A stretch of 64,000 nt of DNA, from NCBI GenBank assembly GCA_902500205.1, contig GCA_902500205.1_4868.1; one strand, 5' to 3'. A program made the translations under genes and the position numbers. The notes beneath the pieces are model-generated. The model saw only the letters and a list, made by a program, of their open reading frames with translations, made no database searches and was not told the origin of the DNA. The DNA is from Escherichia coli. GTDB taxonomy: Bacteria > Pseudomonadota > Gammaproteobacteria > Enterobacterales > Enterobacteriaceae. Positions 1 to 64,000 of the stretch are shown here, piece by piece. How positions within the stretch are numbered: position 1 is the first letter of the stretch; each line of letters begins with the position of its first letter.

Positions 1-148
1 GTATCGCGATGGGTTAGGTGCGGATGTAAACATGTCTCCGGATGACGAGATGGTTATCCCTGGACTTGACCCGGACGCAGGTGTGGAAGGTGGCGTTGAC
101 CCGTCGAAAGACGACGACAACTGCACTGGTGGTGCGTGCAAGATTTAA
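1..148 (+). CDS. 3-prime end of a gene that starts upstream of the window (partial)
   Basis: Frame open from window edge to TAA at 146-148; followed by palindrome plus T-run terminator. Confidence 0.3.
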   Translation, partial: YRDGLGADVNMSPDDEMVIPGLDPDAGVEGGVDPSKDDDNCTGGACKI

Positions 149-159
149 AATACGTATTA

Positions 160-193
160 GGGTGTCCATATGGACACCCTAATTATTTTTTTG
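160..193 (+). terminator. intrinsic terminator (20-bp perfect palindrome GGGTGTCCATATGGACACCC plus T-run)
   Basis: Perfect palindrome at 160-179 followed by TAATTATTTTTTTG. Confidence 0.55.
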
Positions 194-210
194 TTTAAGG
201 AGCTATCAAT

Positions 211-1152
211 ATGGGCGAACGTTTCACTATCCAGATTCCGTATAACGTTATTGTTGAACCTAACCAGTACCTGGCACAGATTAATGAGCTTCTGGCTGGA
301 TTCTGCCAACGTCAGTTTGTTAAACCGTGGTCCTTTGAGAAACTGTACACTCTATGCGTGAACAGTGAAACCGGCCACACGTATGTCGAAGGTAAAGTCT
401 TCACAGGCGACCAGCGTTTGGAAGTAAATGATTTCGAAATGCCGTGGACATTGGAAGGTGTCGAGTATCGTGGTACGGTTGATCGCCCGCGTTACGTGCC
501 TTTGTACACCATCCCACAATGTATTACTAACGTTATGGGTTGGTCTAAAGCGCGTGGTATTCTGGATAACGGCGTCTGGTATAGCCAAGCCACCAAACTC
601 TACGAAGAAGACGGTGAAGCGGCAACCGGTATCAGTAAAAACAAACGCCGTTACATCATGGACGGTATCGGTGATGCTCTGGTCGTGCTGGTTAACTTGA
701 TGGAACTCATTAAGTTTGACTCGACCGATATCAGCACATATGTCAACGAAGCGCGTTCAAAGAACCCACATGCCGGGAACAGTCATTACTTGTTCCACAA
801 AATGCGTTTCCACCTCACAGCAGCTGTTGATTACATCTGGGATCAAGCCGGCATCGACTCAGCTAAGCAACTCGAATATAAACACTTCGAGAACAGCGAC
901 GCGGTAATGATCGAATGTCACTTCGCTCAGATGGTCGAATACGCCAATGCGCTGGCTAATGCGTACGATATGACTCTGGAACAGTGCTTCTCTCTGGCGT
1001 GGGATGAAATCAAAGACCGTAAGGGTTTCCTGAACGCGGACGGTATATTCGTTAAAGAAGCAGACATGACCGCCGCTGAAATCGAAGTAAACGGTTCCCT
1101 TACTGTAAAAGATGAGGCGTTTACCGATGGCGAAGAAACTGTTCACGGTTGA
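211..1152 (+). CDS. hypothetical protein (313 aa)
   Basis: ATG at 211 with AAGGAG about 9 nt upstream; long ORF. Confidence 0.75.
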   Translation: MGERFTIQIPYNVIVEPNQYLAQINELLAGFCQRQFVKPWSFEKLYTLCVNSETGHTYVEGKVFTGDQRLEVNDFEMPWTLEGVEYRGTVDRPRYVPLYTIPQCITNVMGWSKARGILDNGVWYSQATKLYEEDGEAATGISKNKRRYIMDGIGDALVVLVNLMELIKFDSTDISTYVNEARSKNPHAGNSHYLFHKMRFHLTAAVDYIWDQAGIDSAKQLEYKHFENSDAVMIECHFAQMVEYANALANAYDMTLEQCFSLAWDEIKDRKGFLNADGIFVKEADMTAAEIEVNGSLTVKDEAFTDGEETVHG

Positions 1153-1549
1153 TTACGATGAATACGTTGATCGTTTACTGGTCAACAATATCGTCTGGGA
1201 AGACCACGGTCTAATGCCATGGCATCTGAAACTCCTAGCGGAGCGTTCAGAACAATGTGGTGGTTTGGAGTTCGTACTTACAGACACGCCAATTCCGGTA
1301 CCACATATTGCGCCAGTGGAAAATCTGTACTTCTTCGATGCTAATGTGAAGTTACTACAGCAGGTACTCTATACGCATGATTGGCGAGGAGGCTGTCAAT
1401 TCCCAGAGAACGTTTTAAAGCTCTCTGAACGCTTCGGCACCGACATTGCGTACTGTCAAACGTTTCCAAAAGACTTGGGACGAAACAGCGTGGTTCTGTG
1501 GTATTACCCTCCGGTAGAAGATATCGTAAAAGTGATTATTGAACGCTAA
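1127..1549 (+). CDS. hypothetical protein (about 141 aa)
   Basis: ORF 1112..1549; ATG at 1127 has GAGG 9 nt upstream; overlaps stop of previous gene. Confidence 0.6.
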   Translation: MAKKLFTVDYDEYVDRLLVNNIVWEDHGLMPWHLKLLAERSEQCGGLEFVLTDTPIPVPHIAPVENLYFFDANVKLLQQVLYTHDWRGGCQFPENVLKLSERFGTDIAYCQTFPKDLGRNSVVLWYYPPVEDIVKVIIER

Positions 1550-1563
1550 AAAATAAAGCAAAC

Positions 1564-1603
1564 GAGTACCCCGTTAGGGGTACTCGCATTACTTATTTTT
1601 TTG
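1564..1603. terminator. bidirectional intrinsic terminator between convergent genes
   Basis: Hairpin GAGTACCCC-GTTA-GGGGTACTC flanked by A-run upstream and T-run downstream. Confidence 0.6.
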
Positions 1604-2155
1604 TTACGCTTGAGTCATGTCGGAGATGTCATAAACCAGACCGTTCAACTCAGTAACGGTGATCAGTTTACTGATATCGACACCATCGCTCGGAACTTCG
1701 GTCAAATAAACTTCAACCGTACCCGTCCACGCCAGTGACTTTCCATTGAAACGCAAATTGTGTTTCGTGGAAGACGTCATTGACTCCGTCGCATAAATCT
1801 CGCTCGCATCAATCAACCAATTGTACTTGGCCTGTAACAACGGAACGAGGTCGGCGGCTGTATTGGCGCTACTACCGTCCACAGACAGCACCACGTTTTC
1901 AAACAGGTGGGCTACGTCCAGTCGACGGTAAGTAAGACCCATCTTACCAAACGTACCTTTCTCAACGATACCAGAAACATCGAGACTGGTGTTCAGTCTG
2001 GTGTACTGTTCTGGGTCAGGATCGGCTGCGGTGATGTGCGACGGGTTACCGAACGACAATTTATCGATGGTCACGCCCTTACCAGTCAGTCCAGGATTCT
2101 GAGACACGATGAGATCGTAAACCAACTCTTTTGCGGTTTTTCCAAATAAACTCAT
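1604..2155 (-). CDS. hypothetical protein (183 aa), possible virion protein
   Basis: ATG start with AGAGG upstream; complete ORF. Confidence 0.7.
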   Translation of the reverse strand: MSLFGKTAKELVYDLIVSQNPGLTGKGVTIDKLSFGNPSHITAADPDPEQYTRLNTSLDVSGIVEKGTFGKMGLTYRRLDVAHLFENVVLSVDGSSANTAADLVPLLQAKYNWLIDASEIYATESMTSSTKHNLRFNGKSLAWTGTVEVYLTEVPSDGVDISKLITVTELNGLVYDISDMTQA

Positions 2156-2177
2156 AATGCGCTACCTCTGTGGTGTA

Positions 2178-4439
2178 CTATCGCGCTTGTGGTAGGAAAA
2201 TGTTCGCGATTTGTCGTGCTGGTATGATATCTAACGCGGCGTTGACGATGCTGCCCTGTGACCAGGCACTTGCCCAGTTCTGCGCCCAGATAGACGCGTT
2301 GATTTTAGCCTGCGCGATACCGTTGGTACGCTCGTAAAGCGTGGCAGCGCCCAACACAGACATAAATTCACTGAACTTGTTATCATCATCAAACACACCA
2401 ATATCGGTTACAATCGGCATGTACATAACGCGTGACAGGTCACGAATAGTTACCTGTATATCACATGACAACGGCAGACCGTCAGCACGCCACCCTAACC
2501 CACCTGTACCAAACTGGAGACTCAAGTTAGTTACCATGGCATTACGCATGGAATAACGACCACGAGAATAACACTCCAGATAGAACGGGTGCGTAAACGA
2601 TTGTTTACCGGTTGCTAACGGGCAAACTGCCGCTAACCAGAACGACAACGGGACAATCAGATCCTGGAACACATCTAAGTCGTTACCCGACCAACAGCGA
2701 AGGGGAATGCTTAGCGAGATATCGTCACCTGAGGTGTCTGAGGAGTCCCACACTTCCGGGAAGTCAATCACTGACGAGTTGTACAGCGACATAATCCCTG
2801 ATAAATGCAAGAAATCGAGTGCGCCTGTAAAGGCGGACTTCAACCCAGTAATGAGACCATCGACTGCGTCGAAACCAGTCTTACCACCAGAGAGGTTTAC
2901 TTCTAAAGAACGTGCTTTCTGTGTGGCGGAGTTAACCGTGCCAGAGATTTCAGGTTCTTTGGTGGTGTTGGAGAACGAACGCCCTACGGTATCACGTCCA
3001 TCAACACGCCAAGTAATCCACTGCGAACCATTGCGTATCTCCGAAGCGATGTTCGAAGTTAACCCATCCATAGCGCCTTCTAAAATATCGATATAGTCTT
3101 TGAAGACGCTACCGACAGATTCTTTCTGGCCTTGGTCCATCCAGTTTTCAATCTTCCCAATGTCGAGATTATTCTCATCCATTGAGTTTGCTTCGGTCTG
3201 ACTTTTAGCAACCTGTGCCTGGTTCTTTTCAACCTGTGCCATACGCTCGGCAAGCTCTTTACGTTGCGCATCACCTTCGTTTTCGAAGTTTTCAGCTTTA
3301 CCTCCTTGTGACTGAGCATCCTGAAGGCTTCCGTTCATCCCTGCTACCAGTTCGTCTTCTTTGTTATCGACGTTTTCAAAACCGGCATCGTACCCTTTAC
3401 CGGCTTTGGCTACGTATTCAAGGTTACGTAAAGAAACCTCGTACTGCGCAGCTTTCTCCAAATGGGTTGTTGAGTACGTCGCTTCCAGATAGAAGTTTCG
3501 CAAACGACGAGCCATGTCCTCTTCGTTACTCGACTCTTTACGAATTTTATCGATGGTTTTCGCCTGGTAGTTGGCTAATGTTTGGTAGCGGTTAATCATT
3601 CGATAGATATCGAACTCACCATCAGCTGTCCAGATTTCTGGCAGCATGGAGTACCACTCTTTACGGTCGCCGTTGTACTTGTTAGCAGTACCGCCTTTCT
3701 CAGACCCATCTACAGCATTAGCAAGCTGGAAAGTCCCTAACACACCCGTTGGCACCAATCGGCGATAAACTAACTGGGTGTTGACCATATTCTGCACAGC
3801 GCGCAGATACAAGTGCATTGTCGGTTTCACGTAGTAGTAGCGAGAAGTCTGCTTGTTCAGCACCATCTTCAACATACGTGGTGTAATTAGAATAACCGCA
3901 AAGGCAACCGTACCTACTGCGGCCCATATTGCTGCGGCGGCAACATACGTCCCCATCGCACGCAACATACCAGGGTAGTCACCTGTGCGCGCCAGATACG
4001 CTAGGTTGGAATCGTACATATTCGCGAAGAATGCAGCGACCCCGATATATCGAGGTTTACCGAAACGACAATGAAGATAAAAACTGTTTTGGTTAATAGC
4101 TTCGTAATAGAAAGTCCCTAAACGATAGGAACCACGTTGGTCTTGACCTTTAACGTACTTTGAGTACGAGCCACGACCTGCATCAGGTTGTGCAAAAGCA
4201 CCTGTTGAACTCGGATCAGCAAACATCGTAAACTGCGGCGGCGCATTTAACGCTTGCGAACCACCCATCGTGGTATCTTCAAACGAGAGCATCGCGTTAG
4301 AGTAACGACGCAAACCCAGGAAGCGCTCATCGCGTTGTGCGGTTGTACCGCCAAACAGGCCGGTTACCCATCCTGAATCTTTTAGTTGTCTTGCTTCCAC
4401 GTAAAACCTCTCTGTAAGATGATTAGGGGGTGTTGCCAC
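2178..4439 (-). CDS. hypothetical large protein (753 aa) with coiled-coil region and one hydrophobic segment
   Basis: GTG start 9 nt downstream of giant gene stop; hydrophobic stretch TYVAAAAIWAAVGTVAFAVILI. Confidence 0.7.
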   Translation of the reverse strand: MATPPNHLTERFYVEARQLKDSGWVTGLFGGTTAQRDERFLGLRRYSNAMLSFEDTTMGGSQALNAPPQFTMFADPSSTGAFAQPDAGRGSYSKYVKGQDQRGSYRLGTFYYEAINQNSFYLHCRFGKPRYIGVAAFFANMYDSNLAYLARTGDYPGMLRAMGTYVAAAAIWAAVGTVAFAVILITPRMLKMVLNKQTSRYYYVKPTMHLYLRAVQNMVNTQLVYRRLVPTGVLGTFQLANAVDGSEKGGTANKYNGDRKEWYSMLPEIWTADGEFDIYRMINRYQTLANYQAKTIDKIRKESSNEEDMARRLRNFYLEATYSTTHLEKAAQYEVSLRNLEYVAKAGKGYDAGFENVDNKEDELVAGMNGSLQDAQSQGGKAENFENEGDAQRKELAERMAQVEKNQAQVAKSQTEANSMDENNLDIGKIENWMDQGQKESVGSVFKDYIDILEGAMDGLTSNIASEIRNGSQWITWRVDGRDTVGRSFSNTTKEPEISGTVNSATQKARSLEVNLSGGKTGFDAVDGLITGLKSAFTGALDFLHLSGIMSLYNSSVIDFPEVWDSSDTSGDDISLSIPLRCWSGNDLDVFQDLIVPLSFWLAAVCPLATGKQSFTHPFYLECYSRGRYSMRNAMVTNLSLQFGTGGLGWRADGLPLSCDIQVTIRDLSRVMYMPIVTDIGVFDDDNKFSEFMSVLGAATLYERTNGIAQAKINASIWAQNWASAWSQGSIVNAALDIIPARQIANIFLPQAR

Positions 4440-4448
4440 CCCCTACGA

Positions 4449-7400
4449 TTAGCTTGCTTTCCGACTTACGTTTAACGACGGTGTCGGTTGGGTTATTTCC
4501 TGCCTACGTGCAGCTGAGCCCGGAGGAGCCACATTTGCCGCTTGCTGGATACTACCACCCCGTGTGTCGTTTGCCGCTCTTGGATTTGATTTCAAAATAT
4601 CACGAATCTCTTTCAAGTAATCGCGAGACTGAATCAGTACCTTGAGCTGCTGAACATCTATCGGGTCACCATTCAGCGTTGGCGTCGATGCTGTAGCATC
4701 AGAAGTTGGAGCGGCAACTGGACGAGCTGCTGCGTTAACCTGCGCTTCCGCGCCTGCTTTCACTTTAGCAACATCCGTTGCAGACAATCCTTCTGCTGCA
4801 GCTTGCGACGCTACGGTTTCGGCTGTTGTTGAGGCATCGGATGTTCCGGAACCACCTGTAGTTGGTGTAGGTGCTGCTGGTCCTACATTACCTGCGGCGG
4901 TAGCCATTGCATCTTGTGCCGCCATGGCCCCTTTCTGCGTCAATGCGTCATCACGACGATTAGCATTATCTGCTGGCAGGTTATCTGCTGGCGACAGACT
5001 CGGGTCATTAGCGGCCGGTGCACCCATTGCTGCTGCCGGGTTGGTTGGTGAGTTAGGCGACAATCCTGCAACCATATCCTTCGTCTTGCTCGGGTCGGCA
5101 GCGACTTCGTTGGCGGAAATTGCGCCCATGCGGCGGTTCAGTTCCTGAATAACCCCGTCTACGCTACGTATACGACCGTTGCTGTAGAAGACGTTGGCAT
5201 TCCCTCTCAATATTGCGGATGTAATCCCAGGAGCACTCGATGCCGCCATGTTCGGATTACGCTTCCATGCTTCCAGGAATTTCTTACCGCCGCCTGCACC
5301 CAGGAAGTGGTACAGATAAGCCACGGCTGGAGGTGGTGCTTTACCACCCAGGTCACGCTGTGCTTGTTGGATGTTGTCACGAATGAACTGTACACCCAAT
5401 ATAGCATTCGCCCACGGGTCCATTTGGTTAACACGCGGAATACCAAACTTCCGCGAATACCCCTTCATCATCCCGTTCCACGTGCCGTCAATGAACTGGA
5501 ACAGCCCAGACGCCGAAGCATACGGGTTTTTAGCGGTGTAGTTAAATCCGGACTCCGCCTTAGCCATTGCTAACGCCACTGCAGGTGGCACGCCCATCAT
5601 GTTCGCCGCATCGGTAATCAATGCTTTGATATTCGGAACGTTCAACGCACCCTTTCTACCCAACATTTCTATCGGGTATTTTTCAGCCAGTGACTTATAA
5701 TCACCGTCTTTCACATCACTCAGGTTAATCGAAGACGAACCAGTGGTCATTGCAGCGTAGTTCCGCACACCACCAACCGCATCGACGACTTGACCCAAGT
5801 TACCCGGCACACCACCACTCGTACCCGATGGAATGTAGCCTGAGGCGCGAGCACCGTCAGATGACAAAGAATCTCCCGAACTGATGTTCGAGTCTTCTTC
5901 ATCTTCATCGGTGACTTCCAGAGAACTGCGGTTCTTGTTACGATCCTTCCAGCGCGCACGCTTGCCATTATTTCTAATGGCTTTAATCATGTTACGCACG
6001 GCAAGGTCAGCTTCTTTTGACAGCAGCTTCAGCGTTTCCAGTTCGGCTTTGATGGACGATGGGTTCGTGTTAGCCTCACCCCCTAATGGGTTGATATTCA
6101 CTTCCCACACCGACTGTCTTATACCACCTTTCAAGCTGTAGGCTGTTGACATCATCAAGCTGATTTCGTACAGGTAGCCGCCGGTCAGCTTCAAGTTCAG
6201 CGGATCGGCTGTTGGCAGGTAACGCTTCACCCCAACCAAATACGTCATGAATACCGGTAAGAAACGGTCAAAGAACCACCGTTTCAAACGATCTTCTTTC
6301 GGTGTACCGATAGCGTCTGGAACCATCGAGGCGATTGCTTTCTTCCAATCTCCTTTGTAGCTTGCGGTTTTCACGTCAATGTCTTTGATGACGTTCTTCT
6401 CGAATACCGTGATCAAAGTGCGGGTGGCGTTATCGATGGTGGTAAAGCCGTAAGTCTTCCAACGCACCGATTCCATCGCATTCATGTCTTTCTGGTCGAG
6501 CACCGCATTCCAGTCTACCTGAATCTGAACCTGCTCTGTTCCGTCTTCCCAACCTTCTACCTTCGCCAGATTTTTGTTACGTTCGTTATCCAGCTGTCCT
6601 AGTTTGTTGATAGCTTCATCAACGCCAGCGGATTTAATCCCCTCCACGGCCGGTGCCATTCCGTACTTACGTGCTTTCTTATCGTCCATTCTGGACTTGA
6701 TTGCACGCTCGACTTCATTCTGCACTTCCATAACCTCTTCACCGCTCAAAAACTCCTTCGGTGTAAAGGTTACGACGTCCCAAGCCTTCGAGAAGAAACC
6801 TTGGTTGACTTTGCGTGGGTCAGTTAACGAAGAGAACGCTTTTGCATCCTTAGTCATCTTCATTTTGTTGAAGAGAGTCAGCATGTCCTCTTTCGATACT
6901 TTCTTCGCATCGCCGACGTCAGCCAACTGGATACTGTTCGGCATTGACTTCAGTGCCGTAATCCAGCGGAGATAAATCGGAATAAAGCGCTGAAGCATAA
7001 ACGCTTGGAAGGCCAACATCTCGCCTTTTTCCTCAACGTTAATACCGAACCCTTCAGCTAGCTTCTGAACGTCTTTTCCACTTAGCCCGCGGAGACTGGC
7101 TTGGCCATCTTCCGCGTAAGACACATACTCACGCAATGCGTCTTCTAAGTAACGCGCTTTCGCCCCGTCGTCCGACGACCACTTATCGTAATCACGGAAA
7201 CCGTACTGAGCTAAACGCATCTTATCCAGGTACTGGGTATAGGTAGTCGTTGCAATCCTGTACGCGGCGTAACCAGCCGCGGCGATCGCACCACCGATAA
7301 GAATTGCCGGCCAGCCCACTGCTGTCACGACGGCAGATGCCGCAGTTGCCACAGCGGACACCGCGGGTGCCGCCAAACGGGTTACTGCGAACTTACCGAC

Positions 7401-10400
7401 ATTCCACGCAGCCTTACCTAAAAGACCTACTGGTTTTAACACACCCCATTTCGTGATAGAACCGAGTATATTACCCACAGTTCCCAAGATACTGACGATG
7501 GGACCGATGATAGGTAAGCCTTTCACCATATCCCACAGACCGCCAGATTTCCCTTTGGAGCCCCGCGCTTTCTCTTTCTTCTCCTTACGTTTCTCACGCC
7601 AACGTTTGAAGAAGTTAAGGTAGTCGCGTTTTTCATCACTTTCAGGTGGCTTGTTACGTTTACCGAACTTCGCAAACATGGTACGAATAATGCCATCGTC
7701 ACCACCTGCACGGGATACTGATTCGCGCATGGTGTTAAACCATGACATCTCTTGCAAGCCGATCATTCGGTCCAAGCGTTCGAATAACCTTGCACCTGCA
7801 GACTTGGCAGCATTCTTCCCTTTGTTGATAACCCGACCTGCTGCATCGCGCGCGGTCTCAAGGTCGTCCTTCGCGTCACCGTAGACTTTACGGCCAGAAA
7901 GACCACCTTTCGCGTTCAAATGGCTGCGATAAAACTCAGCAACATCGTCATCACGTCCAGCCAACCGACGTTCAACTTCGTAACGTGTAGCAATGTCGTG
8001 TCGTGCTCCACGATATCCATCGAGCATATCCCCAGCCCGGCCTCGGAAACCACTGAACCAACCACGCAGGCGGTCACGTCCACGACCAAAGAACGCTTTT
8101 GTTCTTGACCAACGTCCACCAAAACGTTCAGACAATGACGATTTCGCACGATTATACGCCCCGCGAACTGCACGGCCGATCGTACTACCACCGCCACCGA
8201 CACCCTTCTCCATTTCTTCTGTCCAACTTTCGTCTTCCGGATCACCCGGTAAACGTTGGTTCAACAGTTTGTAGATACGGATAAGAATGTGGTTGGTTTT
8301 CTTGCCGGTTGATGAGAAGAGACTGAAACCACCACCCCCACCATCTTTACGGCCTTTCCACCAACGCGTCAGTGGGTTGTCGGTAATCATGTCTTTCAGA
8401 CGGTCGACACCACGTTTCGCAAAACCGAGCACTTTACCCGGTAAGCTCGTTACGCGGTTGAACGCTTTCTGGAGACGTGTCTTTTCTTCGCCTTCCGGAA
8501 TCTCGTTCAGCCAGTCCTTAATCTTACCAACGATGCTGCCCGCTTTCGGTGACAGGAAATCCAGGAACCGTTTCGGTAGCTTAGCCACCTTATTAAAGCC
8601 TAAGCCAATCTTACTGGCCAGACCTTGGGTCAGTGCTTGGATTTTCCCGCCTTTATAGTAGCGGAGTTTACCCGCAGCGGCTAAGTCAGCGGCTGCTAAT
8701 ACCAGATTACCTGCGGAGTCAACAATATCACTCCCCAGTTTGATGTCGTCCAGCGTTTTCAGCTGAACCATTTTACCATCAATGACCTGATAGTATTCTC
8801 CAGCTTCCAGACGCGCACCTTGCAGAACAACATTACCGTGGTCATCGTAAACGTCGCGGATACCCAGCAATCCTTTACCGAAAGAGCTTACCGCTTCAAA
8901 GCCCCCACGGACACTACCGCTGATAAGGCCACGCATCCGGGTTAAGAAACCAGGACCTTCTCCGCCGCCCATCCCCGCGATTTTACCGCGCGCCCAGCCA
9001 CCGAACTGATTCAGTTTATTCCAGGCACCTTTAACACCACGTTTTGCAAAGCCACCGATTCCTGCTGCAGTGTCGAACAACACACCGCCCCAACGACGAA
9101 TAAGCCCATCCTCACCGATGATAATACGGCGGCGTTTACCGCCACCGCTACCACCACCAGGACGAGGTGGTCCCATCTCTTCGTCACCAGAACCAGCACC
9201 CCCTGCTAACGAAGCCAGGAGAACCCCTTCTTCGTCCATACTTCTGACGTGTTCCAGAATTTTCTGGAGGGTGTCACTGTTGTTGTTACCCCGAATCGCT
9301 TCGATGATACCGTCAAAGTTATTCCGTGGTGCTTCTTCGCCACGGTTACGTTGACTCAACAATTCAACAAAGTTAGTCGAGGTTTCACCGTAGAGAACTG
9401 CGGCTAACTGCCGAGGCGACATTCCGCGGCCTTTACCACCGCCACGTAAAGCCGGCGGCAACGACGTGTCATCGGCACCACCACTTGCCCCTTGGTTCAT
9501 TCGGCGCAGATAGTCGCCTAACGCCGAACCGTTTTGCAGCTTACGTTGAATCTCCTGCTCACGAGTCAACGCACGACCGCTGCGTGTCTTACCCATTGCC
9601 AAGTCATTAAACAAGGTATAGGGATCGGACAGGTCTTTATCCACGCCGAAAGTGTCACTCTTCGCGTCGTAGTTAAAGATACCCGCATCGCGCAATGCTC
9701 GCTCACCGTAAATATTCACCGCCTCGTCGATAATTGCCTGACGTTGGGTGATAGATGACTGCACTGTGGAGATTTTGCGGGCCAGCTCGTTACTTAATTC
9801 GTTGCTACCGCCGACCAAGCTATCAGAATGCCCCTGTAACGCTTCCTTAATGCGTTCTGCGGCGTTTCCTGGCATATACCGATGAAGATGCATCGGGTCT
9901 TTCAGAATCGCTTCTACGTCGAATGCACGACCCTGCGAGGCACGTGACTCGATATAGTCGGCAAGATGCTGCCGATCCTTCTGCGAGAGCGTTTTGCCAC
10001 GGTCAACAAAATCTACAGTGCTGTTAATGGAATTTTGGAGACGCAGACGTTGCTCATCGTTTGCAACCGCCTTGCGTACGCGGTTACCGAGCACTTTGCG
10101 GTCTACAAAACCGCGGCTGGTGATGTCGTATTCCAGGTCGGCATGTTCGCCATAACCCCGACGAACAGATTTGTTAATCTCTGCCAGCCAGGCAGGAATA
10201 ACTTCAACCAGGCTAAGATATGCTTTACGGTCAAATTTCGCCGAACGGCTTAACGTTTCGCCATTACGTTCGTCAAGGAAGGCTTTCTCACGGTTTAACG
10301 GTTGGACAATACCGAGTTCATTCAATACCCGGAACAAATCCGCCAACGGTCCTTGCGTTTCGCCTGCGATGGCCGAGTTAGAGATAGAGGAAAGATTACC

Positions 10401-11570
10401 AAAGGTGAACGCGCCTTTCTGCAGGCGTTTCATGACCTCTGGATTTTTCTCCATCTCCTCGCGAGTCCATTTCTGGAGTTTCTCGATTTGTGGGCCGAGT
10501 AGTTTCTTCGCAAGGAATCCACTACCCCACGCAGTTGCTTTATCGCGAGCATTTGTTTTGCGACGTTCAGCAGTCAACGAAGAGCTGTCGCTCATGCCGA
10601 AATCGTCTTCAACACCCATGCCGAGAACAGACTCTAACAAACCACGACCTTCGCCAAATATACCAGAAATCTTCTTCTTGGTATTTTCGCGAATCATGTC
10701 CATAAACCCGTCAGCATAACGCAACGGGTTCATCCATTCCGCAGCCTGGCGTTTAACGTTCGCCCAACGGACTTCTGAGAAATCTTCCTTCGCGTAATCC
10801 GGCAATGCCGTGTTCTTCACGATGGCTTCTAAAGCAGGCGTATTACGATCGAACTCCGACTGCTTCATCTTCACGATGTCTTGAATGGCGAACAGGGTAC
10901 GGTATTGCAATTCGAGTTTCTTACGCTCGATGTTTAAGAATACCCCACGGCTTAACCCGGTTAACAGGTTAATGTCCTTCGCCATTCCAATCATGGTTTG
11001 GTGCATTGCATCCGCGCGCATCTCTTTGATGCTGTCGCGGAGCTTATCCTCTACCATGCGGTCCTGCAGCTGACGTTGTTCGTCGGCGTCCTTTGGCACA
11101 CCTGAGAATACGTCGCCCAGTTCACGATCCATCAATGCCTGATTCGGATCGTAGTTCTGGTAATCTAACTGGTCAGATTTTGACCACTTGTCGAAGCGCT
11201 TAGTAACTGCATCCGGCAAGTATTTCTTCATCGTCGGACCGAGTTGGCGCGCTTGCATCTTCAGCGTGCGCTCGGTCTTCTCAAGCTCCCCTTTCGTATG
11301 GGCGTAAATGTCCTTTGCTGCAGCTGCCGCTGACTGATAACCCTCGTATGCATCAGCTGCCGGCTTAGGCATCCCCTTGAGGATAACTTGGTCGCGTTTC
11401 CCTTCTGGCCAGATAGTTGACAACGCCGACTTCCTGGCAACATTCAGGGTACTGAGTATCGGGCTTCGTTTTTTCTCGTCTTTGGGACGGGGTGGTTCAC
11501 CGAAATCATCCCAGTCGTCGAGTCTATCTAAATCGATATCATCGAAACCGTCTTTGCCTCTTTTTGCCAT
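4449..11570 (-). CDS. giant virion protein (2373 aa) with C-terminal SLT-type lytic transglycosylase domain (phiKZ gp181-like)
   Basis: Single 7.1-kb ORF; C-terminal [35 protein letters not shown]...[10 protein letters not shown] matches SLT motifs (DNA about 5060-5440); Gly-rich low-complexity segments. Confidence 0.85.
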   Translation of the reverse strand: [2373 protein letters not shown]

Positions 11571-11600
11571 AATGTTTCTTCCAATTCAGGAGCCTAAAAA

Positions 11601-13214
11601 GTGAGAAAGCTTAACTGGGTAGATTTTTATCTACTGAACGTTAATAAGTCCCTGGTGTCGCATTTAAAACCAGTTACAACAACAGACACCTTTCAGGGAC
11701 TGACGAAAAACTTTCACCCTGAAGGACTGTATTCAACCGAAATTTTTGGCCTCACAGGGAGCGAAGCACGAGACTCAACGTTCTCGTACATTGATATCAA
11801 ACTGGATATCATTTCGCCGACCGTTTGTTTGGCATTGTTCCAGCTGAAACAGCTGTACGAAGAAATCTGTTCCGGGAAGCGATTCGCTATCTGGAATGAG
11901 AAAGAAAAAGATTTCGAGCCGGCTCTGCCCAGTGATAAAGGTGCAGACACCGGCTTCAACTTCTTCCTACGCTACTACGAACAACTGACACCGGGACGCA
12001 ACGAGTCGATGCGTCGCGACGAGACAGTCGATTTCTTCAATAAGTTCCGTCCGGTCAGTCTCAGCCGCTATGTGCTGGTTCTGCCTGCGGGATTACGTGA
12101 TTTGGTCATTCGTCAGGATGGCCGCGACCAAGAAGAAGAGATTGGCGGACTCTACCGTCGTCTGATTTCTCTGGCGCGTGCAATCCCCGACCGCAGTACG
12201 CGAACGGAACTGACTGACCCGGTTCGCTGGAAGCTCCAACAAACCTTTAATGACATCTGGATGTACTTCTTCAACATCCAGGATGGTAAAGGTGGTTTTG
12301 CACGTCGTAAAGTGACGTCACGTAAGTTAATGAACGGTACGCGTAACGTACTGTCTTCATTCTCAACCGGTTCCAAGGTCATGGGTCGCGAAGATGCGAT
12401 TCGTCCAACGGATACCCGTATCGGTTTGTACCAAACCCTGAAGGCATTACTGCCTGTGGCTCAATACCACATCCGTGAACGTTACCTCAGTAACATCCGG
12501 GCAGGGGACGGCAACTTATACGGCGTTAACACCAAAACACTCAAGCGTGAGTTCCTGGAAGTCTCCGGGCGGGTGTATGACCTTTTCACTACCGACGATG
12601 GCATCGAAACACTCATCAACAGAATGGAAGCGCGCGAGCTTCGACATAAACCGCTGATGATTGATCCGGACCATTACGTGGCATTAATCTACCAGGACAA
12701 ACGCAGCTTCAAAATCTTTTACGATATTGAAGACCTGCCGGAAGGACGTGACCGTAAGCTTGTCCGCGGACTGAGCTTAGCGGAACTCCTCTATTTGTCA
12801 GGTTACGATATTTGGAATGACTACTTCTCGTTCATCACGCGTTATCCGGTTACGGGACGCGGTTCGACTTACTCCTCGACCATAAGATTGGAGACCACCA
12901 CTTCTTCCCTCTATTTGCATGAACTGGAAGACGATTGGGTCACGTTAAAAGAGAAGGGTGCAATTAGTTTCCCTGACCGTACCGTGAAAACCTTTGTGGA
13001 ATCCATGGCACCACACCCATCCCGATTAGGGGGCTTGGGTGGTGACTACGATGGTGACACCGGCTCAGCAAACTGCCCGATGTCAACCGAAGCGCTCGAG
13101 GAAAATCGGAAGTGGGTCAGTTCGAAAAACTACTGGTTTGCAACAGACGGCAGTTTCAAAATCAATCCGGTTAATAACGTGATTAAAAGAACGACTGCTG
13201 CGCTGTTGAAATGA
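11601..13214 (+). CDS. RNA polymerase beta-prime-like subunit fragment carrying DYDGD (NADFDGD-like) motif; candidate virion RNAP subunit
   Basis: GTG start with AGGAG 9 nt upstream; GGDYDGDTG near residue 475, matching position of NADFDGD in bacterial beta-prime. Confidence 0.55.
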   Translation: MRKLNWVDFYLLNVNKSLVSHLKPVTTTDTFQGLTKNFHPEGLYSTEIFGLTGSEARDSTFSYIDIKLDIISPTVCLALFQLKQLYEEICSGKRFAIWNEKEKDFEPALPSDKGADTGFNFFLRYYEQLTPGRNESMRRDETVDFFNKFRPVSLSRYVLVLPAGLRDLVIRQDGRDQEEEIGGLYRRLISLARAIPDRSTRTELTDPVRWKLQQTFNDIWMYFFNIQDGKGGFARRKVTSRKLMNGTRNVLSSFSTGSKVMGREDAIRPTDTRIGLYQTLKALLPVAQYHIRERYLSNIRAGDGNLYGVNTKTLKREFLEVSGRVYDLFTTDDGIETLINRMEARELRHKPLMIDPDHYVALIYQDKRSFKIFYDIEDLPEGRDRKLVRGLSLAELLYLSGYDIWNDYFSFITRYPVTGRGSTYSSTIRLETTTSSLYLHELEDDWVTLKEKGAISFPDRTVKTFVESMAPHPSRLGGLGGDYDGDTGSANCPMSTEALEENRKWVSSKNYWFATDGSFKINPVNNVIKRTTAALLK

Positions 13215-13232
13215 TACCCATAAGGCACATGT

Positions 13233-16200
13233 ATGATTTTTCTGAAACAGTTTAACCAGCGCTTTACCGTGCGCAAGACCGATGAGTTCGGTCGTCCGCG
13301 TATTATCCCGCTGGAGAAGCTCCAGCTCCCACGTGGTTCTATCTACCACACCATCGATTTAGACCAGGTGGTTTTAGCACCACCGTTAACCACACCATGT
13401 TTTGGTCAGCTGGAAAAACCGGCGATGATTCGTCACCACTTCCAGCTGCCTGAAGACGGCATTATTGGCCACCCGCGTAAGAAACCGGTTGTTGGTCAAG
13501 AGCGCCAAATCTTCCAGTACCATCGTAACAACCGTCGTATTCGTCGCATGATTGAAGACGGCGTGGTACGTTCCGATCCGAAAGTGCTGCTCATCGAAAA
13601 CTACACCCCGATGCTGCCGCATTATTTCTACCCTGATACTCTGATGTCCTGGTACGAACGTCTGCACAACATTCAGCTGCTGATAACTAACCAGATGAAA
13701 ACTGACTCACGTGAGTACATGCGTCAGAACTACTACATCATCGAACTGGGTAACGTACTGCCTTCTTTCGATCGTTTTAAAATGACGTATAACGATCGTG
13801 TTAAAACCAAACTGGAGCGCTTTAAGGACTTTAATCTCCTGTGGTTACTGGAACTGTTCGGTTGGGCTTACGGCGATCAGCAAGCAACCCTGTTTGACGG
13901 TATGGACATGAACCAGCTGTCACGTGTGAACTTTATCTTCACGCACAACGGTGGTTTTACATCCATGAACATGGGTGTAATTGAAAGAATGCGTAAGTCT
14001 GCCGGTGGTCGTTTGACTGACGTGCAGATGGGCAGAATGTTCTACCGTACACTGACTACTGTGATGACCACACCGCCGTCTACCGACTACGAAGATGACG
14101 AGTTCGTTACACCGGAAGGGGACGAACGCGTACATCTGGGAGAGGACGACGATGTTGTTGAAGCCGTTGCCAGTAAACCGGAAGAAACCCTCGATATCGT
14201 CGACGATGAAGCAACACAAAGCGACAACGTTGACGATATATTGAACGATCATGAGTTCGATGAGAAAGAAGATCTGGTCATCGAAGCGCCGAAAGAAGAT
14301 GTCAAACCAACCACCATCGTCGTAGAACGCACCATCCCACACGATGCTGTGATTAAACAGGAAGTTGAGCGCCTGGCAGAAGCGGGCCGCGTCACCGCCA
14401 AAGCGTATCAGTTCCTGAACGAATCTTCTAAACGTTTCGTAAACTTACCCAACCCGTACAATCCTAAAGAGACGTACGGCGAAGGCCTGACCATCGATCC
14501 GAAGAAACTCGAAGTTAAAGCCGAGCCTAAGAAGATTGAACGCTTAGTTACGGATGAAGCCTGGGCGGAAAATACCACCGACCAAATCATTCGTCAGTAC
14601 AACCAGGAAATCTTCCCGAAAGATATTCTGGGGGCAGTAGCGTCATCCCAACGTCTTGGTTTAGCGATTCACAATCACACTGTCGAGAAAGAGATTTCCG
14701 TTACCGGGAATATCGAACACCACACGTTGCGTATTCAGCCGATTGGCGGAGAACCAACCACGGTACGTTTCTCAATTCCTGCATTAACCGAAGACGGTAC
14801 TTGGGTTGCAAATGGTGTGGAATATACAATGCGTCGTCAGCGTGTTGATCTTCCTATCCGTAAAGTGTCCCACGATACCGTAGCGTTAACCACTGCCTAC
14901 GGGAAGAACTTTGTCCGTCGCAGTGATAAAGTCGTCAATGATTACGGACGTTGGCTCACTAATGCGATTATTACTCGCGCGGTCGATCCGAAGAACACCG
15001 AAATTACTGATGCAAAACTGGCGAATGTGTTCGATCCGCTGTCTAAACTGCCGCGTCAGTACACCGAGGTGGCACGTCGTGTAGCAGCGTTCAACGCAAT
15101 TGGGTACCAATGGAACTTTGACATTAAACAGAAAGCGGCATTCTTTAACGAAGGGCAACTGGCAGACGCGGACCGTGTCGAGCTGGTACCTGTGGCGAAG
15201 AAACCGCGGAGTCATGTCATCGTCGGTATGGATAAAAACTCCCAGCTCTATCGAGTGGATAAGGATAAGACCGAACCACTGGGTACGCTCGCCGAAGTCT
15301 TTGGCGTGGACACCTCTAAGGCTCCACGTGAAATGACCGAACTGTCACTGATGGGCAAATCAATCTCGCTGGGCTTTGTGTTTGCGTACTATCTCGGGTT
15401 AACCGGGATGTTGAAACACTTTGGTATCAGTTACGAGGTTCTCTCTGTCGGACAACGTATCGATAAAGGTCAGTTCGACTCCATTATTCGTCTCCAGGAT
15501 GCGAAAATTGCAATTGTCTGCGAGAACGATCAACAGAGGATGATTGTCAACGGCTTAGACCGTTACATTAAACATTTTACCACGTATACCGAGTCGGAAG
15601 TTGACCGGGAAGACATTTACCTGAACCTGTTACGCGATGCAGATGGGCTAACACCACGCTACATCAAAGAGCTGAAACTGATGCGGACCGCATTTGTTGA
15701 TGACATGCACGCGCGTATCCTCAGGAAAATGGGCGAGCCGGAAACCTTTATCGGCTTACTGGAGCGTTCTAACGAACTGCTGCAGACGGACCACACGTTA
15801 CCGGAAATTAACGGTGACGAAATGATGTTCATCGGGAACCAACGTATTTCGTATCACATCTACACCGCGATGGTGCGGGCGATGCGTAACTACAACAACG
15901 CGCCTAACTCAAATCGTAAGTTTGAGTTGACGCAGGACATGGTGTGGGGTGCAATTAACTCCGACCCGTCTGTTCTGCTGGCTCCTGGCGCAAACCCGGT
16001 ACAGAACATCAAAGAAAAAGATGTTGTTACCATGGGCGGTACAGGTGGTCGTAACCGCAAGACCATGGTCTACAGTACCCGTGAATTCCAACCGAGCGAC
16101 CTGGGGATTATCTCCGGTAACACGGTCGATAACGGCGACGTAGGTATCACCGCCTTTGCAACAAACAATCCGCGTTACGACACCGTGGACGGCACGACCT

Positions 16201-17438
16201 TTAAAAAGGACCTCGATAAACTGAAGCCAGGTGAGGCACTGTCATTTATTGATGGCTTGGTGCCGGATACCCTGATGGACGATGCTAAGCGTCAGAACTT
16301 CGTTGGGATTCAATTCGGTTCTGCGACCAGTTGTGTTGGCGCAACCACCACACCGTATCGTACCGAGCAAGAAAAGTTCGTGGCACACCGTACTTCTGTG
16401 AAGCACGCACGCGTAATCGATAAACCTGGCAAGATTGTGGAGGTTCTTAACGACCACGTTAAAATCAAATACGACGACGGAGAGGAAGAAGCTTTCCCAC
16501 TGGGCCGTTGGTTCGGTCCGCACGAAGGGACTTACTACCCACACACTCTGGTAACGAAATGGAAGCGCGGAGATAAACTCCCTGCCGGTGCCGTTATCAC
16601 GTACAACGAACAACACTTTGAACCAGACATCTACGATCCAACGCAGGTCAGTTTTAAAAACGGGATACTGGCAACTGTCGCTTTGATTGAAGGGGAAGAA
16701 GTAATTGAGGACTCCAACGCCATTAGTGAGCGGTTCGCTGCTAAGGCTGAAGCCGATGTTACCAAACTCAAAGAAGTCACAATGACGTTTACCCAGAACC
16801 TGTTGGAGATGGTAAAAGAAGGGGACCACGTAGACGTGGATTCAATTCTATGCACCTTCACCGACAACCTGACCGGCGATATGAGCGGGTTCAGTAAAGA
16901 AGCAGCGGAAACGCTGCGTGAGTTAAGCTCCTTTGCACCACGCTCTGGTGTTCGTGGGTTTATCGACAAAATCGAAGTGGTTTACCACGGCGAGGTGGAA
17001 GATATGACCCCGTCTTTGGCGGAGATGGTTCGTAAATACGACCGTATACGTCGGAAGACTGCGCTGGCTCTCAAACGTGACGAGCCGAAGGACGGTCGAG
17101 TCAACGGTGATTTTCGTGTTGAGGGGGTGCCGTTAGCGTACAATAGCCTGTGTGTCCGATTCTACATCACACACCGGGTAGAGATGGCAGCAGCGGATAA
17201 GATGGTTATTGCTAACCAGCTGAAAACGACGGTTCAGGAAGTGATGTATGGAACCAACAAAACGGAAGACGGGCAGGAACTCGACATTATCTTTGGTCGT
17301 GATTCCGTCGACGCACGTATCGTAGGTTCTATCATGCGCATCGGAACCACCAACGCTGTCGGGTATCGTGGTGGGGAGAATATCGGACGCATCTTAGATG
17401 GTGAAGACGTCCCAGCCTTGCCGGCTAAAATCAACTAA
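13233..17438 (+). CDS. large protein (1401 aa), function unassigned; possibly RNAP-associated
   Basis: Long ORF immediately downstream of beta-prime-like gene; no motif I can name confidently. Confidence 0.8.
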   Translation: MIFLKQFNQRFTVRKTDEFGRPRIIPLEKLQLPRGSIYHTIDLDQVVLAPPLTTPCFGQLEKPAMIRHHFQLPEDGIIGHPRKKPVVGQERQIFQYHRNNRRIRRMIEDGVVRSDPKVLLIENYTPMLPHYFYPDTLMSWYERLHNIQLLITNQMKTDSREYMRQNYYIIELGNVLPSFDRFKMTYNDRVKTKLERFKDFNLLWLLELFGWAYGDQQATLFDGMDMNQLSRVNFIFTHNGGFTSMNMGVIERMRKSAGGRLTDVQMGRMFYRTLTTVMTTPPSTDYEDDEFVTPEGDERVHLGEDDDVVEAVASKPEETLDIVDDEATQSDNVDDILNDHEFDEKEDLVIEAPKEDVKPTTIVVERTIPHDAVIKQEVERLAEAGRVTAKAYQFLNESSKRFVNLPNPYNPKETYGEGLTIDPKKLEVKAEPKKIERLVTDEAWAENTTDQIIRQYNQEIFPKDILGAVASSQRLGLAIHNHTVEKEISVTGNIEHHTLRIQPIGGEPTTVRFSIPALTEDGTWVANGVEYTMRRQRVDLPIRKVSHDTVALTTAYGKNFVRRSDKVVNDYGRWLTNAIITRAVDPKNTEITDAKLANVFDPLSKLPRQYTEVARRVAAFNAIGYQWNFDIKQKAAFFNEGQLADADRVELVPVAKKPRSHVIVGMDKNSQLYRVDKDKTEPLGTLAEVFGVDTSKAPREMTELSLMGKSISLGFVFAYYLGLTGMLKHFGISYEVLSVGQRIDKGQFDSIIRLQDAKIAIVCENDQQRMIVNGLDRYIKHFTTYTESEVDREDIYLNLLRDADGLTPRYIKELKLMRTAFVDDMHARILRKMGEPETFIGLLERSNELLQTDHTLPEINGDEMMFIGNQRISYHIYTAMVRAMRNYNNAPNSNRKFELTQDMVWGAINSDPSVLLAPGANPVQNIKEKDVVTMGGTGGRNRKTMVYSTREFQPSDLGIISGNTVDNGDVGITAFATNNPRYDTVDGTTFKKDLDKLKPGEALSFIDGLVPDTLMDDAKRQNFVGIQFGSATSCVGATTTPYRTEQEKFVAHRTSVKHARVIDKPGKIVEVLNDHVKIKYDDGEEEAFPLGRWFGPHEGTYYPHTLVTKWKRGDKLPAGAVITYNEQHFEPDIYDPTQVSFKNGILATVALIEGEEVIEDSNAISERFAAKAEADVTKLKEVTMTFTQNLLEMVKEGDHVDVDSILCTFTDNLTGDMSGFSKEAAETLRELSSFAPRSGVRGFIDKIEVVYHGEVEDMTPSLAEMVRKYDRIRRKTALALKRDEPKDGRVNGDFRVEGVPLAYNSLCVRFYITHRVEMAAADKMVIANQLKTTVQEVMYGTNKTEDGQELDIIFGRDSVDARIVGSIMRIGTTNAVGYRGGENIGRILDGEDVPALPAKIN

Positions 17439-17485
17439 TGTAGGGCGGGTCGCTCCCGCCCGGTAAATAAACTCCGGAGTTAATA

Positions 17486-17779
17486 ATGGGAATTTTAGAT
17501 ACGCTCAAGCAGCAGCATGGGATTCCGGTGGGCCGTAATAGCACGAATCCGGAAACGGAAGGTTATTCCCCACAGCAACGCATGAACTTTGTTGTTCTGG
17601 GCAATGCGGTTGAATTGGCCACCGAAATTATTCACGGACTGCTGAAGGGCAGCAATGGCCTGTCTGACCGCATGGGCGATCAGCGTTTGCTGAAACGAGA
17701 CATCGCTGATATGGTGGGTGCGCGTATTACTGGTCGCATCCAGGATTCTATCAGCACCAAAAACGGGGGTCAGGCATGA
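17486..17779 (+). CDS. small hypothetical protein (97 aa)
   Basis: ATG with GGAG 6 nt upstream; stop overlaps next start (ATGA). Confidence 0.5.
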   Translation: MGILDTLKQQHGIPVGRNSTNPETEGYSPQQRMNFVVLGNAVELATEIIHGLLKGSNGLSDRMGDQRLLKRDIADMVGARITGRIQDSISTKNGGQA

Positions 17780-19251
17780 TCAACTTATATTCACTTAATG
17801 CTGTCACCAACGCAATGAAACTGGCGAAACAACACCAGGTTCGTTTAGAAGCTGACGTTGACAGTCCTGTTGGTCTACTGACAAAAGCGACTACGCAGCA
17901 GAGCGTTTTCGATACACAGATAACTGACGAAGAGTTCTTCCAGTCTCTGCCGGATATCACTGCACTGAAAACGCCGCAATCTGGCACGGGCGAAGCGTCT
18001 GTAATCGCGGACACGGCAGCGGGTCCAGAAACGCTGAACGTCGAAGACCACGAACCGACACTGTTCGAACTGAAACGTATGGCTATCCAACGTTGTCAGG
18101 GTATGCTTGACTTTGCCCGTAACGTTATTCAGCCGTTTGTTCAACTGGTTATCCAAAACAACCAGGGTATTGAAAACCAGGCAGTTAGCGAAGAGTGGGC
18201 ACTCGTACCTGCAGGTATGGACCCGGCGCTGAACTCCCCGGTGGTACAGGCGTTAATTGATTCGGTAGAAAACCCGCTGGGTAATGGTACTACGCATCCC
18301 GCAGTTAAAGCCAACGTCCCTGCCGATATCGAACTGCCGGAAACCGGCAGCAAAGCATACGACGATCTGGTTAAAGAACTGTTGAATGCGCTGGGTTGGA
18401 ATATCAACGAAGCCGTTCGCAACATGCTCGAAGGGAACATGCTCTCTCCGGTAAGCGACCAGGCACCACACAACCTGAAACGCAACATTCTGTTTATGCT
18501 GCTTTCTGGCTACTACCTGGAAATGCCGTGGAAAGACTCTGGTCTGAATAGCGGGCAGTGGAAAGCACAGATGCTGCCATTACATTACAGCTATATCGGC
18601 TGGGTTTACGCCTACACCCAGAACATCGTTACCCGCATCAAGACCGGTAACATTGTCTTCGGATACGACAACGTTGAGAAGAAAGTGTATATCTGTCAGG
18701 AAGTGATGGACGACTATCTGGAAAAAGGTGGTAGCGTTGAAGCGTTACTGGGCGCTATCTACCAGCTGGACGAAGGTGACACCAATGTCTCCACGCGTGT
18801 AGCTTCACTGTTGGAAAAACAGAAAGACTACATCGCTGCCTGGGGCCACCGTTCTGCGATTCAGCGTGCTAAGCTCGACAGCAGTTGGGTAACACGCAAT
18901 CGCCAGTCACTGAAACAAGCGTTTAACGTGGCCATCGATGCAACCGATCCTGAACTGTTCTGGCGTGGACAGGACGGTCAGGTAGCAACGCCGGAGTTCG
19001 TTAAGAAATCAACGGCAAGCTTCATCGATTCGTTCTTCACAACCGACACCACAGACATCACTGAGTTCGTTATCAAAGTCTCCGCGACTGAGGTCTTCGG
19101 TGAATACGAACTGTCCAAGCTGATGCTGGATATTCATCGTGGTATGATTGCTAACCGTCAACCTGACGAGGTGGCAACCGACTGGATGATTAACTACGTC
19201 CTGGATTGGATTTGTGGCGGTGTGGTTATTTCTGTACCGAGCAAAGTTTAA
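17776..19251 (+). CDS. hypothetical protein (491 aa)
   Basis: ATG overlapping upstream stop; long ORF. Confidence 0.75.
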   Translation: MINLYSLNAVTNAMKLAKQHQVRLEADVDSPVGLLTKATTQQSVFDTQITDEEFFQSLPDITALKTPQSGTGEASVIADTAAGPETLNVEDHEPTLFELKRMAIQRCQGMLDFARNVIQPFVQLVIQNNQGIENQAVSEEWALVPAGMDPALNSPVVQALIDSVENPLGNGTTHPAVKANVPADIELPETGSKAYDDLVKELLNALGWNINEAVRNMLEGNMLSPVSDQAPHNLKRNILFMLLSGYYLEMPWKDSGLNSGQWKAQMLPLHYSYIGWVYAYTQNIVTRIKTGNIVFGYDNVEKKVYICQEVMDDYLEKGGSVEALLGAIYQLDEGDTNVSTRVASLLEKQKDYIAAWGHRSAIQRAKLDSSWVTRNRQSLKQAFNVAIDATDPELFWRGQDGQVATPEFVKKSTASFIDSFFTTDTTDITEFVIKVSATEVFGEYELSKLMLDIHRGMIANRQPDEVATDWMINYVLDWICGGVVISVPSKV

Positions 19252-19266
19252 TAAAGAGAGGTGGTC

Positions 19267-19989
19267 GTGAGCGCCATTGAAACAGCACGTCGTGACGCGA
19301 CGAAAATTCATGCAGATTTAGTGGACCAAGGCACGGCCACCATCACCAAAGGGGGATGTTACATTTACATCCCTGTTGGCTTCGTGGCTAAAGAGCTGGC
19401 GGTAATTTCTTCGCAAGTCGAAATCGTCGGTATTTTCGCTATCTCCACTGACCGCAAAACCTACGGGGTATCGAACGTCACGACGTTCATTGAAATTACC
19501 CCGTCGGCGTTTGAGGAAATTGACGTTCAGGGTGTGCCGTATTACGAGTTCCGTTTTGACCCCGGCACGGTGGTGTTCCCCAACCGAATGCTGCAAGTGC
19601 TCTCCTCGCCAGTCTACAACATCGCTTCGTACATCTACGACTTCGGAAACCGGCCTTTCTGGTACACCGCAGTAGATGACGCTGAGCTATTGTCTGACAC
19701 TAAGACGTGGAACGGCTTTACGGTCTTTAACGACCAGATCACCGCTGACTGTTATGCTGCCCACACACAGCGTAAGGTTGGCGACCCGCGGACGTATTTC
19801 CGCTACACCCTGAAAAAAGACAGCGATTTGATGAATCGGGTGCAGTTTATTCCGCTGCGTTCAGGTTCATTGAACAAAACTTCCCGGCTGGCCAAGATTG
19901 CAGATGTGGAACTGAAACAGGGTATCCGTTCTGCACTCCAGGTCGATCCGGTACGTGCAGAGCCACTCGAGGATTTGTATATGAGGTAA
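19267..19989 (+). CDS. hypothetical protein (about 240 aa)
   Basis: ORF 19261..19989; GTG at 19267 has GAGAGG 5-6 nt upstream. Confidence 0.6.
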   Translation: MSAIETARRDATKIHADLVDQGTATITKGGCYIYIPVGFVAKELAVISSQVEIVGIFAISTDRKTYGVSNVTTFIEITPSAFEEIDVQGVPYYEFRFDPGTVVFPNRMLQVLSSPVYNIASYIYDFGNRPFWYTAVDDAELLSDTKTWNGFTVFNDQITADCYAAHTQRKVGDPRTYFRYTLKKDSDLMNRVQFIPLRSGSLNKTSRLAKIADVELKQGIRSALQVDPVRAEPLEDLYMR

Positions 19990-20051
19990 CTGAGGTAGGG
20001 TTATTGTACGTCCCCAATAACCCGCTTCGGTAATAACAACTGGGGAAACCA

Positions 20052-20855
20052 ATGGAAAACTTGTCACTACGTTATAACTGCGTGGCACTCGCTGGGGTCA
20101 ATAAAGGGGCAACGCTAAAGAAAGATGCGGACGGATATTACTACGTCCTGTTAGGTGCACTGAATATTTTCAACTCTGAGAATATTTACTACGCCTATAA
20201 CGAGTCAAAACATGTCTTCGAGCGCTCTAACGTTTTCATGCGTAAAGTTTTGGCGGGGAATCTCTTCGGTGAAGAAGACCATCCGCAATACGAACAAGGC
20301 ATGAGCGAAGCCCAGTGGATCGAACGTAACGAATGGATCGAAACGCGTAACGTGTGTATGCACATTCGCGAAGTAGAAGTGAAGCCGACCGACCAGATGT
20401 GTAACGGTCTGCCGGTGATGGAAATTTGGGGTTGGATTAAACCTAACCGTGAACGTGGTCCGCTTCTGGCGGAAGCACTAGAGAACCCACATCAGAACGT
20501 GTGTTTCTCGCTGCGTGCTATCGTTCGTGAAGGTCGTCTGGGTACGACTATCGTACGCCGCATCGATAAACTGGTCACCTTTGACTGGGTTATTGAAGAT
20601 GGCCTGCAAATCTGTAACAAATACTCTGCGATTCAACGCGGTAGTAAAGTAGCACAGGAATCTACTCGCACTTACGTCGACCGCCCTATCAGTCGTCAAG
20701 TGTTGGAAGACATTCTGTACAATCCGACAACGACCAGCGCTGTTGCCACTGAGTCCCGTCGTGGTGCTCTCCAGCAACTCGCGCAGGAATACCTGCAGCT
20801 GGCTCCGAAAGTGTCCAATCTGCGGGTAATGGGCATGGGTGTAAGGAGCTGGTAA
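20052..20855 (+). CDS. hypothetical protein (267 aa)
   Basis: ATG with GGGGA upstream; complete ORF. Confidence 0.7.
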   Translation: MENLSLRYNCVALAGVNKGATLKKDADGYYYVLLGALNIFNSENIYYAYNESKHVFERSNVFMRKVLAGNLFGEEDHPQYEQGMSEAQWIERNEWIETRNVCMHIREVEVKPTDQMCNGLPVMEIWGWIKPNRERGPLLAEALENPHQNVCFSLRAIVREGRLGTTIVRRIDKLVTFDWVIEDGLQICNKYSAIQRGSKVAQESTRTYVDRPISRQVLEDILYNPTTTSAVATESRRGALQQLAQEYLQLAPKVSNLRVMGMGVRSW

Positions 20856-20858
20856 AAA

Positions 20859-21488
20859 ATGGCAGAACATATCGACCCGTCATTAGAGCGGTGGTGTGAA
20901 CGCCAGATGCCGCACGTCGCCAAAAAGTTGACGTTACGTAAACTGACTGAACAGCCGCTGCATTTAAGCAAGTGTAAGATACCGACGTTTTCGCCGCGTA
21001 TCCCACTTTCGTGCGCGCCAGATGAAGACAAGACCGTGCCCAGGATTTGCTGCTCGGTAGATTTAGAGCGAGCGATTAAGGGTGCACGTCACAACTTCTC
21101 TGCAATCGAAATACCCACACGATTGTATCTTTACGGTTTTGATGAACGTGATGTAGCGCAGCCTTCGGTCAACCTGACACAGGAACCGAATCGGGCGGGT
21201 GAAGTATGGATTGTACCACACCGCATGTCGAACTGGGATATCAAACCGATTTACCTGGGCGAGATGCGGTTGTCAGAACTTCGCAACGGTGGCCATGTTT
21301 TTGTCTATCACTTAAGTTTCGGACAAGATGTGCGCCTGTCTACCAGTCAACTGTTGAAAGCCGGCGAATTTTATCGACTGATTATCAGCGTCAACTGGGA
21401 GCGCGGTGAAGTTAAGGTCTCGGAGGCGGTCGCCACTGCGCGTACTGCTTTTGATAACGCACTGAACGAATACGTCGTTTCACCGTAG
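20859..21488 (+). CDS. hypothetical protein (209 aa)
   Basis: ATG with AAGGAG 10 nt upstream. Confidence 0.7.
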   Translation: MAEHIDPSLERWCERQMPHVAKKLTLRKLTEQPLHLSKCKIPTFSPRIPLSCAPDEDKTVPRICCSVDLERAIKGARHNFSAIEIPTRLYLYGFDERDVAQPSVNLTQEPNRAGEVWIVPHRMSNWDIKPIYLGEMRLSELRNGGHVFVYHLSFGQDVRLSTSQLLKAGEFYRLIISVNWERGEVKVSEAVATARTAFDNALNEYVVSP

Positions 21489-21543
21489 TGCCTAGTTCGT
21501 GGTCTGCAAATCACAACTAAAAACCACTACAGTAGGGGGACGC

Positions 21544-21843
21544 ATGAAGGTCGTTAACATCGCAATACCTCCGACCCTTCGTTGTTTGACGCCGGAAGAA
21601 CTGAAAGCGTTAGCGATCTACGCTATCCAAGGAAAGGCTGGTAAAGAAGTGCTTGCCGAAATCTTATCGGAACGTTTTGATACAAAACGCAAGGTTAATA
21701 ACATCATCTCCGGAATCGCGTCGCTAGATATCATGGCACTCTATTGCGACATTAAAGAGGCTGGAGTGACAATCGACTATCGCCGTACTTACTTTCTACT
21801 CACTGAGCCGTATCGTTCGAATATGGCAATAAAGCAGATGTAA
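21544..21843 (+). CDS. hypothetical protein (about 99 aa)
   Basis: ORF 21499..21843; internal ATG at 21544 has AGGGGGA upstream. Confidence 0.5.
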   Translation: MKVVNIAIPPTLRCLTPEELKALAIYAIQGKAGKEVLAEILSERFDTKRKVNNIISGIASLDIMALYCDIKEAGVTIDYRRTYFLLTEPYRSNMAIKQM

Positions 21844-21896
21844 TTTTTTACATGACGTTGGTTTCATGTGTTGGGGAACAAAATAAGGACAAGAAG

Positions 21897-22445
21897 ATGT
21901 TTTATCTGGATAGCGATGGCGTTTTTGCACGCTGGCGTAAATACGTTTTATCCACGCATTTTCCCGGAATGACGATTAAAGAGTTTAACGCACTACCTGA
22001 ACTCCGTCGCCGTAGTTTGGTTCGTTCGATGTATCAGAACGATCCTGACTTGTTTTACAAACTCGAACCAATTGAGGGTGTAGAGCGAATCCTGGAAACG
22101 GTAGATAGACTTTGCGACAGTTGGGCAATACTCACCTCTGGATCAGAAGATCACTACGACCACCAATTGGTTGTGGATTCAAAACAACGGTGGTTCATGA
22201 AGCACTTTGGGGTACCAGCTGACAAAGTCATCGTCACCGAAAGTTCAGGGCAGAAGAAAGCTTACGCCTCGCGAGGTAATTTGCTTGTCGACGATTATGG
22301 TCGTAACTGTCGAGAATGGATTTTGCAAGGTGGCGCGGCAATATGGTCGCGAACTGAAGAACCGAACATTGATGGCATTTGCCTCCAGTGTGAAGCGTTC
22401 TACAATGACCCGATTACTCACTCGGGGACACTACTGCAAGTCTAA
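21897..22445 (+). CDS. HAD-superfamily hydrolase, likely 5-prime(3-prime)-deoxyribonucleotidase-like
   Basis: ORF 21852..22445; ATG at 21897 has AAGGA upstream; N-terminal FYLDSDGV fits HAD motif I (DxDGV). Confidence 0.55.
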   Translation: MFYLDSDGVFARWRKYVLSTHFPGMTIKEFNALPELRRRSLVRSMYQNDPDLFYKLEPIEGVERILETVDRLCDSWAILTSGSEDHYDHQLVVDSKQRWFMKHFGVPADKVIVTESSGQKKAYASRGNLLVDDYGRNCREWILQGGAAIWSRTEEPNIDGICLQCEAFYNDPITHSGTLLQV

Positions 22446-22518
22446 GCTCCACTAGGCTCATCCTATCTTCGGATACGGGTGAGTCTTTTTATTTTATTAA
22501 TTGCATTCAAAAAGAACT

Positions 22519-22541
22519 GAGATATATATTACTTAGGTGAG
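22519..22541 (+). promoter_or_regulatory. recurrent promoter-like motif GAGATATATATTACTTAGGTGAG
   Basis: Member of a 6-copy motif family GATATTA(T/C)CT..GTGA upstream of plus-strand genes. Confidence 0.4.
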
Positions 22542-22591
22542 CGTTACACGTTAACGCTTTAATCGACTATTACCCAGAAGGAGTATTTACA

Positions 22592-22990
22592 ATGACTAAC
22601 CAACTACGCCAAGACCCGTTTGTTGCCATGATGCTTTGTGCTAAAGCCGAGAGCAACGAAGCCGATTTAATTCGTCTGTTGACTGATGACGAATACCTTA
22701 TCTCCGAGCGCGATAAACGTTTAAAAGAACTCTACAAGCCAGAAACCGGTGAATCGCTCGGCAATCAAGACGCCTGGAAGTTTCTTATTCTTGTTGCTGA
22801 TGAAACGTGGCGAGCAAAAAATCCCATCGTCTGTGATATTACAGACCTACCGTACAAATACGGCGGACTCATCACTAGCGACCAGCACCTTAAAGCGTTC
22901 TTTGTTGGTGAAGCAATGCAAGAACTGCAAGATGTTCTTATTACAGCAACGGACACTTTGAAACGTTTGCGCGCCGAGCAGCTAATCTGA
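22592..22990 (+). CDS. hypothetical protein (132 aa)
   Basis: ATG preceded by conserved leader TTAATCGACTATTACCCAGAAGGAGTATTTACA. Confidence 0.65.
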   Translation: MTNQLRQDPFVAMMLCAKAESNEADLIRLLTDDEYLISERDKRLKELYKPETGESLGNQDAWKFLILVADETWRAKNPIVCDITDLPYKYGGLITSDQHLKAFFVGEAMQELQDVLITATDTLKRLRAEQLI

Positions 22991-23044
22991 TCTCTCAAAA
23001 ATCACGAATCGTACAAATCCTTTGACTGTGTAGGAAGGAATAAA

Positions 23045-23434
23045 ATGAAAATCGCAGAGGGGTTAGTAGATGCGTGCAGAGACCCATTCACGCTGTGGGT
23101 TCTTTGTGGCTTGCGCCGAGACGATCGTTTCGGTGAGTTTGTTCGAAATCCAGATGCTTTACTAAGCTTCGTAGAAAGCGAGGAGAAGCGTTTAGAGGAG
23201 ATTAAAGAGGAAAGTAGTACCCTTACACCAGATATGGTGGTTTATAGCCGTATGACGTCACACAGGTGGCGTACGACCCATCGGCTGAAGGGAACCTCAA
23301 TGAAGGAATTGATTGAAGGGTTATCAAAGGCGCTTTCGTCTGATAACATTATCTGGCCGGTGTTGTATACCAACGAAGACCATTCTGATAACGTGAAGGT
23401 TACACTGACACGTTGTTATCACACATTCTCGTAG
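23045..23434 (+). CDS. hypothetical protein (129 aa)
   Basis: ATG with AGGAAGGAATAAA leader. Confidence 0.65.
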   Translation: MKIAEGLVDACRDPFTLWVLCGLRRDDRFGEFVRNPDALLSFVESEEKRLEEIKEESSTLTPDMVVYSRMTSHRWRTTHRLKGTSMKELIEGLSKALSSDNIIWPVLYTNEDHSDNVKVTLTRCYHTFS

Positions 23435-23468
23435 TAGTTAATCGACCATTACCGTAAGGAATATTTAC

Positions 23469-24140
23469 ATGCAGGGCACTGAACTCAACAAACTTTGGGA
23501 AAAACTGGTTCGTCAATTCCGCGACTTCTATCGATATACCGATAGCGCGCATCGCATGGATCACATCAACTCAGTTAAATCAAATGCGATTCGTATCGCG
23601 TATATGCTTGGGCAAACCGAACACCTGAAGCTGATACTGATTGCGGTGGCAGCTCACGATATCTTCTCTACCAAAGAAGACCGCGCGTCACACCACATCA
23701 AAGGGTATAGCTGGATACTGGATAACAAGCCAGTGCTCAAACGTAAGTATAAACTTACCGATGATGAATGTTTGACGATTGCCCATGCAGTCTTAGAACA
23801 CCGCAGTTCTCACAAAGGGAACTACAACGGGATTGTCTCTGAGATAGTTGCCGCAGCTGACCGCGGTATACCGTCTGTAGATGACGTGAGCAATTACATG
23901 CACCGTTCTTATCTGTTTGCCCGTGAACAGGGTAAAAGTAAAGGCGATGCAAAATTCCATGCCGTTGGTCACGTCCAACAGAAGTTCGGACGCAACGGTA
24001 TTAGTAATGTCCCTAGTTGGTACGGTACGCTCTTCGCAGAGCGCATTCTGGAACGCAGGGATTTCGTGGAGCAGCTAGATATTAGCTATTTCACAGATAC
24101 CATTATCGACGACCTCGAAGCTCGTCTTTCACACGATTAA
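23469..24140 (+). CDS. hypothetical protein (223 aa), weak HD-domain-like H...HD pattern
   Basis: ATG preceded by conserved leader TTAATCGACCATTACCGTAAGGAATATTTAC; HRMDH and AAHDIF motifs. Confidence 0.65.
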   Translation: MQGTELNKLWEKLVRQFRDFYRYTDSAHRMDHINSVKSNAIRIAYMLGQTEHLKLILIAVAAHDIFSTKEDRASHHIKGYSWILDNKPVLKRKYKLTDDECLTIAHAVLEHRSSHKGNYNGIVSEIVAAADRGIPSVDDVSNYMHRSYLFAREQGKSKGDAKFHAVGHVQQKFGRNGISNVPSWYGTLFAERILERRDFVEQLDISYFTDTIIDDLEARLSHD

Positions 24141-24166
24141 TCACACTGACCTTAAGGAATATTAAG

Positions 24167-24655
24167 ATGGCTGAAGTAACTTCAATGAAAGCACTGCACA
24201 AACTGATCGCTGAACTGGACACGCCGGCAGCAACCCTGTCCGAAGACCTGGCGCTGAATGCTGAGCCGCTGGTTAAGATTTACGAAGAAACACTCCCCGT
24301 AACGAAAGTTGGGGATGTGGACTATCGCTTCACACTGGAAGACGCGGACGCTCTGCGACAGCACGACGCAAACTTCACTGAACTGTTCGGTGGCATTGCC
24401 GGTGGTCTGATTGCTGACCGTGCGAAAGCGGATAGCGAAATCGGTGCACTGGACTTAACGCTGGATATCGGTAACGCAGCATTCTCTACCGTGTTCTCTC
24501 GCCCGGTTACTGAAAACCCAACTCAGAAAGAATGGGCAGCGTCCATCTCTTACGGTTACGGTTCTCCAAAGTCTAAAGCGTTGGAAGGCAAGCTGCGTAA
24601 AGAGTTTGCCAAGTCCATGATGGCAACTGATGAAGAAGACGAAGACGACGAATAA
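24167..24655 (+). CDS. abundant small acidic protein (162 aa, C-terminal DEEDEDDE)
   Basis: Conserved leader plus AAGGAAT RBS; codon usage strongly skewed to CTG/CGT/GGT/AAC. Confidence 0.75.
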   Translation: MAEVTSMKALHKLIAELDTPAATLSEDLALNAEPLVKIYEETLPVTKVGDVDYRFTLEDADALRQHDANFTELFGGIAGGLIADRAKADSEIGALDLTLDIGNAAFSTVFSRPVTENPTQKEWAASISYGYGSPKSKALEGKLRKEFAKSMMATDEEDEDDE

Positions 24656-25017
24656 TGATTCCGTCCAGCCCAAAGGAACTCGCTGAGCTACTCGGGGCTA
24701 AAGTGGAATGTCATCCTAATGTGAATCCTGCTACTGGGTTACGTTGGGATGGCACCATTGCGTCACACGAGGAAATCGGTCTCACCGTCACCTTCCCTAA
24801 ACCTATGCCTGCGCCTATTGCGCTTGCTGTTAATCCTAAATTTTATCGAGAGGAATACACCATGTCACAATCAGAAAACGCGAAACAAGTTATCGTAGAC
24901 ACCTTGCAGGATTTTGACCCGGAAGAGTTCGGGCCTGATGCCGACGGCGGTGAAGCACGTGCTGCGCACATTGCAGAAATCATTGAAGAAGCCTTGAAAG
25001 AAAAAGGCTTCCTCTAA
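24655..25017 (+). CDS. hypothetical protein (120 aa)
   Basis: TAATG stop-start overlap with upstream gene; alternative internal start at 24862 with GAGAGG RBS. Confidence 0.45.
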   Translation: MIPSSPKELAELLGAKVECHPNVNPATGLRWDGTIASHEEIGLTVTFPKPMPAPIALAVNPKFYREEYTMSQSENAKQVIVDTLQDFDPEEFGPDADGGEARAAHIAEIIEEALKEKGFL

Positions 25018-25074
25018 AGAAAACATTAGGGTGGTCTTATGACTGCCCTATTTTTTTTTGATTTTGGAGCTACA

Positions 25075-25617
25075 ATGAAGCAACTTAATACTCTCGGTCA
25101 GGATGATATCAAACCGATTCCATCTGATATGAAACGTGAAGACATTATTCGCCACATCAATCAGATCGGTGACGTGTTTACGTTGTCCATGAAAGCCATA
25201 TTGGAAGACGCATTCGAAACCATTGCCGAATATCCGGTTGAGATTATTCCGCACACCATCAACGGCTACCAGCGTTTTCTCGACACTATTACCAAAGGTA
25301 GTAGTGGTCGTATCATCGCAGGCTTTATCATCCGCTTTAAGTGCTTGTTGCAAGTAGAGCTGGGTGACGAGGTACTCCGTCGGCTGGAACACGAACTCAT
25401 TAGCATGTCTGCCAACGACATTCTCGCGGCCGAATCGGGGCAAGGTTATAAAGACGGGATGTCTCTCTGGAAGATTGCCCATCCTGACCTAGGTGACGTT
25501 CAACCACCGTCTGAGTTCGATGTGCTCGTAACTTATCTGTTACTGCTGCAAATTAAGAACCTATTAATTCGTGCTAATGCGCAGCGTGAAATTGATGCTA
25601 GCCAACCGAAAAAATAA
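25075..25617 (+). CDS. hypothetical protein (about 180 aa)
   Basis: ORF 25039..25617; ATG at 25075 has GGAG 6 nt upstream. Confidence 0.6.
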   Translation: MKQLNTLGQDDIKPIPSDMKREDIIRHINQIGDVFTLSMKAILEDAFETIAEYPVEIIPHTINGYQRFLDTITKGSSGRIIAGFIIRFKCLLQVELGDEVLRRLEHELISMSANDILAAESGQGYKDGMSLWKIAHPDLGDVQPPSEFDVLVTYLLLLQIKNLLIRANAQREIDASQPKK

Positions 25618-25620
25618 AAC

Positions 25621-25663
25621 GTACCTCTCTCCATCCGGAGAGAGGTAACGCTTGTTTTTTTTG
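25621..25663. terminator. bidirectional intrinsic terminator
   Basis: Hairpin ACCTCTCTCC-ATCC-GGAGAGAGGT flanked by A-run and T-run; sits between convergent genes. Confidence 0.65.
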
Positions 25664-25665
25664 TC

Positions 25666-26541
25666 TTAGCGCATCTGGTTGGCCATCTGCTCGTCGGAGA
25701 CAGAGTTGTAGCCACCTGGGGTTGCGTTGACGTCCGGGTTGATACCATCGGTCTGCTGAGACGGAGTGAGCCACAGTTTGCGTTCGTAAGGACGCAGACC
25801 GTACAGCTTCATACGGTCCAGCTCTTTCGCAGCGGCCTGCATCGGACCCCAACCTGTCCATTGCTGGGAGGTAAAGGCGATTGACAGTTCGTTAATCTGC
25901 GGACCGGTGTTGGTTTCACGCTCACCGATATCCTGGCCAGCGGTTTCCGGAATCATGTTCGTTAACCACCACGCGTTCTGCGGTTTACGCTGATACGCAT
26001 CTGGCTCGATGAACAGCACGGTCATGCTGTACATATCCGGCAGGTGGTCAGGAACGTTCGGGTTGATTGCGGCCAGGCCTGGGTGACCAGTCTGGGGATC
26101 ACAAACACCGTAAACCAGCCACGCCCACAGCATGTTCTGGTACACCTTCCCGAGTTTATCCGGGGTGGTGAAGGTAACAGAGGACAGTGCTTCCGTTACC
26201 AGACCAGCTTCATACTGGGTACGGTTGTTACGACCCTGCTGAGTTTCAACAGCCGCATGGCTCAGGGTTTTATCCAGGCCAGTAATCTCGGAGTGAACCT
26301 CGATAAAGGACTTGATAGCCTGACGCCACATCTGCGGGTTCGGCATGTAATCCACCCAACGAGGGAATTCCATGACACGCGCAATGACGTTACGACGCAG
26401 ACGAGAGGCGTTAGTAACGAACTTGCCAACCTGTCCAACCGGGCCGTTTTGGCCCGAGGAGAACGCGTTGACCATATCGTACTGGCCGCCGTCGACGTGC
26501 AGACCCTGATCAGGCAAAATGAGACGATCTTTGATTGCCAT
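25666..26541 (-). CDS. tail tube protein candidate (291 aa)
   Basis: Directly downstream (3-nt gap) of sheath-sized gene on same strand; size typical of myovirus tube protein; assignment by order and size only. Confidence 0.7.
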   Translation of the reverse strand: MAIKDRLILPDQGLHVDGGQYDMVNAFSSGQNGPVGQVGKFVTNASRLRRNVIARVMEFPRWVDYMPNPQMWRQAIKSFIEVHSEITGLDKTLSHAAVETQQGRNNRTQYEAGLVTEALSSVTFTTPDKLGKVYQNMLWAWLVYGVCDPQTGHPGLAAINPNVPDHLPDMYSMTVLFIEPDAYQRKPQNAWWLTNMIPETAGQDIGERETNTGPQINELSIAFTSQQWTGWGPMQAAAKELDRMKLYGLRPYERKLWLTPSQQTDGINPDVNATPGGYNSVSDEQMANQMR

Positions 26542-26544
26542 CTA

Positions 26545-28590
26545 TTAGCTCTCCCGACGGTAAACTTTGATAGTGGTGTTGAACTGGGTGAGCAGCACAC
26601 CGCCTTCAGCGATCAGGTCCAGCGTCACAGAGTAACCATTGGATTTATCGTCTGCAGTGAAGTACGCCTTCGGAGTGACGACAGCAACGTTATCGAGACG
26701 GCCTTCCAGACGTTCGATAATTTTGTTCTCAATCATCTTCGCACGTTCATCATCCGTCATGGCCGCTTCGCCAGACATGTCCGCCCATACACGGTCGGAA
26801 ACACGATAGACGTAGGTCATCATGAAGTTGAACAGGGCGTTGTTCAGTACAGAACGATCTTCGCTGTAGATTGACTGAATCGCCGGAATGAACAAGCGAT
26901 AGTAGTCGTAGGAACGGGCAGTGATCAGCGACACATCCCAGTCAGACGCATACACTTCGTTGCCTTTCCACGGCATACTCAGGTCAGTCAGATCTTCGAT
27001 AATCGTCAGTTCGCCACGGCTGAAACGATAAGCCGGTTTTGCACGACCGTCGCCTGCACCCAGGTACTTCGAGAAGAAGTTCGCCAGGGAGTAGTTCATC
27101 GGAACAGGCTTCTTGTAGGAAGAGTTCTTGATGAACGCCGATTGGCCGGTGACCATACCACGTGCAGCCGGAGTGCCGTAATAGGCAGATTCCGGTACCG
27201 CTGTGATCAATTCGATCAGGGCGATTTTTGCACTTTCTTCTGTCTGCTCATCGTTACGACCTTGGTTGTAAACGTGAGTCGCCAGCGTCAAGAAGGTGTT
27301 ACGTGAACGACCGATGAAGTTCACGAGCGCAGCTTTAGTATCGAAGCTAAAGCCAGAGTCCCAGAAACAACCCAGCGAGTATTTCAGCTCGTTGTCGTAA
27401 CGGACTTTACCGCCATCCGGGAACAGCAGCATTTCACGGCGAACGAGTTCGTCGTAAACGTCGTTGTTCATGGTACCATCGCTACCACCTTGCAGGTAGT
27501 GGATGTTGGATGCGGAGAACACAACTTTACCGGTTTCAGTAGCCGGGTTTACCTGAAGACCATCGTAAGGCTGGCCCAGTAAATCATAGCCGCCAAAGAT
27601 GTCAACCATATACGGGTCAGCAGGCGCATCAGTTGTGATAGCGGCCTGAGCCAAGCCCAGTACAGTTTCCAGGTTCTCGCGATACAGATAGAACTGCTCG
27701 AAAGGACCATAATCTGGCAGCTCGCCAATGTCAGGCATCGTCTGACGATATGCATCCGCAACAACAACTTCGAAGTCGAGTTGCGTTCTCATCGGCTGAT
27801 AGTATGCATCGGGCTTAAAGCTAAAATTGATGCTACTCATGCCAGTGAGAGTTTTCCACACTACCGGAGAAGTCACGCCTGCCAGGGTTTCGAACCATTG
27901 CAGGGTGTAAACACGACCACCGACTTCATTTTGATAGGAGGAGGTCAGAGCCGGGCTGGATTTCTCGCTGAGTGGGATCAGTTTGAAACCGAAACCGTTG
28001 ACGTCAGCACCCGCATACGGGCCTGCGATATCGAACAACGGATACAGCTTCGATTTCGTGCCGCCTTCGCCAGTCATCGTCCCCTCGATAACCACACCTG
28101 CGCCGATGGCCGGGGTAGTTTCGTCGATTACGACAGAACGGAAGACGATTACCAAACCGTCAACTTGTTCTTTGATCTTGGGCTTGCCCGAGTTGTCGTA
28201 CTGAACGATCCCGTTGCTGTCGCGTTCGTAGGACGGAACTTTCGTTTCGAGTACGTCGGCGAATACGCGAACACTTGCGGTTTTCGCATCTTCAGGGATC
28301 AAGCGCTGATACATACACTCGTTTGCGTTAGCGTTGAACATCGCCTGATAGGGCGTGTTGAACGTCGCGTAGGGGCCTCGCAAGTCAAAGACATTGCGAC
28401 CAAGCAGAGACAGTGCATTATCCCCGGTTAACGGGAACGCCTCGTTGTCTACCCCGCGCGCGGCAAAGGTGAAGATCAGCGGCTTATGAATTGCGTCACC
28501 CGTAGGGGTACGCACAAGCTCGGGGACAGAGTTATCCTGCCAACCTTGCTTGTTATTCAACGGCGCGCCGTTTCGTGGAATAAAAGTCAT
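26545..28590 (-). CDS. tail sheath protein candidate (681 aa)
   Basis: ATG with GGAG upstream; size and sheath-then-tube order typical of contractile tails; no motif confirmation possible. Confidence 0.75.
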   Translation of the reverse strand: MTFIPRNGAPLNNKQGWQDNSVPELVRTPTGDAIHKPLIFTFAARGVDNEAFPLTGDNALSLLGRNVFDLRGPYATFNTPYQAMFNANANECMYQRLIPEDAKTASVRVFADVLETKVPSYERDSNGIVQYDNSGKPKIKEQVDGLVIVFRSVVIDETTPAIGAGVVIEGTMTGEGGTKSKLYPLFDIAGPYAGADVNGFGFKLIPLSEKSSPALTSSYQNEVGGRVYTLQWFETLAGVTSPVVWKTLTGMSSINFSFKPDAYYQPMRTQLDFEVVVADAYRQTMPDIGELPDYGPFEQFYLYRENLETVLGLAQAAITTDAPADPYMVDIFGGYDLLGQPYDGLQVNPATETGKVVFSASNIHYLQGGSDGTMNNDVYDELVRREMLLFPDGGKVRYDNELKYSLGCFWDSGFSFDTKAALVNFIGRSRNTFLTLATHVYNQGRNDEQTEESAKIALIELITAVPESAYYGTPAARGMVTGQSAFIKNSSYKKPVPMNYSLANFFSKYLGAGDGRAKPAYRFSRGELTIIEDLTDLSMPWKGNEVYASDWDVSLITARSYDYYRLFIPAIQSIYSEDRSVLNNALFNFMMTYVYRVSDRVWADMSGEAAMTDDERAKMIENKIIERLEGRLDNVAVVTPKAYFTADDKSNGYSVTLDLIAEGGVLLTQFNTTIKVYRRES

Positions 28591-28647
28591 GGAACGTCTC
28601 CATATATTCGTCTTAAAGACCTGATGGTCATACTAAGGATCATACTC

Positions 28648-29553
28648 ATGGCACTCGAAAACGCTTACAGCGGTAATCCCTTTAATGCACTTGACCTTAC
28701 TCGCACCAAGGCAGACCTGGAATTAGCCCGTAAACTTAACCAAACTGTCTCGCAGTCCGATGAAGTTCATTACGTTGTTGAGACCGCTGATGTAAAACCG
28801 TTTCCTTTGCCGATTGTTATCGGCGACGACGTTTATGTATACGCAGCCACGTTTACCACGCTGGATAAGACCAACGAGCTAAAAATACGAAACCCAGTCG
28901 AACACGCATTGCGTCTCGACCAGGCTCGCTGGGAATTGGTGTGGAAACGGAGTAATGGTAAGCTTGCTGCACTGATGGCACAGATGCCCTACCACCATGA
29001 GATTTTCAGCAAATGGGTGTCGGATGCGATTACCCACACGTTTGCACTTGCTCCATATCAAAGTGGGCAAATCAAAGCGTTGGCTGCATTGTTCTCTGTG
29101 GGACAGTTCTATAATCACGTCGAAGATGATGTGAAAGCTTTACGTTTGCAGCAGATGCTGGAGCAACAATTAGGCTTACCTGCGGAACTGTTTGAATCAG
29201 TGACAGGCCACACAGAATATCTTTTCCCGCGTAATATCGCAGAATTCGTCGAAATGGTGCAGGCTGCAGATATCACTCCGCGGGTGCGTGACCTGAGCAT
29301 TCTGTCTCTGCAGCAGATGTTGAATACCAGCTTCTTCGGGGTGAGTTATGAAAAACAACTCGCTACCAGCGCCATCGAATATCCGCCTAGTCTCTTCGTT
29401 ATGATTAAGGCTTGTCTGGATAATAACATGTTTAACCGCAGTCGGTTAGGTGGGATTGTGAAGAAGTCAGACACCGCTAAGAAACGCGATAAGTTTGAAT
29501 TCACCTACAACCTTCTGATGAATCAAAACACCAAACCACTGAACATCAAGTAA
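28648..29553 (+). CDS. hypothetical protein (about 301 aa)
   Basis: ORF 28486..29553 overlaps sheath gene; ATG at 28648 has AAGGA upstream. Confidence 0.6.
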   Translation: MALENAYSGNPFNALDLTRTKADLELARKLNQTVSQSDEVHYVVETADVKPFPLPIVIGDDVYVYAATFTTLDKTNELKIRNPVEHALRLDQARWELVWKRSNGKLAALMAQMPYHHEIFSKWVSDAITHTFALAPYQSGQIKALAALFSVGQFYNHVEDDVKALRLQQMLEQQLGLPAELFESVTGHTEYLFPRNIAEFVEMVQAADITPRVRDLSILSLQQMLNTSFFGVSYEKQLATSAIEYPPSLFVMIKACLDNNMFNRSRLGGIVKKSDTAKKRDKFEFTYNLLMNQNTKPLNIK

Positions 29554-29563
29554 GAGGCCCACT

Positions 29564-32077
29564 ATGGAGAACTGGCTGGTCGCTCACGCCGTTAAAAATG
29601 CGTGGCAGCGTCCGTACCTCGATGGGGTGTTGAACATTGCGCCTTTTCGATTAACTGAAAAGACCGGAGCGATCGGGTTTTTCAAGCACGGGCGTAATCC
29701 GATTCCTTTACCGGGCGAGGGGTGGTGGCACGCGTTTGTAATTGACAAGCTCCACCTCAACTACGGCAACTTGAGCATCCCTCCTGAGCGCTGGAAGAAA
29801 CTTACTACGTGTGTAAATAACTTCCATGCGTGGATGCAGGTGTACAACGAAGATGGGACAATTATCCCGTCGAACTCTGTGTATTTCTGGCGGACACTCT
29901 CTGGTCAGATTTACATGGCGATTCCGCAAACGGAACGCTACAAGTGGTTAGACGACACACCATGTTATCTACGCATTTATGCCGGTAATGATGGCGGCGA
30001 AAACGCTCCTGTTGTTAAACCGACATTCATCGAACCGTATAATCCGCCGAACCCACAACAGATCCAGATCGTCTTAGACCGTTATAATCTGTTGAAAGGC
30101 CAGAAAATCGGCTATGTCGATTTCTGGGTAAACGGAAAGATGATTGCTAATCCTAAGCCCGCGGATATCAAAGCATGGGATGATGTTGAAATTCGTGTCG
30201 ATGGGCGTATTCGTCGTGTGATTGAATACCGTTGTGGGGATTTGCAAACGTTCTACTCAACGCTTGACCAAACACGAAAATACCTGCTGCACATTCCAAA
30301 AGGGGATGGCATTTGGATTTTCAACAACGACTGTGAAATTCAGTTGTTGTGGAAAGGCGAAGGGCGTTACTACCACCGCCACCGTCATCAGGCCGTGCGT
30401 CAATTGACGTGGAACGATATATCGATTCCGTCGATGCGGATTTCGAAATACCGCACCGCTTTCACTAACCCAATGAATGATATCGACGAACTAACGATTC
30501 GTTTATTGATACGCGACGATTTCCTTGACCTGAAGCCGCTGTATAACTCCACCCACACACATGACCTCTATCGTCTTAGCGACGAGCAGATCATCGGTGC
30601 GATGGTGGGGGCAAACTCCAACGTACCAGAGTGGACCGCAGCAGCGCTCGAGGAATCGGCAGCGAATCGGTTAGCGGCAGCCAAACTCCGGAACATCACA
30701 CGCGATCTCTGCACTGATGCGTACGGCTACAATGCCGCCGCACGTTACAGTGCCGACACTCCACAGCGTCTGGAACTTACATCCGGTGGCTATCGCGGTA
30801 CTTTGCCCGACTTACTGGCAACGCTGTCAACTGTATACGAGTACGATGCCGATGGGTTGCTGTTAGAACATCACCGTAATGCAGGCTACGATGTTTACAT
30901 CCCTCGCAATCCAGAAGCACGAATCATCGAGGCTATTGCGGGTGAAGTCTCGGATGCGGTGAAGATTGTTGACAACGCTCCCGACTTTGAAATTGAGCCG
31001 GGTTCAAACGTTGGGTTGTGGATTCGAATGGTCATCGGGGAAGTTCCAACCAACGACTACTACAAAGCCGAGGAAGGAACGGATTATACTCGCGACGGAA
31101 ATAAAATCACCTGGACCGTAGATCGGACACGACGTCACCCGACAGTGATTTACGACGACTTCCATCTGTTCTTCGAAGTGGATGTTAAGGTGTCGGAAGG
31201 TCAGATACGTATTCCGATTGTAGCACGCAACCAAGACGGGCAGCAGCGCACGCTGTGGCTACCGATGGAAACGGTTGAAGTGTGGTTGAACAACCACCCA
31301 CTGGTGCACGGTATCGATTACCACACCCGCTGGCCGGAAATTGTGGTGGTTTGTAAAGCGTGGATGGCGGACGGGGATACAAATAAAGTCTCAGTGCGTT
31401 GTCGTGGCGTGACCGGTGAACTCCGTATTCCTAAACATGGTTTCGTGTCAAACGGACTGCTGTCTAATAACAGCCAGTTTGATTGCCGTGACGACAAAGT
31501 GATTCGTGTCGTGGGCGGCGGTTCACTGCTATTGCGTGACGAAGTCGTGTTCCGTGAAGACAACACTGTAGGTGTTGACATCGTGCAAGACGGGTTCCCA
31601 TACTCGGTCGACGATCCGACTATTCCGTTGCGGACGCTGGTAAGCGGCGATACGTACGACTTGCGCGACACTGCCCGTGATTTGGACACACGCGTCGAGG
31701 CTTACCTGTCTAACTGGTTCCCGACACCTCCGCCGGTTAACCCGGTACCGTTGCCGTATCTGTATCACCTCTATTCGCCAACCCTGAACAAAATCTTGTG
31801 GGACTACTTGCAAGGTATTCTGATTCTGCGGGAAGACGATCCGGAGTATCGTATCTCGACGTCACAGCTGGATGACATCATGGAGCGTTATAAAGACCTC
31901 CTGCCGTTTGACCCGGCCTATATCGGTTACGATAAAGCGTTTGTGAAACTGCATCCGCATGTGAAGTACGAAACGGTAGAAATCAACGAACTTGGCTTTG
32001 CTTTCTTAGACCGCGTCAATGAACGTTATCTGAATGGCGAAGTGCAGCTTAATCAGTATCTGATAATCAAGGGTTAA
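29564..32077 (+). CDS. hypothetical protein (837 aa), probably structural
   Basis: ATG with AAGAGG upstream; long ORF. Confidence 0.8.
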   Translation: MENWLVAHAVKNAWQRPYLDGVLNIAPFRLTEKTGAIGFFKHGRNPIPLPGEGWWHAFVIDKLHLNYGNLSIPPERWKKLTTCVNNFHAWMQVYNEDGTIIPSNSVYFWRTLSGQIYMAIPQTERYKWLDDTPCYLRIYAGNDGGENAPVVKPTFIEPYNPPNPQQIQIVLDRYNLLKGQKIGYVDFWVNGKMIANPKPADIKAWDDVEIRVDGRIRRVIEYRCGDLQTFYSTLDQTRKYLLHIPKGDGIWIFNNDCEIQLLWKGEGRYYHRHRHQAVRQLTWNDISIPSMRISKYRTAFTNPMNDIDELTIRLLIRDDFLDLKPLYNSTHTHDLYRLSDEQIIGAMVGANSNVPEWTAAALEESAANRLAAAKLRNITRDLCTDAYGYNAAARYSADTPQRLELTSGGYRGTLPDLLATLSTVYEYDADGLLLEHHRNAGYDVYIPRNPEARIIEAIAGEVSDAVKIVDNAPDFEIEPGSNVGLWIRMVIGEVPTNDYYKAEEGTDYTRDGNKITWTVDRTRRHPTVIYDDFHLFFEVDVKVSEGQIRIPIVARNQDGQQRTLWLPMETVEVWLNNHPLVHGIDYHTRWPEIVVVCKAWMADGDTNKVSVRCRGVTGELRIPKHGFVSNGLLSNNSQFDCRDDKVIRVVGGGSLLLRDEVVFREDNTVGVDIVQDGFPYSVDDPTIPLRTLVSGDTYDLRDTARDLDTRVEAYLSNWFPTPPPVNPVPLPYLYHLYSPTLNKILWDYLQGILILREDDPEYRISTSQLDDIMERYKDLLPFDPAYIGYDKAFVKLHPHVKYETVEINELGFAFLDRVNERYLNGEVQLNQYLIIKG

Positions 32078-32079
32078 TC

Positions 32080-33723
32080 ATGGCGAAGATTGCGTCCAAA
32101 TTAATCGACAAGGATCGCGGGTTCGAAGTCTGGGACCCGAGTGAATTGTACGAACCAAACAAACCAACAGGTTACGTACCTAACCCACGCGACCTCATCG
32201 TGAACGACATGACCTCCGGTTTTGACCGTGTGGTTAGCGTAAACTATTCGGTACCGTCGTGGGAAACAGAACCGTTCGGTGGCGTTGGTGTGGCAAACCA
32301 AGACGGGCGTCTTAATGGTCACTACCCACTACGCTCTGACAGATATCGCGTCTACGTGGACAGCACCAAACTTCCACCGACGATGGTTATCGATGATGCC
32401 GTCACTTTCAACGGTCCCGATATCGACGGTGTGCGTATCTTGCGTGGCTCATCTGTAAACGATGATGCGGAAATCCTGTCTGGTTATTACAAAGACGGGG
32501 TTCTGAAAAAGAACTATCTGCCGGTGCAGACTATCAGTGCGGCTGACGCAGAAACCGTGGTGAAGCAAGCGATTCCTGGGAGCTGCCTGGCCGAAGTCAG
32601 TAACGGCGAAGAGTGTACCTTCCTGGTCTACTCCGACGTCGGTAACGTTGTTCAGATCGCTCACGGTCACATCATCAAGACCAATCTGGTGATGGCGCAA
32701 GAGACTCCGTCTCGCACTGTGCTAGGTATTAAACTGGTTTCTCCGTTCCTGGTAGACGACAACGGTACTACGCTGACGCTGCCGATTAACATCCCGCTGG
32801 AATCTATTCCGCTGTGGTGTGACATCCAGTACAGCGACGGAACCAAACGCCTACCTATTGATGGCTCGCGTGTGAAGTTTAACGGTCTGCGCAACTCTGG
32901 TGCTCACGACACATTCTACATTGCGTCAAACGCCGGTAATGAGTTACCTTGCCAGTTAAGCTATCAGCTGGCCCGTGGTGAAACCTACGGTGGTACTGAC
33001 ATTGTTAAAGATACAATTGTCAAAGACTACACCGCTGTAACCGAAACAGTCGATGGTGCTTATTCCATGAAGCTGTTTGTGGTTCCGCGTTGGTTGGATG
33101 CGAACCGTGGTTATCGTCTGTCGTTCCTGCTGTACAACCTGACACGCGGCCAAGTCTACGACGCGACCGCAAACATCCAGTACACCACAGGGACTACTTT
33201 CGACCCACTATTGATGGGTGTGAAACAGCGTCTGAACGTGCAGGTGGATATCAGCAAAGTAAATCCACAATTCCGCGCATTCATCCAGGCGCAGTCTTTC
33301 GCCATCACGTTAGTGAACCCAGGTAACGAGTTGAATACCAACTTCCTTATCGAATACCTGCCAGATGGGCTGGTCTACGGTAATGAAATTTGGGCGGAGT
33401 TCAAATACTCTAACGTCAACTACTCCACGCTGAACCTTCGTTGTGGTTGTGCCTCTAAAGCCGAGTGGCTTAAAGCGTTGTACGAGCCGATTTATCCGCT
33501 CTACGATCGTCGTAATGAATCTGAGGCTCCCGAGCCTACACACTTTGAGGTGCATGTCGGTGGTAAGGTTTACACCCACAGCATCGATGAGTGGTTAAAT
33601 GAGCAAACGGTAGATTATCGTATCGCTCTGGACGATTCGTTAGTTATTCGCTGGATTCGTCGCACTCCTACGGATACGCTTAACCTCGCGGCTACGCCAA
33701 TGCTGGCGCACCACATCGAGTAA
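32080..33723 (+). CDS. hypothetical protein (547 aa)
   Basis: ATG 2 nt after upstream stop. Confidence 0.8.
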   Translation: MAKIASKLIDKDRGFEVWDPSELYEPNKPTGYVPNPRDLIVNDMTSGFDRVVSVNYSVPSWETEPFGGVGVANQDGRLNGHYPLRSDRYRVYVDSTKLPPTMVIDDAVTFNGPDIDGVRILRGSSVNDDAEILSGYYKDGVLKKNYLPVQTISAADAETVVKQAIPGSCLAEVSNGEECTFLVYSDVGNVVQIAHGHIIKTNLVMAQETPSRTVLGIKLVSPFLVDDNGTTLTLPINIPLESIPLWCDIQYSDGTKRLPIDGSRVKFNGLRNSGAHDTFYIASNAGNELPCQLSYQLARGETYGGTDIVKDTIVKDYTAVTETVDGAYSMKLFVVPRWLDANRGYRLSFLLYNLTRGQVYDATANIQYTTGTTFDPLLMGVKQRLNVQVDISKVNPQFRAFIQAQSFAITLVNPGNELNTNFLIEYLPDGLVYGNEIWAEFKYSNVNYSTLNLRCGCASKAEWLKALYEPIYPLYDRRNESEAPEPTHFEVHVGGKVYTHSIDEWLNEQTVDYRIALDDSLVIRWIRRTPTDTLNLAATPMLAHHIE

Positions 33724-33731
33724 CAAACCTT

Positions 33732-33755
33732 CCTCCACCCCTTCGGGGGTGGAGG
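33732..33755 (+). promoter_or_regulatory. perfect 10-bp stem-loop (CCTCCACCCC-TTCG-GGGGTGGAGG) overlapping the Shine-Dalgarno region of the terminase gene
   Basis: 3-prime arm contains GGAGG positioned 12 nt before terminase ATG; no T-run. Confidence 0.45.
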
Positions 33756-33767
33756 TATGGAGATTGT

Positions 33768-35879
33768 ATGATACTGCGAAAAAACGATTGGCGGCACTAT
33801 CCGGGGGCGATTGTTGACGATGTCACGCCAAACGTGCACTTCCTTCAATTCGCCACAACACTACAGGGATTAGGTGTCCAGCACTGGTACGTACACCTGG
33901 CGTTACACAATCCTGAGCTACGTGGTGTTGATCCATTCAGTCCGGATTTAACGCTCGAACAAAAAGCGATGATTGTTACGGAGTGCGCGGAAAACCCATG
34001 GTACTTCTTCCGTGAATGTGTCCGTGTCCCTGCGGATGGTGTAAAAAACGGGATGCCGTTTCGTCTAGACCGCGGTAACTTTTCGATGTACTGGATTTTC
34101 TTCAACAACATCGACGCCGCTATCGAGTTTCTCCGTCAGCATGGTAAAACTGTCGGGATGTCCGCACTGCTATTATGGCTGATGCGCTTCCTGGAGAACT
34201 CACGTACGATTCTTATCACGAAGGGTCCTGCCCTGCGTGAAGAAACTATCAACAAGATGAAGCAACTGCGTAACGCGTTACCGGATTACCTCTGGCCTCA
34301 TCATCCGGACGATCCTGATAACCGTGAGACATTTGCTTGTCTAGCACAGGGTAACAAACTTATCACCGGCATCGGCCAGAACGATAAGGAAGCCGCGAAC
34401 GGGGTAGGCCGTGGACTCACAGCCGGACGCCTGTTCTCGGACGAAGGACCGTTTACCAACAACATCCACCATATCCTCCCTGCTGCACTAGCATCGGGTA
34501 CCGCGGCGCGTCGTATTAACGAAGCCGAAGGTGTTCCATACGGCAACGTCTTCGCAACAACGCCTGGGGATTTGGCGACAGAAGAAGGCGAGTACATGTA
34601 CAGCCTGATGACGTCGGGGATTTCGTGGGATGAACGGTATATCGACATTCCGACTCGTGCACAACTGATTGACATGATTCGCAAAGGCTCTACTGCGAAG
34701 ATTCCACGTATCATGTTCTACGTGAAATACAACCACCGCCAACTCGGTACCACGGACGAAGAACTCGCAGATATGATTGCGAACGCCCCAGGTACACTAG
34801 ACCAAATCCGCCGTGACTTCGGTGGTGAATGGACAACCGGTGGTTACAACAAACCGTTCTCAGGCGATGATGCAAGACGTATGAACGCCTCGCGTATTCG
34901 TGCGGCGCAGAAAATTATTTCTGCTTCCAACTACGTAACGGATTGGTATTACACTGAAGAACAGATGCTGGTTAAAATGCAAGACCGCCACATCATCGGT
35001 TTGGATACTTCCGAAGCCGTTGGACGTGACGCCATTGCCATGTCAATCGTCAACTCTGTCACTGCCGAATATGCCGGCAAGCTCACCGTGAACGAAACAA
35101 ACGTCATCGGGTTTGCGATTCACTTAGCAGACTTCATGATCGAATATCCGAACACGGTACTCATTCTGGAACGACGGTCTACCGGCTCCTCGGTAGCAGA
35201 TGCCATTATACTGCAGCTGCAATCTAAGGTTCGCGATTTGCATCGTCGTTTGTACGTGAAAGTGACCCAGGATTACTCAAGGAACGATGAACTTTACAAA
35301 GAGTTCCATCGTGGCCCTGTGGGCAGTCCAGAGCGCTTCTGGGACAAATTCCGTAAATACATCGGTTTCTCAACCGACCAGGATAAACGCCGTAAGTTGT
35401 ATGGTGAAGTATTTACCACGGCGTTGCGTCTTTCTGCGGACTTACTGCGGTCAGGCGAATTGATCGACCAAATCCTCGGTCTCGTCGAACGAAACGGGCG
35501 CATAGACCACCGTGCATCCGGTCACGATGACCTGGTAATATCCTGGCTTCTGGCAATGTGGTTACTTCTGTTCGGCAACAACTTAGGCCACTACGGTATA
35601 AGTAACAGCCGACTGATGATGCGCAACCGCAATATGCTCGGGGGCATGGCAGGTGAATTCGATGAAGAGGCTGCAGTCGAGGAAGAAGAAAAGCAACAAC
35701 AACTGATGGGGCAAATTGAAACGATGATTAGACAGAGTCAAGTTGTAGCCGACCCGGTACAACAGCTCATGTACAAGAATCGTATTCAAGCGCTCGTCTC
35801 TCAACTCAACACTGACGTTCGTAACGTCGCATCGATGGAAAGCTTGAAAGAGCTAATCCAACGACAGAGGATGAAGTGA
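33768..35879 (+). CDS. terL: terminase large subunit (703 aa)
   Basis: Walker A-like LRQHGKT resembling T4 gp17 SRQLGKT; C-terminal nuclease-like IIGLDTSEAVGRD and HDD. Confidence 0.7.
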   Translation: MILRKNDWRHYPGAIVDDVTPNVHFLQFATTLQGLGVQHWYVHLALHNPELRGVDPFSPDLTLEQKAMIVTECAENPWYFFRECVRVPADGVKNGMPFRLDRGNFSMYWIFFNNIDAAIEFLRQHGKTVGMSALLLWLMRFLENSRTILITKGPALREETINKMKQLRNALPDYLWPHHPDDPDNRETFACLAQGNKLITGIGQNDKEAANGVGRGLTAGRLFSDEGPFTNNIHHILPAALASGTAARRINEAEGVPYGNVFATTPGDLATEEGEYMYSLMTSGISWDERYIDIPTRAQLIDMIRKGSTAKIPRIMFYVKYNHRQLGTTDEELADMIANAPGTLDQIRRDFGGEWTTGGYNKPFSGDDARRMNASRIRAAQKIISASNYVTDWYYTEEQMLVKMQDRHIIGLDTSEAVGRDAIAMSIVNSVTAEYAGKLTVNETNVIGFAIHLADFMIEYPNTVLILERRSTGSSVADAIILQLQSKVRDLHRRLYVKVTQDYSRNDELYKEFHRGPVGSPERFWDKFRKYIGFSTDQDKRRKLYGEVFTTALRLSADLLRSGELIDQILGLVERNGRIDHRASGHDDLVISWLLAMWLLLFGNNLGHYGISNSRLMMRNRNMLGGMAGEFDEEAAVEEEEKQQQLMGQIETMIRQSQVVADPVQQLMYKNRIQALVSQLNTDVRNVASMESLKELIQRQRMK

Positions 35880-36118
35880 TGACTCAACTCTACTATGCAA
35901 TCGTGATGGTAATGTGGATTTGCCTGTACTTTGGCTTACGCCACACCATCGAAGTAATACGCATCCACGCACAAAGCCACGATGTCTGCACACGCACAAT
36001 GCGGCTCGGACAGATCACCTGTAGCTTTGGCGTATTGCTTATCGGTGGACTATCGACCGCGGGGCTACACGTTGTGTATACCCTACATCAAGTTGCCGTA
36101 TCGGGAGCACTCGCCTGA
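35879..36118 (+). CDS. small membrane protein (about 79 aa, two hydrophobic helices)
   Basis: ATG overlapping terminase stop; hydrophobic segments YYAIVMVMWICLYFGL and VLLIGGLSTAGLHVVY. Confidence 0.5.
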   Translation: MTQLYYAIVMVMWICLYFGLRHTIEVIRIHAQSHDVCTRTMRLGQITCSFGVLLIGGLSTAGLHVVYTLHQVAVSGALA

Positions 36119-36146
36119 ATCAACTTTAACTCGAAAAAATACGACG

Positions 36147-36190
36147 TAGCCACCTCTCCGAAACTGGAGAGGTGGCATTTTATTTTATTT
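36147..36190. terminator. bidirectional intrinsic terminator
   Basis: Hairpin GCCACCTCTCC-GAAAC-TGGAGAGGTGGC with T-run downstream and A-run upstream. Confidence 0.65.
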
Positions 36191-37561
36191 CTGCAAAGAG
36201 CGGATCAAGAAGTACAACAACAACGCATTACGCAAAGCGGCCAATGCGGCTTCATGGCGGATATGTGTTTCTCGTGCAGCCAGTTTCTCAATCCGTTCAC
36301 GCAACGATAACACGTATGGGTTAGGGGACTTCGAAGCCTGGTACAACGAACGCATACGCAGTAGAACCGTACTCGCATCGTTAAAGTTCAGACGAGAAGT
36401 AACAATTTCGTCGAACGCGTGCGATAGCGTGTCCTCCATGATAGCGTTAATCTCATCACGCTTTTTGCCAAGTGGTAGACTTGCAATATACGCCAGCAAA
36501 GTTTTCAGTGCCGCGGGAGATGCTTTGGGTACTAGCTCCAACACCACTTTTGCTAATTGCTCTTTGTAAAGATTGTTGATATCGTAAGACGCATCAAACA
36601 GATTCTGCTTAGCGATATCCAGTGCACCCACTTTGTCACGGATAATCGACTCGCCATCTAACTCAATTCGGGTTGACTGCGTAATCACACGACTGTTATC
36701 ACGACGCACTTTGTCAAGCACCGCGTAATAGTCCTTCACGGTTTGTTTGGTACGGGTGTTCAGGTCGGTGATAAAACGCAATACCAGGTCTGGCGTATCA
36801 AAACGTTTAACCGCGTCGTAGTTTGGGTACTCCGGAGAACAGAAGTATTCTGAACGCTCCTGCATGTGCAGACCCCAGTTGCCTAAACGACGGATATCGA
36901 ACTTTAACGACAACATCGAGTATGCGGCGTCGGCGGCGGCCATATCGACCGGCTTGGGGAAGAAGTGATAATATATACTGGAGTAGAATTTGAATTGCAG
37001 AAGCGTTACTAACGATACCGCCGCGGCGTGGATTTCACGATCGGCGAATTTCGGCATCATTCGATGTAGAGTATACACCGTAGAGAGGTTATACGGATCA
37101 CCCGCCACTGCCCAGTCGGTGTTAATCGTACCCGATTCTTTAATCATCTCGAACAGATAATCTTCATCCACTTTCAAGACATCTTCAAAAAAGCGGTTAC
37201 GGTCAGAATCGTAGAAACGAATGGTGTGGACGCCTAATAGATTAGACCCTAGCCACTCCACATTGCCTTCACGTTTAAGAATGTTATCCACGTGAAGTTG
37301 AATTTGCTTTGCAAAACGACGATCGATAACGACGTGTTTAAAACATTCGTCAAACACTTTACGTAATCGGTCATTCTTCATGGCTTCTGCAGCAACTACC
37401 AGCCCCATCGGAACGTAGCCGCCAAAACCGTAGTCGTAATACAAGCCCGTAGAATACGTGTCATCGTCGAAGAATGGGTCACGTCCGAATGATTCGACGG
37501 CAACCTTCACTCCGGTATCACGATAACAACCGGCACTGAAATCATAAACCAATTCAGACAT
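36185..37561 (-). CDS. hypothetical protein (458 aa)
   Basis: ATG with AGAGG upstream on minus strand. Confidence 0.8.
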   Translation of the reverse strand: MSELVYDFSAGCYRDTGVKVAVESFGRDPFFDDDTYSTGLYYDYGFGGYVPMGLVVAAEAMKNDRLRKVFDECFKHVVIDRRFAKQIQLHVDNILKREGNVEWLGSNLLGVHTIRFYDSDRNRFFEDVLKVDEDYLFEMIKESGTINTDWAVAGDPYNLSTVYTLHRMMPKFADREIHAAAVSLVTLLQFKFYSSIYYHFFPKPVDMAAADAAYSMLSLKFDIRRLGNWGLHMQERSEYFCSPEYPNYDAVKRFDTPDLVLRFITDLNTRTKQTVKDYYAVLDKVRRDNSRVITQSTRIELDGESIIRDKVGALDIAKQNLFDASYDINNLYKEQLAKVVLELVPKASPAALKTLLAYIASLPLGKKRDEINAIMEDTLSHAFDEIVTSRLNFNDASTVLLRMRSLYQASKSPNPYVLSLRERIEKLAARETHIRHEAALAALRNALLLYFLIRSLQK

Positions 37562-37584
37562 GGCGCTAAACCTCTAAAAATTTA

Positions 37585-37615
37585 CGGATATATGTTATCA
37601 TACTGAGAGTATACC
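37585..37615 (+). promoter_or_regulatory. promoter-like motif (weaker family member) GGATATATGTTATCATACTGAGAG
   Basis: Resembles the GATATTAtCT..GTGA family; lies in a divergent intergenic region. Confidence 0.3.
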
Positions 37616-37633
37616 TGAAGGAGATTTTACCCA

Positions 37634-38767
37634 ATGATGAACTATGAACGTAAGCACGCGTGGCAAGAAAAGCTACGCACGGGACAGATACATTCTGCCC
37701 AACAAGTGAAGATGTGGGTGCTGCCGCACGGCGTCATCTGCGAAATGGTCCAGGTCGGAGGATTACCTATTCTTCGAAATGGTAAATACGATTCGATGAA
37801 CACGGTACTCGCGCGCTTGCTGGCCGATGCAGGCATAATGGGTACCGTGATTTTATATTCAACCGCAACGATTCCCCAGAATCTTTCTCGCTGGTTAACG
37901 CATTGGCTTTCCAATGACCCTGGCGAGGACGATCCGTGGCTACGTTCGATGACAGTGACAACAATGGGTCAACGGCCGACGAAACCCCTCCCATTCCAGG
38001 TCAATGTAATTGAACCAGCTATTCTGGAAGCGGGTGAAGTGTTTGAAGCAATCAAACATCGATCTCGCGATGTTAGCATCAGTCAGTTTCTTATCGAAGC
38101 GAATGATGTGACTTACCGGCTGGAACCTGTACGACGTATGGACGCTCGTATCGTCGACTGCACAGAGTTCGGTTATGTCTTGCGTACACAGGGCAACCAT
38201 ACCTTCCTGGCATCGATGCTCTCTCGCCGCGTGCAGGGACAGTTAGCACACTACAAAGTGTCCCCTGCTGACCTCGTCGGTACCGACGTTAAGGTCGAAT
38301 ACACAATGTTTACCGAAGGGAATCGACTGTGTAATTTTAAGTCTCCGGTAGTCTATCGGAGTAAGGCACTTGATGCCTTAGGCGACCAGAATGTCCCGAC
38401 ATACGATGGCCCCTATCCGTTTAAATCGCAAGCATCTGCAAACCGTGCGCTCCTTACGGTAACTCGGTGTAAACGCGCAGCGATCACACTGACCGACGGG
38501 GAAATTTATGGTAAGGACACTGAGTCTGACGCAAAACTCTTTTCGTTCCGGCGTGGTGTGAAACCTGGATTGTATGCCGCGACGTTTGAAAAGGGGGATG
38601 ACGTCGAGTTCTGGCAGTTCGACAGCGATTTCGCAGTAGATGCGATTGACCCAGATGCGTTAGTGAGTGTCATCACAGACCAAATCTTTTACGCGACGGG
38701 TATGAACCTGCTGGAAATCTTTTTAATGTACGATGCCAGATTACCTTCACAGTCAGTCAAAACGTAA
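37634..38767 (+). CDS. hypothetical protein (377 aa)
   Basis: ATG with AAGGAG upstream. Confidence 0.75.
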   Translation: MMNYERKHAWQEKLRTGQIHSAQQVKMWVLPHGVICEMVQVGGLPILRNGKYDSMNTVLARLLADAGIMGTVILYSTATIPQNLSRWLTHWLSNDPGEDDPWLRSMTVTTMGQRPTKPLPFQVNVIEPAILEAGEVFEAIKHRSRDVSISQFLIEANDVTYRLEPVRRMDARIVDCTEFGYVLRTQGNHTFLASMLSRRVQGQLAHYKVSPADLVGTDVKVEYTMFTEGNRLCNFKSPVVYRSKALDALGDQNVPTYDGPYPFKSQASANRALLTVTRCKRAAITLTDGEIYGKDTESDAKLFSFRRGVKPGLYAATFEKGDDVEFWQFDSDFAVDAIDPDALVSVITDQIFYATGMNLLEIFLMYDARLPSQSVKT

Positions 38768-38777
38768 GGAGCCTCCT

Positions 38778-39287
38778 ATGTTTACTGCGCCAACCATGCG
38801 GGTGGAGCAAGGTCTTAACCTGGTGGTACACGACCAGCGGTTAATCGACCTCTGCGACACAAGCATAATTACTGCGATGATGGACCATAACCCTTTAGGT
38901 GACTACGGAAATACCAGCGAGATTTTGGCTGTTGCTGCCGTCCTCCGTCGTATTTACGGTCAAATAACCATCGTAGATCTCTGTAACTTCATTGACAACC
39001 ACAGAGATTTAACTAAAGGGTTGGTCGCACTTACTCAAGATGGGGTGTCAAGTTTTGACAGTTCTCTTGGTAATTTCCTAGACATCGGTTCCGGGTTCGA
39101 CTCCGGGCTAATGTTCATCACTCGTGAACGCTACGTCGCCGTCTGGGAATTTCTGCAACGCATGGGTGTGCATGTTCCTGCAAAGATCATGCATTACCAA
39201 ACTTACGACCTGAATATTTTCGGGGAGCCAGGGTTATGGATAAAACCAGTACACCTTGGCCTTGATGGCTACACCATCAAGTGTTAA
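38778..39287 (+). CDS. hypothetical protein (about 169 aa)
   Basis: ORF 38733..39287; ATG at 38778 has AGGAG upstream. Confidence 0.65.
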   Translation: MFTAPTMRVEQGLNLVVHDQRLIDLCDTSIITAMMDHNPLGDYGNTSEILAVAAVLRRIYGQITIVDLCNFIDNHRDLTKGLVALTQDGVSSFDSSLGNFLDIGSGFDSGLMFITRERYVAVWEFLQRMGVHVPAKIMHYQTYDLNIFGEPGLWIKPVHLGLDGYTIKC

Positions 39288-39292
39288 GTCAC

Positions 39293-39345
39293 TAGGCGTA
39301 CTCTCTTCGGGGAGTACGCCAATCTTATTTTTTTTATTTTTTTGG
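39293..39345 (+). terminator. intrinsic terminator
   Basis: Hairpin GGCGTACTC-TCTTCGG-GGAGTACGCC followed by TTATTTTTTTTATTTTTTTGG. Confidence 0.7.
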
Positions 39346-39770
39346 TTACTTTTTAACCAACCGGTTAAAGGGGTCTGGGAAGCATCAGAAAACGATTAGG
39401 TGGTATCGACGTAGGGTAGCTCGTTTTTGGCAGTTTATCGTTTTCTAGGGTCTGTTACGTGCGTTTTAGAGGGGGTTATGTATCGAGACAGAGAATTTAT
39501 TTTTGTCGGGGCGAGGAAATTCAGGGAATGGGGATTCAGGATTGTATGTTTTTTAACCAGTTATTAAAAACGCTCTAGAAAGCGCTAGAACGAGATTTAA
39601 CTCAGACCCAGTACACTTGGGTTCCCTATACCGGAAAATCGCGCCAGCGGGCCGCTGAGAGCGCGAGAGAGCCATTCCCGTTTCGGTTCCGAGGTGACGG
39701 TCGCGGCCGGCGACGACGATCACACGTTGGGTAGCACTTCGTGCCATGTCTGGGTGAAAACTGGATCGTT

Positions 39771-39796
39771 CTGTAACCGACACACACTGTCGGTTA
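39771..39796. other. perfect 10-bp stem-loop GTAACCGACA-CACAC-TGTCGGTTAC in ORF-free region
   Basis: Read directly; no T-run downstream. Confidence 0.4.
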
Positions 39797-39905
39797 CTTA
39801 CGAGTTCTTTGGGTTGTTTAATTCACTCTAAAATCCCCCTTAGGGGATAATTTAATCTAATTCTCAAAATTTCTTTTTAAAACAATCACTTAGATTGTTT
39901 TTTAG

Positions 39906-40150
39906 ATTGATCCTGTGGATCGGGTCGAAGACCCTTTCCTTATACGCGTGCGCGTGCGCGCACCCGTATCCTCCAGGATCTTTTAAAATATATAATAATA
40001 TTAAATATAATAATACCTTTAGGTATTATATTTAATTATTATAATTATTTATATAAATAAATATATTAATATATTAAGATCTTAAAACGCGTGCGGGCGC
40101 GCGCGTGATCCTTATTAAGAGATCGTGATCGGACGGAAGACCGAGATCGG
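39906..40150. other. origin-like dyad element: AT-rich core flanked by alternating-GC boxes and 8 GATC sites
   Basis: ACGCGTGCGCGTGCGCGCAC (39944-39963) and CGCGTGCGGGCGCGCGCGTG (40088-40107) flank a 96-bp core of about 95% AT with dyad centre near 40019; 8 GATC in 240 bp. Confidence 0.45.
39981..40076. repeat. AT-rich low-complexity core (ATA/TAA repeats) with central inverted repeat
   Basis: Arms ATAATACC / GGTATTAT around TTTA centre; bounded by GATCTTTTAAAA and AAGATCTTAAAA. Confidence 0.6.
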
Positions 40151-40280
40151 GTACCCTGTGTATTTTTTACGTGGTTTCCCTATCGTGTGTTCAGACCACC
40201 ACTCGATGTCCAAAAACCCATAGCTTCGGTGGTCGCCTCCCTGGTCGGTAGACTCTGACAAGTCGACCCACACCACCAAC

Positions 40281-40303
40281 CCGTCCGGGGACGGATTTTT
40301 ATT
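40281..40303 (+). terminator. terminator-like hairpin plus T-run inside ORF-free region
   Basis: CCGTCCGGGGACGG followed by ATTTTTATT. Confidence 0.35.
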
Positions 40304-40358
40304 CCAACGACAAGCTCCACGAAAATCCCCGCAGAGGGACTCACTGCTGTGTGACTCA

Positions 40359-40398
40359 CCGGCTCCTGGACGCCTACGCCTCGAGCCGGTAATTTTTT
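40359..40398 (+). terminator. terminator-like hairpin plus T-run inside ORF-free region
   Basis: CCGGCTC...GAGCCGG stem followed by TAATTTTTT. Confidence 0.4.
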
Positions 40399-40489
40399 GA
40401 TTACGTGAGTTTGTTGTTATATGCGAATAGCGATTGACCGCGCCAATGGTCCAATCACTTTTTAAACCCTGCACGCTAGGGCTCCAAGT

Positions 40490-40519
40490 CCTGGGATTGA
40501 TACCCAGGACGCTTTTTCG
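40490..40519 (+). terminator. terminator-like hairpin plus T-run inside ORF-free region
   Basis: TCCTGGG-ATTGATA-CCCAGGA followed by CGCTTTTTCG. Confidence 0.35.
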
Positions 40520-41056
40520 AAAATACCTGCCGTGGTGTCTTCGACAAAGCGCAATCTAACACTGCGTGATTTATTATGTTCTGGAAAACTTTCGCCGTGG
40601 AACAGAACCGGTGAGCGTCGGCGGGGATTCCGACAATCACCACCCATTCAGGTACTCGGTAGATAACCGACCTGCCGACGGTGCTACGTCGGGCGTAGTT
40701 CGGTTTGCGAGAGTGTCGAGAAAGTCGACTGCGCACCCATGACAAAATCCGAGTTGACCGTGGCAGCGCCAGAGGACTGGGCAGCGGAGAGACGTCGTTG
40801 AACTTACCTCCGATAGTTATCGCTGATTCCGCTCTGGCGTCGGGCCAAAACTGATTCGAATTCGGCGTTGCGTCGAAAAGGGGTCTGCGTGTAGAACCGC
40901 AGACTTGGGGGATAACTCCAAAGTGGGGTGATCGGATCTTGACGGCTCGGAATAGACGAGAGGGGTGGGTACTCCCGTTGAGAAACGACGGTACCTGGCT
41001 GATTAAAATTTACAGATTCTGCGTGAGGTATGATAAACCAAACGGAGAATTAAACC

Positions 41057-41632
41057 ATGAACTTGTATCGCGTCGGGTTTTACCGAAACGAGATGCCTGA
41101 ATCGGTTTTGGTTGTCTTAGCCGAAAACGAGGAGCAGGCCAAATCCTTCTGGCCGGTTAGCGCAGAGCGTCCAGCGGTTGCGTGCTGCTACGACGGCGCT
41201 GTGTCTACCCCGATGGTTACGCCTGGGGTGGTTCTGAAGCAAGGCCGATGGGAAGATTACTCCCATCCCGGTTTGGAGTTTGTTTCCGAACCTGCCAGAC
41301 ATTCCTGGGAATTTCCCTCAGGCAACACCGAGACGTATTTCGGATTTCAGGTTAAACAACCTTCGACGCTCAAACTGTACCTGGTGTACAGCGACGCCGC
41401 TACCGAAGACTACGTCGATTCCGGAATCATCGTCGGGGCAACAACCCCTGCTGCGGCATTCGCACATTGGGACGGTGATAAACCCGGAATCGTTTCGGTC
41501 TGTGAGCTACCACTTGAAGCCGGTTTGGTTACGAACATCAAGTGTGAGCAAGGCCAGGAGCTGACTTGGATGCGCCAGGATTACCTGACGGAAACGACAT
41601 TCGAATACACACCGAGGAGGGTGACCCAATGA
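41057..41632 (+). CDS. hypothetical protein (191 aa) built from two tandem copies of a roughly 80-aa domain; translationally coupled to HslV-like gene
   Basis: ATG with GGAG upstream; stop TGA overlaps next start (ATGA); N-half and C-half share LY..(D/E)..IV.A.T..AA pattern. Confidence 0.65.
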   Translation: MNLYRVGFYRNEMPESVLVVLAENEEQAKSFWPVSAERPAVACCYDGAVSTPMVTPGVVLKQGRWEDYSHPGLEFVSEPARHSWEFPSGNTETYFGFQVKQPSTLKLYLVYSDAATEDYVDSGIIVGATTPAAAFAHWDGDKPGIVSVCELPLEAGLVTNIKCEQGQELTWMRQDYLTETTFEYTPRRVTQ

Positions 41633-42120
41633 CGACGATAGCGTTCGACGGAAAAGTCTTAGCTGCTGACGGTCAGCTGACCCGCGGGTCGAATATCTGC
41701 AACCTGAACACCCAGAAGTTATTCATCTGCCCTTCTGACGAGGAATGGTGGATTACTGGTGAACGGATTGTGGCGTTCGGAGTAAGCGGTGACATCACAG
41801 GACAGTTGGCCCTGCTGGAAACGGTCCGCTTGAGACCCGGCTACAAGGGATTAACACAAAGCTCGCAGTTACCTACGAAGATGGATTTTACTTTCCTGAT
41901 GCTTTTGGCCTCAGGAAAAGCGATAGTCGGCGGAAAACGTGAAGACGACGTGACGTTGTGGTGGAGTGAAGCCACACCACCTCTGGCAACCGGAAGCGGT
42001 TACGAGTATGCGTTGGGTGCGATGAAGATGGGCGCGAATGCGGTTCGTGCTGTTGAGATTGCGTCCGAATGCGATATCTACACCGGTGGTGAGATTAGCA
42101 CTTACGAATTACGGAGGTGA
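41629..42120 (+). CDS. HslV/proteasome beta-like Ntn-hydrolase threonine peptidase (163 aa)
   Basis: Begins MTTIAFDG (Thr directly after initiator Met); ADGQLTRG, ATGSGYEYALGAM and AVEIASECDIYTGG align with HslV MTTIVSV, GDGQATLG, AIGSGGPYAQAA, ALDIAGDICIYTNH; GAGGAGG RBS 8 nt upstream. Confidence 0.8.
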   Translation: MTTIAFDGKVLAADGQLTRGSNICNLNTQKLFICPSDEEWWITGERIVAFGVSGDITGQLALLETVRLRPGYKGLTQSSQLPTKMDFTFLMLLASGKAIVGGKREDDVTLWWSEATPPLATGSGYEYALGAMKMGANAVRAVEIASECDIYTGGEISTYELRR

Positions 42121-42212
42121 ATCATGCGGGAGTCAGAAGCACGCAAGCTTGACCCCATCAATCGCCTGCGATAACGGGGTAGCGCATCCGTATAAACACG
42201 TTCAAGAATTCT

Positions 42213-42288
42213 AGGAAAGTGACGCAATTGGTAGCGTACCGGTCTCCAAAACCGGCTGTTTAGAGTTCGAGTCTCTACTTTCCTGCCA
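42213..42288 (+). tRNA. tRNA-Trp (anticodon CCA) with encoded 3-prime CCA
   Basis: Hand-folded cloverleaf: 7-bp acceptor AGGAAAG/CTTTCCT, D-arm ACGC/GCGT, anticodon stem CCGGT/ACCGG with loop CTCCAAA, T-arm TAGAG-TTCGAGT-CTCTA, discriminator G then CCA. Confidence 0.85.
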
Positions 42289-42354
42289 CATTTAGCCAAC
42301 AAGGCCATGATTCAAAGCAGAATGACACCGAATGTCTAACTGCGGAGAATAATC

Positions 42355-42597
42355 ATGAACTTGTATTTGCTAGAACGAACTGACGATATCGGGTATGATG
42401 AATTTGATTCCATAATCGTGGCGGCTCCTACGGAGCAAGCCGCGTGTGCAATTCCTCCCGACCGTGGTCATTGGATGGACTGCCGCTGGTTACCGAAAGA
42501 GCGCTGGGATGAAGGGCTTACCCTGACCGTTACCCTTATCGGCACTACGCACTATCCTGCTGGGACCGTCGTTCATGAATCGTTCAATGCTGGCTAA
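42355..42597 (+). CDS. small protein (80 aa), single-copy paralog of the repeat domain in the 191-aa protein
   Basis: Same leader and start (GGAGAAT..ATGAACTTGTAT) as gene at 41057; N-terminus MNLYLLERTDD...IIVAAPTEQAA parallels MNLYRVGFYRNE...VLAENEEQAK. Confidence 0.55.
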   Translation: MNLYLLERTDDIGYDEFDSIIVAAPTEQAACAIPPDRGHWMDCRWLPKERWDEGLTLTVTLIGTTHYPAGTVVHESFNAG

Positions 42598-42600
42598 ACA

Positions 42601-43630
42601 GTGGGCTTCGGCCCACTAACCCTATTCGAGCCATGATACTTACTCAGATTGTGCGGGTTGATGTCCCGCATGAGCCGGTAGCAGCTCAGACCTACGGTAA
42701 ACCGATAAATCCGTAGCAGCCAGGTACACAAAGCACCAGGTCGCTTGTACAGGATGCTGGGTATCTGACCGGTCATAACCTCATTCGATACGAGACACGT
42801 TTATGCATGAAATATTCCAGTACATCAGGATGTTGATTTCAAACGTCCGGTTCTGGGTATTCAATCATGTTTGGTTTACAGGCGATGGGTTTTCCCGCAA
42901 GGGCCCCACTTACAGACTGGCGTCTCCACGACAACCGTCCCTAGGGGACAGGCAAGCACCGGCCCATTAAGCCGCCATGCTACGCCTGTAAATCCACAAT
43001 CTGATAACCGAATGGGATTGAGTTCCCAGTGTTAGGGTGACTGTGTGTCACCGTAGGCGCGGTACCTCATACGGCCGGTACGCCACGAATGTACGTGATA
43101 GCAGGTGGTGCTTGGAGACGCTAAGACCTGACCTTACGGCCAGGCTCAGAAGAAGAAGTTCATCACCCGCATTCAGAAATGAATTTAGGTTAATTATTGG
43201 AAGTGGTGAAATCGTTTACGTGATAACTTAGTAGTATGCAACGAACAATACCAGAGTGACTTTACGAGGTTACTGTGGTATATGTCGGTGCGCCGGGCAA
43301 CGTGTTGCCGCAGATAAGCCCGAGGGAGCTGAATGCACTAACACACGCCGGGATGCACCGGCACCTTACAATGGGAGCGCTGTCACCATCAGTGATGACA
43401 GGAGTGAAGGATTCGTACCTCACTCGACTGGGCGGAAGCCTGGGCGTTCCCCCATCTTCACATCATGGCCGGCTTGCCGGTTCAACGTAGACGTCTCGTA
43501 AGAGATTTCCAGTCAGGCAACTGATAACACACCTAAGCGTCGACCTTGGACGTATGGTGTCTGGTTAAGTCCCCCGAAACGGAAACCAGTAGGGGTGTGG
43601 TACGTTGAGTGTAACTATCATGATGCCATG
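42601..43630 (+). ncRNA. candidate large structured noncoding RNA region (family unknown)
   Basis: About 1 kb with no convincing ORF; many local hairpins (GTGGGC-TTCG-GCCCAC, GTCCC-TAG-GGGAC, GGTGAC-TGTGT-GTCACC) and a long-range complementary pair TTACAGGCG / CGCCTGTAA about 100 nt apart. Confidence 0.3.
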
Positions 43631-43636
43631 AACAAT

Positions 43637-43706
43637 GGCTTTGTAGCTCAGGTAGGTAGAGCAGCCTCTTCGAGGAAGGTCGCCGGTTCGAGACCGGTCA
43701 AAGCAA
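43637..43706 (+). tRNA. degenerate tRNA-like element (possible pseudo-tRNA)
   Basis: Canonical D-arm (TAGCTCAGGTAGGTAGAGCA) and T-arm (CCGG-TTCGAGA-CCGG) but mismatched anticodon stem, 1-nt variable loop and G1-A72 mismatch. Confidence 0.3.
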
Positions 43707-43707
43707 G

Positions 43708-43782
43708 AGCAGTGAAGTTAGAGGAATTAACACCCGACTCATAATCGGATATTTCGCGGGTTCGAATCCCTGCCACTTGCTC
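43708..43782 (+). tRNA. degenerate tRNA-like element with CAT anticodon loop (Met/Ile-like), two 1-nt bulges
   Basis: Anticodon arm CCGA-CTCATAA-TCGG and T-loop TTCGAAT present; acceptor and T stems each need a bulged T; no clean CCA. Confidence 0.3.
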
Positions 43783-44161
43783 GCCCCATTTGTGTTATCC
43801 TTATCCCGAAGGCATTCGAAATAAGACGCGTATCCACACACGGGTCAAGGGTAACACGAACCACTTCCGCGGTCACCGTGTCCATTGCCGCCTACCTGCA
43901 TGGGCTGTCCTCCGACACGGTGACTTCGGGCCAACTTACAGGCCAGGGCTGTTTGGGTTTTTCTTACGCATCCATCCAGAGCCACCTCGCGCCCTAGTCT
44001 GTATACCCCTTTTCTGTTCCTGGTTTGCCAACTAAATCAATTAAGCCTGGTGCGTTGCCCTGGGAACAGAAAAACTTATTCGGTTACACACCGAACCCAC
44101 CCACGAGGGATATGTCGTGGACCACCAATAGAAGCAGCAATAGTAGTAAGAAGGAAGCAAC

Positions 44162-44983
44162 ATGTTTACAGTTAAACGTGTAATTGATGGTGACCGCATT
44201 ATTACCGAGCATGAAAAGGTTCGTATCGGTGACCGTAAGTCTCGTGTATTCCGCGAGGCATTAAAAATGCTCGAGAACGAGCGCTTCGACATCGTTGTCG
44301 ATGATGAAAAGTTAGCCCTTAATCCGGGGTTAAAACGCGTTGCCCCTGATGTGCCTGATCCGAACACCATGCATTTGTCTGACTACTGCAGCTGGTCGCA
44401 CAGATTATATAAAAGTCAGGTTTATGCACACACGTATTTGCGGCAGCTTTTCCCCAACCTTATTATCCCCGATTTGGAAACGGTCGAGGTGTTTAACTGC
44501 AACGCACGCGAGTTTATTAGCTACGTGCTAGATAATAAGGGCAATGCTATCTTGGTACTGGACACAAATTCCAGTATACCTGATGCTGTGGCTAGCATAC
44601 GTGGTGAAATCGTCGGTTACGGTACTCCCCCAGAGAAATTAGGCTGGTACAAACCATCTCCTGATAGCGACATGGCGATCATTGTCTACACTCAGGAAGA
44701 ACTGCAACAAGTCGAATTAGAGCCTGGTCCATCTATCGAGTTCACTGATGTCCAGGAGCAAACGCAGTGGGTTAACGGTGAGTGCGTTGTTACTGTTTTA
44801 AAAGGCGCTCGCCCTGGCGACCGGTCAGTCGATGAACTGATTGGCGCAATGTGCATCGAAGAAGAATCTGGGTACGATCCTGATAACCAGATCAGTGCCG
44901 GTGCGTTGTACGAACTGTTTTATAAAGGCGACGAAGTCTACGTGGTTAACTCTCACGGTAAGACTACCGACGCCCTTCGCTGA
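44162..44983 (+). CDS. hypothetical protein (273 aa)
   Basis: ATG with AAGGAAG upstream. Confidence 0.75.
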   Translation: MFTVKRVIDGDRIITEHEKVRIGDRKSRVFREALKMLENERFDIVVDDEKLALNPGLKRVAPDVPDPNTMHLSDYCSWSHRLYKSQVYAHTYLRQLFPNLIIPDLETVEVFNCNAREFISYVLDNKGNAILVLDTNSSIPDAVASIRGEIVGYGTPPEKLGWYKPSPDSDMAIIVYTQEELQQVELEPGPSIEFTDVQEQTQWVNGECVVTVLKGARPGDRSVDELIGAMCIEEESGYDPDNQISAGALYELFYKGDEVYVVNSHGKTTDALR

Positions 44984-45073
44984 ATTAGCTAACGCCCAGT
45001 AGCTATGTTCCTGACGATTAGCCCTCGTCTGACCTTGTAAGACCTTGTAGATTTACATGCCAACACCAGGGAA

Positions 45074-45116
45074 GTCCTCACTCTTCGGAGTGAGGACAAC
45101 TCTTTTATTTTTTTTG
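45074..45116 (+). terminator. intrinsic terminator
   Basis: GTCCTCACTC-TTCGG-AGTGAGGAC followed by long T-run. Confidence 0.7.
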
Positions 45117-45132
45117 TATTCCAAATATACAC

Positions 45133-45154
45133 AGATAGATATTACCTAAGTGAG
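45133..45154 (+). promoter_or_regulatory. recurrent promoter-like motif AGATAGATATTACCTAAGTGAG
   Basis: Family member; about 55 nt upstream of ATG at 45207. Confidence 0.4.
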
Positions 45155-45206
45155 ATGAGAAAGCCTCATCTGAATTCTCCCAACTCGACTATAAAAGGTA
45201 TGCATC

Positions 45207-46157
45207 ATGTACAGACCAAGTAATCCTAGCGCTATCGAAGGATTAAACCAGGATGGCTTCAGCCTCGCAGAAGCAACCCGCATTCGACCTTTCTTACCTC
45301 GCAGATTCTTCCCTTTCGGTTCGTTATACAGAACGAACTTTGACGCCTGGGAAGCGATACGTGCTGTAAAAGATGCACTACAGTACAAGAACTTCGAATT
45401 CCGATTTGTGTTCAAATGGGGCAACGGCGAATTGCTCCACTACTTCGGATTCCAACAGAACGAGTTTATTGAGTATACCTCACCTACGTACCACACCAGG
45501 TTCTTAAGTATCGAATTCGTTCGCCATTTCGGCGATGCACTCTTTACGGAACGTGCGGCAGATGAAAACCATGGACGTAGGCTGGTGTTAACGAACGGTG
45601 GATTACGCATCAAGATGAATCGTTTACGGGAAGCGTATAACCAGCTCATCAATCCTGAACCGGTAATGTTTCCAACAGTCGCAGATTTGAACGTTACACC
45701 ACTCCAGCTACCTGTGGATATAGACAAACCGATCCTGGCAATCAGAGCACTGCAGGCAGGTTACGCAAACTGGTATAAAGGGCACAGTCTCCCGAACACC
45801 AGATTGAACATCGAACCGTATGAGTTGTGTTTATTCTTAACTCTACGCAAGCGGTTTGAGCCAGATAACTTAGACTTACGTTATCTGGCTAAAACAGATA
45901 GCGGTAGTTACTACCCAACGACCTGGATGCTAGCGGCTGTACTACCCGGCGGTGAAATTATCGGTAACCCTGTCACCGATGTTCAACAGTTACCATCACC
46001 GTTAGCACCACCGAAGGATTCAATCTATCCATACGCTTCGTGGTACGCGAGTAGTATTGGCGTGAGGTGGTTGATGTTACACGTTCCCGAAGAGGTCTAT
46101 AATTTATTCCCGCATGAGCAATGGCTCCGTGCGTATGAAATTCGGTTTGGTTGGTAG
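45207..46157 (+). CDS. hypothetical protein (316 aa)
   Basis: ATG with AAAAGG upstream. Confidence 0.75.
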   Translation: MYRPSNPSAIEGLNQDGFSLAEATRIRPFLPRRFFPFGSLYRTNFDAWEAIRAVKDALQYKNFEFRFVFKWGNGELLHYFGFQQNEFIEYTSPTYHTRFLSIEFVRHFGDALFTERAADENHGRRLVLTNGGLRIKMNRLREAYNQLINPEPVMFPTVADLNVTPLQLPVDIDKPILAIRALQAGYANWYKGHSLPNTRLNIEPYELCLFLTLRKRFEPDNLDLRYLAKTDSGSYYPTTWMLAAVLPGGEIIGNPVTDVQQLPSPLAPPKDSIYPYASWYASSIGVRWLMLHVPEEVYNLFPHEQWLRAYEIRFGW

Positions 46158-46168
46158 TCGATGCTTTT

Positions 46169-46202
46169 GAGGGAACTTCGGTTCCCTCTTTTTTTCTTTT
46201 TT
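46169..46202 (+). terminator. intrinsic terminator
   Basis: GAGGGAAC-TTCG-GTTCCCTC followed by TTTTTTTCTTTTTT. Confidence 0.7.
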
Positions 46203-46238
46203 CACGACTGCCTCAGAATCTTATAGGAGGAAGTTACC

Positions 46239-46655
46239 ATGATTACGCAGTGCTATTACCAGACGCAAGATTTATTTAAAGCATTGGAAGAAAATAAGTT
46301 ACCCACGACTTTAAGACCGCAGTGCAGTTATTCAAGAATGCTTGCAAGTGAGGTCTTTCCGGTGCTAATGCAGTTGCCTCAATTCCAACCGTGGCTCGAC
46401 TCGCTAGATGTGGTAGATGTTGTGGCTATCTACACTGGGTCAGACACACCAACAATAAATACAAGCGAGTGTTTATCCCGTAGCGAATCGTCGGTGTTAA
46501 ATGAAATGCCGCAGCTAATGCCTTCTTTATTCGATTCGATGTGCGCTGCAGTTATGCAGAAACGACTACCTTATGAGGAAGTATTCGCCATTGTGTTAGA
46601 CAGCATCCACGCAATGAATTATAAACACTATAAAACCCTCGGAACTTTACACTGA
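46239..46655 (+). CDS. hypothetical protein (138 aa)
   Basis: ATG with AGGAGG upstream. Confidence 0.65.
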   Translation: MITQCYYQTQDLFKALEENKLPTTLRPQCSYSRMLASEVFPVLMQLPQFQPWLDSLDVVDVVAIYTGSDTPTINTSECLSRSESSVLNEMPQLMPSLFDSMCAAVMQKRLPYEEVFAIVLDSIHAMNYKHYKTLGTLH

Positions 46656-46722
46656 CTTTTTTACGGCAGGCACCTATCTTGTAGGGAGTCTGTGCTGTAA
46701 TAGATTCCAAAGGAGATGCTCG

Positions 46723-47112
46723 ATGAAAAACAAACTGCGTCCGCTGGACGTGATTATGGCGCATCCGGATACCCTCAAGAAAATTAAAGTGGTCAACGAA
46801 CTTGACCGTGGTCTCCTGGATACTATTCAATGGGGTTTTACTTTCCACCCCGATGAAGAGAACAACACGCGTCAATTAGATGTCTGCGACGGCGTAGAAA
46901 TCGATTGGTCTTCTAACGAAGGCTTTGATGATGTCGTCGATTATGTTAAACAAGCCACCGTTCCGCCTGTGTTCCCAGTAGCGGGTTTAGCGGAACACAC
47001 AATTTCTCTCCGCCGACTGGTTAACGCTCAACCAGAAATCGTGCGTGAAGGTGAAGCGTGGACGTCAGGCATTACCCACCATCTTAAGGATGTGTTGGGT
47101 GTTGCCGGTTAA
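46723..47112 (+). CDS. hypothetical protein (129 aa)
   Basis: ATG with AAAGGAG upstream. Confidence 0.65.
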   Translation: MKNKLRPLDVIMAHPDTLKKIKVVNELDRGLLDTIQWGFTFHPDEENNTRQLDVCDGVEIDWSSNEGFDDVVDYVKQATVPPVFPVAGLAEHTISLRRLVNAQPEIVREGEAWTSGITHHLKDVLGVAG

Positions 47113-47121
47113 AAAAGAAGA

Positions 47122-47166
47122 AGTACCTCTACGCGAGTAGAGGTACGGAATCTTTCTTTTTTTTGT
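47122..47166. terminator. bidirectional intrinsic terminator
   Basis: GTACCTCTAC-GCGA-GTAGAGGTAC with A-run upstream and T-run downstream between convergent genes. Confidence 0.65.
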
Positions 47167-47978
47167 TACGACTTGAAGCGTCCACCGTTCATGTAGTTCC
47201 AACGGTTTCCGATGTTGTCGTTGTGGACCAGACAACGTTGCATTTTCGGCAAGGTGTCTTCGAACATTTGACCCGCGTCCGAGTAACCTTCAATAACGTT
47301 TCTGAAGGCACCGAACTCCATACCATTTTCCAGTTTACCGGAGTCCATGTCGAAGATCATGGTGTTGTAGATATATTGCTTAACAGCCATAACTGCCAGC
47401 TCACCTACAACCGGATAGAAGGCCGGCTTGATTTCGTTCATCTCCTGGGATAGTTCGTACTTCACCACGAGTTTGGTAGAGTAAACGAACATGCCTGGGT
47501 CTTTGATACGGATGGTATTCGGACCGAGCACTTCAACTTCTGGTGAGGCGATACGCGGCATCGCGGATTGACTATCAACCACTTGCTGGGTGGATGCTAA
47601 TACGCCAGAGGTGGCACCGTCCAGATATGAACCTGCGGGAGGCATGGTGTACGCCTGTCCGGCAACGGGTGTTACAGAGATATGGGCGTCCAGAATTGGG
47701 CGACCACCTGTTTTGATGTCGTCGAGATAATACACGCGACTGAAATAATCTTGCGTGTCGTTATCCCAAGGAACACCTTGCAAATCTACTTCTTGATACT
47801 GCCCCATTCTGGAGATTTCAGGGACCAGAATTTCACGAATAACGCGTTGTTGAATTTCGTTATCTACAGAGCTTGCAATTCCCAGTAACTTGAGGTTTTC
47901 TGGAACAAAAGCCGCCTGTAGAATCGGGGCAGGGATATGCTGTCTGATTTTACGCAGACAGTAGTCGATAACATTCAT
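47166..47978 (-). CDS. hypothetical protein (about 270 aa)
   Basis: Track ORF 47166..48008 begins with TTG; ATG 10 codons in (MNVIDY) has AGGAG 8 nt upstream. Confidence 0.7.
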   Translation of the reverse strand: MNVIDYCLRKIRQHIPAPILQAAFVPENLKLLGIASSVDNEIQQRVIREILVPEISRMGQYQEVDLQGVPWDNDTQDYFSRVYYLDDIKTGGRPILDAHISVTPVAGQAYTMPPAGSYLDGATSGVLASTQQVVDSQSAMPRIASPEVEVLGPNTIRIKDPGMFVYSTKLVVKYELSQEMNEIKPAFYPVVGELAVMAVKQYIYNTMIFDMDSGKLENGMEFGAFRNVIEGYSDAGQMFEDTLPKMQRCLVHNDNIGNRWNYMNGGRFKS

Positions 47979-48098
47979 TCTAAGGCTCCTATGAAGCTCG
48001 TAGGACAACTCATACCATCGGGTAATGCTATCCCATTACCTGACATTAAAATACGTTTTACGACCTTTATGTGCGCACCATACTCGAAGAAATTTTGC

Positions 48099-48118
48099 AT
48101 AGATATTATCTTCGTGAA
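48099..48118 (+). promoter_or_regulatory. recurrent promoter-like motif ATAGATATTATCTTCGTGAA
   Basis: Family member; about 25 nt upstream of operon start at 48142. Confidence 0.4.
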
Positions 48119-48141
48119 TTATCCTTAAGGAGCATTTCTCG

Positions 48142-48462
48142 ATGACGCGCATGTTCTTTAATTTCTCTCCAGGGACAAATGAACAGATTGTGCCTGCGGA
48201 CATGTTACTGTGCGCGATACAAGAAGTTATTTATCCCGGCACGCATGAGTTTCCACGTGAGTGGACACGCATTGCCGAAAGTTATTTTGGCACGGAAGCG
48301 TGGTTTGTTATTTCGGCGTTGGGCCGAAACCATCGCTATCCCTTTCATTACAAAAATGGAGTTGTGCAAACGTGGTCAGAATATACCTCGAACCAGCTGC
48401 GGTTCATTCTAGCTTCTGGGGGCCTGTCGATGCTTCCCAGTACGCTACCGCTCTGCGGATGA
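48142..48462 (+). CDS. hypothetical protein (106 aa), first gene of translationally coupled operon
   Basis: ATG with AAGGAG upstream. Confidence 0.6.
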   Translation: MTRMFFNFSPGTNEQIVPADMLLCAIQEVIYPGTHEFPREWTRIAESYFGTEAWFVISALGRNHRYPFHYKNGVVQTWSEYTSNQLRFILASGGLSMLPSTLPLCG

Positions 48463-49022
48463 GCCAAAAAGAACGCGAGATGTTAACTGTACAACTGTTA
48501 CACACTGCGCTCGAAGATATCTTTTACTCCGTTCCGGAAATGCCTAATGCACGTATGGAACCTTTGCTGGAACCTTATACTGACGCTTTTAATCTCACGA
48601 TGATGTTGGTGGCTGACCAGATCATACTCCCACCGAAAACAGTTCCTGTGGAACGTACATATGTTTCCAGTGGCGGTTTGGGTGCCCCGGTTAATAAGAC
48701 GAAAGAGACCGTAGCGATTTTACGTTCTACCGAATATCTTATCGGATTGGCATTCGAAGACTGTTACAACAGTTTCCTGGACAGTATCCATGCACTTGTG
48801 GAGAATGCTGTGAAGGCCACCAACCAGCCGTTTAATCGTTATGCGACGATTAAACTGGAACCACACATAACCCATCGTGGGCAGGTGCAATCTCTGGAGT
48901 TGCAAATTGGAGAAGACATCAGATTCATCCACTACCGCCAGTGCTTCCCAAACAAACGATATCGTCCGTCTGGTACTGATCGATCACATCGCCTCGACGG
49001 CATACGTCAGGATATTGAATGA
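48459..49022 (+). CDS. hypothetical protein (about 187 aa)
   Basis: Track ORF 48261..49022; ATG at 48459 overlaps upstream stop (ATGA). Confidence 0.6.
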   Translation: MSQKEREMLTVQLLHTALEDIFYSVPEMPNARMEPLLEPYTDAFNLTMMLVADQIILPPKTVPVERTYVSSGGLGAPVNKTKETVAILRSTEYLIGLAFEDCYNSFLDSIHALVENAVKATNQPFNRYATIKLEPHITHRGQVQSLELQIGEDIRFIHYRQCFPNKRYRPSGTDRSHRLDGIRQDIE

Positions 49023-49035
49023 CCCCAGCGACATC

Positions 49036-49344
49036 ATGTTCAGCATGTATGATGTTAATACGGGGTTGAAGCATATCATTCTCTGTATGCTCGAATACAT
49101 GATTCCGACATTTACAGAACACGGTACGTGGGACGTAGAAACAGTCTCACTGATTGTTAGGTGCTATCGTCCCAGAAGTCATTCGCGGGAAATCCACACC
49201 ATCGCGTCTCACGTTCATCGTGCTATCTGTGAGGAAATGGGCATTCCTCCGAAAGGGTATCGGTATCATTATAATCAAGCAGACAGAATTCTCCGTTTCA
49301 TTCCACGTAAGGTAACAGATGTCTATGATGACGGTTTATACTGA
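49036..49344 (+). CDS. hypothetical protein (about 102 aa), start uncertain
   Basis: Track ORF 48877..49344 overlaps previous gene; first ATG past overlap is 49036. Confidence 0.4.
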   Translation: MFSMYDVNTGLKHIILCMLEYMIPTFTEHGTWDVETVSLIVRCYRPRSHSREIHTIASHVHRAICEEMGIPPKGYRYHYNQADRILRFIPRKVTDVYDDGLY

Positions 49345-49726
49345 GTTCGTGCGATTGACTTGCCGACTCACCGCACTCGTCAAAGAGAATCTCGGCATCG
49401 ATTACCAGGATGCTGCGGTAGAGCTTGACGACTATATCGAGCAAATTGTTCGGTTGCATGTTCTGCGGAAAAAATATGGCGTTATCGATAGCATGATACG
49501 CCAGTTCTTTATGGAGTATGTTCACGATAACCCAATCATTACTCCAACCACGTCGGCAAAATACTGGGCTCTTTGTCGATTTGAGTTGTTGATACGGGAC
49601 ACCGATTGCATCTGGCAAGCAATCGACGAGGACATGACTTATTTACCACAATCCGACTTCCTCCTTTGGCATGTAGGAGATGGTGTCTGGAAAATGTTAA
49701 CTACAGGGGTTACTTACAATGATTGA
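49319..49726 (+). CDS. hypothetical protein (135 aa)
   Basis: Complete ORF in operon. Confidence 0.6.
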   Translation: MSMMTVYTEFVRLTCRLTALVKENLGIDYQDAAVELDDYIEQIVRLHVLRKKYGVIDSMIRQFFMEYVHDNPIITPTTSAKYWALCRFELLIRDTDCIWQAIDEDMTYLPQSDFLLWHVGDGVWKMLTTGVTYND

Positions 49727-50228
49727 GCGATCTCATTTTTATATCCCCGGCTATCAGTTATTGGCTGGGCCGTTAACGGAGTTTTCGCCAAACGATGTGC
49801 TCCGCGAAGTGAATGACGATTTGAACTCGATAATCAATACCGCCATGAGCTTCGTGGAACGTGGAACCATTGGTAGTGAGTTAAAGTTTATGATGAACAA
49901 TACCTTTGGGTTTGTTTCTCGTACACTGAATGCGCACGGCGTTGTGTTGGAAAATGAGCAAGTAATCACTTACGGCACCGCAATTCAAAACATCGGTCGT
50001 GCGTATATGACCGCCGTATCGCAGTCTCCTTATTGGTTTACTCACTACGGTCGTTGGGTCGGTGCACAATACACAACGCGCAATCCGGCGGATGTCGAAT
50101 TCTTATTAGACTATAACGGTGGTGATAAATTCCCACAGTTTGCCAGCCAGGAAGCGTACGAGCGAATCACCCCACAACTTCTGCCTGTTATCGATTTGCT
50201 TATCGGTAATCTCGGAGGTCGTGTATGA
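49719..50228 (+). CDS. hypothetical protein (169 aa)
   Basis: 8-nt overlap with upstream gene. Confidence 0.65.
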   Translation: MIERSHFYIPGYQLLAGPLTEFSPNDVLREVNDDLNSIINTAMSFVERGTIGSELKFMMNNTFGFVSRTLNAHGVVLENEQVITYGTAIQNIGRAYMTAVSQSPYWFTHYGRWVGAQYTTRNPADVEFLLDYNGGDKFPQFASQEAYERITPQLLPVIDLLIGNLGGRV

Positions 50229-50713
50229 GCGTTCTGTTTGATGTGGCGGATATTGCGAACCAATATAGCGCGACTCGGTTTTACGAGCATGTTCGTGAAG
50301 CGGCATTGCGTGTACTGGAAGCCAGTAACCTGGAGATTGATGAAACACAGATACGTGATTTTTATCAACGTTTTGCGTTTGCGTATATCATCGGTGTGAA
50401 AACTCGTGACCCTTCGACGATGGTTGATTTGTTACAGGAAGACACGCTTGAACCTCTGGGCAATTGGGAGTTGGTGTCCGATGGTCTGTCCGTTGACCAG
50501 TTCGCTAAGGAAACGTCTGTCGATACGACGTTTCTGGCAGCACAAGGTTCGCCCGAACAACATCAAGCCGCCTTCGGCGCTGCGGTAAGTTTGCTGGCCG
50601 AAGAGTTAACAAACTTAACTGGTTTTGCTGGGCTGATAGAGTCGCTGTATCCGGGGCGATATCAAACGTATGTGGGTGATAGTTTTAACGATGTGGTGTT
50701 AATCTGCGAATGA
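50225..50713 (+). CDS. hypothetical protein (162 aa)
   Basis: ATGA stop-start overlap. Confidence 0.65.
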   Translation: MSVLFDVADIANQYSATRFYEHVREAALRVLEASNLEIDETQIRDFYQRFAFAYIIGVKTRDPSTMVDLLQEDTLEPLGNWELVSDGLSVDQFAKETSVDTTFLAAQGSPEQHQAAFGAAVSLLAEELTNLTGFAGLIESLYPGRYQTYVGDSFNDVVLICE

Positions 50714-51141
50714 AACTGTACATGACCATAGGCGAAGTCTTCAAATATGAGTCGTTGTTGGCACGGGCCGAGATTGCTGATACTAGCGAGATCGAGCCCG
50801 CTGTCGCTTATTTGTTTCTGGCCAGTTACGCCGAATTAACGGTACGTTCTATTGTTAATGGGCTAGGTAAGGGTAAGAACTTTCTTACTTTTATTCCCCC
50901 AGACCCTGCGTTGATACTGGAACAGTTGCGCGGGATGTGGGGTACTGAAAAGGTGCTGCCTCTAAACTGCTACAGCATGAGCAGTGGGATTAAGGATGAT
51001 GTTCGGTTCTATGAAATCCTTTCCGTGATAGAACGTGTGTGGGGCATGGCTGGCTTGACTCCAGAAGACGGAGCAAAAAAGACAAAGGTTTCACTCCTTA
51101 TGAATGAAATTGGCAACGCACTCATCTGTGTTGAATGTTAA
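50710..51141 (+). CDS. hypothetical protein (143 aa)
   Basis: ATGA stop-start overlap. Confidence 0.65.
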   Translation: MKLYMTIGEVFKYESLLARAEIADTSEIEPAVAYLFLASYAELTVRSIVNGLGKGKNFLTFIPPDPALILEQLRGMWGTEKVLPLNCYSMSSGIKDDVRFYEILSVIERVWGMAGLTPEDGAKKTKVSLLMNEIGNALICVEC

Positions 51142-51150
51142 GGAGTACGA

Positions 51151-51750
51151 ATGATCTACAAGGTGATCGCCAACCACTTGATTAATGTGGACTTGGGGGT
51201 CGTGGGGTATCTTCCGGACGGTATGCGGTTTTTGGATTTGGTGGTTGACACCGTAGTCCGCCTACCGCGTATCACCGTGGAGATACCCGTAAAAGAATTG
51301 GACCAGGACGAGATACACGAACTTATACGTGAAACGCTGACTAGCTATACGTACGAGTTTCGTTGCATGTTGCCTCGCACCGACCTTACGTTCTTGCACG
51401 ACTTCTTTACGTTACTGACTGACGAGTACCGTCGGTGGAAGTTTAATGTTGCAATGGAAGCCAGCACTGAGTCACATTTTAACGGGCTGACACCATTGTT
51501 AGATTTAGCGTTGGTGTACAAAGAGCAAGACAGTTCACACTGGGCCACGCTCAAGCACTACACGTTGGATCTAATGGCGACCGCCGTAACGGAGGCAGTT
51601 ATGGCGCATTATGTTGAGCCGGTGAAGATGTTCTTAGAGGCGCATAATGGCGCTATCCGTACGTTGGTTCTCAAGGTGGACTTCCCGAAAACACCAGTGA
51701 CCAATGCTTTGGATATGAGGCTGCTTATTGATGTTCCTGAGGAGGAATAA
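51151..51750 (+). CDS. hypothetical protein (199 aa)
   Basis: ATG with AAGGAG upstream. Confidence 0.7.
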   Translation: MIYKVIANHLINVDLGVVGYLPDGMRFLDLVVDTVVRLPRITVEIPVKELDQDEIHELIRETLTSYTYEFRCMLPRTDLTFLHDFFTLLTDEYRRWKFNVAMEASTESHFNGLTPLLDLALVYKEQDSSHWATLKHYTLDLMATAVTEAVMAHYVEPVKMFLEAHNGAIRTLVLKVDFPKTPVTNALDMRLLIDVPEEE

Positions 51751-52160
51751 TGTTCGATTTACGCACACTGGTCGCTGGGCAAAAAGTTAACATTGTTTAC
51801 GACACCCCTTTGAAAGGGCAAGAGACGCGTGTAATTATTCTGGCAACCGGCGTTGGCTATGAAATGGCCAAAAGCTATATGGATGTGATGGCGGAGCAGA
51901 AGAATATCTACTCATCCATCGTCTCTCAGCCAGAAGATAACGTGAACAAATACACGTATCTGATTTTCAAAGGTGTTGACGGCAAACCAAAAGTCGCTGC
52001 CGATGCCTGGATTCGTGATGTTCAGATTATCGAAAACACGAAGGTGCGCTTCACCGTCACCCTGGATAACAAACAGGAGATTGACGACCTTAAACGCGCC
52101 CTGGCTGCCAATGGTTTCAATGATGTCGATTTTGAAATCGTTGAGAGCATTGCCGGTTAA
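51750..52160 (+). CDS. hypothetical protein (136 aa)
   Basis: TAATG overlap; GAGGAGG RBS. Confidence 0.7.
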   Translation: MFDLRTLVAGQKVNIVYDTPLKGQETRVIILATGVGYEMAKSYMDVMAEQKNIYSSIVSQPEDNVNKYTYLIFKGVDGKPKVAADAWIRDVQIIENTKVRFTVTLDNKQEIDDLKRALAANGFNDVDFEIVESIAG

Positions 52161-52164
52161 AGTA

Positions 52165-52202
52165 ATCCCACTCTTCGGAGTGGGTTATTTTTTTTTCTTT
52201 TT
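52165..52202 (+). terminator. intrinsic terminator closing the operon
   Basis: CCCACTC-TTCGG-AGTGGG followed by TTATTTTTTTTTCTTTTTT. Confidence 0.7.
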
Positions 52203-52251
52203 TCACGTATCCCGCAAGTCTTATAGCTGAGTAAAAACCAAGGGGCCAGAC

Positions 52252-54531
52252 GTGGACTACAATTCACCATTTCGTCTTAGTCAAGACGAGTATCATCGCG
52301 ACATTGACGTTATCGATGCGTACTACGAACAACTGGCGCTCTACATTCATACCGTCACCAACGGGAAATATTCTTTGGAGTTCTGTCGACAGCAGGTCGA
52401 AGAAATGTTCCAACCTGGTGGTGAGTTAGTACACGAATTCCCCGTGTGTAAGATGTGGGTGCGCAATCAAAAGACCGGCGATCGCGAAGAAAAATACACC
52501 ACGGTAGATAAACTGTTCCGTACAGTGATTGATAAGCAGATCATTTCTGCACCGTCGTTGACTTTCTATTTGCCGGAACACGTAAAGCGTTCTAAGCTTG
52601 CCGAATTTACCGCAGAGAACGTGCGTAAGCGTGCGGTGGTTAAGAAAGAGATGTATGCGGCCGGTGCTGCAGGCAACGAAGTTTTACGTATTAACAAAAA
52701 GAACGAACAGAACGCTGTTAAAACGCTGAACAACGGGATGTCTGGTGCATTCTCATCACCGTACACGGTAATCTTTAACCAGTCTTCGCACTCTGTATTG
52801 ACGTCAACCTGCCGTACGGCTACATCGTTCGGTAACGCGGGCAACGAACGTCTACTGGGCGGTAATCGTCACTACGACACGCCGTCCCGTGTTATCGACC
52901 ACTTACTGTCTATTGGTACACTGACTAACTTTGCGGAGTTCAAGAAGTGTATGGAACTCTATAACCTCCACTACCCAACAGTGGACGAGGTTATGGAAGT
53001 GGTTATGTACTCTGCAGAGTTTTACTTCCGTAACGACGAAGGGCTGGAGTTCATTCGTCACTACGTCGGTAATTGTAGCCCGCTGGTACGTGCAGCGTTT
53101 GTCTACATGGGTGACTTCTACCACCTGGCGAAATACAACGATGAATTCATGCGCGGATTTATCGGTGCGCTGATTGCCGAGGAGATGGAAGACGAGATCA
53201 CCGATTGGGATGCTGCTGAGCGCTCTATCGACGGTGACATGCAGATCATTATCTCGCAGTTCCGTACTGATATCGTGCCGTTAGGTAAGTCGTTCTCTGA
53301 CGTTAAACTCAAAGACGAAAACACGAACAAAGCGGAACCGTGGGATAAGCAGGAAAAATACAAAGAGCTGATTCGCTCAGCTGTGTATCTGCAGAAAACC
53401 ATCGGTAAGTACGCGTGCTTGATTCGTAATATCCTGACCACCAAAAACCTGCCAATCAACATTGCCAGGATGCCTGATGTGGTTCGTCGTGTTGGCGTGG
53501 TGTCTGATACCGACTCCACGATGATGACTGCACAGTGGTGGGCGCAGTGGTATACCGGTCAACATTACGGTCGTGAAGCTACGCGCGTATCGGATGCGAT
53601 GATTTATATCGCAACCCAGCACTTACGTCATCTGATGGCGAGTATGTCGGCGAATATCGGTGTGGCGAAAGAGCGTCTGTTTTTGTACGCAATGAAGAAC
53701 GAATTTAAGTTCGACTCCTTTGCGTTAACCACGAAAGCAAAACACTATTTCTCCATCATCACTGGCCAGGAAGGGCAGTTGAAGTCTGACCCTGAGTTAG
53801 AAGTTAAGGGCGTGTCTTTACGTACGTCGAACATTCCTCCGGTGGTCATGAAAGAGTTCAAACGCACGATCAAAGAACTCTGTGAGATCGTGGCACGTGG
53901 TGACAAGATTAAGATTCTGCCTCTGCTGGAAAAGGTTGCTGCAATTGAGCACGTTGTGGTGGACTCTATTCGTGCTGGTAAAGCAGGCTACCTGAAAACA
54001 ACCAACGTCAAAGACCGTAGTGCGTACTCTGAAGATGATGAAAAGAGTTACCACTACCACCGCATGTACAACGCTATCTTTGGACCGAAGTACGGCTACC
54101 TGGACGAACCGCCTTATGACGCCGTGAAGCTTCCGGTAAACCTGGAGAACAAAACAGCCGTTAAAGAGTGGCTGGAAAACATTAAAGACCCGATGATTAA
54201 GACCACCGCAACACGGTGGTTCGAAGAAAACAACTATCGTACCTATCGTACTCTGATACTGCCAGAGTTCCTGGTGGAAAACTTCGGTATTCCGCCGGAG
54301 CTGATTGATGCTGCAGACACACGTCGAAGCGCATTCTCCACAGTAGAACCTTACTATCACATTCTGGAATGTCTGGGTGTGTTCATGATGGACAAGAATA
54401 GAACTCGTCTGCTTTCGGATTACTACGGTGAGTCTGTAGATTCCGTCAAGGAAGAATTAGGTAGTGGTGAGTACGTTAAGAAATCTGAACGTGATGGAGA
54501 GGAAGAAGATGGGGAAGAAGCGGAGGAGTAA
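52252..54531 (+). CDS. hypothetical protein (759 aa)
   Basis: GTG start with AAGGGG 6 nt upstream (no in-frame ATG upstream); long ORF. Confidence 0.8.
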   Translation: MDYNSPFRLSQDEYHRDIDVIDAYYEQLALYIHTVTNGKYSLEFCRQQVEEMFQPGGELVHEFPVCKMWVRNQKTGDREEKYTTVDKLFRTVIDKQIISAPSLTFYLPEHVKRSKLAEFTAENVRKRAVVKKEMYAAGAAGNEVLRINKKNEQNAVKTLNNGMSGAFSSPYTVIFNQSSHSVLTSTCRTATSFGNAGNERLLGGNRHYDTPSRVIDHLLSIGTLTNFAEFKKCMELYNLHYPTVDEVMEVVMYSAEFYFRNDEGLEFIRHYVGNCSPLVRAAFVYMGDFYHLAKYNDEFMRGFIGALIAEEMEDEITDWDAAERSIDGDMQIIISQFRTDIVPLGKSFSDVKLKDENTNKAEPWDKQEKYKELIRSAVYLQKTIGKYACLIRNILTTKNLPINIARMPDVVRRVGVVSDTDSTMMTAQWWAQWYTGQHYGREATRVSDAMIYIATQHLRHLMASMSANIGVAKERLFLYAMKNEFKFDSFALTTKAKHYFSIITGQEGQLKSDPELEVKGVSLRTSNIPPVVMKEFKRTIKELCEIVARGDKIKILPLLEKVAAIEHVVVDSIRAGKAGYLKTTNVKDRSAYSEDDEKSYHYHRMYNAIFGPKYGYLDEPPYDAVKLPVNLENKTAVKEWLENIKDPMIKTTATRWFEENNYRTYRTLILPEFLVENFGIPPELIDAADTRRSAFSTVEPYYHILECLGVFMMDKNRTRLLSDYYGESVDSVKEELGSGEYVKKSERDGEEEDGEEAEE

Positions 54532-54644
54532 GAATAAGTCACGATCGTGTGTACCACAAACAATAACCGTTACGTGGGTGGACCCAGCACCGGTACCGAC
54601 GGCGCTACTCAATCTTTGGTTATCTTATCTAAAGGATGAACATT

Positions 54645-54917
54645 GTGTCGAAACGAAACAGTAAAGCAAATAACTGGGGCTGGCGACAGCTCTATTTGCA
54701 CAGCCAGCCTAACCTGGTACGGCAGCATGTGTTGTCTTTGCCGACGCAGTTTCAAACAATGGCATCGTGTGAAGGTTCAGTATCGCCACGCGATGATCGT
54801 TGGAAAACCGTGAAACCGGTTGTGTCTATTGACAAGCAATTTGACAATCCTCTCGACGGTTGGTTTGCAGCAATAGGCGGTTTAAACGTACGGGTGGAAG
54901 GGTATGTATCGAAATAG
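54645..54917 (+). CDS. small hypothetical protein (about 90 aa)
   Basis: Track ORF 54636..54917; GTG at 54645 has AAGGA 8 nt upstream. Confidence 0.35.
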   Translation: MSKRNSKANNWGWRQLYLHSQPNLVRQHVLSLPTQFQTMASCEGSVSPRDDRWKTVKPVVSIDKQFDNPLDGWFAAIGGLNVRVEGYVSK

Positions 54918-55101
54918 TGGGAAGTCCACAGAGATGATAACCGCAATCCGTCGCGACCTCGAAGAACGAGGTTGTGTGGATATTGAGTTGCATCAGGCAG
55001 GCGAAACGGTGCATATCACGGCATTGGATGCCAAACGGAAACGTAGCATCACTGTGTGGGGTAAACCGTACGCAAGTGATCTCACGGAGACGATAAAATA
55101 G
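54904..55101 (+). CDS. small hypothetical protein (65 aa)
   Basis: ATG with GAAGGG upstream; followed by terminator. Confidence 0.4.
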   Translation: MYRNSGKSTEMITAIRRDLEERGCVDIELHQAGETVHITALDAKRKRSITVWGKPYASDLTETIK

Positions 55102-55110
55102 TAGACAGAC

Positions 55111-55156
55111 AAAAAAAATAAAAAAAAGAACTACACACCGAAGTGTGTAGTTTTTG
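55111..55156. terminator. bidirectional intrinsic terminator
   Basis: A-run, hairpin CTACACAC-CGAA-GTGTGTAG, T-run; between convergent genes. Confidence 0.65.
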
Positions 55157-55204
55157 TATATAGTATGAATACTCGAAAGAGTGTTCGCGAGGAGAGAGTA
55201 AGTC

Positions 55205-56272
55205 TTATTTTTCTTCTAGCTCTGTCATCAACGGGATAATCAAATCGCGTTGGATGAAGTTATAGAAGGATTTGGTCAAACGTGTGAGGACTTTAGAGTC
55301 CACATAACGCGCCAAATCAACCAACATCGTACGTTTGTGTTTCTCCATATTCCCCTGGTTGTATTGAAGACAAAACAGTGCCCAGTACCAGTTCACCATG
55401 TTCTGGTGCCAGGTGTTCTGCAGTGTTTGACCTGGTTCTCGAAAGACAATCAGTTCCAGTGCAGTGTGGCCTTCTTCATCAGGGTGTTGGAAGAACAATG
55501 GGATGTTGTTTAAGACTTGTCCCGGTAACGGGTTGGCAGCCAGTAGTTTACTACGGATGCCTTTTGCGTGCTTCACAGCTAAAGCTTGAAGCGGCGGAAC
55601 AGGAATGACACGTAATGTTTCATCCGGTTCAATCTCTTTCCCGAAGGCTATCGCACGATGTATATTTACAAAGGCGATATCCATGTAGCTCGGCAACATG
55701 CGAGAGATCACATGTCGTTGGAGATACACAGGTGTGGCAATAGGTTCGGTACCGCGACTGTAGTGCTGCTGGCCTTTGACATATTGCCAAAGCAAAGCAA
55801 CCAGGTTGATTTCGATCACCGTAACACCTCGGGGCCGTCCGTCACCGAACTTCCAATTGAGGTTGGTATACTCATGGTAGAGGTAACGGGCGGGGGTGTA
55901 GTCGCGGAACGAAAGGTCTGGATTTACTGGGCGGGCTACGAGAGAGATTACCTCATCTTGGCCCTGGATAAACTTGCTATTAAAGATTTGACCGTACTCA
56001 CCAACAGACGTCAAGCGTAAGGCGTTACCGATCTGAACAAGCTTGCGACGGCAAGCCCATTCGATGTCTTCGTACTCTGGTTCACCGGCATAGCCGATGG
56101 CAGACAACACCTGTTGCAACAAATGGCCATTACCAGCACTGCGATTAAGCTGTTCGAAGTAGTTGCGTATACGCTGGCTGTTGTTTTTTACGTGAGCCGC
56201 TAATGTTATAGCGGAGGGGTCCGTGCTGTGACCCTTTATGGCCACTTGGTTTAACTCGGCTTGGCTGAACAT
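55205..56272 (-). CDS. hypothetical protein (about 355 aa)
   Basis: Track ORF 55205..56293 begins with GTG; ATG at 56272 has TAAGGAG 6 nt upstream. Confidence 0.75.
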   Translation of the reverse strand: MFSQAELNQVAIKGHSTDPSAITLAAHVKNNSQRIRNYFEQLNRSAGNGHLLQQVLSAIGYAGEPEYEDIEWACRRKLVQIGNALRLTSVGEYGQIFNSKFIQGQDEVISLVARPVNPDLSFRDYTPARYLYHEYTNLNWKFGDGRPRGVTVIEINLVALLWQYVKGQQHYSRGTEPIATPVYLQRHVISRMLPSYMDIAFVNIHRAIAFGKEIEPDETLRVIPVPPLQALAVKHAKGIRSKLLAANPLPGQVLNNIPLFFQHPDEEGHTALELIVFREPGQTLQNTWHQNMVNWYWALFCLQYNQGNMEKHKRTMLVDLARYVDSKVLTRLTKSFYNFIQRDLIIPLMTELEEK

Positions 56273-56323
56273 GGCAGACTCCTTAGATTCCACATAGGAA
56301 GTCAGTCACAGTCAAAAATATCT

Positions 56324-56348
56324 CAGATTGATATTATCTATGTGACAG
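56324..56348 (+). promoter_or_regulatory. recurrent promoter-like motif CAGATTGATATTATCTATGTGACAG
   Basis: Family member upstream of the abundant 617-aa protein gene. Confidence 0.4.
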
Positions 56349-56419
56349 TTCCTGAGAAATGTCTGGACTATGTGCCTTGTAAGTAAGCGACGGCGTACTT
56401 GCATTCCATGGAATTACAG

Positions 56420-56439
56420 GCAGATATTATCTCTGCGAA
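56420..56439 (+). promoter_or_regulatory. recurrent promoter-like motif GCAGATATTATCTCTGCGAA
   Basis: Second copy about 40 nt upstream of ATG at 56479, followed by conserved leader. Confidence 0.4.
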
Positions 56440-56478
56440 CCGAACTATGATTGCAATCACTATTAAGGAATATTTAAA

Positions 56479-58332
56479 ATGGTAAAAATCGTTGACTCTA
56501 ACAACAACGCTCAGCAGAACAACACTCAGACTCAAGACACCGCACCACTGGGCGGTCTGGGCAACGAGACTGTAAAAGTGCAAACTGCTGTGCCGGGTAC
56601 TTCTACTGTCAGCCAATTCGATAACGCATTTGGCATCCGCAACATCAGCACCTATGCAATGCACTTCGTCAACCTCCTGGACGAGCTGAAGAAAAGCAAC
56701 GAATACCTCAACGCGTTCCGCTGGGGCACCATCGCCGGCGTGGGTAACGAAATGGGTTCCGCGGCGTATGTCGCAGGCCAGTGGCAGGGCCACTGGCTGT
56801 ATGGTATCATCTTCTTTGAACGCGGTCAGTCTCTGCGTCTGAAAGAAACTACCAACAACGGCCAGGAAGACTACTACACCATCACTGAACTGTTCAACAA
56901 AGACGTGCTGGCAGTAGTACAGAAAAACATCATGGAAGCGCATGGTCTGACCAATGCGAACTTCATGATCATCAACTCCGTACCAGACCTGGGTAAAGTT
57001 CTGGATGCTGAGTGGGCACGTACTCTGATGGGTCAGATGATGATGGGCATCTTCGGTCGTATCGCAGGCTACCTGGGTACGCTGAACCTGCGTAAGCATG
57101 ACCGTTATCAGGCTGCAGTAATGCCGCTGGAAGATGGTGCGGTTGTGGATGCTAACGGCCACGCACAGCGTGCTGATTTCGCAATCACCGTTGAACACAG
57201 CCCAAGCAACGTAACCGACGCCACTCCGACTCTGCTGGACACCAATCAGGTACAGGTGTATCCGCGTGTATCCGGTACTGGTTTCGTCAATATGCGTTTC
57301 ACCGGTCAGAAGCCTGTCGTTAACGGCGTCTACGACCTGAAACAGCTGCAGGCTGAAATCGTAGTAAGTCTGATCGATTCTCAAACTGAAGGTGCAATGG
57401 CACCGTATGAACGTCAACTGCTGCTGCTGGCTGCATTTGCAGAAATCGCGGCAATCGGTGGCTGGCGTGACCTGTTTGTGAAACGTCTGAACAAACAAGA
57501 TCGCAAGTTCTCCCGTGTGGCAGAATACCTGTCCTGGGGCGCTGACGCTCGTCCTGACGTATCCAAAATCGACGGTAGCCGTGAAGCTATCGAAGGTTGC
57601 CTGGATATGTTCGCACCGCGTGAAGCAGCACTGGTAGTTAGCCATCGTGCCGGTAACGGCCTGGGTGGTCTGTCTACTTTGCTGTCTGAAATTGCGGTCG
57701 GTTACGACAACTCTCTGAAACAGCTGCTCGCTATTCTGAATTCCATGTCCCCGCGTGATCAGAACGGCGAAGTTGTTGCAGCGACCAGCTTCACTGCAGT
57801 ATTTGCTTCTGCACTGAAAGCACAGCTGGGCGATGCCTTCAATGGTACCATCCATTGCAGCCACATCGTGAAAGCAGCCGTACCGACTGTTTCCGGTGTT
57901 TACACCGGTACTGCACAGAAACGTAGCTTCCAGGATATGGACCTGATTTCCGTTGTTACCAAACTGGGTGATAACGCGAACGACGTCTATAGCTACCTGA
58001 ACGCACAGTCCTACAGCCACCGTGAACTGAACGAGCGTCAACAGCGTATCTACATGCTGAAACTGGCCGCTTCTCTGTTCGCATCCAAAGCACCGCAAGC
58101 TACCGGTGAATCTCTGGATATGGCTATCAACCCGATCTTCGGTAAATGCCTGCTGGACTTCGTCCGTAACAACTGCACCTGGTCTATGACTGGTGTAAAT
58201 GCCTACAACACGATGGCGACCTCTCTGTTCTTCAACAACGGTGGGGAAGACTTCACGCTGTCTGGCAACGGCCTGTCTGCAAGCGGTTCCGATTTCGGTC
58301 TGGGCGTGACTCTGAGCAACTTCAAACTGTAA
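56479..58332 (+). CDS. abundant 617-aa protein, candidate chimallin (phage-nucleus shell protein); major capsid protein not excluded
   Basis: Strongly host-optimised codons; conserved leader plus AAGGAAT RBS; directly upstream of a beta-prime-like gene, mirroring the phiKZ shell-protein/nvRNAP-subunit adjacency as I recall it. Confidence 0.8.
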   Translation: MVKIVDSNNNAQQNNTQTQDTAPLGGLGNETVKVQTAVPGTSTVSQFDNAFGIRNISTYAMHFVNLLDELKKSNEYLNAFRWGTIAGVGNEMGSAAYVAGQWQGHWLYGIIFFERGQSLRLKETTNNGQEDYYTITELFNKDVLAVVQKNIMEAHGLTNANFMIINSVPDLGKVLDAEWARTLMGQMMMGIFGRIAGYLGTLNLRKHDRYQAAVMPLEDGAVVDANGHAQRADFAITVEHSPSNVTDATPTLLDTNQVQVYPRVSGTGFVNMRFTGQKPVVNGVYDLKQLQAEIVVSLIDSQTEGAMAPYERQLLLLAAFAEIAAIGGWRDLFVKRLNKQDRKFSRVAEYLSWGADARPDVSKIDGSREAIEGCLDMFAPREAALVVSHRAGNGLGGLSTLLSEIAVGYDNSLKQLLAILNSMSPRDQNGEVVAATSFTAVFASALKAQLGDAFNGTIHCSHIVKAAVPTVSGVYTGTAQKRSFQDMDLISVVTKLGDNANDVYSYLNAQSYSHRELNERQQRIYMLKLAASLFASKAPQATGESLDMAINPIFGKCLLDFVRNNCTWSMTGVNAYNTMATSLFFNNGGEDFTLSGNGLSASGSDFGLGVTLSNFKL

Positions 58333-58360
58333 TCGAATCGGTTACTGAGTAGTTAGGAAA

Positions 58361-58400
58361 CGGACGGGGGCTAACGCCTCCGTCCTTCCCTCTTTTTTTG
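58361..58400 (+). terminator. intrinsic terminator
   Basis: GGACGG...CCGTCC hairpin followed by TTCCCTCTTTTTTTG. Confidence 0.55.
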
Positions 58401-58414
58401 TTGAGGTTGACAGT

Positions 58415-59923
58415 GTGAGAAAGGTACCAAAATTCTACGGAATATCCGGCCGGTTGGTTAGTCAGGATAACTATTTGTCCGATTTGCAAATAGAAGCTGC
58501 TGCCAAAGGTATTAAACCACCCACTATTATTAACGATGTCGCCGTTAACGGGGATGCGATCGAGGTTGCTGAACTTATCGATCGCATGGTACAGAACAGA
58601 ATCGTTGACGAAGAACTGAACTCTGCACCGATTTGTAGTTTGGATTGTCCGGCACCGATCGCGCATCGTTACAATCTCGGTTGTAAGTGTCCGACGTGTG
58701 GCTATGTTGTAACTGAACATCGAATTGAATCCGATGTCTGGTTACGTGCACCCGATGAAATGGGTAACTTCGTCAACCCACGATTCTGGGCAATGTTCAA
58801 TGCTTTCTTTAATAGCAAGTTGAAGAAGTTTGAACGTAACAAGGTCACTATCGAACGCGGTAATGACTTGATGATGTGGATGATTGACCCGTATTACCGT
58901 ATAGAAGAACCAGACGGTAAACGCGCACATGCTGTGAAACGTGTATTGGAAGAACATGGTTTCGTTCGTGGCTTGCGCAATCTGGTTGATAACCACGTTA
59001 GTATCTTTAACATCCTTACCACGCCAGAAGCCTGGAAGGAAATCTTCGCACCTAATCGGCATAACGCCGCTGAAGGTGAACGCTTACGTTTACAATGGAA
59101 GGAGCTATTCGAAACGCAACGCCATGCATTCTTCCCAAGACACTTACCGCTAATCTCCTCTAAGCTTATCGTTACTGAGGAAGGTCGTCGTGGTGTCATG
59201 GTAGACCCAGTGTTCACGGGTGCTATCGATGCGGTGAAAAATATCGCGTTACTTTATACGCGGCGTAAAGCGATCGAACCACGTTTTCTGATTAGTCGCG
59301 CTTTGAAAGCCAACCGTCAGTTAACGTACTTCCACATGGACTTCCGTCGTGAGTCTATGGAAGGTAAACCGGGTGACTATCGTGCGAAATTGGGTTCTAC
59401 CCATATCCCATTCGGTGGTCGTGCAACCATCTCACCTATCTCAGAACCACACGATGCCTGGAAGTTAAAAGCACCATGGCGTTGGATGGTTGGGTTGATG
59501 TCGACCCACATCGAGAACAAACTGCTACGACGGGGTTATTCGTCACGGCAATGTGAACGTATCGTTGCAAAAGCGGCAATGCAGTATGACCCGCTTGTAG
59601 ATGAAATCTTTAAAGAACTGATTCGTGAATCCCCAGGCGGTCTTGGGATCATGGTCATACCGCTACGTAACCCAACGCTGGTACAGTTGTCTATTCAAAC
59701 GCTGTACATCGATGAAGTTGTTACCGATGTTAACCAGTGTTCGCTGCGTATCTCTGACCGTGTGATCAAGATGGCTAACGGTTCGAAAAGAGCCCCATCG
59801 GACGGGAAACCTCTGATGCGTATTCTCCTGAAATGCTGGGAAACCCTAAAGCGTATCTACCAGAAATGGGGACGAAAGTCTGAAACAACAGATACGATGG
59901 CCTACGCTAAACAATACTGCTAA
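58415..59923 (+). CDS. RNAP beta-prime-like N-terminal subunit, 5-prime exon (frame reads on into candidate intron before stopping)
   Basis: Zinc-ribbon pattern CSLDCPAPIAHRYNLGCKCPTCG near residue 73-95; LRNPTLVQLSIQTLY resembles beta-prime NRAPTLHRLGIQAF; NADFDGD absent from this ORF. Confidence 0.75.
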   Translation: MRKVPKFYGISGRLVSQDNYLSDLQIEAAAKGIKPPTIINDVAVNGDAIEVAELIDRMVQNRIVDEELNSAPICSLDCPAPIAHRYNLGCKCPTCGYVVTEHRIESDVWLRAPDEMGNFVNPRFWAMFNAFFNSKLKKFERNKVTIERGNDLMMWMIDPYYRIEEPDGKRAHAVKRVLEEHGFVRGLRNLVDNHVSIFNILTTPEAWKEIFAPNRHNAAEGERLRLQWKELFETQRHAFFPRHLPLISSKLIVTEEGRRGVMVDPVFTGAIDAVKNIALLYTRRKAIEPRFLISRALKANRQLTYFHMDFRRESMEGKPGDYRAKLGSTHIPFGGRATISPISEPHDAWKLKAPWRWMVGLMSTHIENKLLRRGYSSRQCERIVAKAAMQYDPLVDEIFKELIRESPGGLGIMVIPLRNPTLVQLSIQTLYIDEVVTDVNQCSLRISDRVIKMANGSKRAPSDGKPLMRILLKCWETLKRIYQKWGRKSETTDTMAYAKQYC

Positions 59924-60126
59924 CGGTTGTGATAATGGGTAATCAGCAGCGAAGCCTCGTGAGAGGAACGTTCAACGACTATCGCTGAAATGCGAGTAGG
60001 GGTCCCAGTGGACTTCGAAGTGGGAGAACACCTAAGGCGATAGCTATGGTGAAGATATAGTCTGTGCCTTATCGAGAGATAAGGAGGGTGTCTTAGCACA
60101 CCTGCTGTATACGGAAACGGTATACG
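59762..60126 (+). mobile_element. candidate group I self-splicing intron (no internal ORF); boundaries approximate
   Basis: Elements resembling group I Q, R and S in order: AATCAGCAGC (59941), GTTCAACGACTATC (59970), GAAGATATAGTC (60051); GACTAT/ATAGTC can pair as P7; GNRA-capped hairpin CCTTATC-GAGA-GATAAGG (60067-60084). Confidence 0.6.
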
Positions 60127-60366
60127 GTGGACAAACAGGATTTCGATGGCGACCAGTTCCAGGTACGTTTGCCAGTCGATGAAACTGAGATGAAGTTGGC
60201 GCTCCAATTCCGTCCAGATAACGGCTTTATGTCTTCTACTGATGTGGACCGCGTAGAACACGGCATGGTTTTACATAACGAGCTAATCAGTATGCAGAAC
60301 CAGTTCCTTATTGAAGCAGATGAGGATGATGAAGAAGGCATTCCGTTGGAAGCGGTGATGGGCTAA
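60127..60366 (+). CDS. 3-prime exon of the beta-prime-like gene, carrying the catalytic DFDGD motif
   Basis: VDKQDFDGDQFQVRLP matches NADFDGDQMAVHVP; no ATG or credible RBS of its own (track start is GTG). Confidence 0.65.
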   Translation: MDKQDFDGDQFQVRLPVDETEMKLALQFRPDNGFMSSTDVDRVEHGMVLHNELISMQNQFLIEADEDDEEGIPLEAVMG

Positions 60367-60379
60367 TAGGAGTATTGTA

Positions 60380-60961
60380 ATGTGGCTACAAGGTAGCACG
60401 GTGTGGACGAAACAGACCGAAGGTAGCGGGGCACTCAGCGTATTCAAAGAATCGTTTTCGCTGTCTAGCCTGGCACCCGATCTCGTTGACCGTGTAAAAG
60501 AACATTGTCAGGACTTAATCTCACTGGAGCGTTTCCGTGAAACATTCAGTACCGCACGTAAATTACGTTATAGCGATGCGGTAGAGATGGTAAGACAGAT
60601 CGAAGAGTTGGGTGAATTCCAGTTCGCCAATGCTGCTTTACAGCCATTCCTCGTTGCCATGCCGGAATATCGTAAGTTGTATAATGACGGTATGGCGACT
60701 GGCTATGAGAACGGCTTTTCGCGGTTGGATGTGTTCAAAGGCAATGCGTATATGCGTACCGATGACCACTTCCGCGAAGCAACATCGGGCATTTCGACGA
60801 AGTACGATGAAGATAAGATTTGGCAATGGGCTACCAATGAAGATCGTGCAGTACGACTGAGTCGAATCGATAAAGTGGATATTCAACTTAACTGGGCACG
60901 CATGTCAGCTTTCGACTGGGAAGATGGTGATCCCTGTTCGGAACTTGGCGCGACGTGTTAA
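60380..60961 (+). CDS. hypothetical protein (193 aa)
   Basis: ATG shortly after exon 2 stop; followed by terminator. Confidence 0.7.
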   Translation: MWLQGSTVWTKQTEGSGALSVFKESFSLSSLAPDLVDRVKEHCQDLISLERFRETFSTARKLRYSDAVEMVRQIEELGEFQFANAALQPFLVAMPEYRKLYNDGMATGYENGFSRLDVFKGNAYMRTDDHFREATSGISTKYDEDKIWQWATNEDRAVRLSRIDKVDIQLNWARMSAFDWEDGDPCSELGATC

Positions 60962-60967
60962 AAAAAG

Positions 60968-60996
60968 ATGGGGCTTCGGCCCCTCTTTTTTTCTTC
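60968..60996 (+). terminator. intrinsic terminator
   Basis: GGGGC-TTCG-GCCCC followed by TCTTTTTTTCTTC. Confidence 0.6.
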
Positions 60997-61044
60997 ACTG
61001 GGGGCTGTATGCAGCATCCTACCTTGAATTTGACAGGAGCTAAC

Positions 61045-61431
61045 ATGATTGCGGTAGGAACCTTATCCACACGTGGCTGGGCACGTACACCCCAGGAAAA
61101 GGCGCGTGAGTTGATGAACCATTACACCGAGTCTGGCTATAGCCAATCGGTGGTTTATCGTGGGAACATTAAATCACTTGCGTATACGCAAGCTGTGTTT
61201 GCACAAGATCCCGACGGGATGGTTGCCCAGATTAAAATGGATTTGGAGAACCTCTACGGGAACGTATTTCCTGCTGGCGTTGAAGTTGAAACCAGCTGGG
61301 AGTTTTTAAAAGATTCAGATGTGCGTTACCGCATCTTCATTAGTGTCCGTGTGCAAGAAGTTGTAGACGGTGAATGGTACGATGTTGAGCGGTACGTGGA
61401 TACCGAGTCGAGTGCGATTGAGGATATGTAA
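61045..61431 (+). CDS. hypothetical protein (about 128 aa)
   Basis: Track ORF 60955..61431 starts inside the terminator; internal ATG at 61045 has AGGAG 6 nt upstream. Confidence 0.55.
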   Translation: MIAVGTLSTRGWARTPQEKARELMNHYTESGYSQSVVYRGNIKSLAYTQAVFAQDPDGMVAQIKMDLENLYGNVFPAGVEVETSWEFLKDSDVRYRIFISVRVQEVVDGEWYDVERYVDTESSAIEDM

Positions 61432-62105
61432 TGAGCCAGGAACCTACATTTAACGGTGTACCGTTAAGTCAGATGAATGAGCAGATGCGCTTTGAGTATA
61501 ACAAACTCAAAGAGATTGAAAAGGATTTGGCGGAAAGCCAGAACGTCTGTAGCGTCTTCACCGAAGCACAGTTCCGACGTCAGGGCTTACCACTGTTGTC
61601 CGGGATGCTTGATGGTACTTTTAACGAAGAGACCTGGACGGCTTACGTAGGAAGTCCATTTGTACCCCTACAGATTGTGGACGATGCTGATAATAGCAAA
61701 CTGCTATTTACCATCCCCGCTCTGCTGAACACCGGCCGCTCGTTAATCACCGTTGACGGCGAACCTTCCCTCTCTGATGAGACTGAGTACATCCGTCGTC
61801 AGGTTGATGTGATTGCAACCGTCGGTGAAACCCAGATGTACAAGATGATCGATTACACCCTAACCGGGATCGAAAATATGTCTCTGGCTGAAAATTCAGT
61901 TCGTGCGAAGTACATTATTGACTTGCTGAACTGGATTTTCCGACGCTACGGTGTGGGTGGTCAATTGCCATATCCGGAAGGGTTGGTTGAATACGTCGAT
62001 AAAATTACTGGCGGTAAAAACACGGCGACAGCTGCAGAGACTTCGGTGCAAGCCCCAGCTCAAACGCAGCCAATCGTAGGGATCGGTGATGGAGAAGATT
62101 ACTAA
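61431..62105 (+). CDS. hypothetical protein (224 aa)
   Basis: TAATG overlap with upstream gene; GAGGA RBS. Confidence 0.7.
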   Translation: MSQEPTFNGVPLSQMNEQMRFEYNKLKEIEKDLAESQNVCSVFTEAQFRRQGLPLLSGMLDGTFNEETWTAYVGSPFVPLQIVDDADNSKLLFTIPALLNTGRSLITVDGEPSLSDETEYIRRQVDVIATVGETQMYKMIDYTLTGIENMSLAENSVRAKYIIDLLNWIFRRYGVGGQLPYPEGLVEYVDKITGGKNTATAAETSVQAPAQTQPIVGIGDGEDY

Positions 62106-63237
62106 ACCTCCCAAGAAACCAGAAGGCGTTAAGCGCCTTTTGAACACTAATGATATCCATTTGTTGCATAAACGTGTGCCCACATGGCACATCGTGGATG
62201 TGATACGTGAGATACTCATTAGCTGCGAAAATACGCTTGACGCCTTTTATATAGCAGGGGATTTATTTGATGATTCCCGACATCTTCGCCAGGAAGATTC
62301 TCAAGAAGCTGTGGGCTTCTTGACGTGGTTGCTCCAGTGGTCTAAGGCCACTAATACCGCCGTTCGCATCGTTGAGGGAACACCGTCCCATGACCACGGC
62401 CAGTCCAAAATAGTTGAGTCGCTGAACATCAGTATAGGCGCAGACTGTTTGTATTTGGCAGGGATCGGGATATTTTACGATCCGGCTCTCGATGCGATGG
62501 TAGGTTGGGTGCAGGACGAATATAAAGCTGCTGGCGTCGATGAAATTAATGCTGCTGCCACTGAGGCAGAAATGGCAGAACTGATGGCGACACGAGGCCT
62601 GGAGAAGTTAGACTTTATCTTCATGCACGGCTGCTTCCAGTTTCAACTCCCTGTCGAGTCCCCTCGTTCTTTCCACGAGGAGTTCTGGTTGCCGAGAGTC
62701 AAGCACCTGATATTTATCGGGCATGACCATCGACCCAAGGAATTAGACAAGATAAGAGTTGTAGGTAGTCCTGAGCGACTATCTCAAGGTGAAGAGGAGG
62801 ACAAAGGCGTAGCTCTTGTCGATTTCACCGATACGGTTGCCAGGGATTATTTCCTGGTTAACCCACGCGCGTGCCCGCAGAAAAAGATTCGGGCACAGGA
62901 AGACTTTGATGCGCAGTTAGCAGCTTGTCTTTCTGCATTAGAATACATCGACAATCATCCTTCGTCCGCTATTGGACGATTTGAAGTCGAGTATTACGCA
63001 GGTTCACCGATGGCCGAATATGTTAGTCGGTGGAAAAAAGAATACACGTTCCACATTTCTGGAGAACGTGTGCGCTCCTCTGAAGAAGAGGAGTTGTTAG
63101 TGAAGAGTTTTTCGAACGAAGCCCCAGTGTACGAAAAACCTACTCCTGAGAACTTCGAACGGTTGGTTCTCGAAGAGCTAACATCAGTGAAGTACGACCC
63201 TGATGTTGTTACTGCAATCATTAGGAAAATAGAATGA
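62089..63237 (+). CDS. SbcD/Mre11-family nuclease (calcineurin-like phosphoesterase)
   Basis: Phosphoesterase motifs in order: DIH, GDLFDD, TPSHDHG, FMHG, IGHDHR. Confidence 0.7.
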   Translation: MEKITKPPKKPEGVKRLLNTNDIHLLHKRVPTWHIVDVIREILISCENTLDAFYIAGDLFDDSRHLRQEDSQEAVGFLTWLLQWSKATNTAVRIVEGTPSHDHGQSKIVESLNISIGADCLYLAGIGIFYDPALDAMVGWVQDEYKAAGVDEINAAATEAEMAELMATRGLEKLDFIFMHGCFQFQLPVESPRSFHEEFWLPRVKHLIFIGHDHRPKELDKIRVVGSPERLSQGEEEDKGVALVDFTDTVARDYFLVNPRACPQKKIRAQEDFDAQLAACLSALEYIDNHPSSAIGRFEVEYYAGSPMAEYVSRWKKEYTFHISGERVRSSEEEELLVKSFSNEAPVYEKPTPENFERLVLEELTSVKYDPDVVTAIIRKIE

Positions 63238-64000
63238 ATCCAATCAGTGTTGATCGCACTTTCGGGTTCTATTCAGTGTCAATCGCCAGTTCGCTGGCGT
63301 TTGAAGGTCTGCTGCATACCGGCGAATACGCCGACTGGAAAGGCGAATTGCCTATCCATTCCTATCAGGAAATATACCTGAATCTCCGGACATTGTTCCG
63401 TAACGCCTTCTATGCGTTTGAAGAGAATAGAGAACGGTTAACACCCGACGTGATGCTAACATCGATTGAAGAAGATATTAATAATCTTACGGCTACCGCG
63501 AGAGCGGTAGCCCCTTCGGTGTTATGCGTTCCGTACCTTTGTAGCTATCGTAGCGCTAACAAAGTGTTTCCCGAAGCCTCGTTCAAAAACATCGCAGGCG
63601 GGCAGGATAAGATGACGCCAAACCAGCTGCACTATAATGCACTGGAACACGACACCTTAAAAATGTACGGTGAGAAACACGAAAATGACTTCCGTCAATT
63701 CGATGTTTTCCCAGAGGGTAGCCGCGACACACTGTTACTGACCCACATGCCAGCTGATCTCCTGGCACGTAAAGATTTCCCTAAACTGGGTTTGTTGGAA
63801 TCACACACCGGTAAAGTGAAAACGCAACTGGAGTGGTACACCAAACTTAACGGGAAACCCCAACATATTCCGTTTAACAAAGCGTTCCTGACGTTGTTTG
63901 GCGACGGGATAATGTTTTCACCCCTCGATCGCAAAACGCGTGGGGTGGTGTTAAAAACCGCAGAGAAGTACAGCTGGAAACAGGATACCACAATGGACCG
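63234..64000 (+). CDS. hypothetical protein, 5-prime partial (runs off the window end)
   Basis: ATG overlaps upstream stop (ATGA); frame open for 255 codons to window end; absent from track only because no stop is reached. Confidence 0.6.
   Translation, partial: MNPISVDRTFGFYSVSIASSLAFEGLLHTGEYADWKGELPIHSYQEIYLNLRTLFRNAFYAFEENRERLTPDVMLTSIEEDINNLTATARAVAPSVLCVPYLCSYRSANKVFPEASFKNIAGGQDKMTPNQLHYNALEHDTLKMYGEKHENDFRQFDVFPEGSRDTLLLTHMPADLLARKDFPKLGLLESHTGKVKTQLEWYTKLNGKPQHIPFNKAFLTLFGDGIMFSPLDRKTRGVVLKTAEKYSWKQDTTMD

Follow-up and report, generated by a model that had tools for sequence, protein, structure and literature searches.

The interval described here lies in a 64-kb stretch of DNA (the window) from a Seoulvirus, i.e., an SPN3US-like jumbo phage, and holds two overlapping open reading frames, a tRNA gene and a further short reading frame, with a structured-RNA-like motif immediately upstream (Table 1). 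The coordinates of the reading frames, the ATGA overlap between the first two and the MTTIAFDG start of the 163-aa protein had all been given in a preliminary description of this DNA, and were borne out. An alternative upstream start for the 163-aa ORF is possible at TTG 41566. We rejected it, as 52 out of 52 aligned family members have an M-T-T start, which identifies ATG 41629 as the true start. A GAGGAGG Shine-Dalgarno sequence is found 8 nt upstream of this ATG (the second ATG). The location of the tRNA-Trp gene between the 163-aa and 80-aa genes is a synteny kept in Seoulvirus and Machinavirus.

Table 1. Features in, and directly upstream of, the interval 41057-42597 (positions in the window).
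Feature	Coordinates	Strand	Remarks
148-nt structured-RNA-like motif	40857-41004	+	directly 5′ of operon; covariation; no Rfam family
191-aa ORF, function unassigned	41057-41632	+	lineage-specific insertion overlapping PPH start (ATGA)
163-aa PPH-type proteasome/HslV-like N-terminal-threonine peptidase	41629-42120	+	SPN3US gp1 orthologue; starts MTTIAFDG
tRNA-Trp (CCA)	42213-42288	+	ARAGORN; Rfam 63.6 bits; annotations in relatives
80-aa ORF, PHROG 5444, no assigned function	42355-42597	+	closes interval; PHROG 5444 E 5.9e-36

Homology, fold and catalytic residues of the 163-aa protein

Searches with the 163-aa sequence alone were weak (Pfam Proteasome, E 0.085, 12.9 bits against a cut-off of 22.4; phmmer against the PDB, E 0.17) and uninformative, so a family profile was needed, and we built one from 52 sequences. 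Against the PDB this profile gave full-length matches to proteasome beta5 (3.4e-13) and HslV (1.5e-11), and hhalign aligned the family with verified E. coli HslV at a probability of 97.2% (E 2.8e-11). The AlphaFold model of the protein alone (pLDDT 93.5) is an alpha-beta-beta-alpha sandwich that lacks one flanking helix of four, H2, has no helix in residues 67-86, and stops after the final core strand. Every top Foldseek match in the PDB is to an HslV or proteasome beta chain, with E-values down to 9e-7 and a maximum TM of 0.70 to the HslV chains 1g3i_G and 1m4y_A, and the fold is common to at least 40 viral structure clusters. The HslV-like blocks, which the preliminary description had noticed by eye, are real: we find MTTIA, AADGQ, K30, SG54D, GSG and DIYTGG. 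M1, T2, T3, D14, K30, G54, G122 and G124 are invariant in the alignment of 52 homologues, and these include the threonine, lysine and glycine (T2, K30, G54) expected of the active site. D14 and K30 align to D17 and K33 of HslV, and D14, K30 and G54 to D17, K33 and G47 of beta5; G122-S123-G124 and D149-I-Y-T152-G-G align to the GSG (Ser129) and D166-x-x-S169-G-G of beta5. These results support the 163-aa protein as an N-terminal-threonine peptidase homologue of the proteasome/HslV superfamily with conserved catalytic residues.

Small proteasome homologues in phages and their hosts have been described as PPH; they are ~140 aa long, have no propeptide and occur in Caudovirales and prophages, and PPH/RPC lack helix H2 (PMC8665760). 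The 163-aa gene is an SPN3US-type jumbo-phage member of this family of phage proteasome/HslV-like threonine peptidases, a finding that is real but largely ordinary. We base the assignment to the published family (representative WP_042125023.1) on shared traits and on PHROG 1040 (E 1.5e-37). Like the published PPH (PMC8665760), the window protein is compact, has an M-T-T start without a propeptide and the conserved Thr/Asp/Lys/Gly set, lacks helix H2 and the C-terminal S12/H5, and belongs to tailed phages of Proteobacteria. It differs in length, 163 rather than ~140 aa, because of a 10-residue insertion (residues 35-44) common to some of the homologues, which range from 138 to 194 aa, and its lineage has the additional 191-aa gene inserted at the PPH start codon.

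The novelty that had been implied for the gene does not hold. SPN3US gp1, from which the window protein differs at 5 of 163 residues, is already labelled "peptidase HslV family" in GenBank, the gene is a PHROG 1040 member, the family has been published as PPH (PMC8665760), and 289 phage records contain a homologue, from phages of Salmonella, Erwinia, Klebsiella, Pseudomonas, Escherichia, Aeromonas, Vibrio and Rhizobium; metagenomic contigs carrying PPH homologues are phage-like contexts as well. Annotation and classification of the gene itself already exist. PPH has been described as the proteasome family's first truly viral member. In the literature that we searched, we found no biochemistry, structure or phenotype for any PPH, and nothing on SPN3US gp1.

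The 163-aa protein is not HslV proper. With bacterial HslV (ClpQ), which is the peptidase component of HslUV, an ATP-dependent protease, it shares the MTTI start, with Thr1 exposed after removal of Met, the aligned D17, K33, GSG and C-terminal D-x-x-T motif, and the sandwich fold itself (TM 0.70). However, it scores far below the HslV equivalog cut-offs (16.3 bits against 157.75 and 16.1 against 137; TIGR03692 / NF003964), its first hairpin is 4 residues shorter, HslV residues ~67-95 stand opposite gaps in the alignment, and the missing helix H2 includes Ala79 and Lys80, part of the pocket for the HslU tail; nor does the gene adjoin an hslU. With 20S proteasome beta subunits, among which beta5 is the best PDB sequence match, the protein shares equivalents of Thr1, Asp17, Lys33, Gly47, Ser129, Asp166 and Ser169, but it is ~40 residues shorter and has neither a propeptide, an alpha-subunit partner, H2 nor the C-terminal S12/H5.

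PPH is under strong purifying selection, with a dN/dS of 0.01 against SPLA5c (19 synonymous changes and 1 non-synonymous). Methionine aminopeptidase can remove Met1 when Thr follows, and solved chains of E. coli HslV, the gene for which starts MTTI, begin at Thr. We suggest that the host methionine aminopeptidase strips Met1 of PPH and thereby exposes Thr2 as the N-terminal nucleophile, in which case no propeptide cleavage would be needed, by analogy with E. coli HslV. Asp14 and Lys30 would then complete the catalytic triad and Gly54 would form the oxyanion hole, while Ser123, Asp149 and Thr152 are the putative counterparts of Ser129, Asp166 and Ser169, which play a supporting part in proteasome beta subunits. 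By homology, PPH probably assembles into HslV-like rings.

Gain and loss of neighbouring genes

The 191-aa gene is a precise 568-bp insertion, which is missing in SPN3US with exact ATGA/ATGA junctions, and it is restricted to 27 close relatives. Beyond these, no homologue was found among 5.8 billion clustered proteins or in a HMMER scan of 1.84 billion representatives, where two further matches were judged spurious, being long repetitive proteins with many short matched stretches. Neither the protein nor either of its halves had a credible match in PHROG, Pfam, NCBIfam or PADLOC. The dN/dS of 0.28 against SPLA5c marks the 191-aa gene as a real, though fast-evolving, coding gene. The AlphaFold model has a pLDDT of 39 and came from an alignment with only 3 near-identical sequences, so that no fold can be inferred. 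The protein had been described as one of repeated domains, and this is borne out only marginally: its N-terminal half (residues 1-36) resembles the N-terminal part of the 80-aa family (P 6.6e-5 by hhalign, at a probability of 64%), with a weaker likeness for the C-terminal half (P 0.017 by hhalign; BLAST E-values of 0.003 against Machina gp4 and 0.029 against the window's 80-aa protein), but the two halves are not significantly alike (E 1.3; hhalign 0.26). The PHROG 5444 model matched neither half. The 191-aa gene is probably a cassette that was recently placed with precision at the start codon of PPH. The insertion probably captured the original PPH ribosome-binding site, so that PPH is now translated by coupling from the new GAGGAGG site.

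The preliminary description had suggested that the peptidase could in principle pair with the host unfoldase or with its coupled partner. On the latter model, PPH and the 191-aa protein would make up an obligate protease of two components, in which the 191-aa protein serves as a gate, an adaptor or an activator. Co-translation is indeed implied by the 4-nt overlap (ATGA) and the strong Shine-Dalgarno sequence, the 191-aa gene is itself under purifying selection, and in five other contexts the start of PPH is likewise overlapped by 4 nt by the gene before it. However, four-base overlaps are generic in phage operons, and the other genes that overlap PPH are mutually unrelated; in nine other contexts the genes upstream of PPH are related neither to the 191-aa gene nor to one another. 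The pair is not conserved across relatives, as SPN3US has a nearly identical PPH and no 191-aa gene, and homologues of the latter are confined to close relatives in both of the large protein sets. We regard the two-component protease as very improbable.

The 80-aa gene on the other side belongs to the MNLYL...SFNAG family, PHROG 5444, in the 53-member alignment of which a C-terminal S-F-x-A-G is invariant. Its synteny with PPH is limited to this clade of jumbo phages, and there are 70 records of PHROG 5444 against 289 of PPH, most PPH phages being without it. As a dedicated partner of PPH it was rejected, since three unrelated metagenomic phage contigs have a PHROG 5444 gene and no PPH within 8 kb of it. 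An all-against-all BLAST over ten contexts found no conserved neighbour of PPH outside the jumbo-phage clade.

The proteasome superfamily includes a ligase, the proteasome homologue connectase (PMC8665760), so PPH could be a ligase or transpeptidase like connectase, and the invariant SFNAG C-terminus of the adjoining family is conceivable as a recognition motif; PPH could also be an inactive decoy. Against a decoy speaks the invariance of the complete beta-subunit-type catalytic set, and PHROG 5444 occurs without PPH in unrelated phages, just as most PPH phages do without PHROG 5444. We regard such non-degradative roles as very improbable, and favor a peptidase.

HslU-like ATPases and the question of an unfoldase

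HslV by itself has only weak peptidase activity (PMC6429459), and a truly stand-alone protease would thus be unusual in the superfamily. HslU docks on HslV via a hydrophobic (F/Y)-(I/L)-(L/I) C-terminal tail (PMC6429459 Table 1), which is contacted by Ala79 and Lys80 of helix H2 of HslV (PMC6429459). As PPH lacks this helix, canonical docking of HslU is doubtful. Two hydrophobic pocket residues of HslV, Phe54 and Phe57, correspond to Leu60 and Leu63 in the 163-aa protein, and with the pocket staying hydrophobic some binding of an HslU tail may be possible.

No HslU-like ATPase was found in the 64-kb window by tblastn with two phage HslU-like proteins, in agreement with the earlier remark that none is encoded nearby, but related Seoulviruses have a full-length gene ~100 kb away. 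Full-length HslU-like genes (best NCBIfam match hslU, E 8e-62) are found in phage 1252, SPAsTU, pEa_SNUABM_29 and Machinaviruses. SPN3US lacks the ATPase. The corresponding locus falls outside the window, so the window phage may carry one too, and hence combine PPH, the 191-aa gene and the ATPase, as phage 1252 does. PPH might accordingly be the peptidase partner of the phage's own AAA+ ATPase, for which one could cite the presence of full-length HslU-like genes in several relatives and the localisation of the HslU-like homologue gp116 of phage RAY to the phage nucleus (bioRxiv 10.1101/2023.02.24.529968). Four observations make such a partnership highly unlikely in our view. EC001 (the PPH of which differs from the window protein at one residue), Lh1B and JN03 retain an intact PPH, although a 1948-bp deletion has cut their ATPase to a 75-aa remnant; the phage HslU-like proteins end in ...HAWTEKA or ...GQNLRK and lack the HslV-docking tail (PMC6429459 Table 1); the Machinavirus ATPase sits five genes from a separate, divergent HslV-like gene, ORF116, for which no orthologue exists in Seoulviruses or the window; and PPH is often found in phages of 40 kb, which have no ATPase of this kind. 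RAY gp116 was also considered as an HslV-like protease in the phage nucleus and rejected, being a 569-aa HslU-like ATPase.

Alternatively, PPH could replace or compete with host HslV on host HslU, so that ATP-dependent proteolysis is redirected or blocked. PPH phages mainly infect Proteobacteria, hosts that have HslU (PMC8665760), the gene is strongly selected even in genomes in which the phage's own HslU-like gene is deleted, and the Phe54/Phe57 positions remain hydrophobic. With helix H2 and its tail-contacting Ala79/Lys80 deleted (PMC6429459), and with PPH scoring 16 bits where the HslV equivalog cut-offs are 137-158, we nevertheless consider this unlikely.

We favor, as the probable explanation, that PPH is an accessory, mobile gene with no dedicated co-encoded partner, its product being a stand-alone peptidase or one that uses a non-canonical activator. 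We infer its independence from a partner because SPN3US has no 191-aa gene, EC001 has only an HslU remnant, and no neighbour family recurs over the ten contexts compared. The gene is horizontally mobile, and in the infected cell the enzyme would most likely act alone, with peptides or unfolded proteins as its targets, or else through the non-canonical activator. In a more specific version, which we find rather doubtful, PPH works without a dedicated unfoldase or captures a host AAA+ ring through a non-canonical surface without H2, and the 191-aa insert and the upstream RNA are lineage-specific regulators of expression. EC001-type genomes have deleted their HslU-like ATPase, yet in them PPH is nearly frozen (dN/dS 0.01); if this version were true, PPH would be the selected unit. 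SPN3US is a genetically tractable model, and the natural variants, some having and some lacking the 191-aa insert or the phage HslU-like ATPase, constitute a comparison set for a minimal phage proteasome-like protease.

A conserved RNA motif upstream of the operon

Just 5′ of the operon we also came across an RNA motif of 148 nt that is conserved and shows covariation. Its core is 77-81% identical across Seoulvirus, Machinavirus, Erskinevirus and Wellingtonvirus, and RNAalifold predicts 39 pairs, 14 of them with compensatory changes; 94.1% of cells pair, against 38-45% with the partners slid. An Rfam search of the upstream non-coding region matched no family. A covariance model recovers one copy per genome at 19 loci (86-158 bits). 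Nine loci reach far enough in the downstream direction, and in six of these PPH lies 3′ of the motif. We consider the motif a candidate for a 5′ leader or a small RNA.

Homology and family of the predicted phage peptidase

The phage in the window is a Seoulvirus, SPN3US-like and about 240 kb in size. Over this region it shares 97.7% identity with Escherichia phage vB_EcoM_EC001 and 94–96% with many Salmonella phages. No terminator-like sites were found between the four co-oriented features that run from the 191-aa to the 80-aa ORF (see table), and the overlap of the first stop codon with the second start codon is present as it had been described. An alternative TTG start is available upstream of the ATG of the 163-aa ORF; we place the start at the ATG since 52 of 52 aligned homologues begin M-T-T.

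Features of the region on the 64,000-nt window
Feature	Position	Strand	Remarks
Upstream non-coding stretch	39288–41056		1.77 kb, unannotated in relatives
A+T island	39937–40104		Second island within the stretch; about 95 bp of palindrome-rich, pure A+T (39980–40075)
RNA-like motif, 148 nt	40857–41004	+	Conserved, structured; 3′ end of the stretch, directly 5′ of the PPH operon
191-aa ORF	41057–41632	+	Stop overlapped by the PPH ATG
163-aa ORF (PPH)	41629–42120	+	ATGA overlap with upstream stop; GAGGAGG before the ATG
tRNA-Trp(CCA)	42213–42288	+
80-aa ORF (PHROG 5444)	42355–42597	+
tRNA-like sequence	43637–43706	+	Rfam tRNA, 36.4 bits, above gathering score
Weaker tRNA-like match	43709–43781	+	23.8 bits, directly after the first

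For the 163-aa protein (PPH), single-sequence evidence of homology is weak (Pfam Proteasome, E 0.085; no significant match by phmmer against the PDB), whereas profile and structure evidence is strong. PHROG 1040, 'peptidase HslV family', matches with E 1.5e-37, a profile of 52 family sequences matches proteasome beta5 (3.4e-13) and HslV (1.5e-11) along its entire length, and hhalign gives a probability of 97.2% against E. coli HslV, the sequence of which was checked against PDB 1e94 and 5ji3. The AlphaFold model is confident (pLDDT 93.5), each of its best 50 Foldseek matches in the PDB is a proteasome beta or HslV chain, and the TM score against HslV is 0.70. Residues T2, D14, K30, G54, G122 and G124 are invariant across the family and align with Thr1, Asp17, Lys33, Gly47 and the GSG motif, and D149-x-x-T152-G-G aligns with Asp166/Ser169 of beta5. 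The homology to proteasome/HslV-type peptidases put forward in the preliminary description therefore stands, with a significant HMM match obtained and the equivalents of Thr1 and Lys33 conserved, the two points on which that claim had been made to depend.

The protein is not HslV proper: HslV equivalog models, which have cut-offs of 137–158, give it just 16 bits. The first hairpin is four residues shorter than in HslV, there is no propeptide, and helix H2 is missing. HslV residues ~67–95 face gaps, and the AlphaFold model is coil at residues 67–86. The family, PPH, has been described before (PMC8665760), and the gene already carries an annotation: it corresponds to SPN3US gp1, from which it differs at 5 of 163 residues and which GenBank lists as 'peptidase HslV family'. 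By tblastn, homologues occur in 289 phage records, including 40-kb Jerseyviruses, phages of Klebsiella, Vibrio, Aeromonas and Rhizobium, and several jumbo-phage genera, and at least 40 viral structure clusters in BFVD share the fold. HslV genes without HslU have been remarked upon in a related jumbo phage (PMC7823757), and no experimental work on any PPH was found in the literature searched. Aeromonas phage 4L372XY carries two adjoining proteasome-like genes of 183 and 275 aa (2432–3828 of its locus), which match the PPH profile with E 1.9e-5 and 8.8e-38 and could possibly encode a hetero-oligomeric pair.

The 191-aa gene and the 80-aa family

The 191-aa gene is a real coding sequence, with a dN/dS of 0.28 against the related phage SPLA5c (0.01 for PPH). 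Window positions 39873–41060 correspond to SPN3US 1–1189 and 41629–43374 to SPN3US 1186–2930, and this colinearity on both sides makes the gene a precise 568-bp insertion or deletion with ATGA at each border; PPH of SPN3US starts from the same RBS and ATG that serve the 191-aa gene in the window. The protein was found in just 27 records, all close relatives, and a search of 5.8 billion clusters returned no others. An exhaustive HMMER scan added two matches, both repetitive-protein artefacts, and no further homologues. In Klebsiella, Erwinia and Salmonella phages and four metagenomic contigs, the genes 5′ of PPH are unrelated to the 191-aa gene and to each other, and five of them likewise have a four-base overlap with the start of PPH, an arrangement that is ordinary operon packing. 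On this distribution the 191-aa gene is not a conserved partner of PPH but a lineage-specific insertion. AlphaFold gave no usable model of its product (pLDDT 39).

The protein had also been described as built of repeated domains, for which the evidence is marginal. Each half opens with M/L-N/K-L-Y...V-V-x-A...E-x-A, like the N-terminus of PHROG 5444, and each resembles the 80-aa family (hhalign P 6.6e-5 for the N-terminal half; P 0.017 and BLAST E 0.003 for the C-terminal half), but there is no significant match between the two halves, and neither is hit by the PHROG 5444 model. The opening 12 nt of the two genes are identical, and it is possible but unproven that the 191-aa gene arose by duplication of the 80-aa gene and then diverged. 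Among 53 diverse phage and metagenome members of PHROG 5444, the extreme C-terminus S-F-x-A-G (SFNAG) is invariant and the MNLYL N-terminus conserved. The family is syntenic with PPH and tRNA-Trp solely in this jumbo-phage clade and elsewhere is present without PPH.

The question of an unfoldase

The window contains no gene resembling that of HslU, the AAA+ unfoldase of HslV, in agreement with the preliminary description, though the clade does have one. Phage 1252 encodes a full-length AAA+ ATPase of 586 aa (4001–5761 of its locus; best NCBIfam match hslU, E 8e-62, below cut-off), full-length copies occur in SPAsTU, pEa_SNUABM_29 and Machinaviruses, and a more distant HslU-like protein is gp116 of RAY, which reportedly localises to the phage nucleus. 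In EC001 (5001–5228 of its locus), Lh1B and JN03, a 1948-bp deletion has left a 75-aa remnant, annotated 'putative heat shock protein', in which 68 N-terminal residues are fused in frame to the tail end of the following gene; PPH of EC001 is intact and one residue off the window protein. In the phage HslU-like proteins, furthermore, the hydrophobic C-terminal tail by which HslU docks onto HslV (PMC6429459) is missing, and the ATPase of Machinaviruses lies close to another HslV-like gene, a divergent one that is absent from Seoulviruses. We therefore consider PPH independent of the phage ATPase.

In the Machinavirus-type locus of pSal-SNUABM-04 (18181–19253 and 21145–22878), a second HslV-like gene, ORF116, starts MTTF..., shares its last 4 nt with a 182-aa gene and lies five genes upstream of the HslU-like ATPase ORF121; ORF116 and ORF121 of Machinaviruses may form a phage-encoded HslVU-like module.

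Use of the host HslU by PPH seems unlikely to us. The positions of HslV Phe54 and Phe57 stay hydrophobic in PPH, as such use would favor, but the H2 part of the pocket for the HslU tail (HslV Ala79/Lys80; PMC6429459) is deleted, and a non-canonical interface would be needed. We favor, with reasonable confidence, the option that PPH is an active N-terminal-threonine peptidase requiring no dedicated partner encoded alongside it, because the catalytic set is complete and invariant, the fold confident, purifying selection extreme, and every neighboring gene freely gained or lost. PADLOC linked the PPH region to no defence system.

Non-coding sequences around the operon

The 1.77-kb stretch upstream of the operon contains no credible ORFs. 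Its identity to SPLA5c, 97.8%, exceeds that at synonymous sites of the flanking genes (dS about 0.2), and ~95% of the stretch aligns at 67–71% to SPAsTU and pEa_SNUABM_29, distant Seoulviruses in which PPH is just 38% identical to that of the window at the protein level. The stretch may be a cis-acting region of the DNA or encode a large non-coding RNA.

The 148-nt motif is present in a single copy per genome in Seoulvirus, Machinavirus, Erskinevirus and Wellingtonvirus and also on IMG/VR contigs, and matches no Rfam family. RNAalifold predicts 39 pairs, about 14 (14–15) of them with compensatory changes and including a covarying GNRA-capped hairpin; 94% of cells pair, against 38–45% with partners slid, and the covariance model scores 86–158 bits in 19 loci. 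Of the nine loci that reach far enough downstream, six have PPH 3′ of the motif (immediately next to it in L034, L039 and L042), and the motif may therefore be a leader or small RNA of the PPH operon.

In the A+T island, the run of pure A+T lies between two copies of a hairpin that is GC-alternating and ACGCGTGCGCGTGCGCGC-like. The fold z-score is -6.9. The GenBank records of SPN3US, EC001, Proteus phage 7 and others begin within or beside it, and it could be an origin, a packaging site or merely an assembly breakpoint. Downstream of the operon, ARAGORN called no tRNA at the stronger tRNA-like sequence, which is probably a degenerate tRNA, since its anticodon loop is shortened in the alignment.

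Follow-up and report, generated by a model that had tools for sequence, protein, structure and literature searches.

We found that positions 42650-43175 on the + strand of the window, the whole 64,000-nucleotide stretch of DNA that was analysed, very probably encode a conserved, multi-domain structured RNA of about 530 nt, which belongs to an uncatalogued family and was previously unannotated. The window is DNA of an SPN3US-like jumbo phage (Seoulvirus; giant Salmonella phage), with 96-98% identity to SPN3US, SPFM and SPLA phages in nucleotide comparison. A host or plasmid origin of the region was rejected, as a blastn search of 5,426 E. coli genomes and of 72,556 plasmids returned nothing similar. 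An earlier note had proposed that a large folded RNA, together with tRNA-like remnants, filled a 1.5-kb block (42598-44160) beside a tRNA-Trp gene. A large folded RNA next to tRNA genes was borne out by compensatory covariation across four phage genera, but it covers about one third of the block, which is made up of several elements and not one. Our overall explanation, which we regard as probable, would make the block the head of a former tRNA array, with the structured RNA and an ORF embedded in it as its core.

The tRNA-Trp(CCA) gene was located by ARAGORN at 42213-42288 on the + strand (Rfam tRNA, 63.6 bits), where the earlier note had seen it, and annotations of most relatives likewise place a tRNA-Trp upstream of the structured RNA and away from the main tRNA array. 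Between tRNA-Trp and the block lies a small ORF (42355-42597). Sequence reading and the hairpin list revealed a UUCG-capped hairpin on the + strand, AGUGGGC-UUCG-GCCCACU (42600-42617), directly after the stop codon of this ORF. The hairpin is identical in pEa29 and SPAsTU, has no U run behind it and was not called by the terminator scan; it is possibly a transcript-end or processing hairpin. Scans of the region for sigma-70 promoters and intrinsic terminators were at or below chance, and are unsuited to a phage that uses its own polymerases.

Distribution and folding of the RNA

Sequence conservation around the structured RNA spans about 42640 to about 43190. The RNA is kept in Seoulvirus, Machinavirus, Erskinevirus and Wellingtonvirus as well as in uncultivated relatives, and is 70-79% identical in Erwinia jumbo phages that have no annotated gene there. 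In all genomes compared it precedes the tRNA array and shares strand and orientation with the tRNA genes, and in the relatives the array that follows comprises 5-15 genes. In Asesino, phiEaH2 and L026 a tRNA gene (tRNA-Gly or tRNA-Leu) begins 5-8 nt after the end of the RNA. Pattern scans of IMG/VR and metagenomes yielded a set of true members (L017, L024, L026-L028, L030, L037, L040, L042, L044-L047 and L050-L052). Other loci (L016, L019/L022, L031-L036, L038, L039, L041, L043, L048 and L049) were rejected for lack of the other conserved motifs and of a match to R1, a covariance model of the 5' domain; L016 and L019/L022 were also coding-like on inspection. Kwan belongs to the same species as Wellington. 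When the neighbouring HslV-like peptidase was used in tblastn to look for further genera, only the same jumbo-phage genera and unrelated small phages were recovered.

The R1 model gave a single match in the 64 kb of the window, at 112 bits, with the next best at 10 bits. Relatives left out of model building scored 97-115 bits, and the model recovered every true relative but gave no match at the chance loci. Because the family is confined to one phage clade and the effective sequence number of R1 is low (1.95), part of the apparent covariation reflects few evolutionary events.

Base pairing was evaluated for 86 proposed pairs in 18 non-redundant sequences. The results revealed 91.7% pairing compared to 30-44% in slid controls and, over the whole element, compensatory double changes at 35 pairs compared to 9-14 in the controls; the observed pairing and double-change values were reached by none of 500 shuffles. 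In the 5' domain, RNAalifold detected compensatory changes at 18 of 26 pairs. The closing helix H14 (described below) covaries even within the species, with A-U, G-C and G·U pairs, and GNRA-capped hairpins have been exchanged between clades with compensation. Among the proposed pairs, 128 cells were G·U and 18 were A·C, indicating that the structure is on the + strand RNA. The case for structure is comparative and is not built on single-sequence hairpins or energy. MFE z-scores were unremarkable (5' domain, -0.76; 3' part, -2.08), and the hairpin richness to which the earlier note had pointed was present but only weakly above chance: perfect 5-bp hairpins in 42598-43597 numbered 21 compared to 11.7 ± 4.2 in dinucleotide shuffles (at least 21 in 3 of 200), and six-bp hairpins numbered 7 compared to 3.2 ± 2.1 (reached in 13 of 200), the rest of the window having a mean of 5.4 six-bp hairpins per kb. 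The literature searched does not describe any RNA from this locus, although a catalogue of 10,006 phage RNA candidates, of which the main text was searched, could include it (PMC10690425).

RNAalifold, the pairing table and R1 together defined a 5' domain (42650-42772, + strand, as for all helices below) of five helices around a junction. H1 is a hairpin (42650-57/42665-72) with a self-complementary loop (GAUGUC, GAUAUC and GGUAUC), a speculative hint at oligomer formation. The closing helix H2 (42675-79/42768-72) encloses the junction with H3 (42692-97/42711-16), which has a conserved loop of 11-13 nt, and with H4 (42722-27/42761-66), which is stacked with H5 (42736-41/42755-60) and accompanied by the conserved internal loop ACAAAGCA. 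H3 and H4 are 100% paired in the 18 sequences, and as many as 6 pair types occur at a single position.

The central sub-domain (42875-42992) is closed by a long-range helix, TTTACAGGCG at 42875-84 with CGCCTGTAAA at 42983-92. This is the pair that the earlier note had reported at 9 bp; it is present and is really 10 bp long, but taken alone it is near chance and has no compensatory support. It is kept without compensatory change in 11 of 18 relatives (Seoulvirus and Machinavirus) and is not retained in that register in 7 of 18 sequences (Erskinevirus and Wellingtonvirus), and inverted repeats of 9 nt or more number 12 in the block, with about 5 perfect ones expected by chance by our own estimate (positions squared / 2 × 4^-9). 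Inside the sub-domain lie the hairpins CCC-GCAA-GGG with a GNRA loop (42894-903), AGAC-UGGC-GUCU (42914-25) and GUCCC-UAG-GGGAC (42937-49), followed by the nearly invariant H10 (42955-62/42972-81). The central hairpins differ by clade yet persist (CUC-GUGA-GAG; AGGAC-GAGA-GUCCU exchanged for AGGGC-GCAA-GCCCU), and H10 has compensatory changes from A-U to U-A in L054 and from G-C to A-U in L024.

The 3' domain (42995-43175) includes the conserved block ACAAUCUGA and the purine run AGAAGAAGAAG. It contains an invariant hairpin, H11 (43013-17/43024-28), as well as H12 (43036-41/43047-52), the long closing helix H14 (43101-13/43156-70, extended to about 43174) and the inner helix H15 (43121-32/43138-49). 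H12 and H14 are 96-97% paired and H15 about 93%, all three with compensatory changes. Alignments also revealed a swappable hairpin at 43056-43084, GGCG(CGG)UACC-UCAUACGGCC-GGUACGCC, which is near-identical in members of five sub-clades and is replaced by unrelated hairpins in sister phages. Its identification as an L17 leader was rejected (22 bits versus a gathering score of 34.9, E = 3.7), as the match was not reproduced in relatives with the same hairpin.

An all-against-all column scan returned a candidate pseudoknot between AUUCA at 42859-42863, within the ORF, and the H11 loop UGAGU at 43019-43023. In it 97.8% of cells are paired and one pair splits into nine U-A and seven C-G, but the scan also gives chance stacks of similar length, so that the pseudoknot is suggestive only. 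Several other pairings were discarded. The 5' arm of a second perfect 10-bp pair (42644-53/42995-43004) is found only in Seoulvirus, and the H3 loop/H15 loop, ACAAUCUGA/UCAGA and CUCCA/UGGAG pairings were judged by eye not to be kept across clades.

The embedded reading frame

The earlier note had seen no convincing ORF in the block. Nothing longer than 81 aa was indeed found on either strand of 42598-44160, but a 55-codon ORF on the + strand (42803-42970; MHEIFQYIRMLISNVRFWVFNHVWFTGDG...RQAPAH*) carries a coding signature in its N-terminal half. The frame is open in all 18 genomes, starts with a conserved ATG and ends in ...APAH, ...APER or ...APDR. In the N-terminal half pS was 0.4-0.75 and pN 0.1-0.28 (pN/pS about 0.3-0.45), indels were multiples of three, second codon positions were conserved and codon-position entropy was 1.25/0.78/1.27; no periodicity was seen in the RNA domains, and indels outside the small ORF were not multiples of three in the alignment of relatives. 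In the C-terminal half pS was about equal to pN. This 3' half of the frame overlaps RNA hairpins, and the stop codon UAA (42968-70) lies in the H10 loop.

A profile search matched the ORF to PHROG 26199 (E = 1.5e-4, residues 7-33), with E values of 2.8e-45 for the Machinavirus ortholog and 4.2e-7, 0.011 and 4.6e-6 for others, while Pfam gave no family match. PHROG 26199, a Machinavirus gp9-like hypothetical protein, has no functional annotation, and its members are annotated as ordinary small proteins with the surrounding RNA structure unnoticed. The ORF is unannotated in SPN3US, and of 5.8 billion protein clusters just 7 contain it as a gene-caller prediction. The encoded peptide would be basic and amphipathic. 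A single-sequence AlphaFold run returned a helix at residues 2-26 (pLDDT about 90) with the remainder disordered, and the N-terminal 26 residues are predicted to form an amphipathic helix. When the sequence was read directly no clear Shine-Dalgarno was seen upstream, the sole SD-like GAG being held in a small hairpin just before the AUG. Taken together, the signature of selection argues that the ORF is probably translated.

We also found that a TATG(CA) motif sits exactly on the ATG of the ORF in two clades, at 42802-42805 (+) in the window and as TATATATGC in the same place in Machinavirus. A second motif (AGTAGTATGCAACG) is located downstream of the structured RNA at 43235-43238 (+), and in Machinavirus and Wellingtonvirus an equivalent TATATATGC follows the RNA and precedes the tRNA array (or a ParB-like ORF). 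The late promoter of the phiKZ non-virion RNA polymerase is TATG with G at +1 (PMC4666361), and by analogy both motifs in the window may be phiKZ-like promoters. If the one at 42802-42805 is used, its transcript would lack the AUG, and the 5' domain and the rest of the RNA would be carried on different transcripts.

These observations bear on the alternative that survives best, namely that the locus is a structured mRNA for a small protein, in which a riboswitch-like or protein-binding 5' leader would control a peptide of 55-63 aa, the 3' part would be a stabilising UTR or terminator, the peptide would account for the entire function, and the proximity of tRNA genes would be incidental. The frame that is open in every member, the coding signature and confidently predicted helix of its N-terminal part, and its prediction by gene callers in several genomes all fit such an mRNA, as do a 5' domain that is aptamer-like in size and junction, with conserved unpaired nucleotides, and the hairpin that holds the only SD-like GAG. 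However, the most conserved sequence is not the protein-like part, since the C-terminal half of the ORF and about 200 nt after its stop are constrained as nucleotides, and the GNRA hairpins, the invariant hairpin and a closing helix of 13-15 bp go far beyond what a terminator needs. Further, no riboswitch or leader family matched in the Rfam scan described below, the ribosome-binding signals are poor, and a possible start site at TATG would remove the AUG. SPN3US and Asesino are reported to be nucleus-forming, and because transcription is spatially separate from translation in such phages, co-transcriptional attenuation is unlikely, with translational control still possible (PMC13282480). We consider an mRNA of this kind conceivable but doubtful as the whole explanation.

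The decayed tRNA array and its neighbours

The part of the block that follows the structured RNA led us, with high confidence, to interpret the block as the head of a former, eroded tRNA gene array. A tRNA-like small RNA of 87 nt (43368-43454, +) has three arms and a 7-bp closing stem, behind which stands CCA, and gave no match to the tRNA covariance model or in ARAGORN. Counterparts with 90-95% identity lie in the tRNA arrays of SPAsTU and Asesino, that of Asesino filling the gap between tRNA-Ile and tRNA-His, and the closing stem has undergone a compensatory change from GGGAGCG/CGUUCCC to GGGAACA/UGUUCCC. Pairwise BLAST revealed a 257-nt segment (43375-43631) that is present in the window and in Proteus phage 7 and absent from SPN3US, and that is also reflected in matches with 84-88% coverage, indicating in these comparisons that erosion of the former array is ongoing.

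The tRNA-like remnants announced by the earlier note were recovered at 43637-43706 and 43709-43781, both on the + strand, and ARAGORN called neither. The first is an anticodon-less tRNA-like gene (Rfam tRNA, 36.4 bits; gathering score 29), in which the acceptor, D and T arms are intact and the anticodon loop is cut to a CCUC-UUC-GAGG hairpin; the covariance-model alignment deletes four of five anticodon loop positions, and the seven-nucleotide loop is absent. It is annotated as 'tRNA-OTHER' in SPN3US, and in the alignment of SPAsTU, Asesino and Parshik the orthologous position carries a long insert. The second is a degenerate tRNA(CAU) that scored 23.8 bits, below the gathering score of 29; its acceptor stem is imperfect and its T arm carries an additional base. 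Its anticodon arm with CAU is invariant across genera and its orthologs are annotated as tRNA-Ile2/Met(cat), that of pEa29 as tRNA-Ile2(cat), and it may keep some residual function. Behind these remnants lies the leader of the CDS at 44162-44983 (43867-44073, +), recognized from two long hairpins in the form of inverted repeats (43867-82/43914-29 and 44010-20/44063-73), and this region aligns to the stretch behind tRNA-Asn in pEa29.

An eroded array with two degenerate tRNA-like genes and a 257-nt indel relative to SPN3US, and a hairpin count near chance, could also be expected if the block were genomic debris, that is, decayed tRNA genes and spacer whose hairpins are relics of tRNA arms with no present function. 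Such a reading applies to 43455-43631 and possibly to 43637-43706, but it is contradicted for 42650-43175. The structured RNA is not tRNA-derived (no match to the tRNA covariance model at E <= 10), is also present in phages with full tRNA arrays, has kept its pairing through compensatory changes across four genera and is almost invariant within the SPN3US species, whereas the former array that flanks it has large indels. Debris is thus very unlikely to account for the locus. Just as improbable is a role at the level of DNA near the genome end, whether as an origin, as a packaging site or as an array bound by proteins: the locus does lie about 2.6 kb from an AT-rich palindrome with flanking GC repeats (39930-40110), and several deposited genomes begin at this palindrome or close to it, but the 128 G·U against 18 A·C cells are expected for a + strand RNA and not for duplex or cruciform DNA, multi-helix junctions, conserved loops and GNRA caps are features of RNA, and strand and orientation are shared with the tRNA genes in all genomes.

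Comparison with known RNAs and implications

The earlier note had been unable to assign a family, and our searches agree with it. A cmscan of Rfam 15 (4227 families, E <= 10) returned nothing over the structured RNA in the window (42100-44300 scanned) or in six relatives, including no match to the GOLLD and ROOL covariance models, and no family, whether of group I/II introns, RNase P RNA, 6S, riboswitches, T-box or r-protein leaders, reached its gathering score over 42598-43600. As a positive control, the same scan found a group I intron at 59763-60084 with 69 bits. No tmRNA was found by ARAGORN in the window or by Rfam; the structured RNA has no terminal tRNA-like domain, its H1 loop UUGAUGU is not a T loop, and the ORF starts with its own conserved ATG in all members, unlike a tmRNA tag frame. 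No frameshifted long gene spans the region, and covariation is clear even where covariance models of known families gave no match. Large phage RNAs near tRNAs are known (bioRxiv 10.1101/2024.12.08.627333) and the internal ORF of a structured RNA is reminiscent of tmRNA and of the ORFs of introns, but these scans, which did detect an intron elsewhere, the absence of a long ORF in any relative, indels out of multiples of three beyond the small ORF and the lack of anything similar in E. coli genomes or plasmids make a divergent, missed member of GOLLD, ROOL, tmRNA, RNase P RNA or group I/II introns, or a frameshifted protein gene, hardly credible.

The closest analogues are GOLLD and ROOL, but the RNA at 42650-43175 is a member of neither. 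Like them, it is several hundred nucleotides long with many helices backed by covariation, and it is phage-encoded and adjoins tRNA genes, which is their typical setting and not a sufficient criterion; the function of GOLLD and ROOL is unknown (bioRxiv 10.1101/2024.12.08.627333). GOLLD is likewise conserved in its 3' region and less so in its 5' region, with tRNAs in some cases carried in its linker, and at more than 800 nt it exceeds the roughly 530 nt found here (bioRxiv 10.1101/2024.12.08.627333). The present family differs from GOLLD and ROOL in its hosts, being found in Enterobacterales jumbo phages. That class forms a homo-oligomeric, RNA-only nanocage, for which the self-complementary H1 loop is the sole, speculative hint in the RNA described here. 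ROOL is about 580 nt long. A conserved ORF with a coding signature, such as this RNA contains, is to our knowledge absent from both GOLLD and ROOL.

Two other types of RNA offer partial parallels. The 'species 1' and 'species 2' RNAs of phage T4 are stable non-tRNA RNAs of about 120-140 nt, without an ORF, that are encoded in the phage tRNA gene cluster on the same strand and matured from a common precursor by tRNA-processing enzymes; their function is still unknown. This pattern fits the 87-nt element at 43368-43454 and the large RNA that abuts the first tRNA in relatives. Here too strand and contiguity with tRNA genes are shared, and processing would be of the same kind. The second type is the dual-function RNAs, such as tmRNA, SgrS/SgrT, RNAIII/hld and hok-type structured mRNAs. 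As in these, a conserved structure and a short, putatively translated frame are combined in one molecule, and part of the frame is constrained by pairing and not by protein. Unlike tmRNA, the RNA has no tRNA-like terminal domain and no tag-type ORF, and unlike Hok, its peptide is amphipathic and basic and not a hydrophobic membrane toxin.

Under the explanation we favour, a structured RNA with an embedded ORF at the head of a former tRNA array, the molecule would consist of the five-helix 5' domain, a fast-evolving middle that is the N-terminal half of the ORF, and a 3' region with about 300 nt of hairpins, which is closed by long helices and into which the remainder of the ORF extends. It would be transcribed with or just ahead of the tRNAs, and its 3' end would be set by an RNase P cut at the first tRNA or, where there is no tRNA, by the closing helix. 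The stable RNA would then accumulate and act as RNA, with the translation or tRNA machinery as its most likely target, a role suspected for GOLLD and ROOL, and transcripts that contain the AUG might also give rise to the small helical peptide. The neighbourhood alone ties the RNA to translation, and we put forward an action on the translation or tRNA machinery with little confidence.

A bolder reading, which is still tentative, is that the large ornate RNAs of phages include a new class, represented here, that is restricted to a clade of nucleus-forming jumbo phages and bifunctional as mRNA and folded effector. In that case it might serve, like GOLLD and ROOL, as a machine or scaffold made of RNA that works on the translation or tRNA apparatus of the host, perhaps as an oligomer or particle with its own helical peptide, and translation through the 3' half might remodel the fold.

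In more than 60 deposited genomes this region is either blank or filled with spurious 'hypothetical proteins' on either strand, and the finding corrects its annotation. A coding frame that overlaps conserved RNA structure provides a compact natural case of dual constraint on one sequence. Few structured RNAs longer than 500 nt are backed by solid covariation, and those of phages (GOLLD and ROOL) are of no known function. The phages with the present RNA can be cultivated and are the subject of genetic study (SPN3US on Salmonella; on Erwinia, Asesino and its relatives), and antisense-oligomer knockdown has been described for phage functional genomics (PMC12571901), so that the role of giant phage RNAs adjacent to tRNAs could be tested directly. 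If the RNA does constitute a new class, its retention after the decay of the tRNA genes would imply a role independent of the phage's own tRNAs.

The structured RNA and its conservation

The region 42598-44160 contains a real, conserved and uncatalogued structured RNA of ~530 nt that carries a small ORF, and the remnants of a tRNA array come after it. The block lies beside tRNA-Trp, as the earlier note placed it: the tRNA was confirmed at 42213-42288, and a small ORF (42355-42597) lies between the two. BLAST revealed that the surrounding 2.2 kb shares 96-98% identity with Salmonella phage SPN3US and ~35 close relatives, including SPFM, SPLA, SEGD1, Proteus phage 7 and two Escherichia phages, all Seoulvirus genomes of ~240 kb; a phage nucleus has been reported for SPN3US and the related Erwinia phage Asesino (PMC13282480). 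A sensitive BLAST matched part of the block to 25 Erwinia jumbo phages (70-79% identity), where the matching places are unannotated or carry a stray hypothetical protein. We compared loci from two divergent Seoulviruses and from the genera Machinavirus, Erskinevirus and Wellingtonvirus. In each of them 5-15 tRNA genes (Tyr, Glu, Gln, Asp, Ile, Ser, Met, His, Asn and others) form an array in the syntenic region, and the conserved stretch lies immediately upstream on the same strand. In the alignments conservation spans ~42640 to ~43190, beyond the 225-nt BLAST core, and in three lineages the first tRNA is only 5-8 nt from the large RNA. Uncultivated members (L024, L026, L030, L052, L053 and L054) came from a protein search and from scanning IMG/VR and metagenomes for sequence patterns. 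Several other pattern-scan loci from these sources were discarded as chance matches, in which R1, a covariance model of the 5′ domain, finds nothing.

Hairpin richness and a 9-bp long-range complementary pair had earlier been taken to suggest a folded RNA. Perfect 5-bp hairpins were mildly enriched (21 against 11.7 ± 4.2 in shuffles), whereas 6-bp hairpins were about as dense as in the remaining window. The pair is present and 10 bp long (42875-84/42983-92), but means little alone because 12 inverted repeats of 9 nt or longer occur in the block, with ~5 perfect ones expected by chance by our own estimate. This helix occurs in 11 of 18 sequences (Seoulvirus and Machinavirus), shows no compensatory change among the 18, and retains only about 4-6 pairs, with the register shifted, in Erskinevirus and Wellingtonvirus. 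Folding energies were unremarkable (z = -0.76 and -2.08).

The fold itself was borne out by compensatory covariation in the comparative alignment, for 42650-43175. RNAalifold predicted 26 pairs in the 5′ part, 18 with compensatory double substitutions; in one helix CUACGG/CCGUAG is replaced by CUAUCG/CGAUAG, CCAGUG/CGCUGG, ACGUGG/CCACGU or CGCAAG/CUUGCG. A structure of 86 pairs in 13 helices was then curated from RNAalifold calls and helices read off the alignments, and evaluated in 18 non-redundant sequences. Pairing reached 91.7%, compared to 30-44% in slid controls with 3′ partners displaced by 1-3 columns; double changes affected 35 pairs (9-14 in the controls) and 180 cells (17-29), and 0 of 500 column shuffles matched any of five measures, with the reservation that such controls only partly remove phylogenetic effects among ~5 clades (effective sequence number 1.95 in the covariance model). 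Several independent changes occurred in each of the 5′ domain helices H3, H4 and H5 (within 42650-42772) and in H12 (43036-41/43047-52), H14 (43101-13/43156-70) and H15 (43121-32/43138-49), and H14 also covaries inside the SPN3US species (A-U, G-C, G·U). Furthermore, G·U cells far outnumbered A·C cells (128 versus 18), and the pairing is therefore in the + strand RNA rather than in its complement or in duplex DNA. Several GNRA-capped hairpins were swapped with compensation as well, from CCC-GCAA-GGG to CUC-GUGA-GAG and from AGGAC-GAGA-GUCCU to AGGGC-GCAA-GCCCU. The 5′ domain model scored 112 bits at 42651-42779, ≤10 bits elsewhere in the 64-kb window, and 97-115 bits in every true relative outside its training set.

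In a candidate pseudoknot, nucleotides 42859-63 of the ORF would pair with the loop of H11 (43013-17/43024-28), an invariant hairpin; 97.8% pairing and one U-A/C-G switch are suggestive of it. Five sub-clades each have one member with a near-identical 29-nt hairpin module (43056-43084), and in the A7 alignment the closest relatives of the carriers have unrelated hairpins instead, which points to swapping of a peripheral module by recombination. In the same alignment the H1 loop (within 42650-42672) with the first stem base reads GAUGUC, GAUAUC or GGUAUC by clade, self-complementary with wobbles. It may resemble the symmetric kissing loops that join oligomers of GOLLD, ROOL and OLE (bioRxiv 10.1101/2024.12.08.627333), an idea weakened by GAUAAC in two members.

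The embedded reading frame and the TATG motif

That the block contains no convincing ORF held insofar as nothing above 81 aa was found on either strand from 42597 until the CDS at 44162, but all 18 genomes have an open frame of 55-64 codons, whose UAA stop always lies inside the loop of H10 (42955-62/42972-81). The frame is PHROG 26199, a family without assigned function; it has no Pfam match, and just 7 clusters represent it in 5.8 billion proteins, each of them from this phage clade. In its N-terminal half pS (0.4-0.75) exceeded pN (0.1-0.28) in three independent clades, while in the C-terminal half the two were similar and both low, as predicted by nucleotide-level (RNA) constraint. The larger alignment gaps within the frame are multiples of three (3, 6 and 12 nt); Erskinevirus has one single-base gap, in the poorly aligned N-terminal region. 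Codon-position entropy was 1.25/0.78/1.27, with second positions distinctly more conserved, and no codon periodicity was found in the flanking RNA domains. In the AlphaFold prediction residues 2-26 form a helix with good confidence, and the remainder is disordered. These substitution patterns indicate that the N-terminal half is probably translated, and we concluded from them that the C-terminal half is kept open, yet shaped by the RNA.

Upstream of the ATG there is no good Shine-Dalgarno sequence. The ATG itself sits within TATGCA or TATATATGC in Seoulvirus and Machinavirus, and the TATGC motif appears again 3′ of the large RNA and in other intergenic regions of the window; with the copy at the ATG, (G/T)TATGC(A/G) occurs at 42802, 43235, 45199, 49086 and 60291. 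The motif at the ATG fits the phiKZ late promoter of the non-virion RNA polymerase, TATG, whose G is the transcription start (PMC4666361). If used here, the transcript would start within the ATG and the 5′ domain would be a separate upstream RNA. The motif at 45199 begins 8 nt ahead of the start codon at 45207, and the leader would then be only ~4 nt, which hints at near-leaderless late mRNAs.

The main rival explanation is a structured mRNA, with leader and trailer merely regulating the peptide. The open frame is what such an mRNA would carry, whereas the extent and conservation of the 3′ structure oppose this reading, and we hold it to be possible but doubtful.

The eroded tRNA array and other features of the window

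A spacer with the second TATG motif (43190-43366) is followed by an 87-nt tRNA-like RNA (43368-43454) with a 7-bp closing stem, CCA and three arms, one bearing a GGAA loop. It is 90-95% identical in the SPAsTU and Asesino arrays, there occupying an inter-tRNA gap (counterparts at L004 3850-3936 and L007 3538-3621). It is more conserved across genera than the surrounding tRNAs, shows compensatory changes and gave no match to tRNA covariance models. The stretch 43375-43631 is absent from SPN3US itself, and the 87-nt RNA is deleted there. The tRNA-like remnants expected here were recovered by the Rfam tRNA model: a gene at 43637-43706 (36.4 bits) with acceptor, D and T arms kept and a tight hairpin in place of the anticodon loop, and a degenerate tRNA with anticodon CAU and small defects at 43709-43781 (23.8 bits), orthologous to tRNA-Ile2/Met(CAU) in the relatives. 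The segment 43789-44160 contains two long hairpins and is the leader of the following CDS. As judged from these alignments, the SPN3US lineage has lost most of the array with the large RNA nearly unchanged, which argues that the RNA is not solely a servant of the phage's own tRNAs.

At the position orthologous to 43637-43706, relatives have 97-121-nt 'tRNA-Ile(aat)' annotations or a ~50-nt anticodon-region insert; these long genes (L007 3807-3927, L012 4586-4682, L004 3981-4095) could be intron-containing or otherwise non-canonical. Extra ORFs and insertions occur in the array region, including a 178-aa CDS between tRNAs in pEa29 (L001 2867-3403), an ORF with a faint HNH_3 match 3′ of the RNA (L053 3535-4056) and a ~600-bp insertion inside the block in Salmonella phage 1252 (PP695294.1 195520-197686). 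Mobile endonuclease genes may drive this turnover.

Elsewhere, a + strand group I intron (59763-60084; Rfam 69 bits) lies between ORFs 58415-59923 and 60127-60366. It appears to split a phage RNA polymerase beta′-like gene right before the active site, because the downstream product begins ...DKQDFDGDQFQV, the catalytic DFDGD motif of beta′. Just upstream of the block, 39288-40114 and 40475-41056 also lack long ORFs and had no Rfam match; within them, 39933-40057 and 40857-40965 have 77-80% conserved counterparts in Erwinia jumbo phages, unannotated there. The region 39930-40110 contains a ~120-nt A/T-only stretch with internal palindromes, flanked by alternating G/C runs (ACGCGTGCGCGTGCGCGCAC ... 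ACGCGTGCGGGCGCGCGCGTG). Several deposited genomes of this group begin there or close by (SPN3US at 39873, Proteus phage 7 at 40010, JN03 and Lh1B at 40072). The stretch may be an origin of replication or a genome terminus.

Relation to known RNAs and proposed role

The earlier view that no family could be assigned agrees with the covariance-model scan, in which Rfam gave nothing but tRNA in the block even at E ≤ 10. With this result, the covariation and the conservation in hand, a known family missed by the models, a DNA element, genomic debris and a frameshifted gene each seem very improbable. T4 species 1 and 2 provide a precedent for the maturation of stable RNAs other than tRNAs from a phage tRNA cluster. 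Neither ARAGORN nor Rfam found a tmRNA; tmRNA and other dual-function RNAs are analogies only, as this ORF starts at an ATG of its own. In kind the large RNA comes closest to GOLLD and ROOL, the large ornate RNAs that phages encode beside tRNA genes. These share its setting and complexity, but the RNA fails their covariance-model membership test and the embedded ORF is a new feature. We found no description of it in the searchable literature, including the main text of PMC10690425, whose catalogue of 10,006 candidate phage RNA entries might list it.

We tentatively propose that the large RNA would be transcribed together with the tRNAs or just ahead of them, its 3′ end set by an RNase P cut at the first tRNA or, if there is no tRNA next to it, shielded by the long closing helix. 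It would accumulate as a stable species with conserved loops and junctions as its working surface. AUG-containing transcripts would also yield a small helical, mildly basic peptide that acts alone or binds the RNA. This functional part is speculative, and we consider it unlikely to hold. A role in translation or tRNA metabolism is suspected for GOLLD and ROOL (bioRxiv 10.1101/2024.12.08.627333), and the neighbourhood suggests that the same processes may be the target of the large RNA in these phages.

Follow-up and report, generated by a model that had tools for sequence, protein, structure and literature searches.

The E1/E2 locus

The window, that is the whole stretch of 64,000 nucleotides analysed here, belongs to an SPN3US-like jumbo phage (Seoulvirus), a giant phage whose host genus is Salmonella. 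On its plus strand we found two tRNA-like elements, E1 and E2, which abut head to tail with a 0-nt spacer and each carry a TTCGA T loop. Both the tandem arrangement and the T loops had been noted in a preliminary description of this DNA and were confirmed; E2 ends at 43783, one base past the end given there. A further structured element, E0, lies upstream. The features are as follows.

43373-43452, plus strand: E0, tRNA-sized four-way junction, an associated feature (MFE -37.1 kcal/mol, z = -2.56)
43637-43706, plus strand: E1, 70-nt tRNA-shaped RNA without anticodon loop (Rfam alignment and orthologue covariation)
43637-43643, plus strand: E1 acceptor 5' strand, part of the E1 cloverleaf outline
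43637, plus strand: E1 G1, facing A72 (43705) as a mismatch; invariant in all orthologues
43646-43662, plus strand: E1 D arm
43664-43676, plus strand: E1 truncated 'anticodon' hairpin, GCCTC-TTC-GAGGA (Rfam alignment, MFE fold)
43677-43681, plus strand: E1 variable loop AGGTC, of the normal 5 nt (Rfam alignment and orthologues)
43682-43698, plus strand: E1 T arm, GCCGG/TTCGAGA/CCGGT (RF00005-type T stem and T-loop consensus)
43699-43705, plus strand: E1 acceptor 3' strand, followed by discriminator A43706
43707-43783, plus strand: E2, 77-nt non-canonical tRNA with anticodon CAT (orthologue covariation, MFE cloverleaf)
43707-43714, plus strand: E2 acceptor 5' strand
43717-43731, plus strand: E2 D arm
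43733-43749, plus strand: E2 anticodon arm
43740-43742, plus strand: E2 anticodon CAT, in the loop CTCATAA (43738-43744)
43750-43755, plus strand: E2 variable loop (6 nt)
43756-43773, plus strand: E2 T arm
43771, plus strand: extra T in the 3' strand of the E2 T stem, a bulge or part of an 8-nt T loop (alignment, haplotypes, alternative fold)
43774-43782, plus strand: E2 acceptor 3' strand, followed by G43783
43777-43778, plus strand: bulged T (either of two adjacent T) in the E2 acceptor 3' strand (alignment and haplotypes)

ARAGORN, run on the whole window, called neither element, its only tRNA call being a tRNA-Trp at 42213-42288. Against the Rfam family RF00005, which has a gathering threshold of 29 bits, E1 scored 36.4 bits (E = 3.4e-05), above the gathering score, in an alignment that drops four of the seven anticodon-loop positions. 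The window allele of E2 reached 23.8 bits, below the threshold. The non-canonical folding pointed out in the preliminary description was therefore borne out; the tools give no normal tRNA fold, and relatives carry related sequence at the site. A tmRNA at E1/E2 was found neither by ARAGORN nor by Rfam, and Rfam families other than tRNA (E <= 10) gave only chance-level reverse-strand matches there. The reverse-strand matches to 'Plastid-ycf2' and 'YrlA' were dismissed as sub-threshold cross-matches to the tRNA shape.

A scan of 41900-44400 for sigma-70 promoters and terminators gave nothing over the shuffled expectation. The leader ACAAT(G)G ahead of E0 and E1 was considered as a phiKZ-type late promoter (TATG) and rejected, because the phiKZ consensus differs. 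This motif is not enriched in the window (9 matches vs 9.3 expected) and is not strictly kept, with ACAAC, ACAAA and TTAAG occurring among relatives. Public annotations of the locus conflict with each other: it is labelled tRNA-Asp, tRNA-Ile, tRNA-Met or tRNA-OTHER, left blank, or assigned to a hypothetical protein on the antisense strand. Our literature search found no paper on E1/E2 and none with a transcriptome of the SPN3US-like phage group.

Structure and covariation of E1 and E2

The hairpin in the anticodon position of E1 consists of four Watson-Crick pairs, a basal G.A mismatch and a TTC loop. Since this loop has only 3 nt, E1 is without an anticodon. The register originally proposed for E1, in which the variable loop has 1 nt and the anticodon stem is mismatched, was not upheld; the better one has the 5-nt loop AGGTC and a truncated arm. 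The acceptor stem is composed of six pairs and the G1.A72 mismatch, and the D loop, AGGTAGGTA, contains GG. In its acceptor stem, T arm and G18 G19 D loop E1 conforms to the tRNA model; what it lacks is the 7-nt anticodon loop that contains U33 and purine 37 and presents a triplet.

In the acceptor and T helices of E1, 9 of the 12 pairs change on both sides among 12 distinct orthologues, a level of covariation that was reached in 0 of 500 shuffles. All of these pairs form in 12/12 distinct orthologues with the exception of G1.A72, which is a non-pair in every sequence, while G1, A72 and A73 (43706) are invariant. The orthologues score 31-41 bits on RF00005. Only the acceptor and T arms are conserved, whereas the sequence of the anticodon arm is wholly different between lineages: its loop is TTC, ATC or TTT, or the arm consists of unrelated hairpins with 4-7-nt loops, and in SPAsTU it has a 39-nt extension. 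No triplet is shared between the arm loops, and the 'anticodons' given by prediction tools are contradictory (Asp, Pro cgg, Ile aat, '???', OTHER). A separate point is that E1 types A, B and C might have arrived by separate replacement events at the site and not be orthologous, in which case the apparent covariation of E1 would be inflated.

The acceptor end of E1 resembles that of an initiator tRNA, with a 1:72 mismatch, G2-C71, C3-G70 and A73. Initiator tRNA-fMet is marked by C1xA72, A11-U24, the anticodon CAU and an anticodon stem with three G-C pairs at its base (PMC1635315). A degenerate tRNA-fMet was rejected as identity of E1, which has G1 and not C1, C11-G24 and not A11-U24, no G12-C23 and no anticodon. 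From its architecture we conclude that E1 is not a decoding tRNA but a putative tRNA mimic of the mascRNA kind, whose function we infer.

The MFE fold of the window E2 is a cloverleaf. With bulged bases and variable-arm insertions removed by hand, and with the structure derived from the same sequences, 12 of the 22 cloverleaf pairs change on both sides among 17 distinct members and 93% of the cells are paired. This level of covariation was reached in 0 of 500 shuffles, and slid controls were only 30-48% paired. On sequence grounds, E1 and E2 are thus real, conserved RNA elements. Eight consecutive acceptor pairs are possible in all 17 E2 haplotypes, of which the inner seven show variation or covariation. 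Since the outermost G:C is invariant, covariation lends no support to its pairing.

The anticodon stem and the anticodon CAT are invariant in the 17 distinct family members, and other bases of the anticodon loop are altered in two lineages, Huxley and Asesino (C33). A C27.A43 mismatch occurs in all members, and ChrisDB, SNU6 and SNU8 carry a 23-nt insertion in the variable arm. By C33, the 23-nt insertion and C27.A43, lineages of E2 depart from the usual rules of translating tRNAs.

Uninterrupted 7-bp acceptor and 5-bp T stems are not formed by the window E2, which needs two single-T bulges, T43771 and T43777/8, just as first described; alternatively, T43771 becomes part of an 8-nt T loop that has G.U as its closing pair. 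The question raised there, whether the extra T residues are specific to a lineage, has a divided answer. T43771 is common only to the window and phages 1252 and EC001, whereas a bulged T or A at the 43777/8 position is found in all SPN3US-like Seoulviruses, and SNU29, IMG/VR L035 and Asesino have a bulged T one pair further up the acceptor. With its two bulges, the window E2 is the lowest-scoring E2 allele on RF00005; orthologues reach 30.6 bits (SPN3US, P7), 31.3-31.9 bits (SPAsTU, MET_P1) and 33.7-45.6 bits (Erwinia-phage genera), and canonical tRNAs of the same phage clusters 47-76 bits. We regard E2 as a non-canonical tRNA, possibly an eroding one, and the window allele with the extra T in its T arm may be partly impaired. 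The stretch CCCTGCCA in E2 resembles CCTGCCA of the MET_P1 tRNA-Asn. That the extra T could be a recombination scar with the lost tRNA-Asn is suggestive only.

The type of E2 is most likely Ile2 or Met. Orthologues were called tRNA-Met(cat), tRNA-Ile or tRNA-Ile2(cat) by ARAGORN or GenBank annotators, one GenBank record using the label Ile2(cat). In the register that starts at G43707 (tRNAscan/ARAGORN coordinates), E2 has G3-C70 (or A-U, G.U) and an invariant C4-G69, and pair 5-68 is A-U, G-C or C-G among orthologues. In the Rfam register the same bases give C3-G70, which is Met-like. Discriminators of tRNA-Ile(CAT) are G3/A3 with C70/U70, C4-G69 and C5-G68, where C4-G69 is a requirement of TilS (PMC1635315). 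AUA makes up 4.3 per 1000 codons and 8% of the Ile codons in 25 long ORFs of the window; it is not enriched, and hence an additional tRNA-Ile2 is not obviously needed. In ChrisDB, SNU8 and phiEaH2 the cluster includes another CAT tRNA, a canonical one, at a different place.

Conservation and allele turnover

In about 25 related phages, which represent three genera, E1 and E2 are found at the syntenic position, and the pair precedes a homologue of the window ORF 44162-44983 in Seoulvirus, Machinavirus, Erskinevirus and one IMG/VR contig. Asesino is the only relative without E1. In SPN3US-like phages the cluster tRNAs for Tyr, Glu, Asp, Ile, Gln and Asn were lost, and E1 and E2 were retained. 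A pattern scan of IMG/VR gave 42 loci, of which 4 belong to the E1/E2 family, all others being ordinary tRNA-Met genes of phages that have the anticodon arm in common with it; a metagenome scan added 4 further loci. The E1/E2 pattern had no match in 185,579 bacterial and archaeal genomes.

The region 43372-43632 of the window is missing in SPN3US, EC001 and Lh1B, where E1 and E2 are still present. Because the preceding 262 bp are missing in SPN3US, E1/E2 directly follow unrelated upstream sequence there. In Machinavirus the pair has another tRNA-like gene, with CCA at its end, as upstream neighbour. E0 folds into a 7-bp terminal stem and three hairpins without a T-loop consensus. It is 90-95% identical to elements between the tRNA genes of Asesino and SPAsTU, and compensatory changes are also seen in SNU29. 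E0 is part of the same tRNA-cluster remnant as E1/E2.

Divergence of the window from Proteus phage 7 or MET_P1 is 0-2% over E1 and the 5' two-thirds of E2. The 3' third of E2 differs by 7-18% between phages with flanks differing by 0.5-3%. The tRNA-Trp 1.4 kb upstream has 25 differences in 76 positions; every one of them lies in an acceptor or T stem and is compensated. Within Seoulvirus, the top half of E2 occurs as four self-consistent haplotypes, e.g. GTG/CAC with GCGGG/CCC(T)GC, or GCG/CG(T)T with GACGG/CCGTC. The sibling phages EC001 and 1252 carry mosaic E2 alleles with a C7.A mismatch, and in EC001 the T stem is also broken and no cloverleaf is folded. These mosaics show that selection on E2 may be weak in this lineage, or else that they would be very recent recombinants.

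Interpretation and relation to known systems

Taken together, our data favour, with some reserve, the view that a jumbo-phage tRNA cluster has E1 and E2 as its conserved core, retained in fused form, with E1 as a tRNA mimic and E2 as an irregular CAU tRNA. E2 would combine seven covarying acceptor pairs with an invariant top G:C, which might be G-1:C73 on a 7/5 tRNA or part of an 8/5 tRNA with G73. Its most likely role is decoding, either of AUA as a tRNA-Ile2 that receives lysidine from the host TilS or of AUG as a tRNA-Met. In E1, only the half presumably read by processing enzymes is conserved (acceptor stem, T arm and the GG-containing first loop), and the anticodon arm may be a free-running hairpin. 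Both elements would be transcribed within one long plus-strand transcript, and the host RNase P may cleave at the 5' end of E1 and then at the E1/E2 junction. Since there is no spacer, the cut at the junction would also produce the exact 3' end of E1, at or beside A73. E1 might then act like mascRNA or menRNA, as a processing module in cis or as a small tRNA-shaped product, and not as an adaptor.

An unlikely alternative is that E1 and E2 are tRNA pseudogenes, functionless and eroding relics of the ancestral tRNA cluster. Six canonical tRNAs have already gone from the locus in SPN3US-like phages, E1 has no anticodon, the window E2 has two bulges and 23.8 bits, pairs are broken in the EC001 and 1252 alleles of E2, AUA codons are not enriched, and the SPFM papers count a single tRNA. 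However, decay would hit stems and loops alike, whereas we observed compensatory stem changes across three genera and four self-consistent top-half haplotypes of E2 within Seoulvirus. Moreover, E1 and E2 are the units that were retained while canonical tRNAs were lost, and the window differs from Proteus phage 7/MET_P1 by only 0-2% in E1 and the 5' two-thirds of E2. Among the readings offered in the preliminary description, decaying tRNA genes thus holds for individual alleles (the lowest-scoring window E2, the EC001/1252 mosaics, the loss of canonical neighbours) and fails against the compensatory changes in three genera. Non-canonical tRNAs fits well, E2 being a covarying CAU family with a putative extra top pair and bulges and E1 being conserved without an anticodon loop. 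It is quite doubtful that E2, and perhaps E1, serves as a decoy or replacement substrate against a host tRNA-targeting defence or toxin and not in translation. Pressure from a nuclease or modifier on the CAU anticodon or the acceptor ends would lead to fast change of the E2 top half; the divergent 3' third (7-18% vs 0.5-3% in the flanks), the same compensated acceptor/T pattern in the bona fide tRNA-Trp upstream, and an anticodon stem and CAT that are frozen while oddities such as C33 and a long variable arm accumulate are in line with this. The idea is purely inferential, with no defence system identified at the locus, and recombination between phage lineages explains the dimorphism equally well, as in the mosaics. 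To our knowledge, phage counter-defence tRNAs vary in the anticodon loop and not in the top half.

It would also be conceivable that E1 and E2 are tRNA-like domains of one larger, tmRNA- or Y-RNA-like molecule that includes E0 and the 184-nt spacer, as was suggested before. E0, the spacer and the two elements share a strand and are not separated by any terminator-like site, and E0 itself is a structured four-way junction. Nevertheless, this reading did not stand up and is very improbable, as ARAGORN gives no tmRNA and Rfam no other family beyond chance-level reverse-strand matches, 43372-43632 is absent in SPN3US, EC001 and Lh1B, where E1/E2 are kept behind, in SPN3US, unrelated sequence, and Machinavirus has a different, CCA-ended tRNA-like gene upstream. 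Scarcely credible is a locus coding for an antisense protein (SPN3US gp263, 78 aa, minus strand) with incidental tRNA-like folds. The ORF is annotated in SPN3US, SPFM4, SPLA1a and SPLA5c; yet 1-nt indels break the frame in the window, EC001 and Lh1B, frameshifts by which we rule gp263 out as an explanation. The N-terminus is replaced in phage 1252, just 42-48-aa fragments are left in the window, and the RNA structure is conserved in genera without the ORF. A more far-reaching version of the preferred reading, which we consider fairly improbable, is a dedicated two-part RNA module, kept when ordinary tRNAs were discarded and shaped by an arms race, with E1 as a trans-acting mimic and E2 with an altered top half. 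E1, as a counterpart of mascRNA in a bacterial virus, would be matured by RNase P and the CCA-adding enzyme and might sequester or mislead a host factor that recognises tRNAs by their acceptor/T half; with its GG 5' end and its 1:72 mismatch it might also be a target for CCACCA tagging. E2 would be a CAU tRNA whose acceptor/T helix has 13 bp or whose top pair is a His-like G-1:C73. With its unusual top half it could evade the normal EF-Tu/aaRS rules and so be charged in a non-standard way or used much as an initiator is, or else it could withstand a host defence that targets tRNAs. The arms race might then have left its footprint in the top halves of E2 and tRNA-Trp, as their rapid and compensated turnover.

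Codon supply is the usual explanation for tRNA genes in phages. In the E1/E2 clade, ordinary tRNAs come and go, and what is retained instead is apparently a non-decoding tRNA-shaped RNA fused to an irregular CAU tRNA. If expressed, the pair would provide a case from bacterial viruses of tRNA mimicry for purposes other than decoding, and E2 would be a naturally occurring non-canonical tRNA in which bulges are tolerated and the acceptor has one pair more than usual. The conflicting public annotations of the locus can be harmonised.

With canonical tRNAs (RF00005), E1 and E2 share the cloverleaf outline, the GG in the D loop and the TTCGA T loop, and E2 in addition the 7-nt anticodon loop with U33 and A37. 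E1 differs by its 3-nt loop in place of an anticodon loop and by the G1.A72 mismatch, and E2 by the putative extra top G:C pair, the acceptor bulge, the extra T in the T arm, the 6-nt variable loop and C27.A43. E2 is similar to tRNA-Ile2 and elongator tRNA-Met in its loop CUCAUAA and, in one register, in G3-C70 and C4-G69. The discriminator is A73 in E. coli tRNA-Ile2 and tRNA-Met, whereas it would be G73 or C73 in E2, which would also have an extra base pair. Eight stacked acceptor pairs, if all of them form, would link E2 with tRNA-Sec (8/5), selC* tRNA-Cys (8/4) and tRNA-His (G-1:C73), and its invariant top G and C resemble the His identity pair. The T-stem bulge of the window allele has a parallel in selC* tRNA-Cys, an 8/4 tRNA with the T-stem bulge A51a (PMC7609411). 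Unlike these tRNAs, E2 has neither a UCA nor a GUG anticodon and no 6-bp D stem, and a long variable arm is found only in the ChrisDB group.

The phage T4 tRNA cluster contains the small stable RNAs C and D. Plant mitochondrial t-elements are characterised in one account as tRNA-like structures in polycistronic transcripts that act as RNase P/Z processing signals (PMC1920247). Compared by description only, both resemble E1/E2 as tRNA-like structures within polycistronic transcripts. For E1 we draw a parallel with mascRNA and menRNA, which are cut from MALAT1 and NEAT1 and are compact, with four helices, few linkers and GG in the first loop (PMC11693755). In its compact form (65-67 nt, four helices, nearly free of linkers, GG in the first loop) E1 fits this description, and the conserved acceptor and T stem-loop, the elbow GG, the compact arm without anticodon and a presumed recognition by RNase P are further similarities. 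The Rfam mascRNA model gave no match to E1, and mascRNA and menRNA are products of eukaryotic lncRNAs without sequence relation to E1; the comparison is one of working principle only, and the window E1 keeps a full-size D arm and variable loop.

Two abutting tRNA-sized units

Segment 43637-43783 holds, on the + strand, two tRNA-sized units that directly abut each other:

43637-43706, + strand, 70 nt, E1: GGCTTTG TA GCTC AGGTAGGTA GAGC A GCCTC TTC GAGGA AGGTC GCCGG TTCGAGA CCGGT CAAAGCA A
43707-43783, + strand, 77 nt, E2: GAGCAGTG AA GTTA GAGGAAT TAAC A CCCGA CTCATAA TCGGA TATTTC GCGGG TTCGAAT CCC(T)GC CAC(T)TGCTC G

The preliminary description was thus correct in placing two tandem tRNA-like elements here. 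Using ARAGORN on the whole 64-kb window, we found only tRNA-Trp (42213-42288); neither E1 nor E2 was called. Against the Rfam tRNA model (threshold 29 bits), E2 stays below the threshold with 23.8 bits. E1 passes with 36.4 bits, but only with four of its seven anticodon-loop positions deleted in the alignment and with mismatches accepted at 1:72 and 27:43. The best members of the E2 family reach 40-46 bits, compared with 47-76 bits for the ordinary tRNAs of the same clusters. Unlike tRNA-Trp and tRNA-Asn of these phages, both elements lack an encoded CCA. E1 had been described with a 1-nt variable loop and a 7-nt anticodon loop; the better reading is a variable loop of normal size (5 nt, AGGTC) together with a truncated anticodon arm whose loop has 3 nt. 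The need for two extra T residues in E2 was confirmed; that of the T arm may also be counted into an 8-nt T loop with a closing G.U pair.

E1 lies directly 5' of E2 in every genome sampled except that of phage Asesino, and always ends in ...CA-A, followed immediately by the first G of E2. For E1, covariation was assessed only on the parts whose position is defined, namely the two acceptor strands and the T arm, in 12 distinct sequences. All of these pairs are formed in 12/12 sequences except 1:72, which is G.A throughout, and A73 is invariant. Both sides have changed in 9 of the 12 pairs; none of 500 shuffles equalled this, and slid controls were 25-52% paired. In contrast to this acceptor/T half, the interior has a different middle in each lineage.

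Types of E1 interior
Type A: normal D arm and a hairpin of unrelated sequence
Type B (phiEaH2, ChrisDB, SNU8, SNU29): compact 65-67-nt four-way junction, nearly linker-free
Type C (SNU10, SNU43): interior unlike A and B

The type A hairpin loop has 3 nt in the window and 4-5 nt in pSal04 and the IMG/VR contig L035; SPAsTU carries a 39-nt extension capped by GAAA, and Huxley, SNU6 and L058 a long additional arm. Type B has GG in the loop of the first hairpin and 4, 6 or 7 nt in that of the second. Prediction tools assign incompatible anticodons to E1 orthologues. Taken together, the comparison indicates that E1 is a tRNA mimic and not a tRNA.

Pairing, register and alleles of E2

The 26 genomes or contigs sampled gave 18 distinct E2 sequences. 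Bulged bases and variable-arm insertions were taken out by hand for the pair count, which makes Lh1B identical to the SPN3US/P7 type and leaves 17 distinct sequences. In these hand-edited sequences 93% of the cloverleaf cells are paired and both sides have changed in 12 of the 22 pairs; 0/500 shuffles reached the observed covariation, and slid controls were 30-48% paired. The anticodon CAT and the anticodon stem, including a C27.A43 mismatch, are invariant. Other anticodon-loop bases are altered in two lineages; E2 of Huxley and Asesino has C33. All SPN3US-like phages have a bulged T or A in the 3' acceptor strand, and in SNU29, L035 and Asesino a bulged T sits one pair higher. ChrisDB, SNU6 and SNU8 (loci L051, L053, L055) have a 23-nt hairpin, GTTACCC-GGC-GGGTAAC, inserted in the variable region, which turns E2 into a class-II-like CAT tRNA with a length of 97-98 nt; a separate canonical CAT tRNA is present as well in ChrisDB and SNU8. 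No match to the combination of D arm and anticodon arm was found in a bacterial and archaeal genome collection of 185,579 species. Of the options raised in the preliminary description, the covariation favours a non-canonical tRNA: E2 reads as a CAU tRNA family that is conserved and under structural constraint, and whose top half is irregular. Judged by sequence, this family taken together clearly has a function, or had one until recently.

The acceptor end can form eight consecutive pairs, of which the inner seven show variation or covariation. Because the outermost G:C pair never varies, two registers remain. E2 may be a 7/5 tRNA with a -1 G pairing with C73, as chosen by Rfam (register a), or an 8/5 tRNA with the discriminator G73, which is what the coordinates from tRNAscan-SE and ARAGORN, in GenBank and in our own run, imply (register b).

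Among Seoulvirus phages, E2 is practically invariant over its 5' two-thirds. Divergence in the T arm and 3' acceptor strand is 7-18% between phages whose flanks differ by 0.5-3%. There are four internally consistent haplotypes (window, SPN3US/P7, MET_P1 and SPAsTU) with compensated changes, for example T7-A to C7-G and GCGGG/CCCGC to GACGG/CCGTC, a sign that pairing is under selection. Further alleles are mosaics with broken pairs: phage 1252 combines an SPN3US-type 5' strand with a window-type 3' strand, resulting in a C7.A mismatch, and EC001 has this mismatch as well as GACGG opposite CCCTGC, so that the T stem is broken and the cloverleaf is lost from the MFE fold. Lh1B has an additional G in the T stem. 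The window allele carries the extra T at 43771, found otherwise only in 1252 and EC001, and has the lowest Rfam score; the chances that it is a working tRNA appear about even.

The locus and its neighbouring features

The region is 96-98% identical to SPN3US-like jumbo phages of Salmonella, Escherichia and Proteus, which belong to the genus Seoulvirus, and recognisably related to the Machinavirus and Erskinevirus phages of Erwinia. At the syntenic site these relatives carry 6-11 clustered tRNA genes (Tyr, Gln, Asp, Ile, His, Glu, Ser etc.), the cluster ending in the E1 position, the CAT tRNA (E2), tRNA-Asn and a homologue of window ORF 44162-44983. The Seoulvirus SPAsTU still has tRNA-Tyr, Glu, Asp, Ile and Gln, and the block comprising these and a small CDS (L008 493-1369) is cleanly missing at ~43367 in the window, between conserved flanks. 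The tRNA-Asn after E2, found in MET_P1, SPAsTU and the Erwinia phages, is missing in the window as well. From these two absences, the SPN3US lineage has shed its ordinary tRNAs and retained tRNA-Trp, E1 and E2.

Public annotations of E1 and E2 contradict each other. They are tRNA-Asp and tRNA-Ile in Proteus phage 7, tRNA-OTHER with an antisense hypothetical protein in SPN3US, and unannotated in many records; E2 of Erwinia phages is given as tRNA-Met, Ile or Ile2(cat). The antisense 'hypothetical protein' (window 43648-43885, minus strand) is annotated in SPN3US (gp263), SPFM4, SPLA1a and SPLA5c and is probably a mis-annotation. Such a protein was refuted, as it is frameshifted in the window, EC001 and Lh1B.

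Further features were observed nearby. The tRNA-Trp is dimorphic among near-identical phages, with one allele in the window, EC001, Lh1B, the SPFM phages and SPLA5c and the other in SPN3US, P7, MET_P1, 1252 and SPLA1a. The alleles differ at 25/76 positions; every difference falls within the acceptor or T stem and is compensated, and there is none in the D and anticodon arms. Their flanks are 98-99% identical. E0 (43373-43452) is a conserved ~80-nt four-way-junction RNA with a terminal stem, GGGAGCG/CGTTCCC, and three hairpins, the middle loop being ATTCGTA; it lacks a T-loop consensus and matches no Rfam family. It is 90-95% identical to elements in the tRNA-like slot between tRNA genes of Asesino (L052 1091-1174) and SPAsTU (L008 1370-1456), and SNU29 shows compensatory changes. 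Together with a 184-nt spacer it makes up a ~262-bp segment (43372-43632) present in the window, P7, MET_P1 and SPFM/SPLA phages and absent in SPN3US, SEGD1, JN03, SaP7, EC001, Lh1B and SPLA3. Both ends of this indel carry the same ACAA(T/C)GG sequence. A leader ACAAT-GG (variants ACAAC, ACAAA, ATAAT) precedes E0 (43368-43374) and E1 (43632-43638), and one of this type precedes E2 in Asesino; it is not enriched across the window, and as a phiKZ late promoter it was rejected, having no match to TATG. In Salmonella phage 1252 a 179-aa CDS is inserted directly after E2 (L061 927-1466), where the window is intergenic; given this insertion, the 3' edge of E2 would be a recurrent recombination or insertion point. 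Just upstream in Asesino (L052 1360-1480) and phiEaH2 (L005 ~1330-1430) lies a ~121-nt irregular gene annotated tRNA-Ile(aat), with normal acceptor, D and T arms and a long mid-molecule insertion, so that several tRNA-shaped genes of these clusters are non-canonical. Rfam detects a complete group I intron at 59763-60084 on the + strand (69.4 bits, threshold 50).

The preliminary description also considered decaying tRNA genes. That E1 and E2 are pure pseudogenes is improbable, since their stems covary, both were retained after loss of the neighbouring tRNAs, and E1 and the 5' part of E2 have diverged by 0-2%; for the window allele, the mosaic alleles and the low score of its E2 keep decay alive. 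The idea of tRNA-like domains of a larger RNA is unlikely to hold, as E1 and E2 are kept in SPN3US, EC001 and Lh1B, where the 262 bp upstream are absent, and neither ARAGORN nor Rfam detected a tmRNA or another family. In E2 and tRNA-Trp the top halves turn over fast and with compensation, which suggests that E2 might act as a decoy or counter-defence RNA.

We found no mention of E1 or E2 in the literature on these phages; genome papers give tRNA counts (one for SPFM phages, ten for pSal-SNUABM-04) and do not comment on them. Both belong to known kinds, a tRNA mimic and a non-canonical tRNA. The conserved fusion of an anticodon-less mimic with an irregular CAU tRNA, its retention while canonical tRNAs were lost, and the tolerated bulges of E2 appear undescribed. 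The comparative result is solid; any function is putative.

Candidate processing and likeness to known RNAs

A promoter/terminator scan found no sigma-70-like promoters or terminators above chance separating E1 and E2 from their neighbours, for which reason a long polycistronic transcript carrying both is assumed. RNase P, reading the elbow and measuring the acceptor/T helix, would cut at G43637 and a second time where E1 meets E2. With no spacer in between, the junction cut would also form the E1 3' end at or adjoining A73, ready for CCA addition. E1 may then be either merely a cis processing module or a small trans-acting mimic, and E2 would join the tRNA pool. A GG 5' end and a 1:72 mismatch trigger CCACCA tagging of unstable tRNA-like RNAs, and E1 may be likened to these because its GG 5' end is invariant and 1:72 is mismatched.

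In register (a), E2 would share the G-1:C73 pairing with tRNA-His, and its C3-G70 would look Met-like. In register (b), it would have the 8/5 geometry otherwise known from bacterial tRNA-Sec (PMC7609411), and it would share G3-C70 and an invariant C4-G69 with tRNA-Ile(CAT), of which these pairs are marks, C4-G69 being a requirement of TilS (PMC1635315). Its identity would be Ile2 or Met, with a slight preference for Ile2. In mascRNA and menRNA the acceptor and T arms are conserved, and two guanosines of a small D region form the elbow that RNase P and RNase Z read; both RNAs have a compact non-anticodon loop and are not aminoacylated (PMC11693755). E1 likewise appears to be selected for its acceptor/T half and elbow, not for an anticodon.
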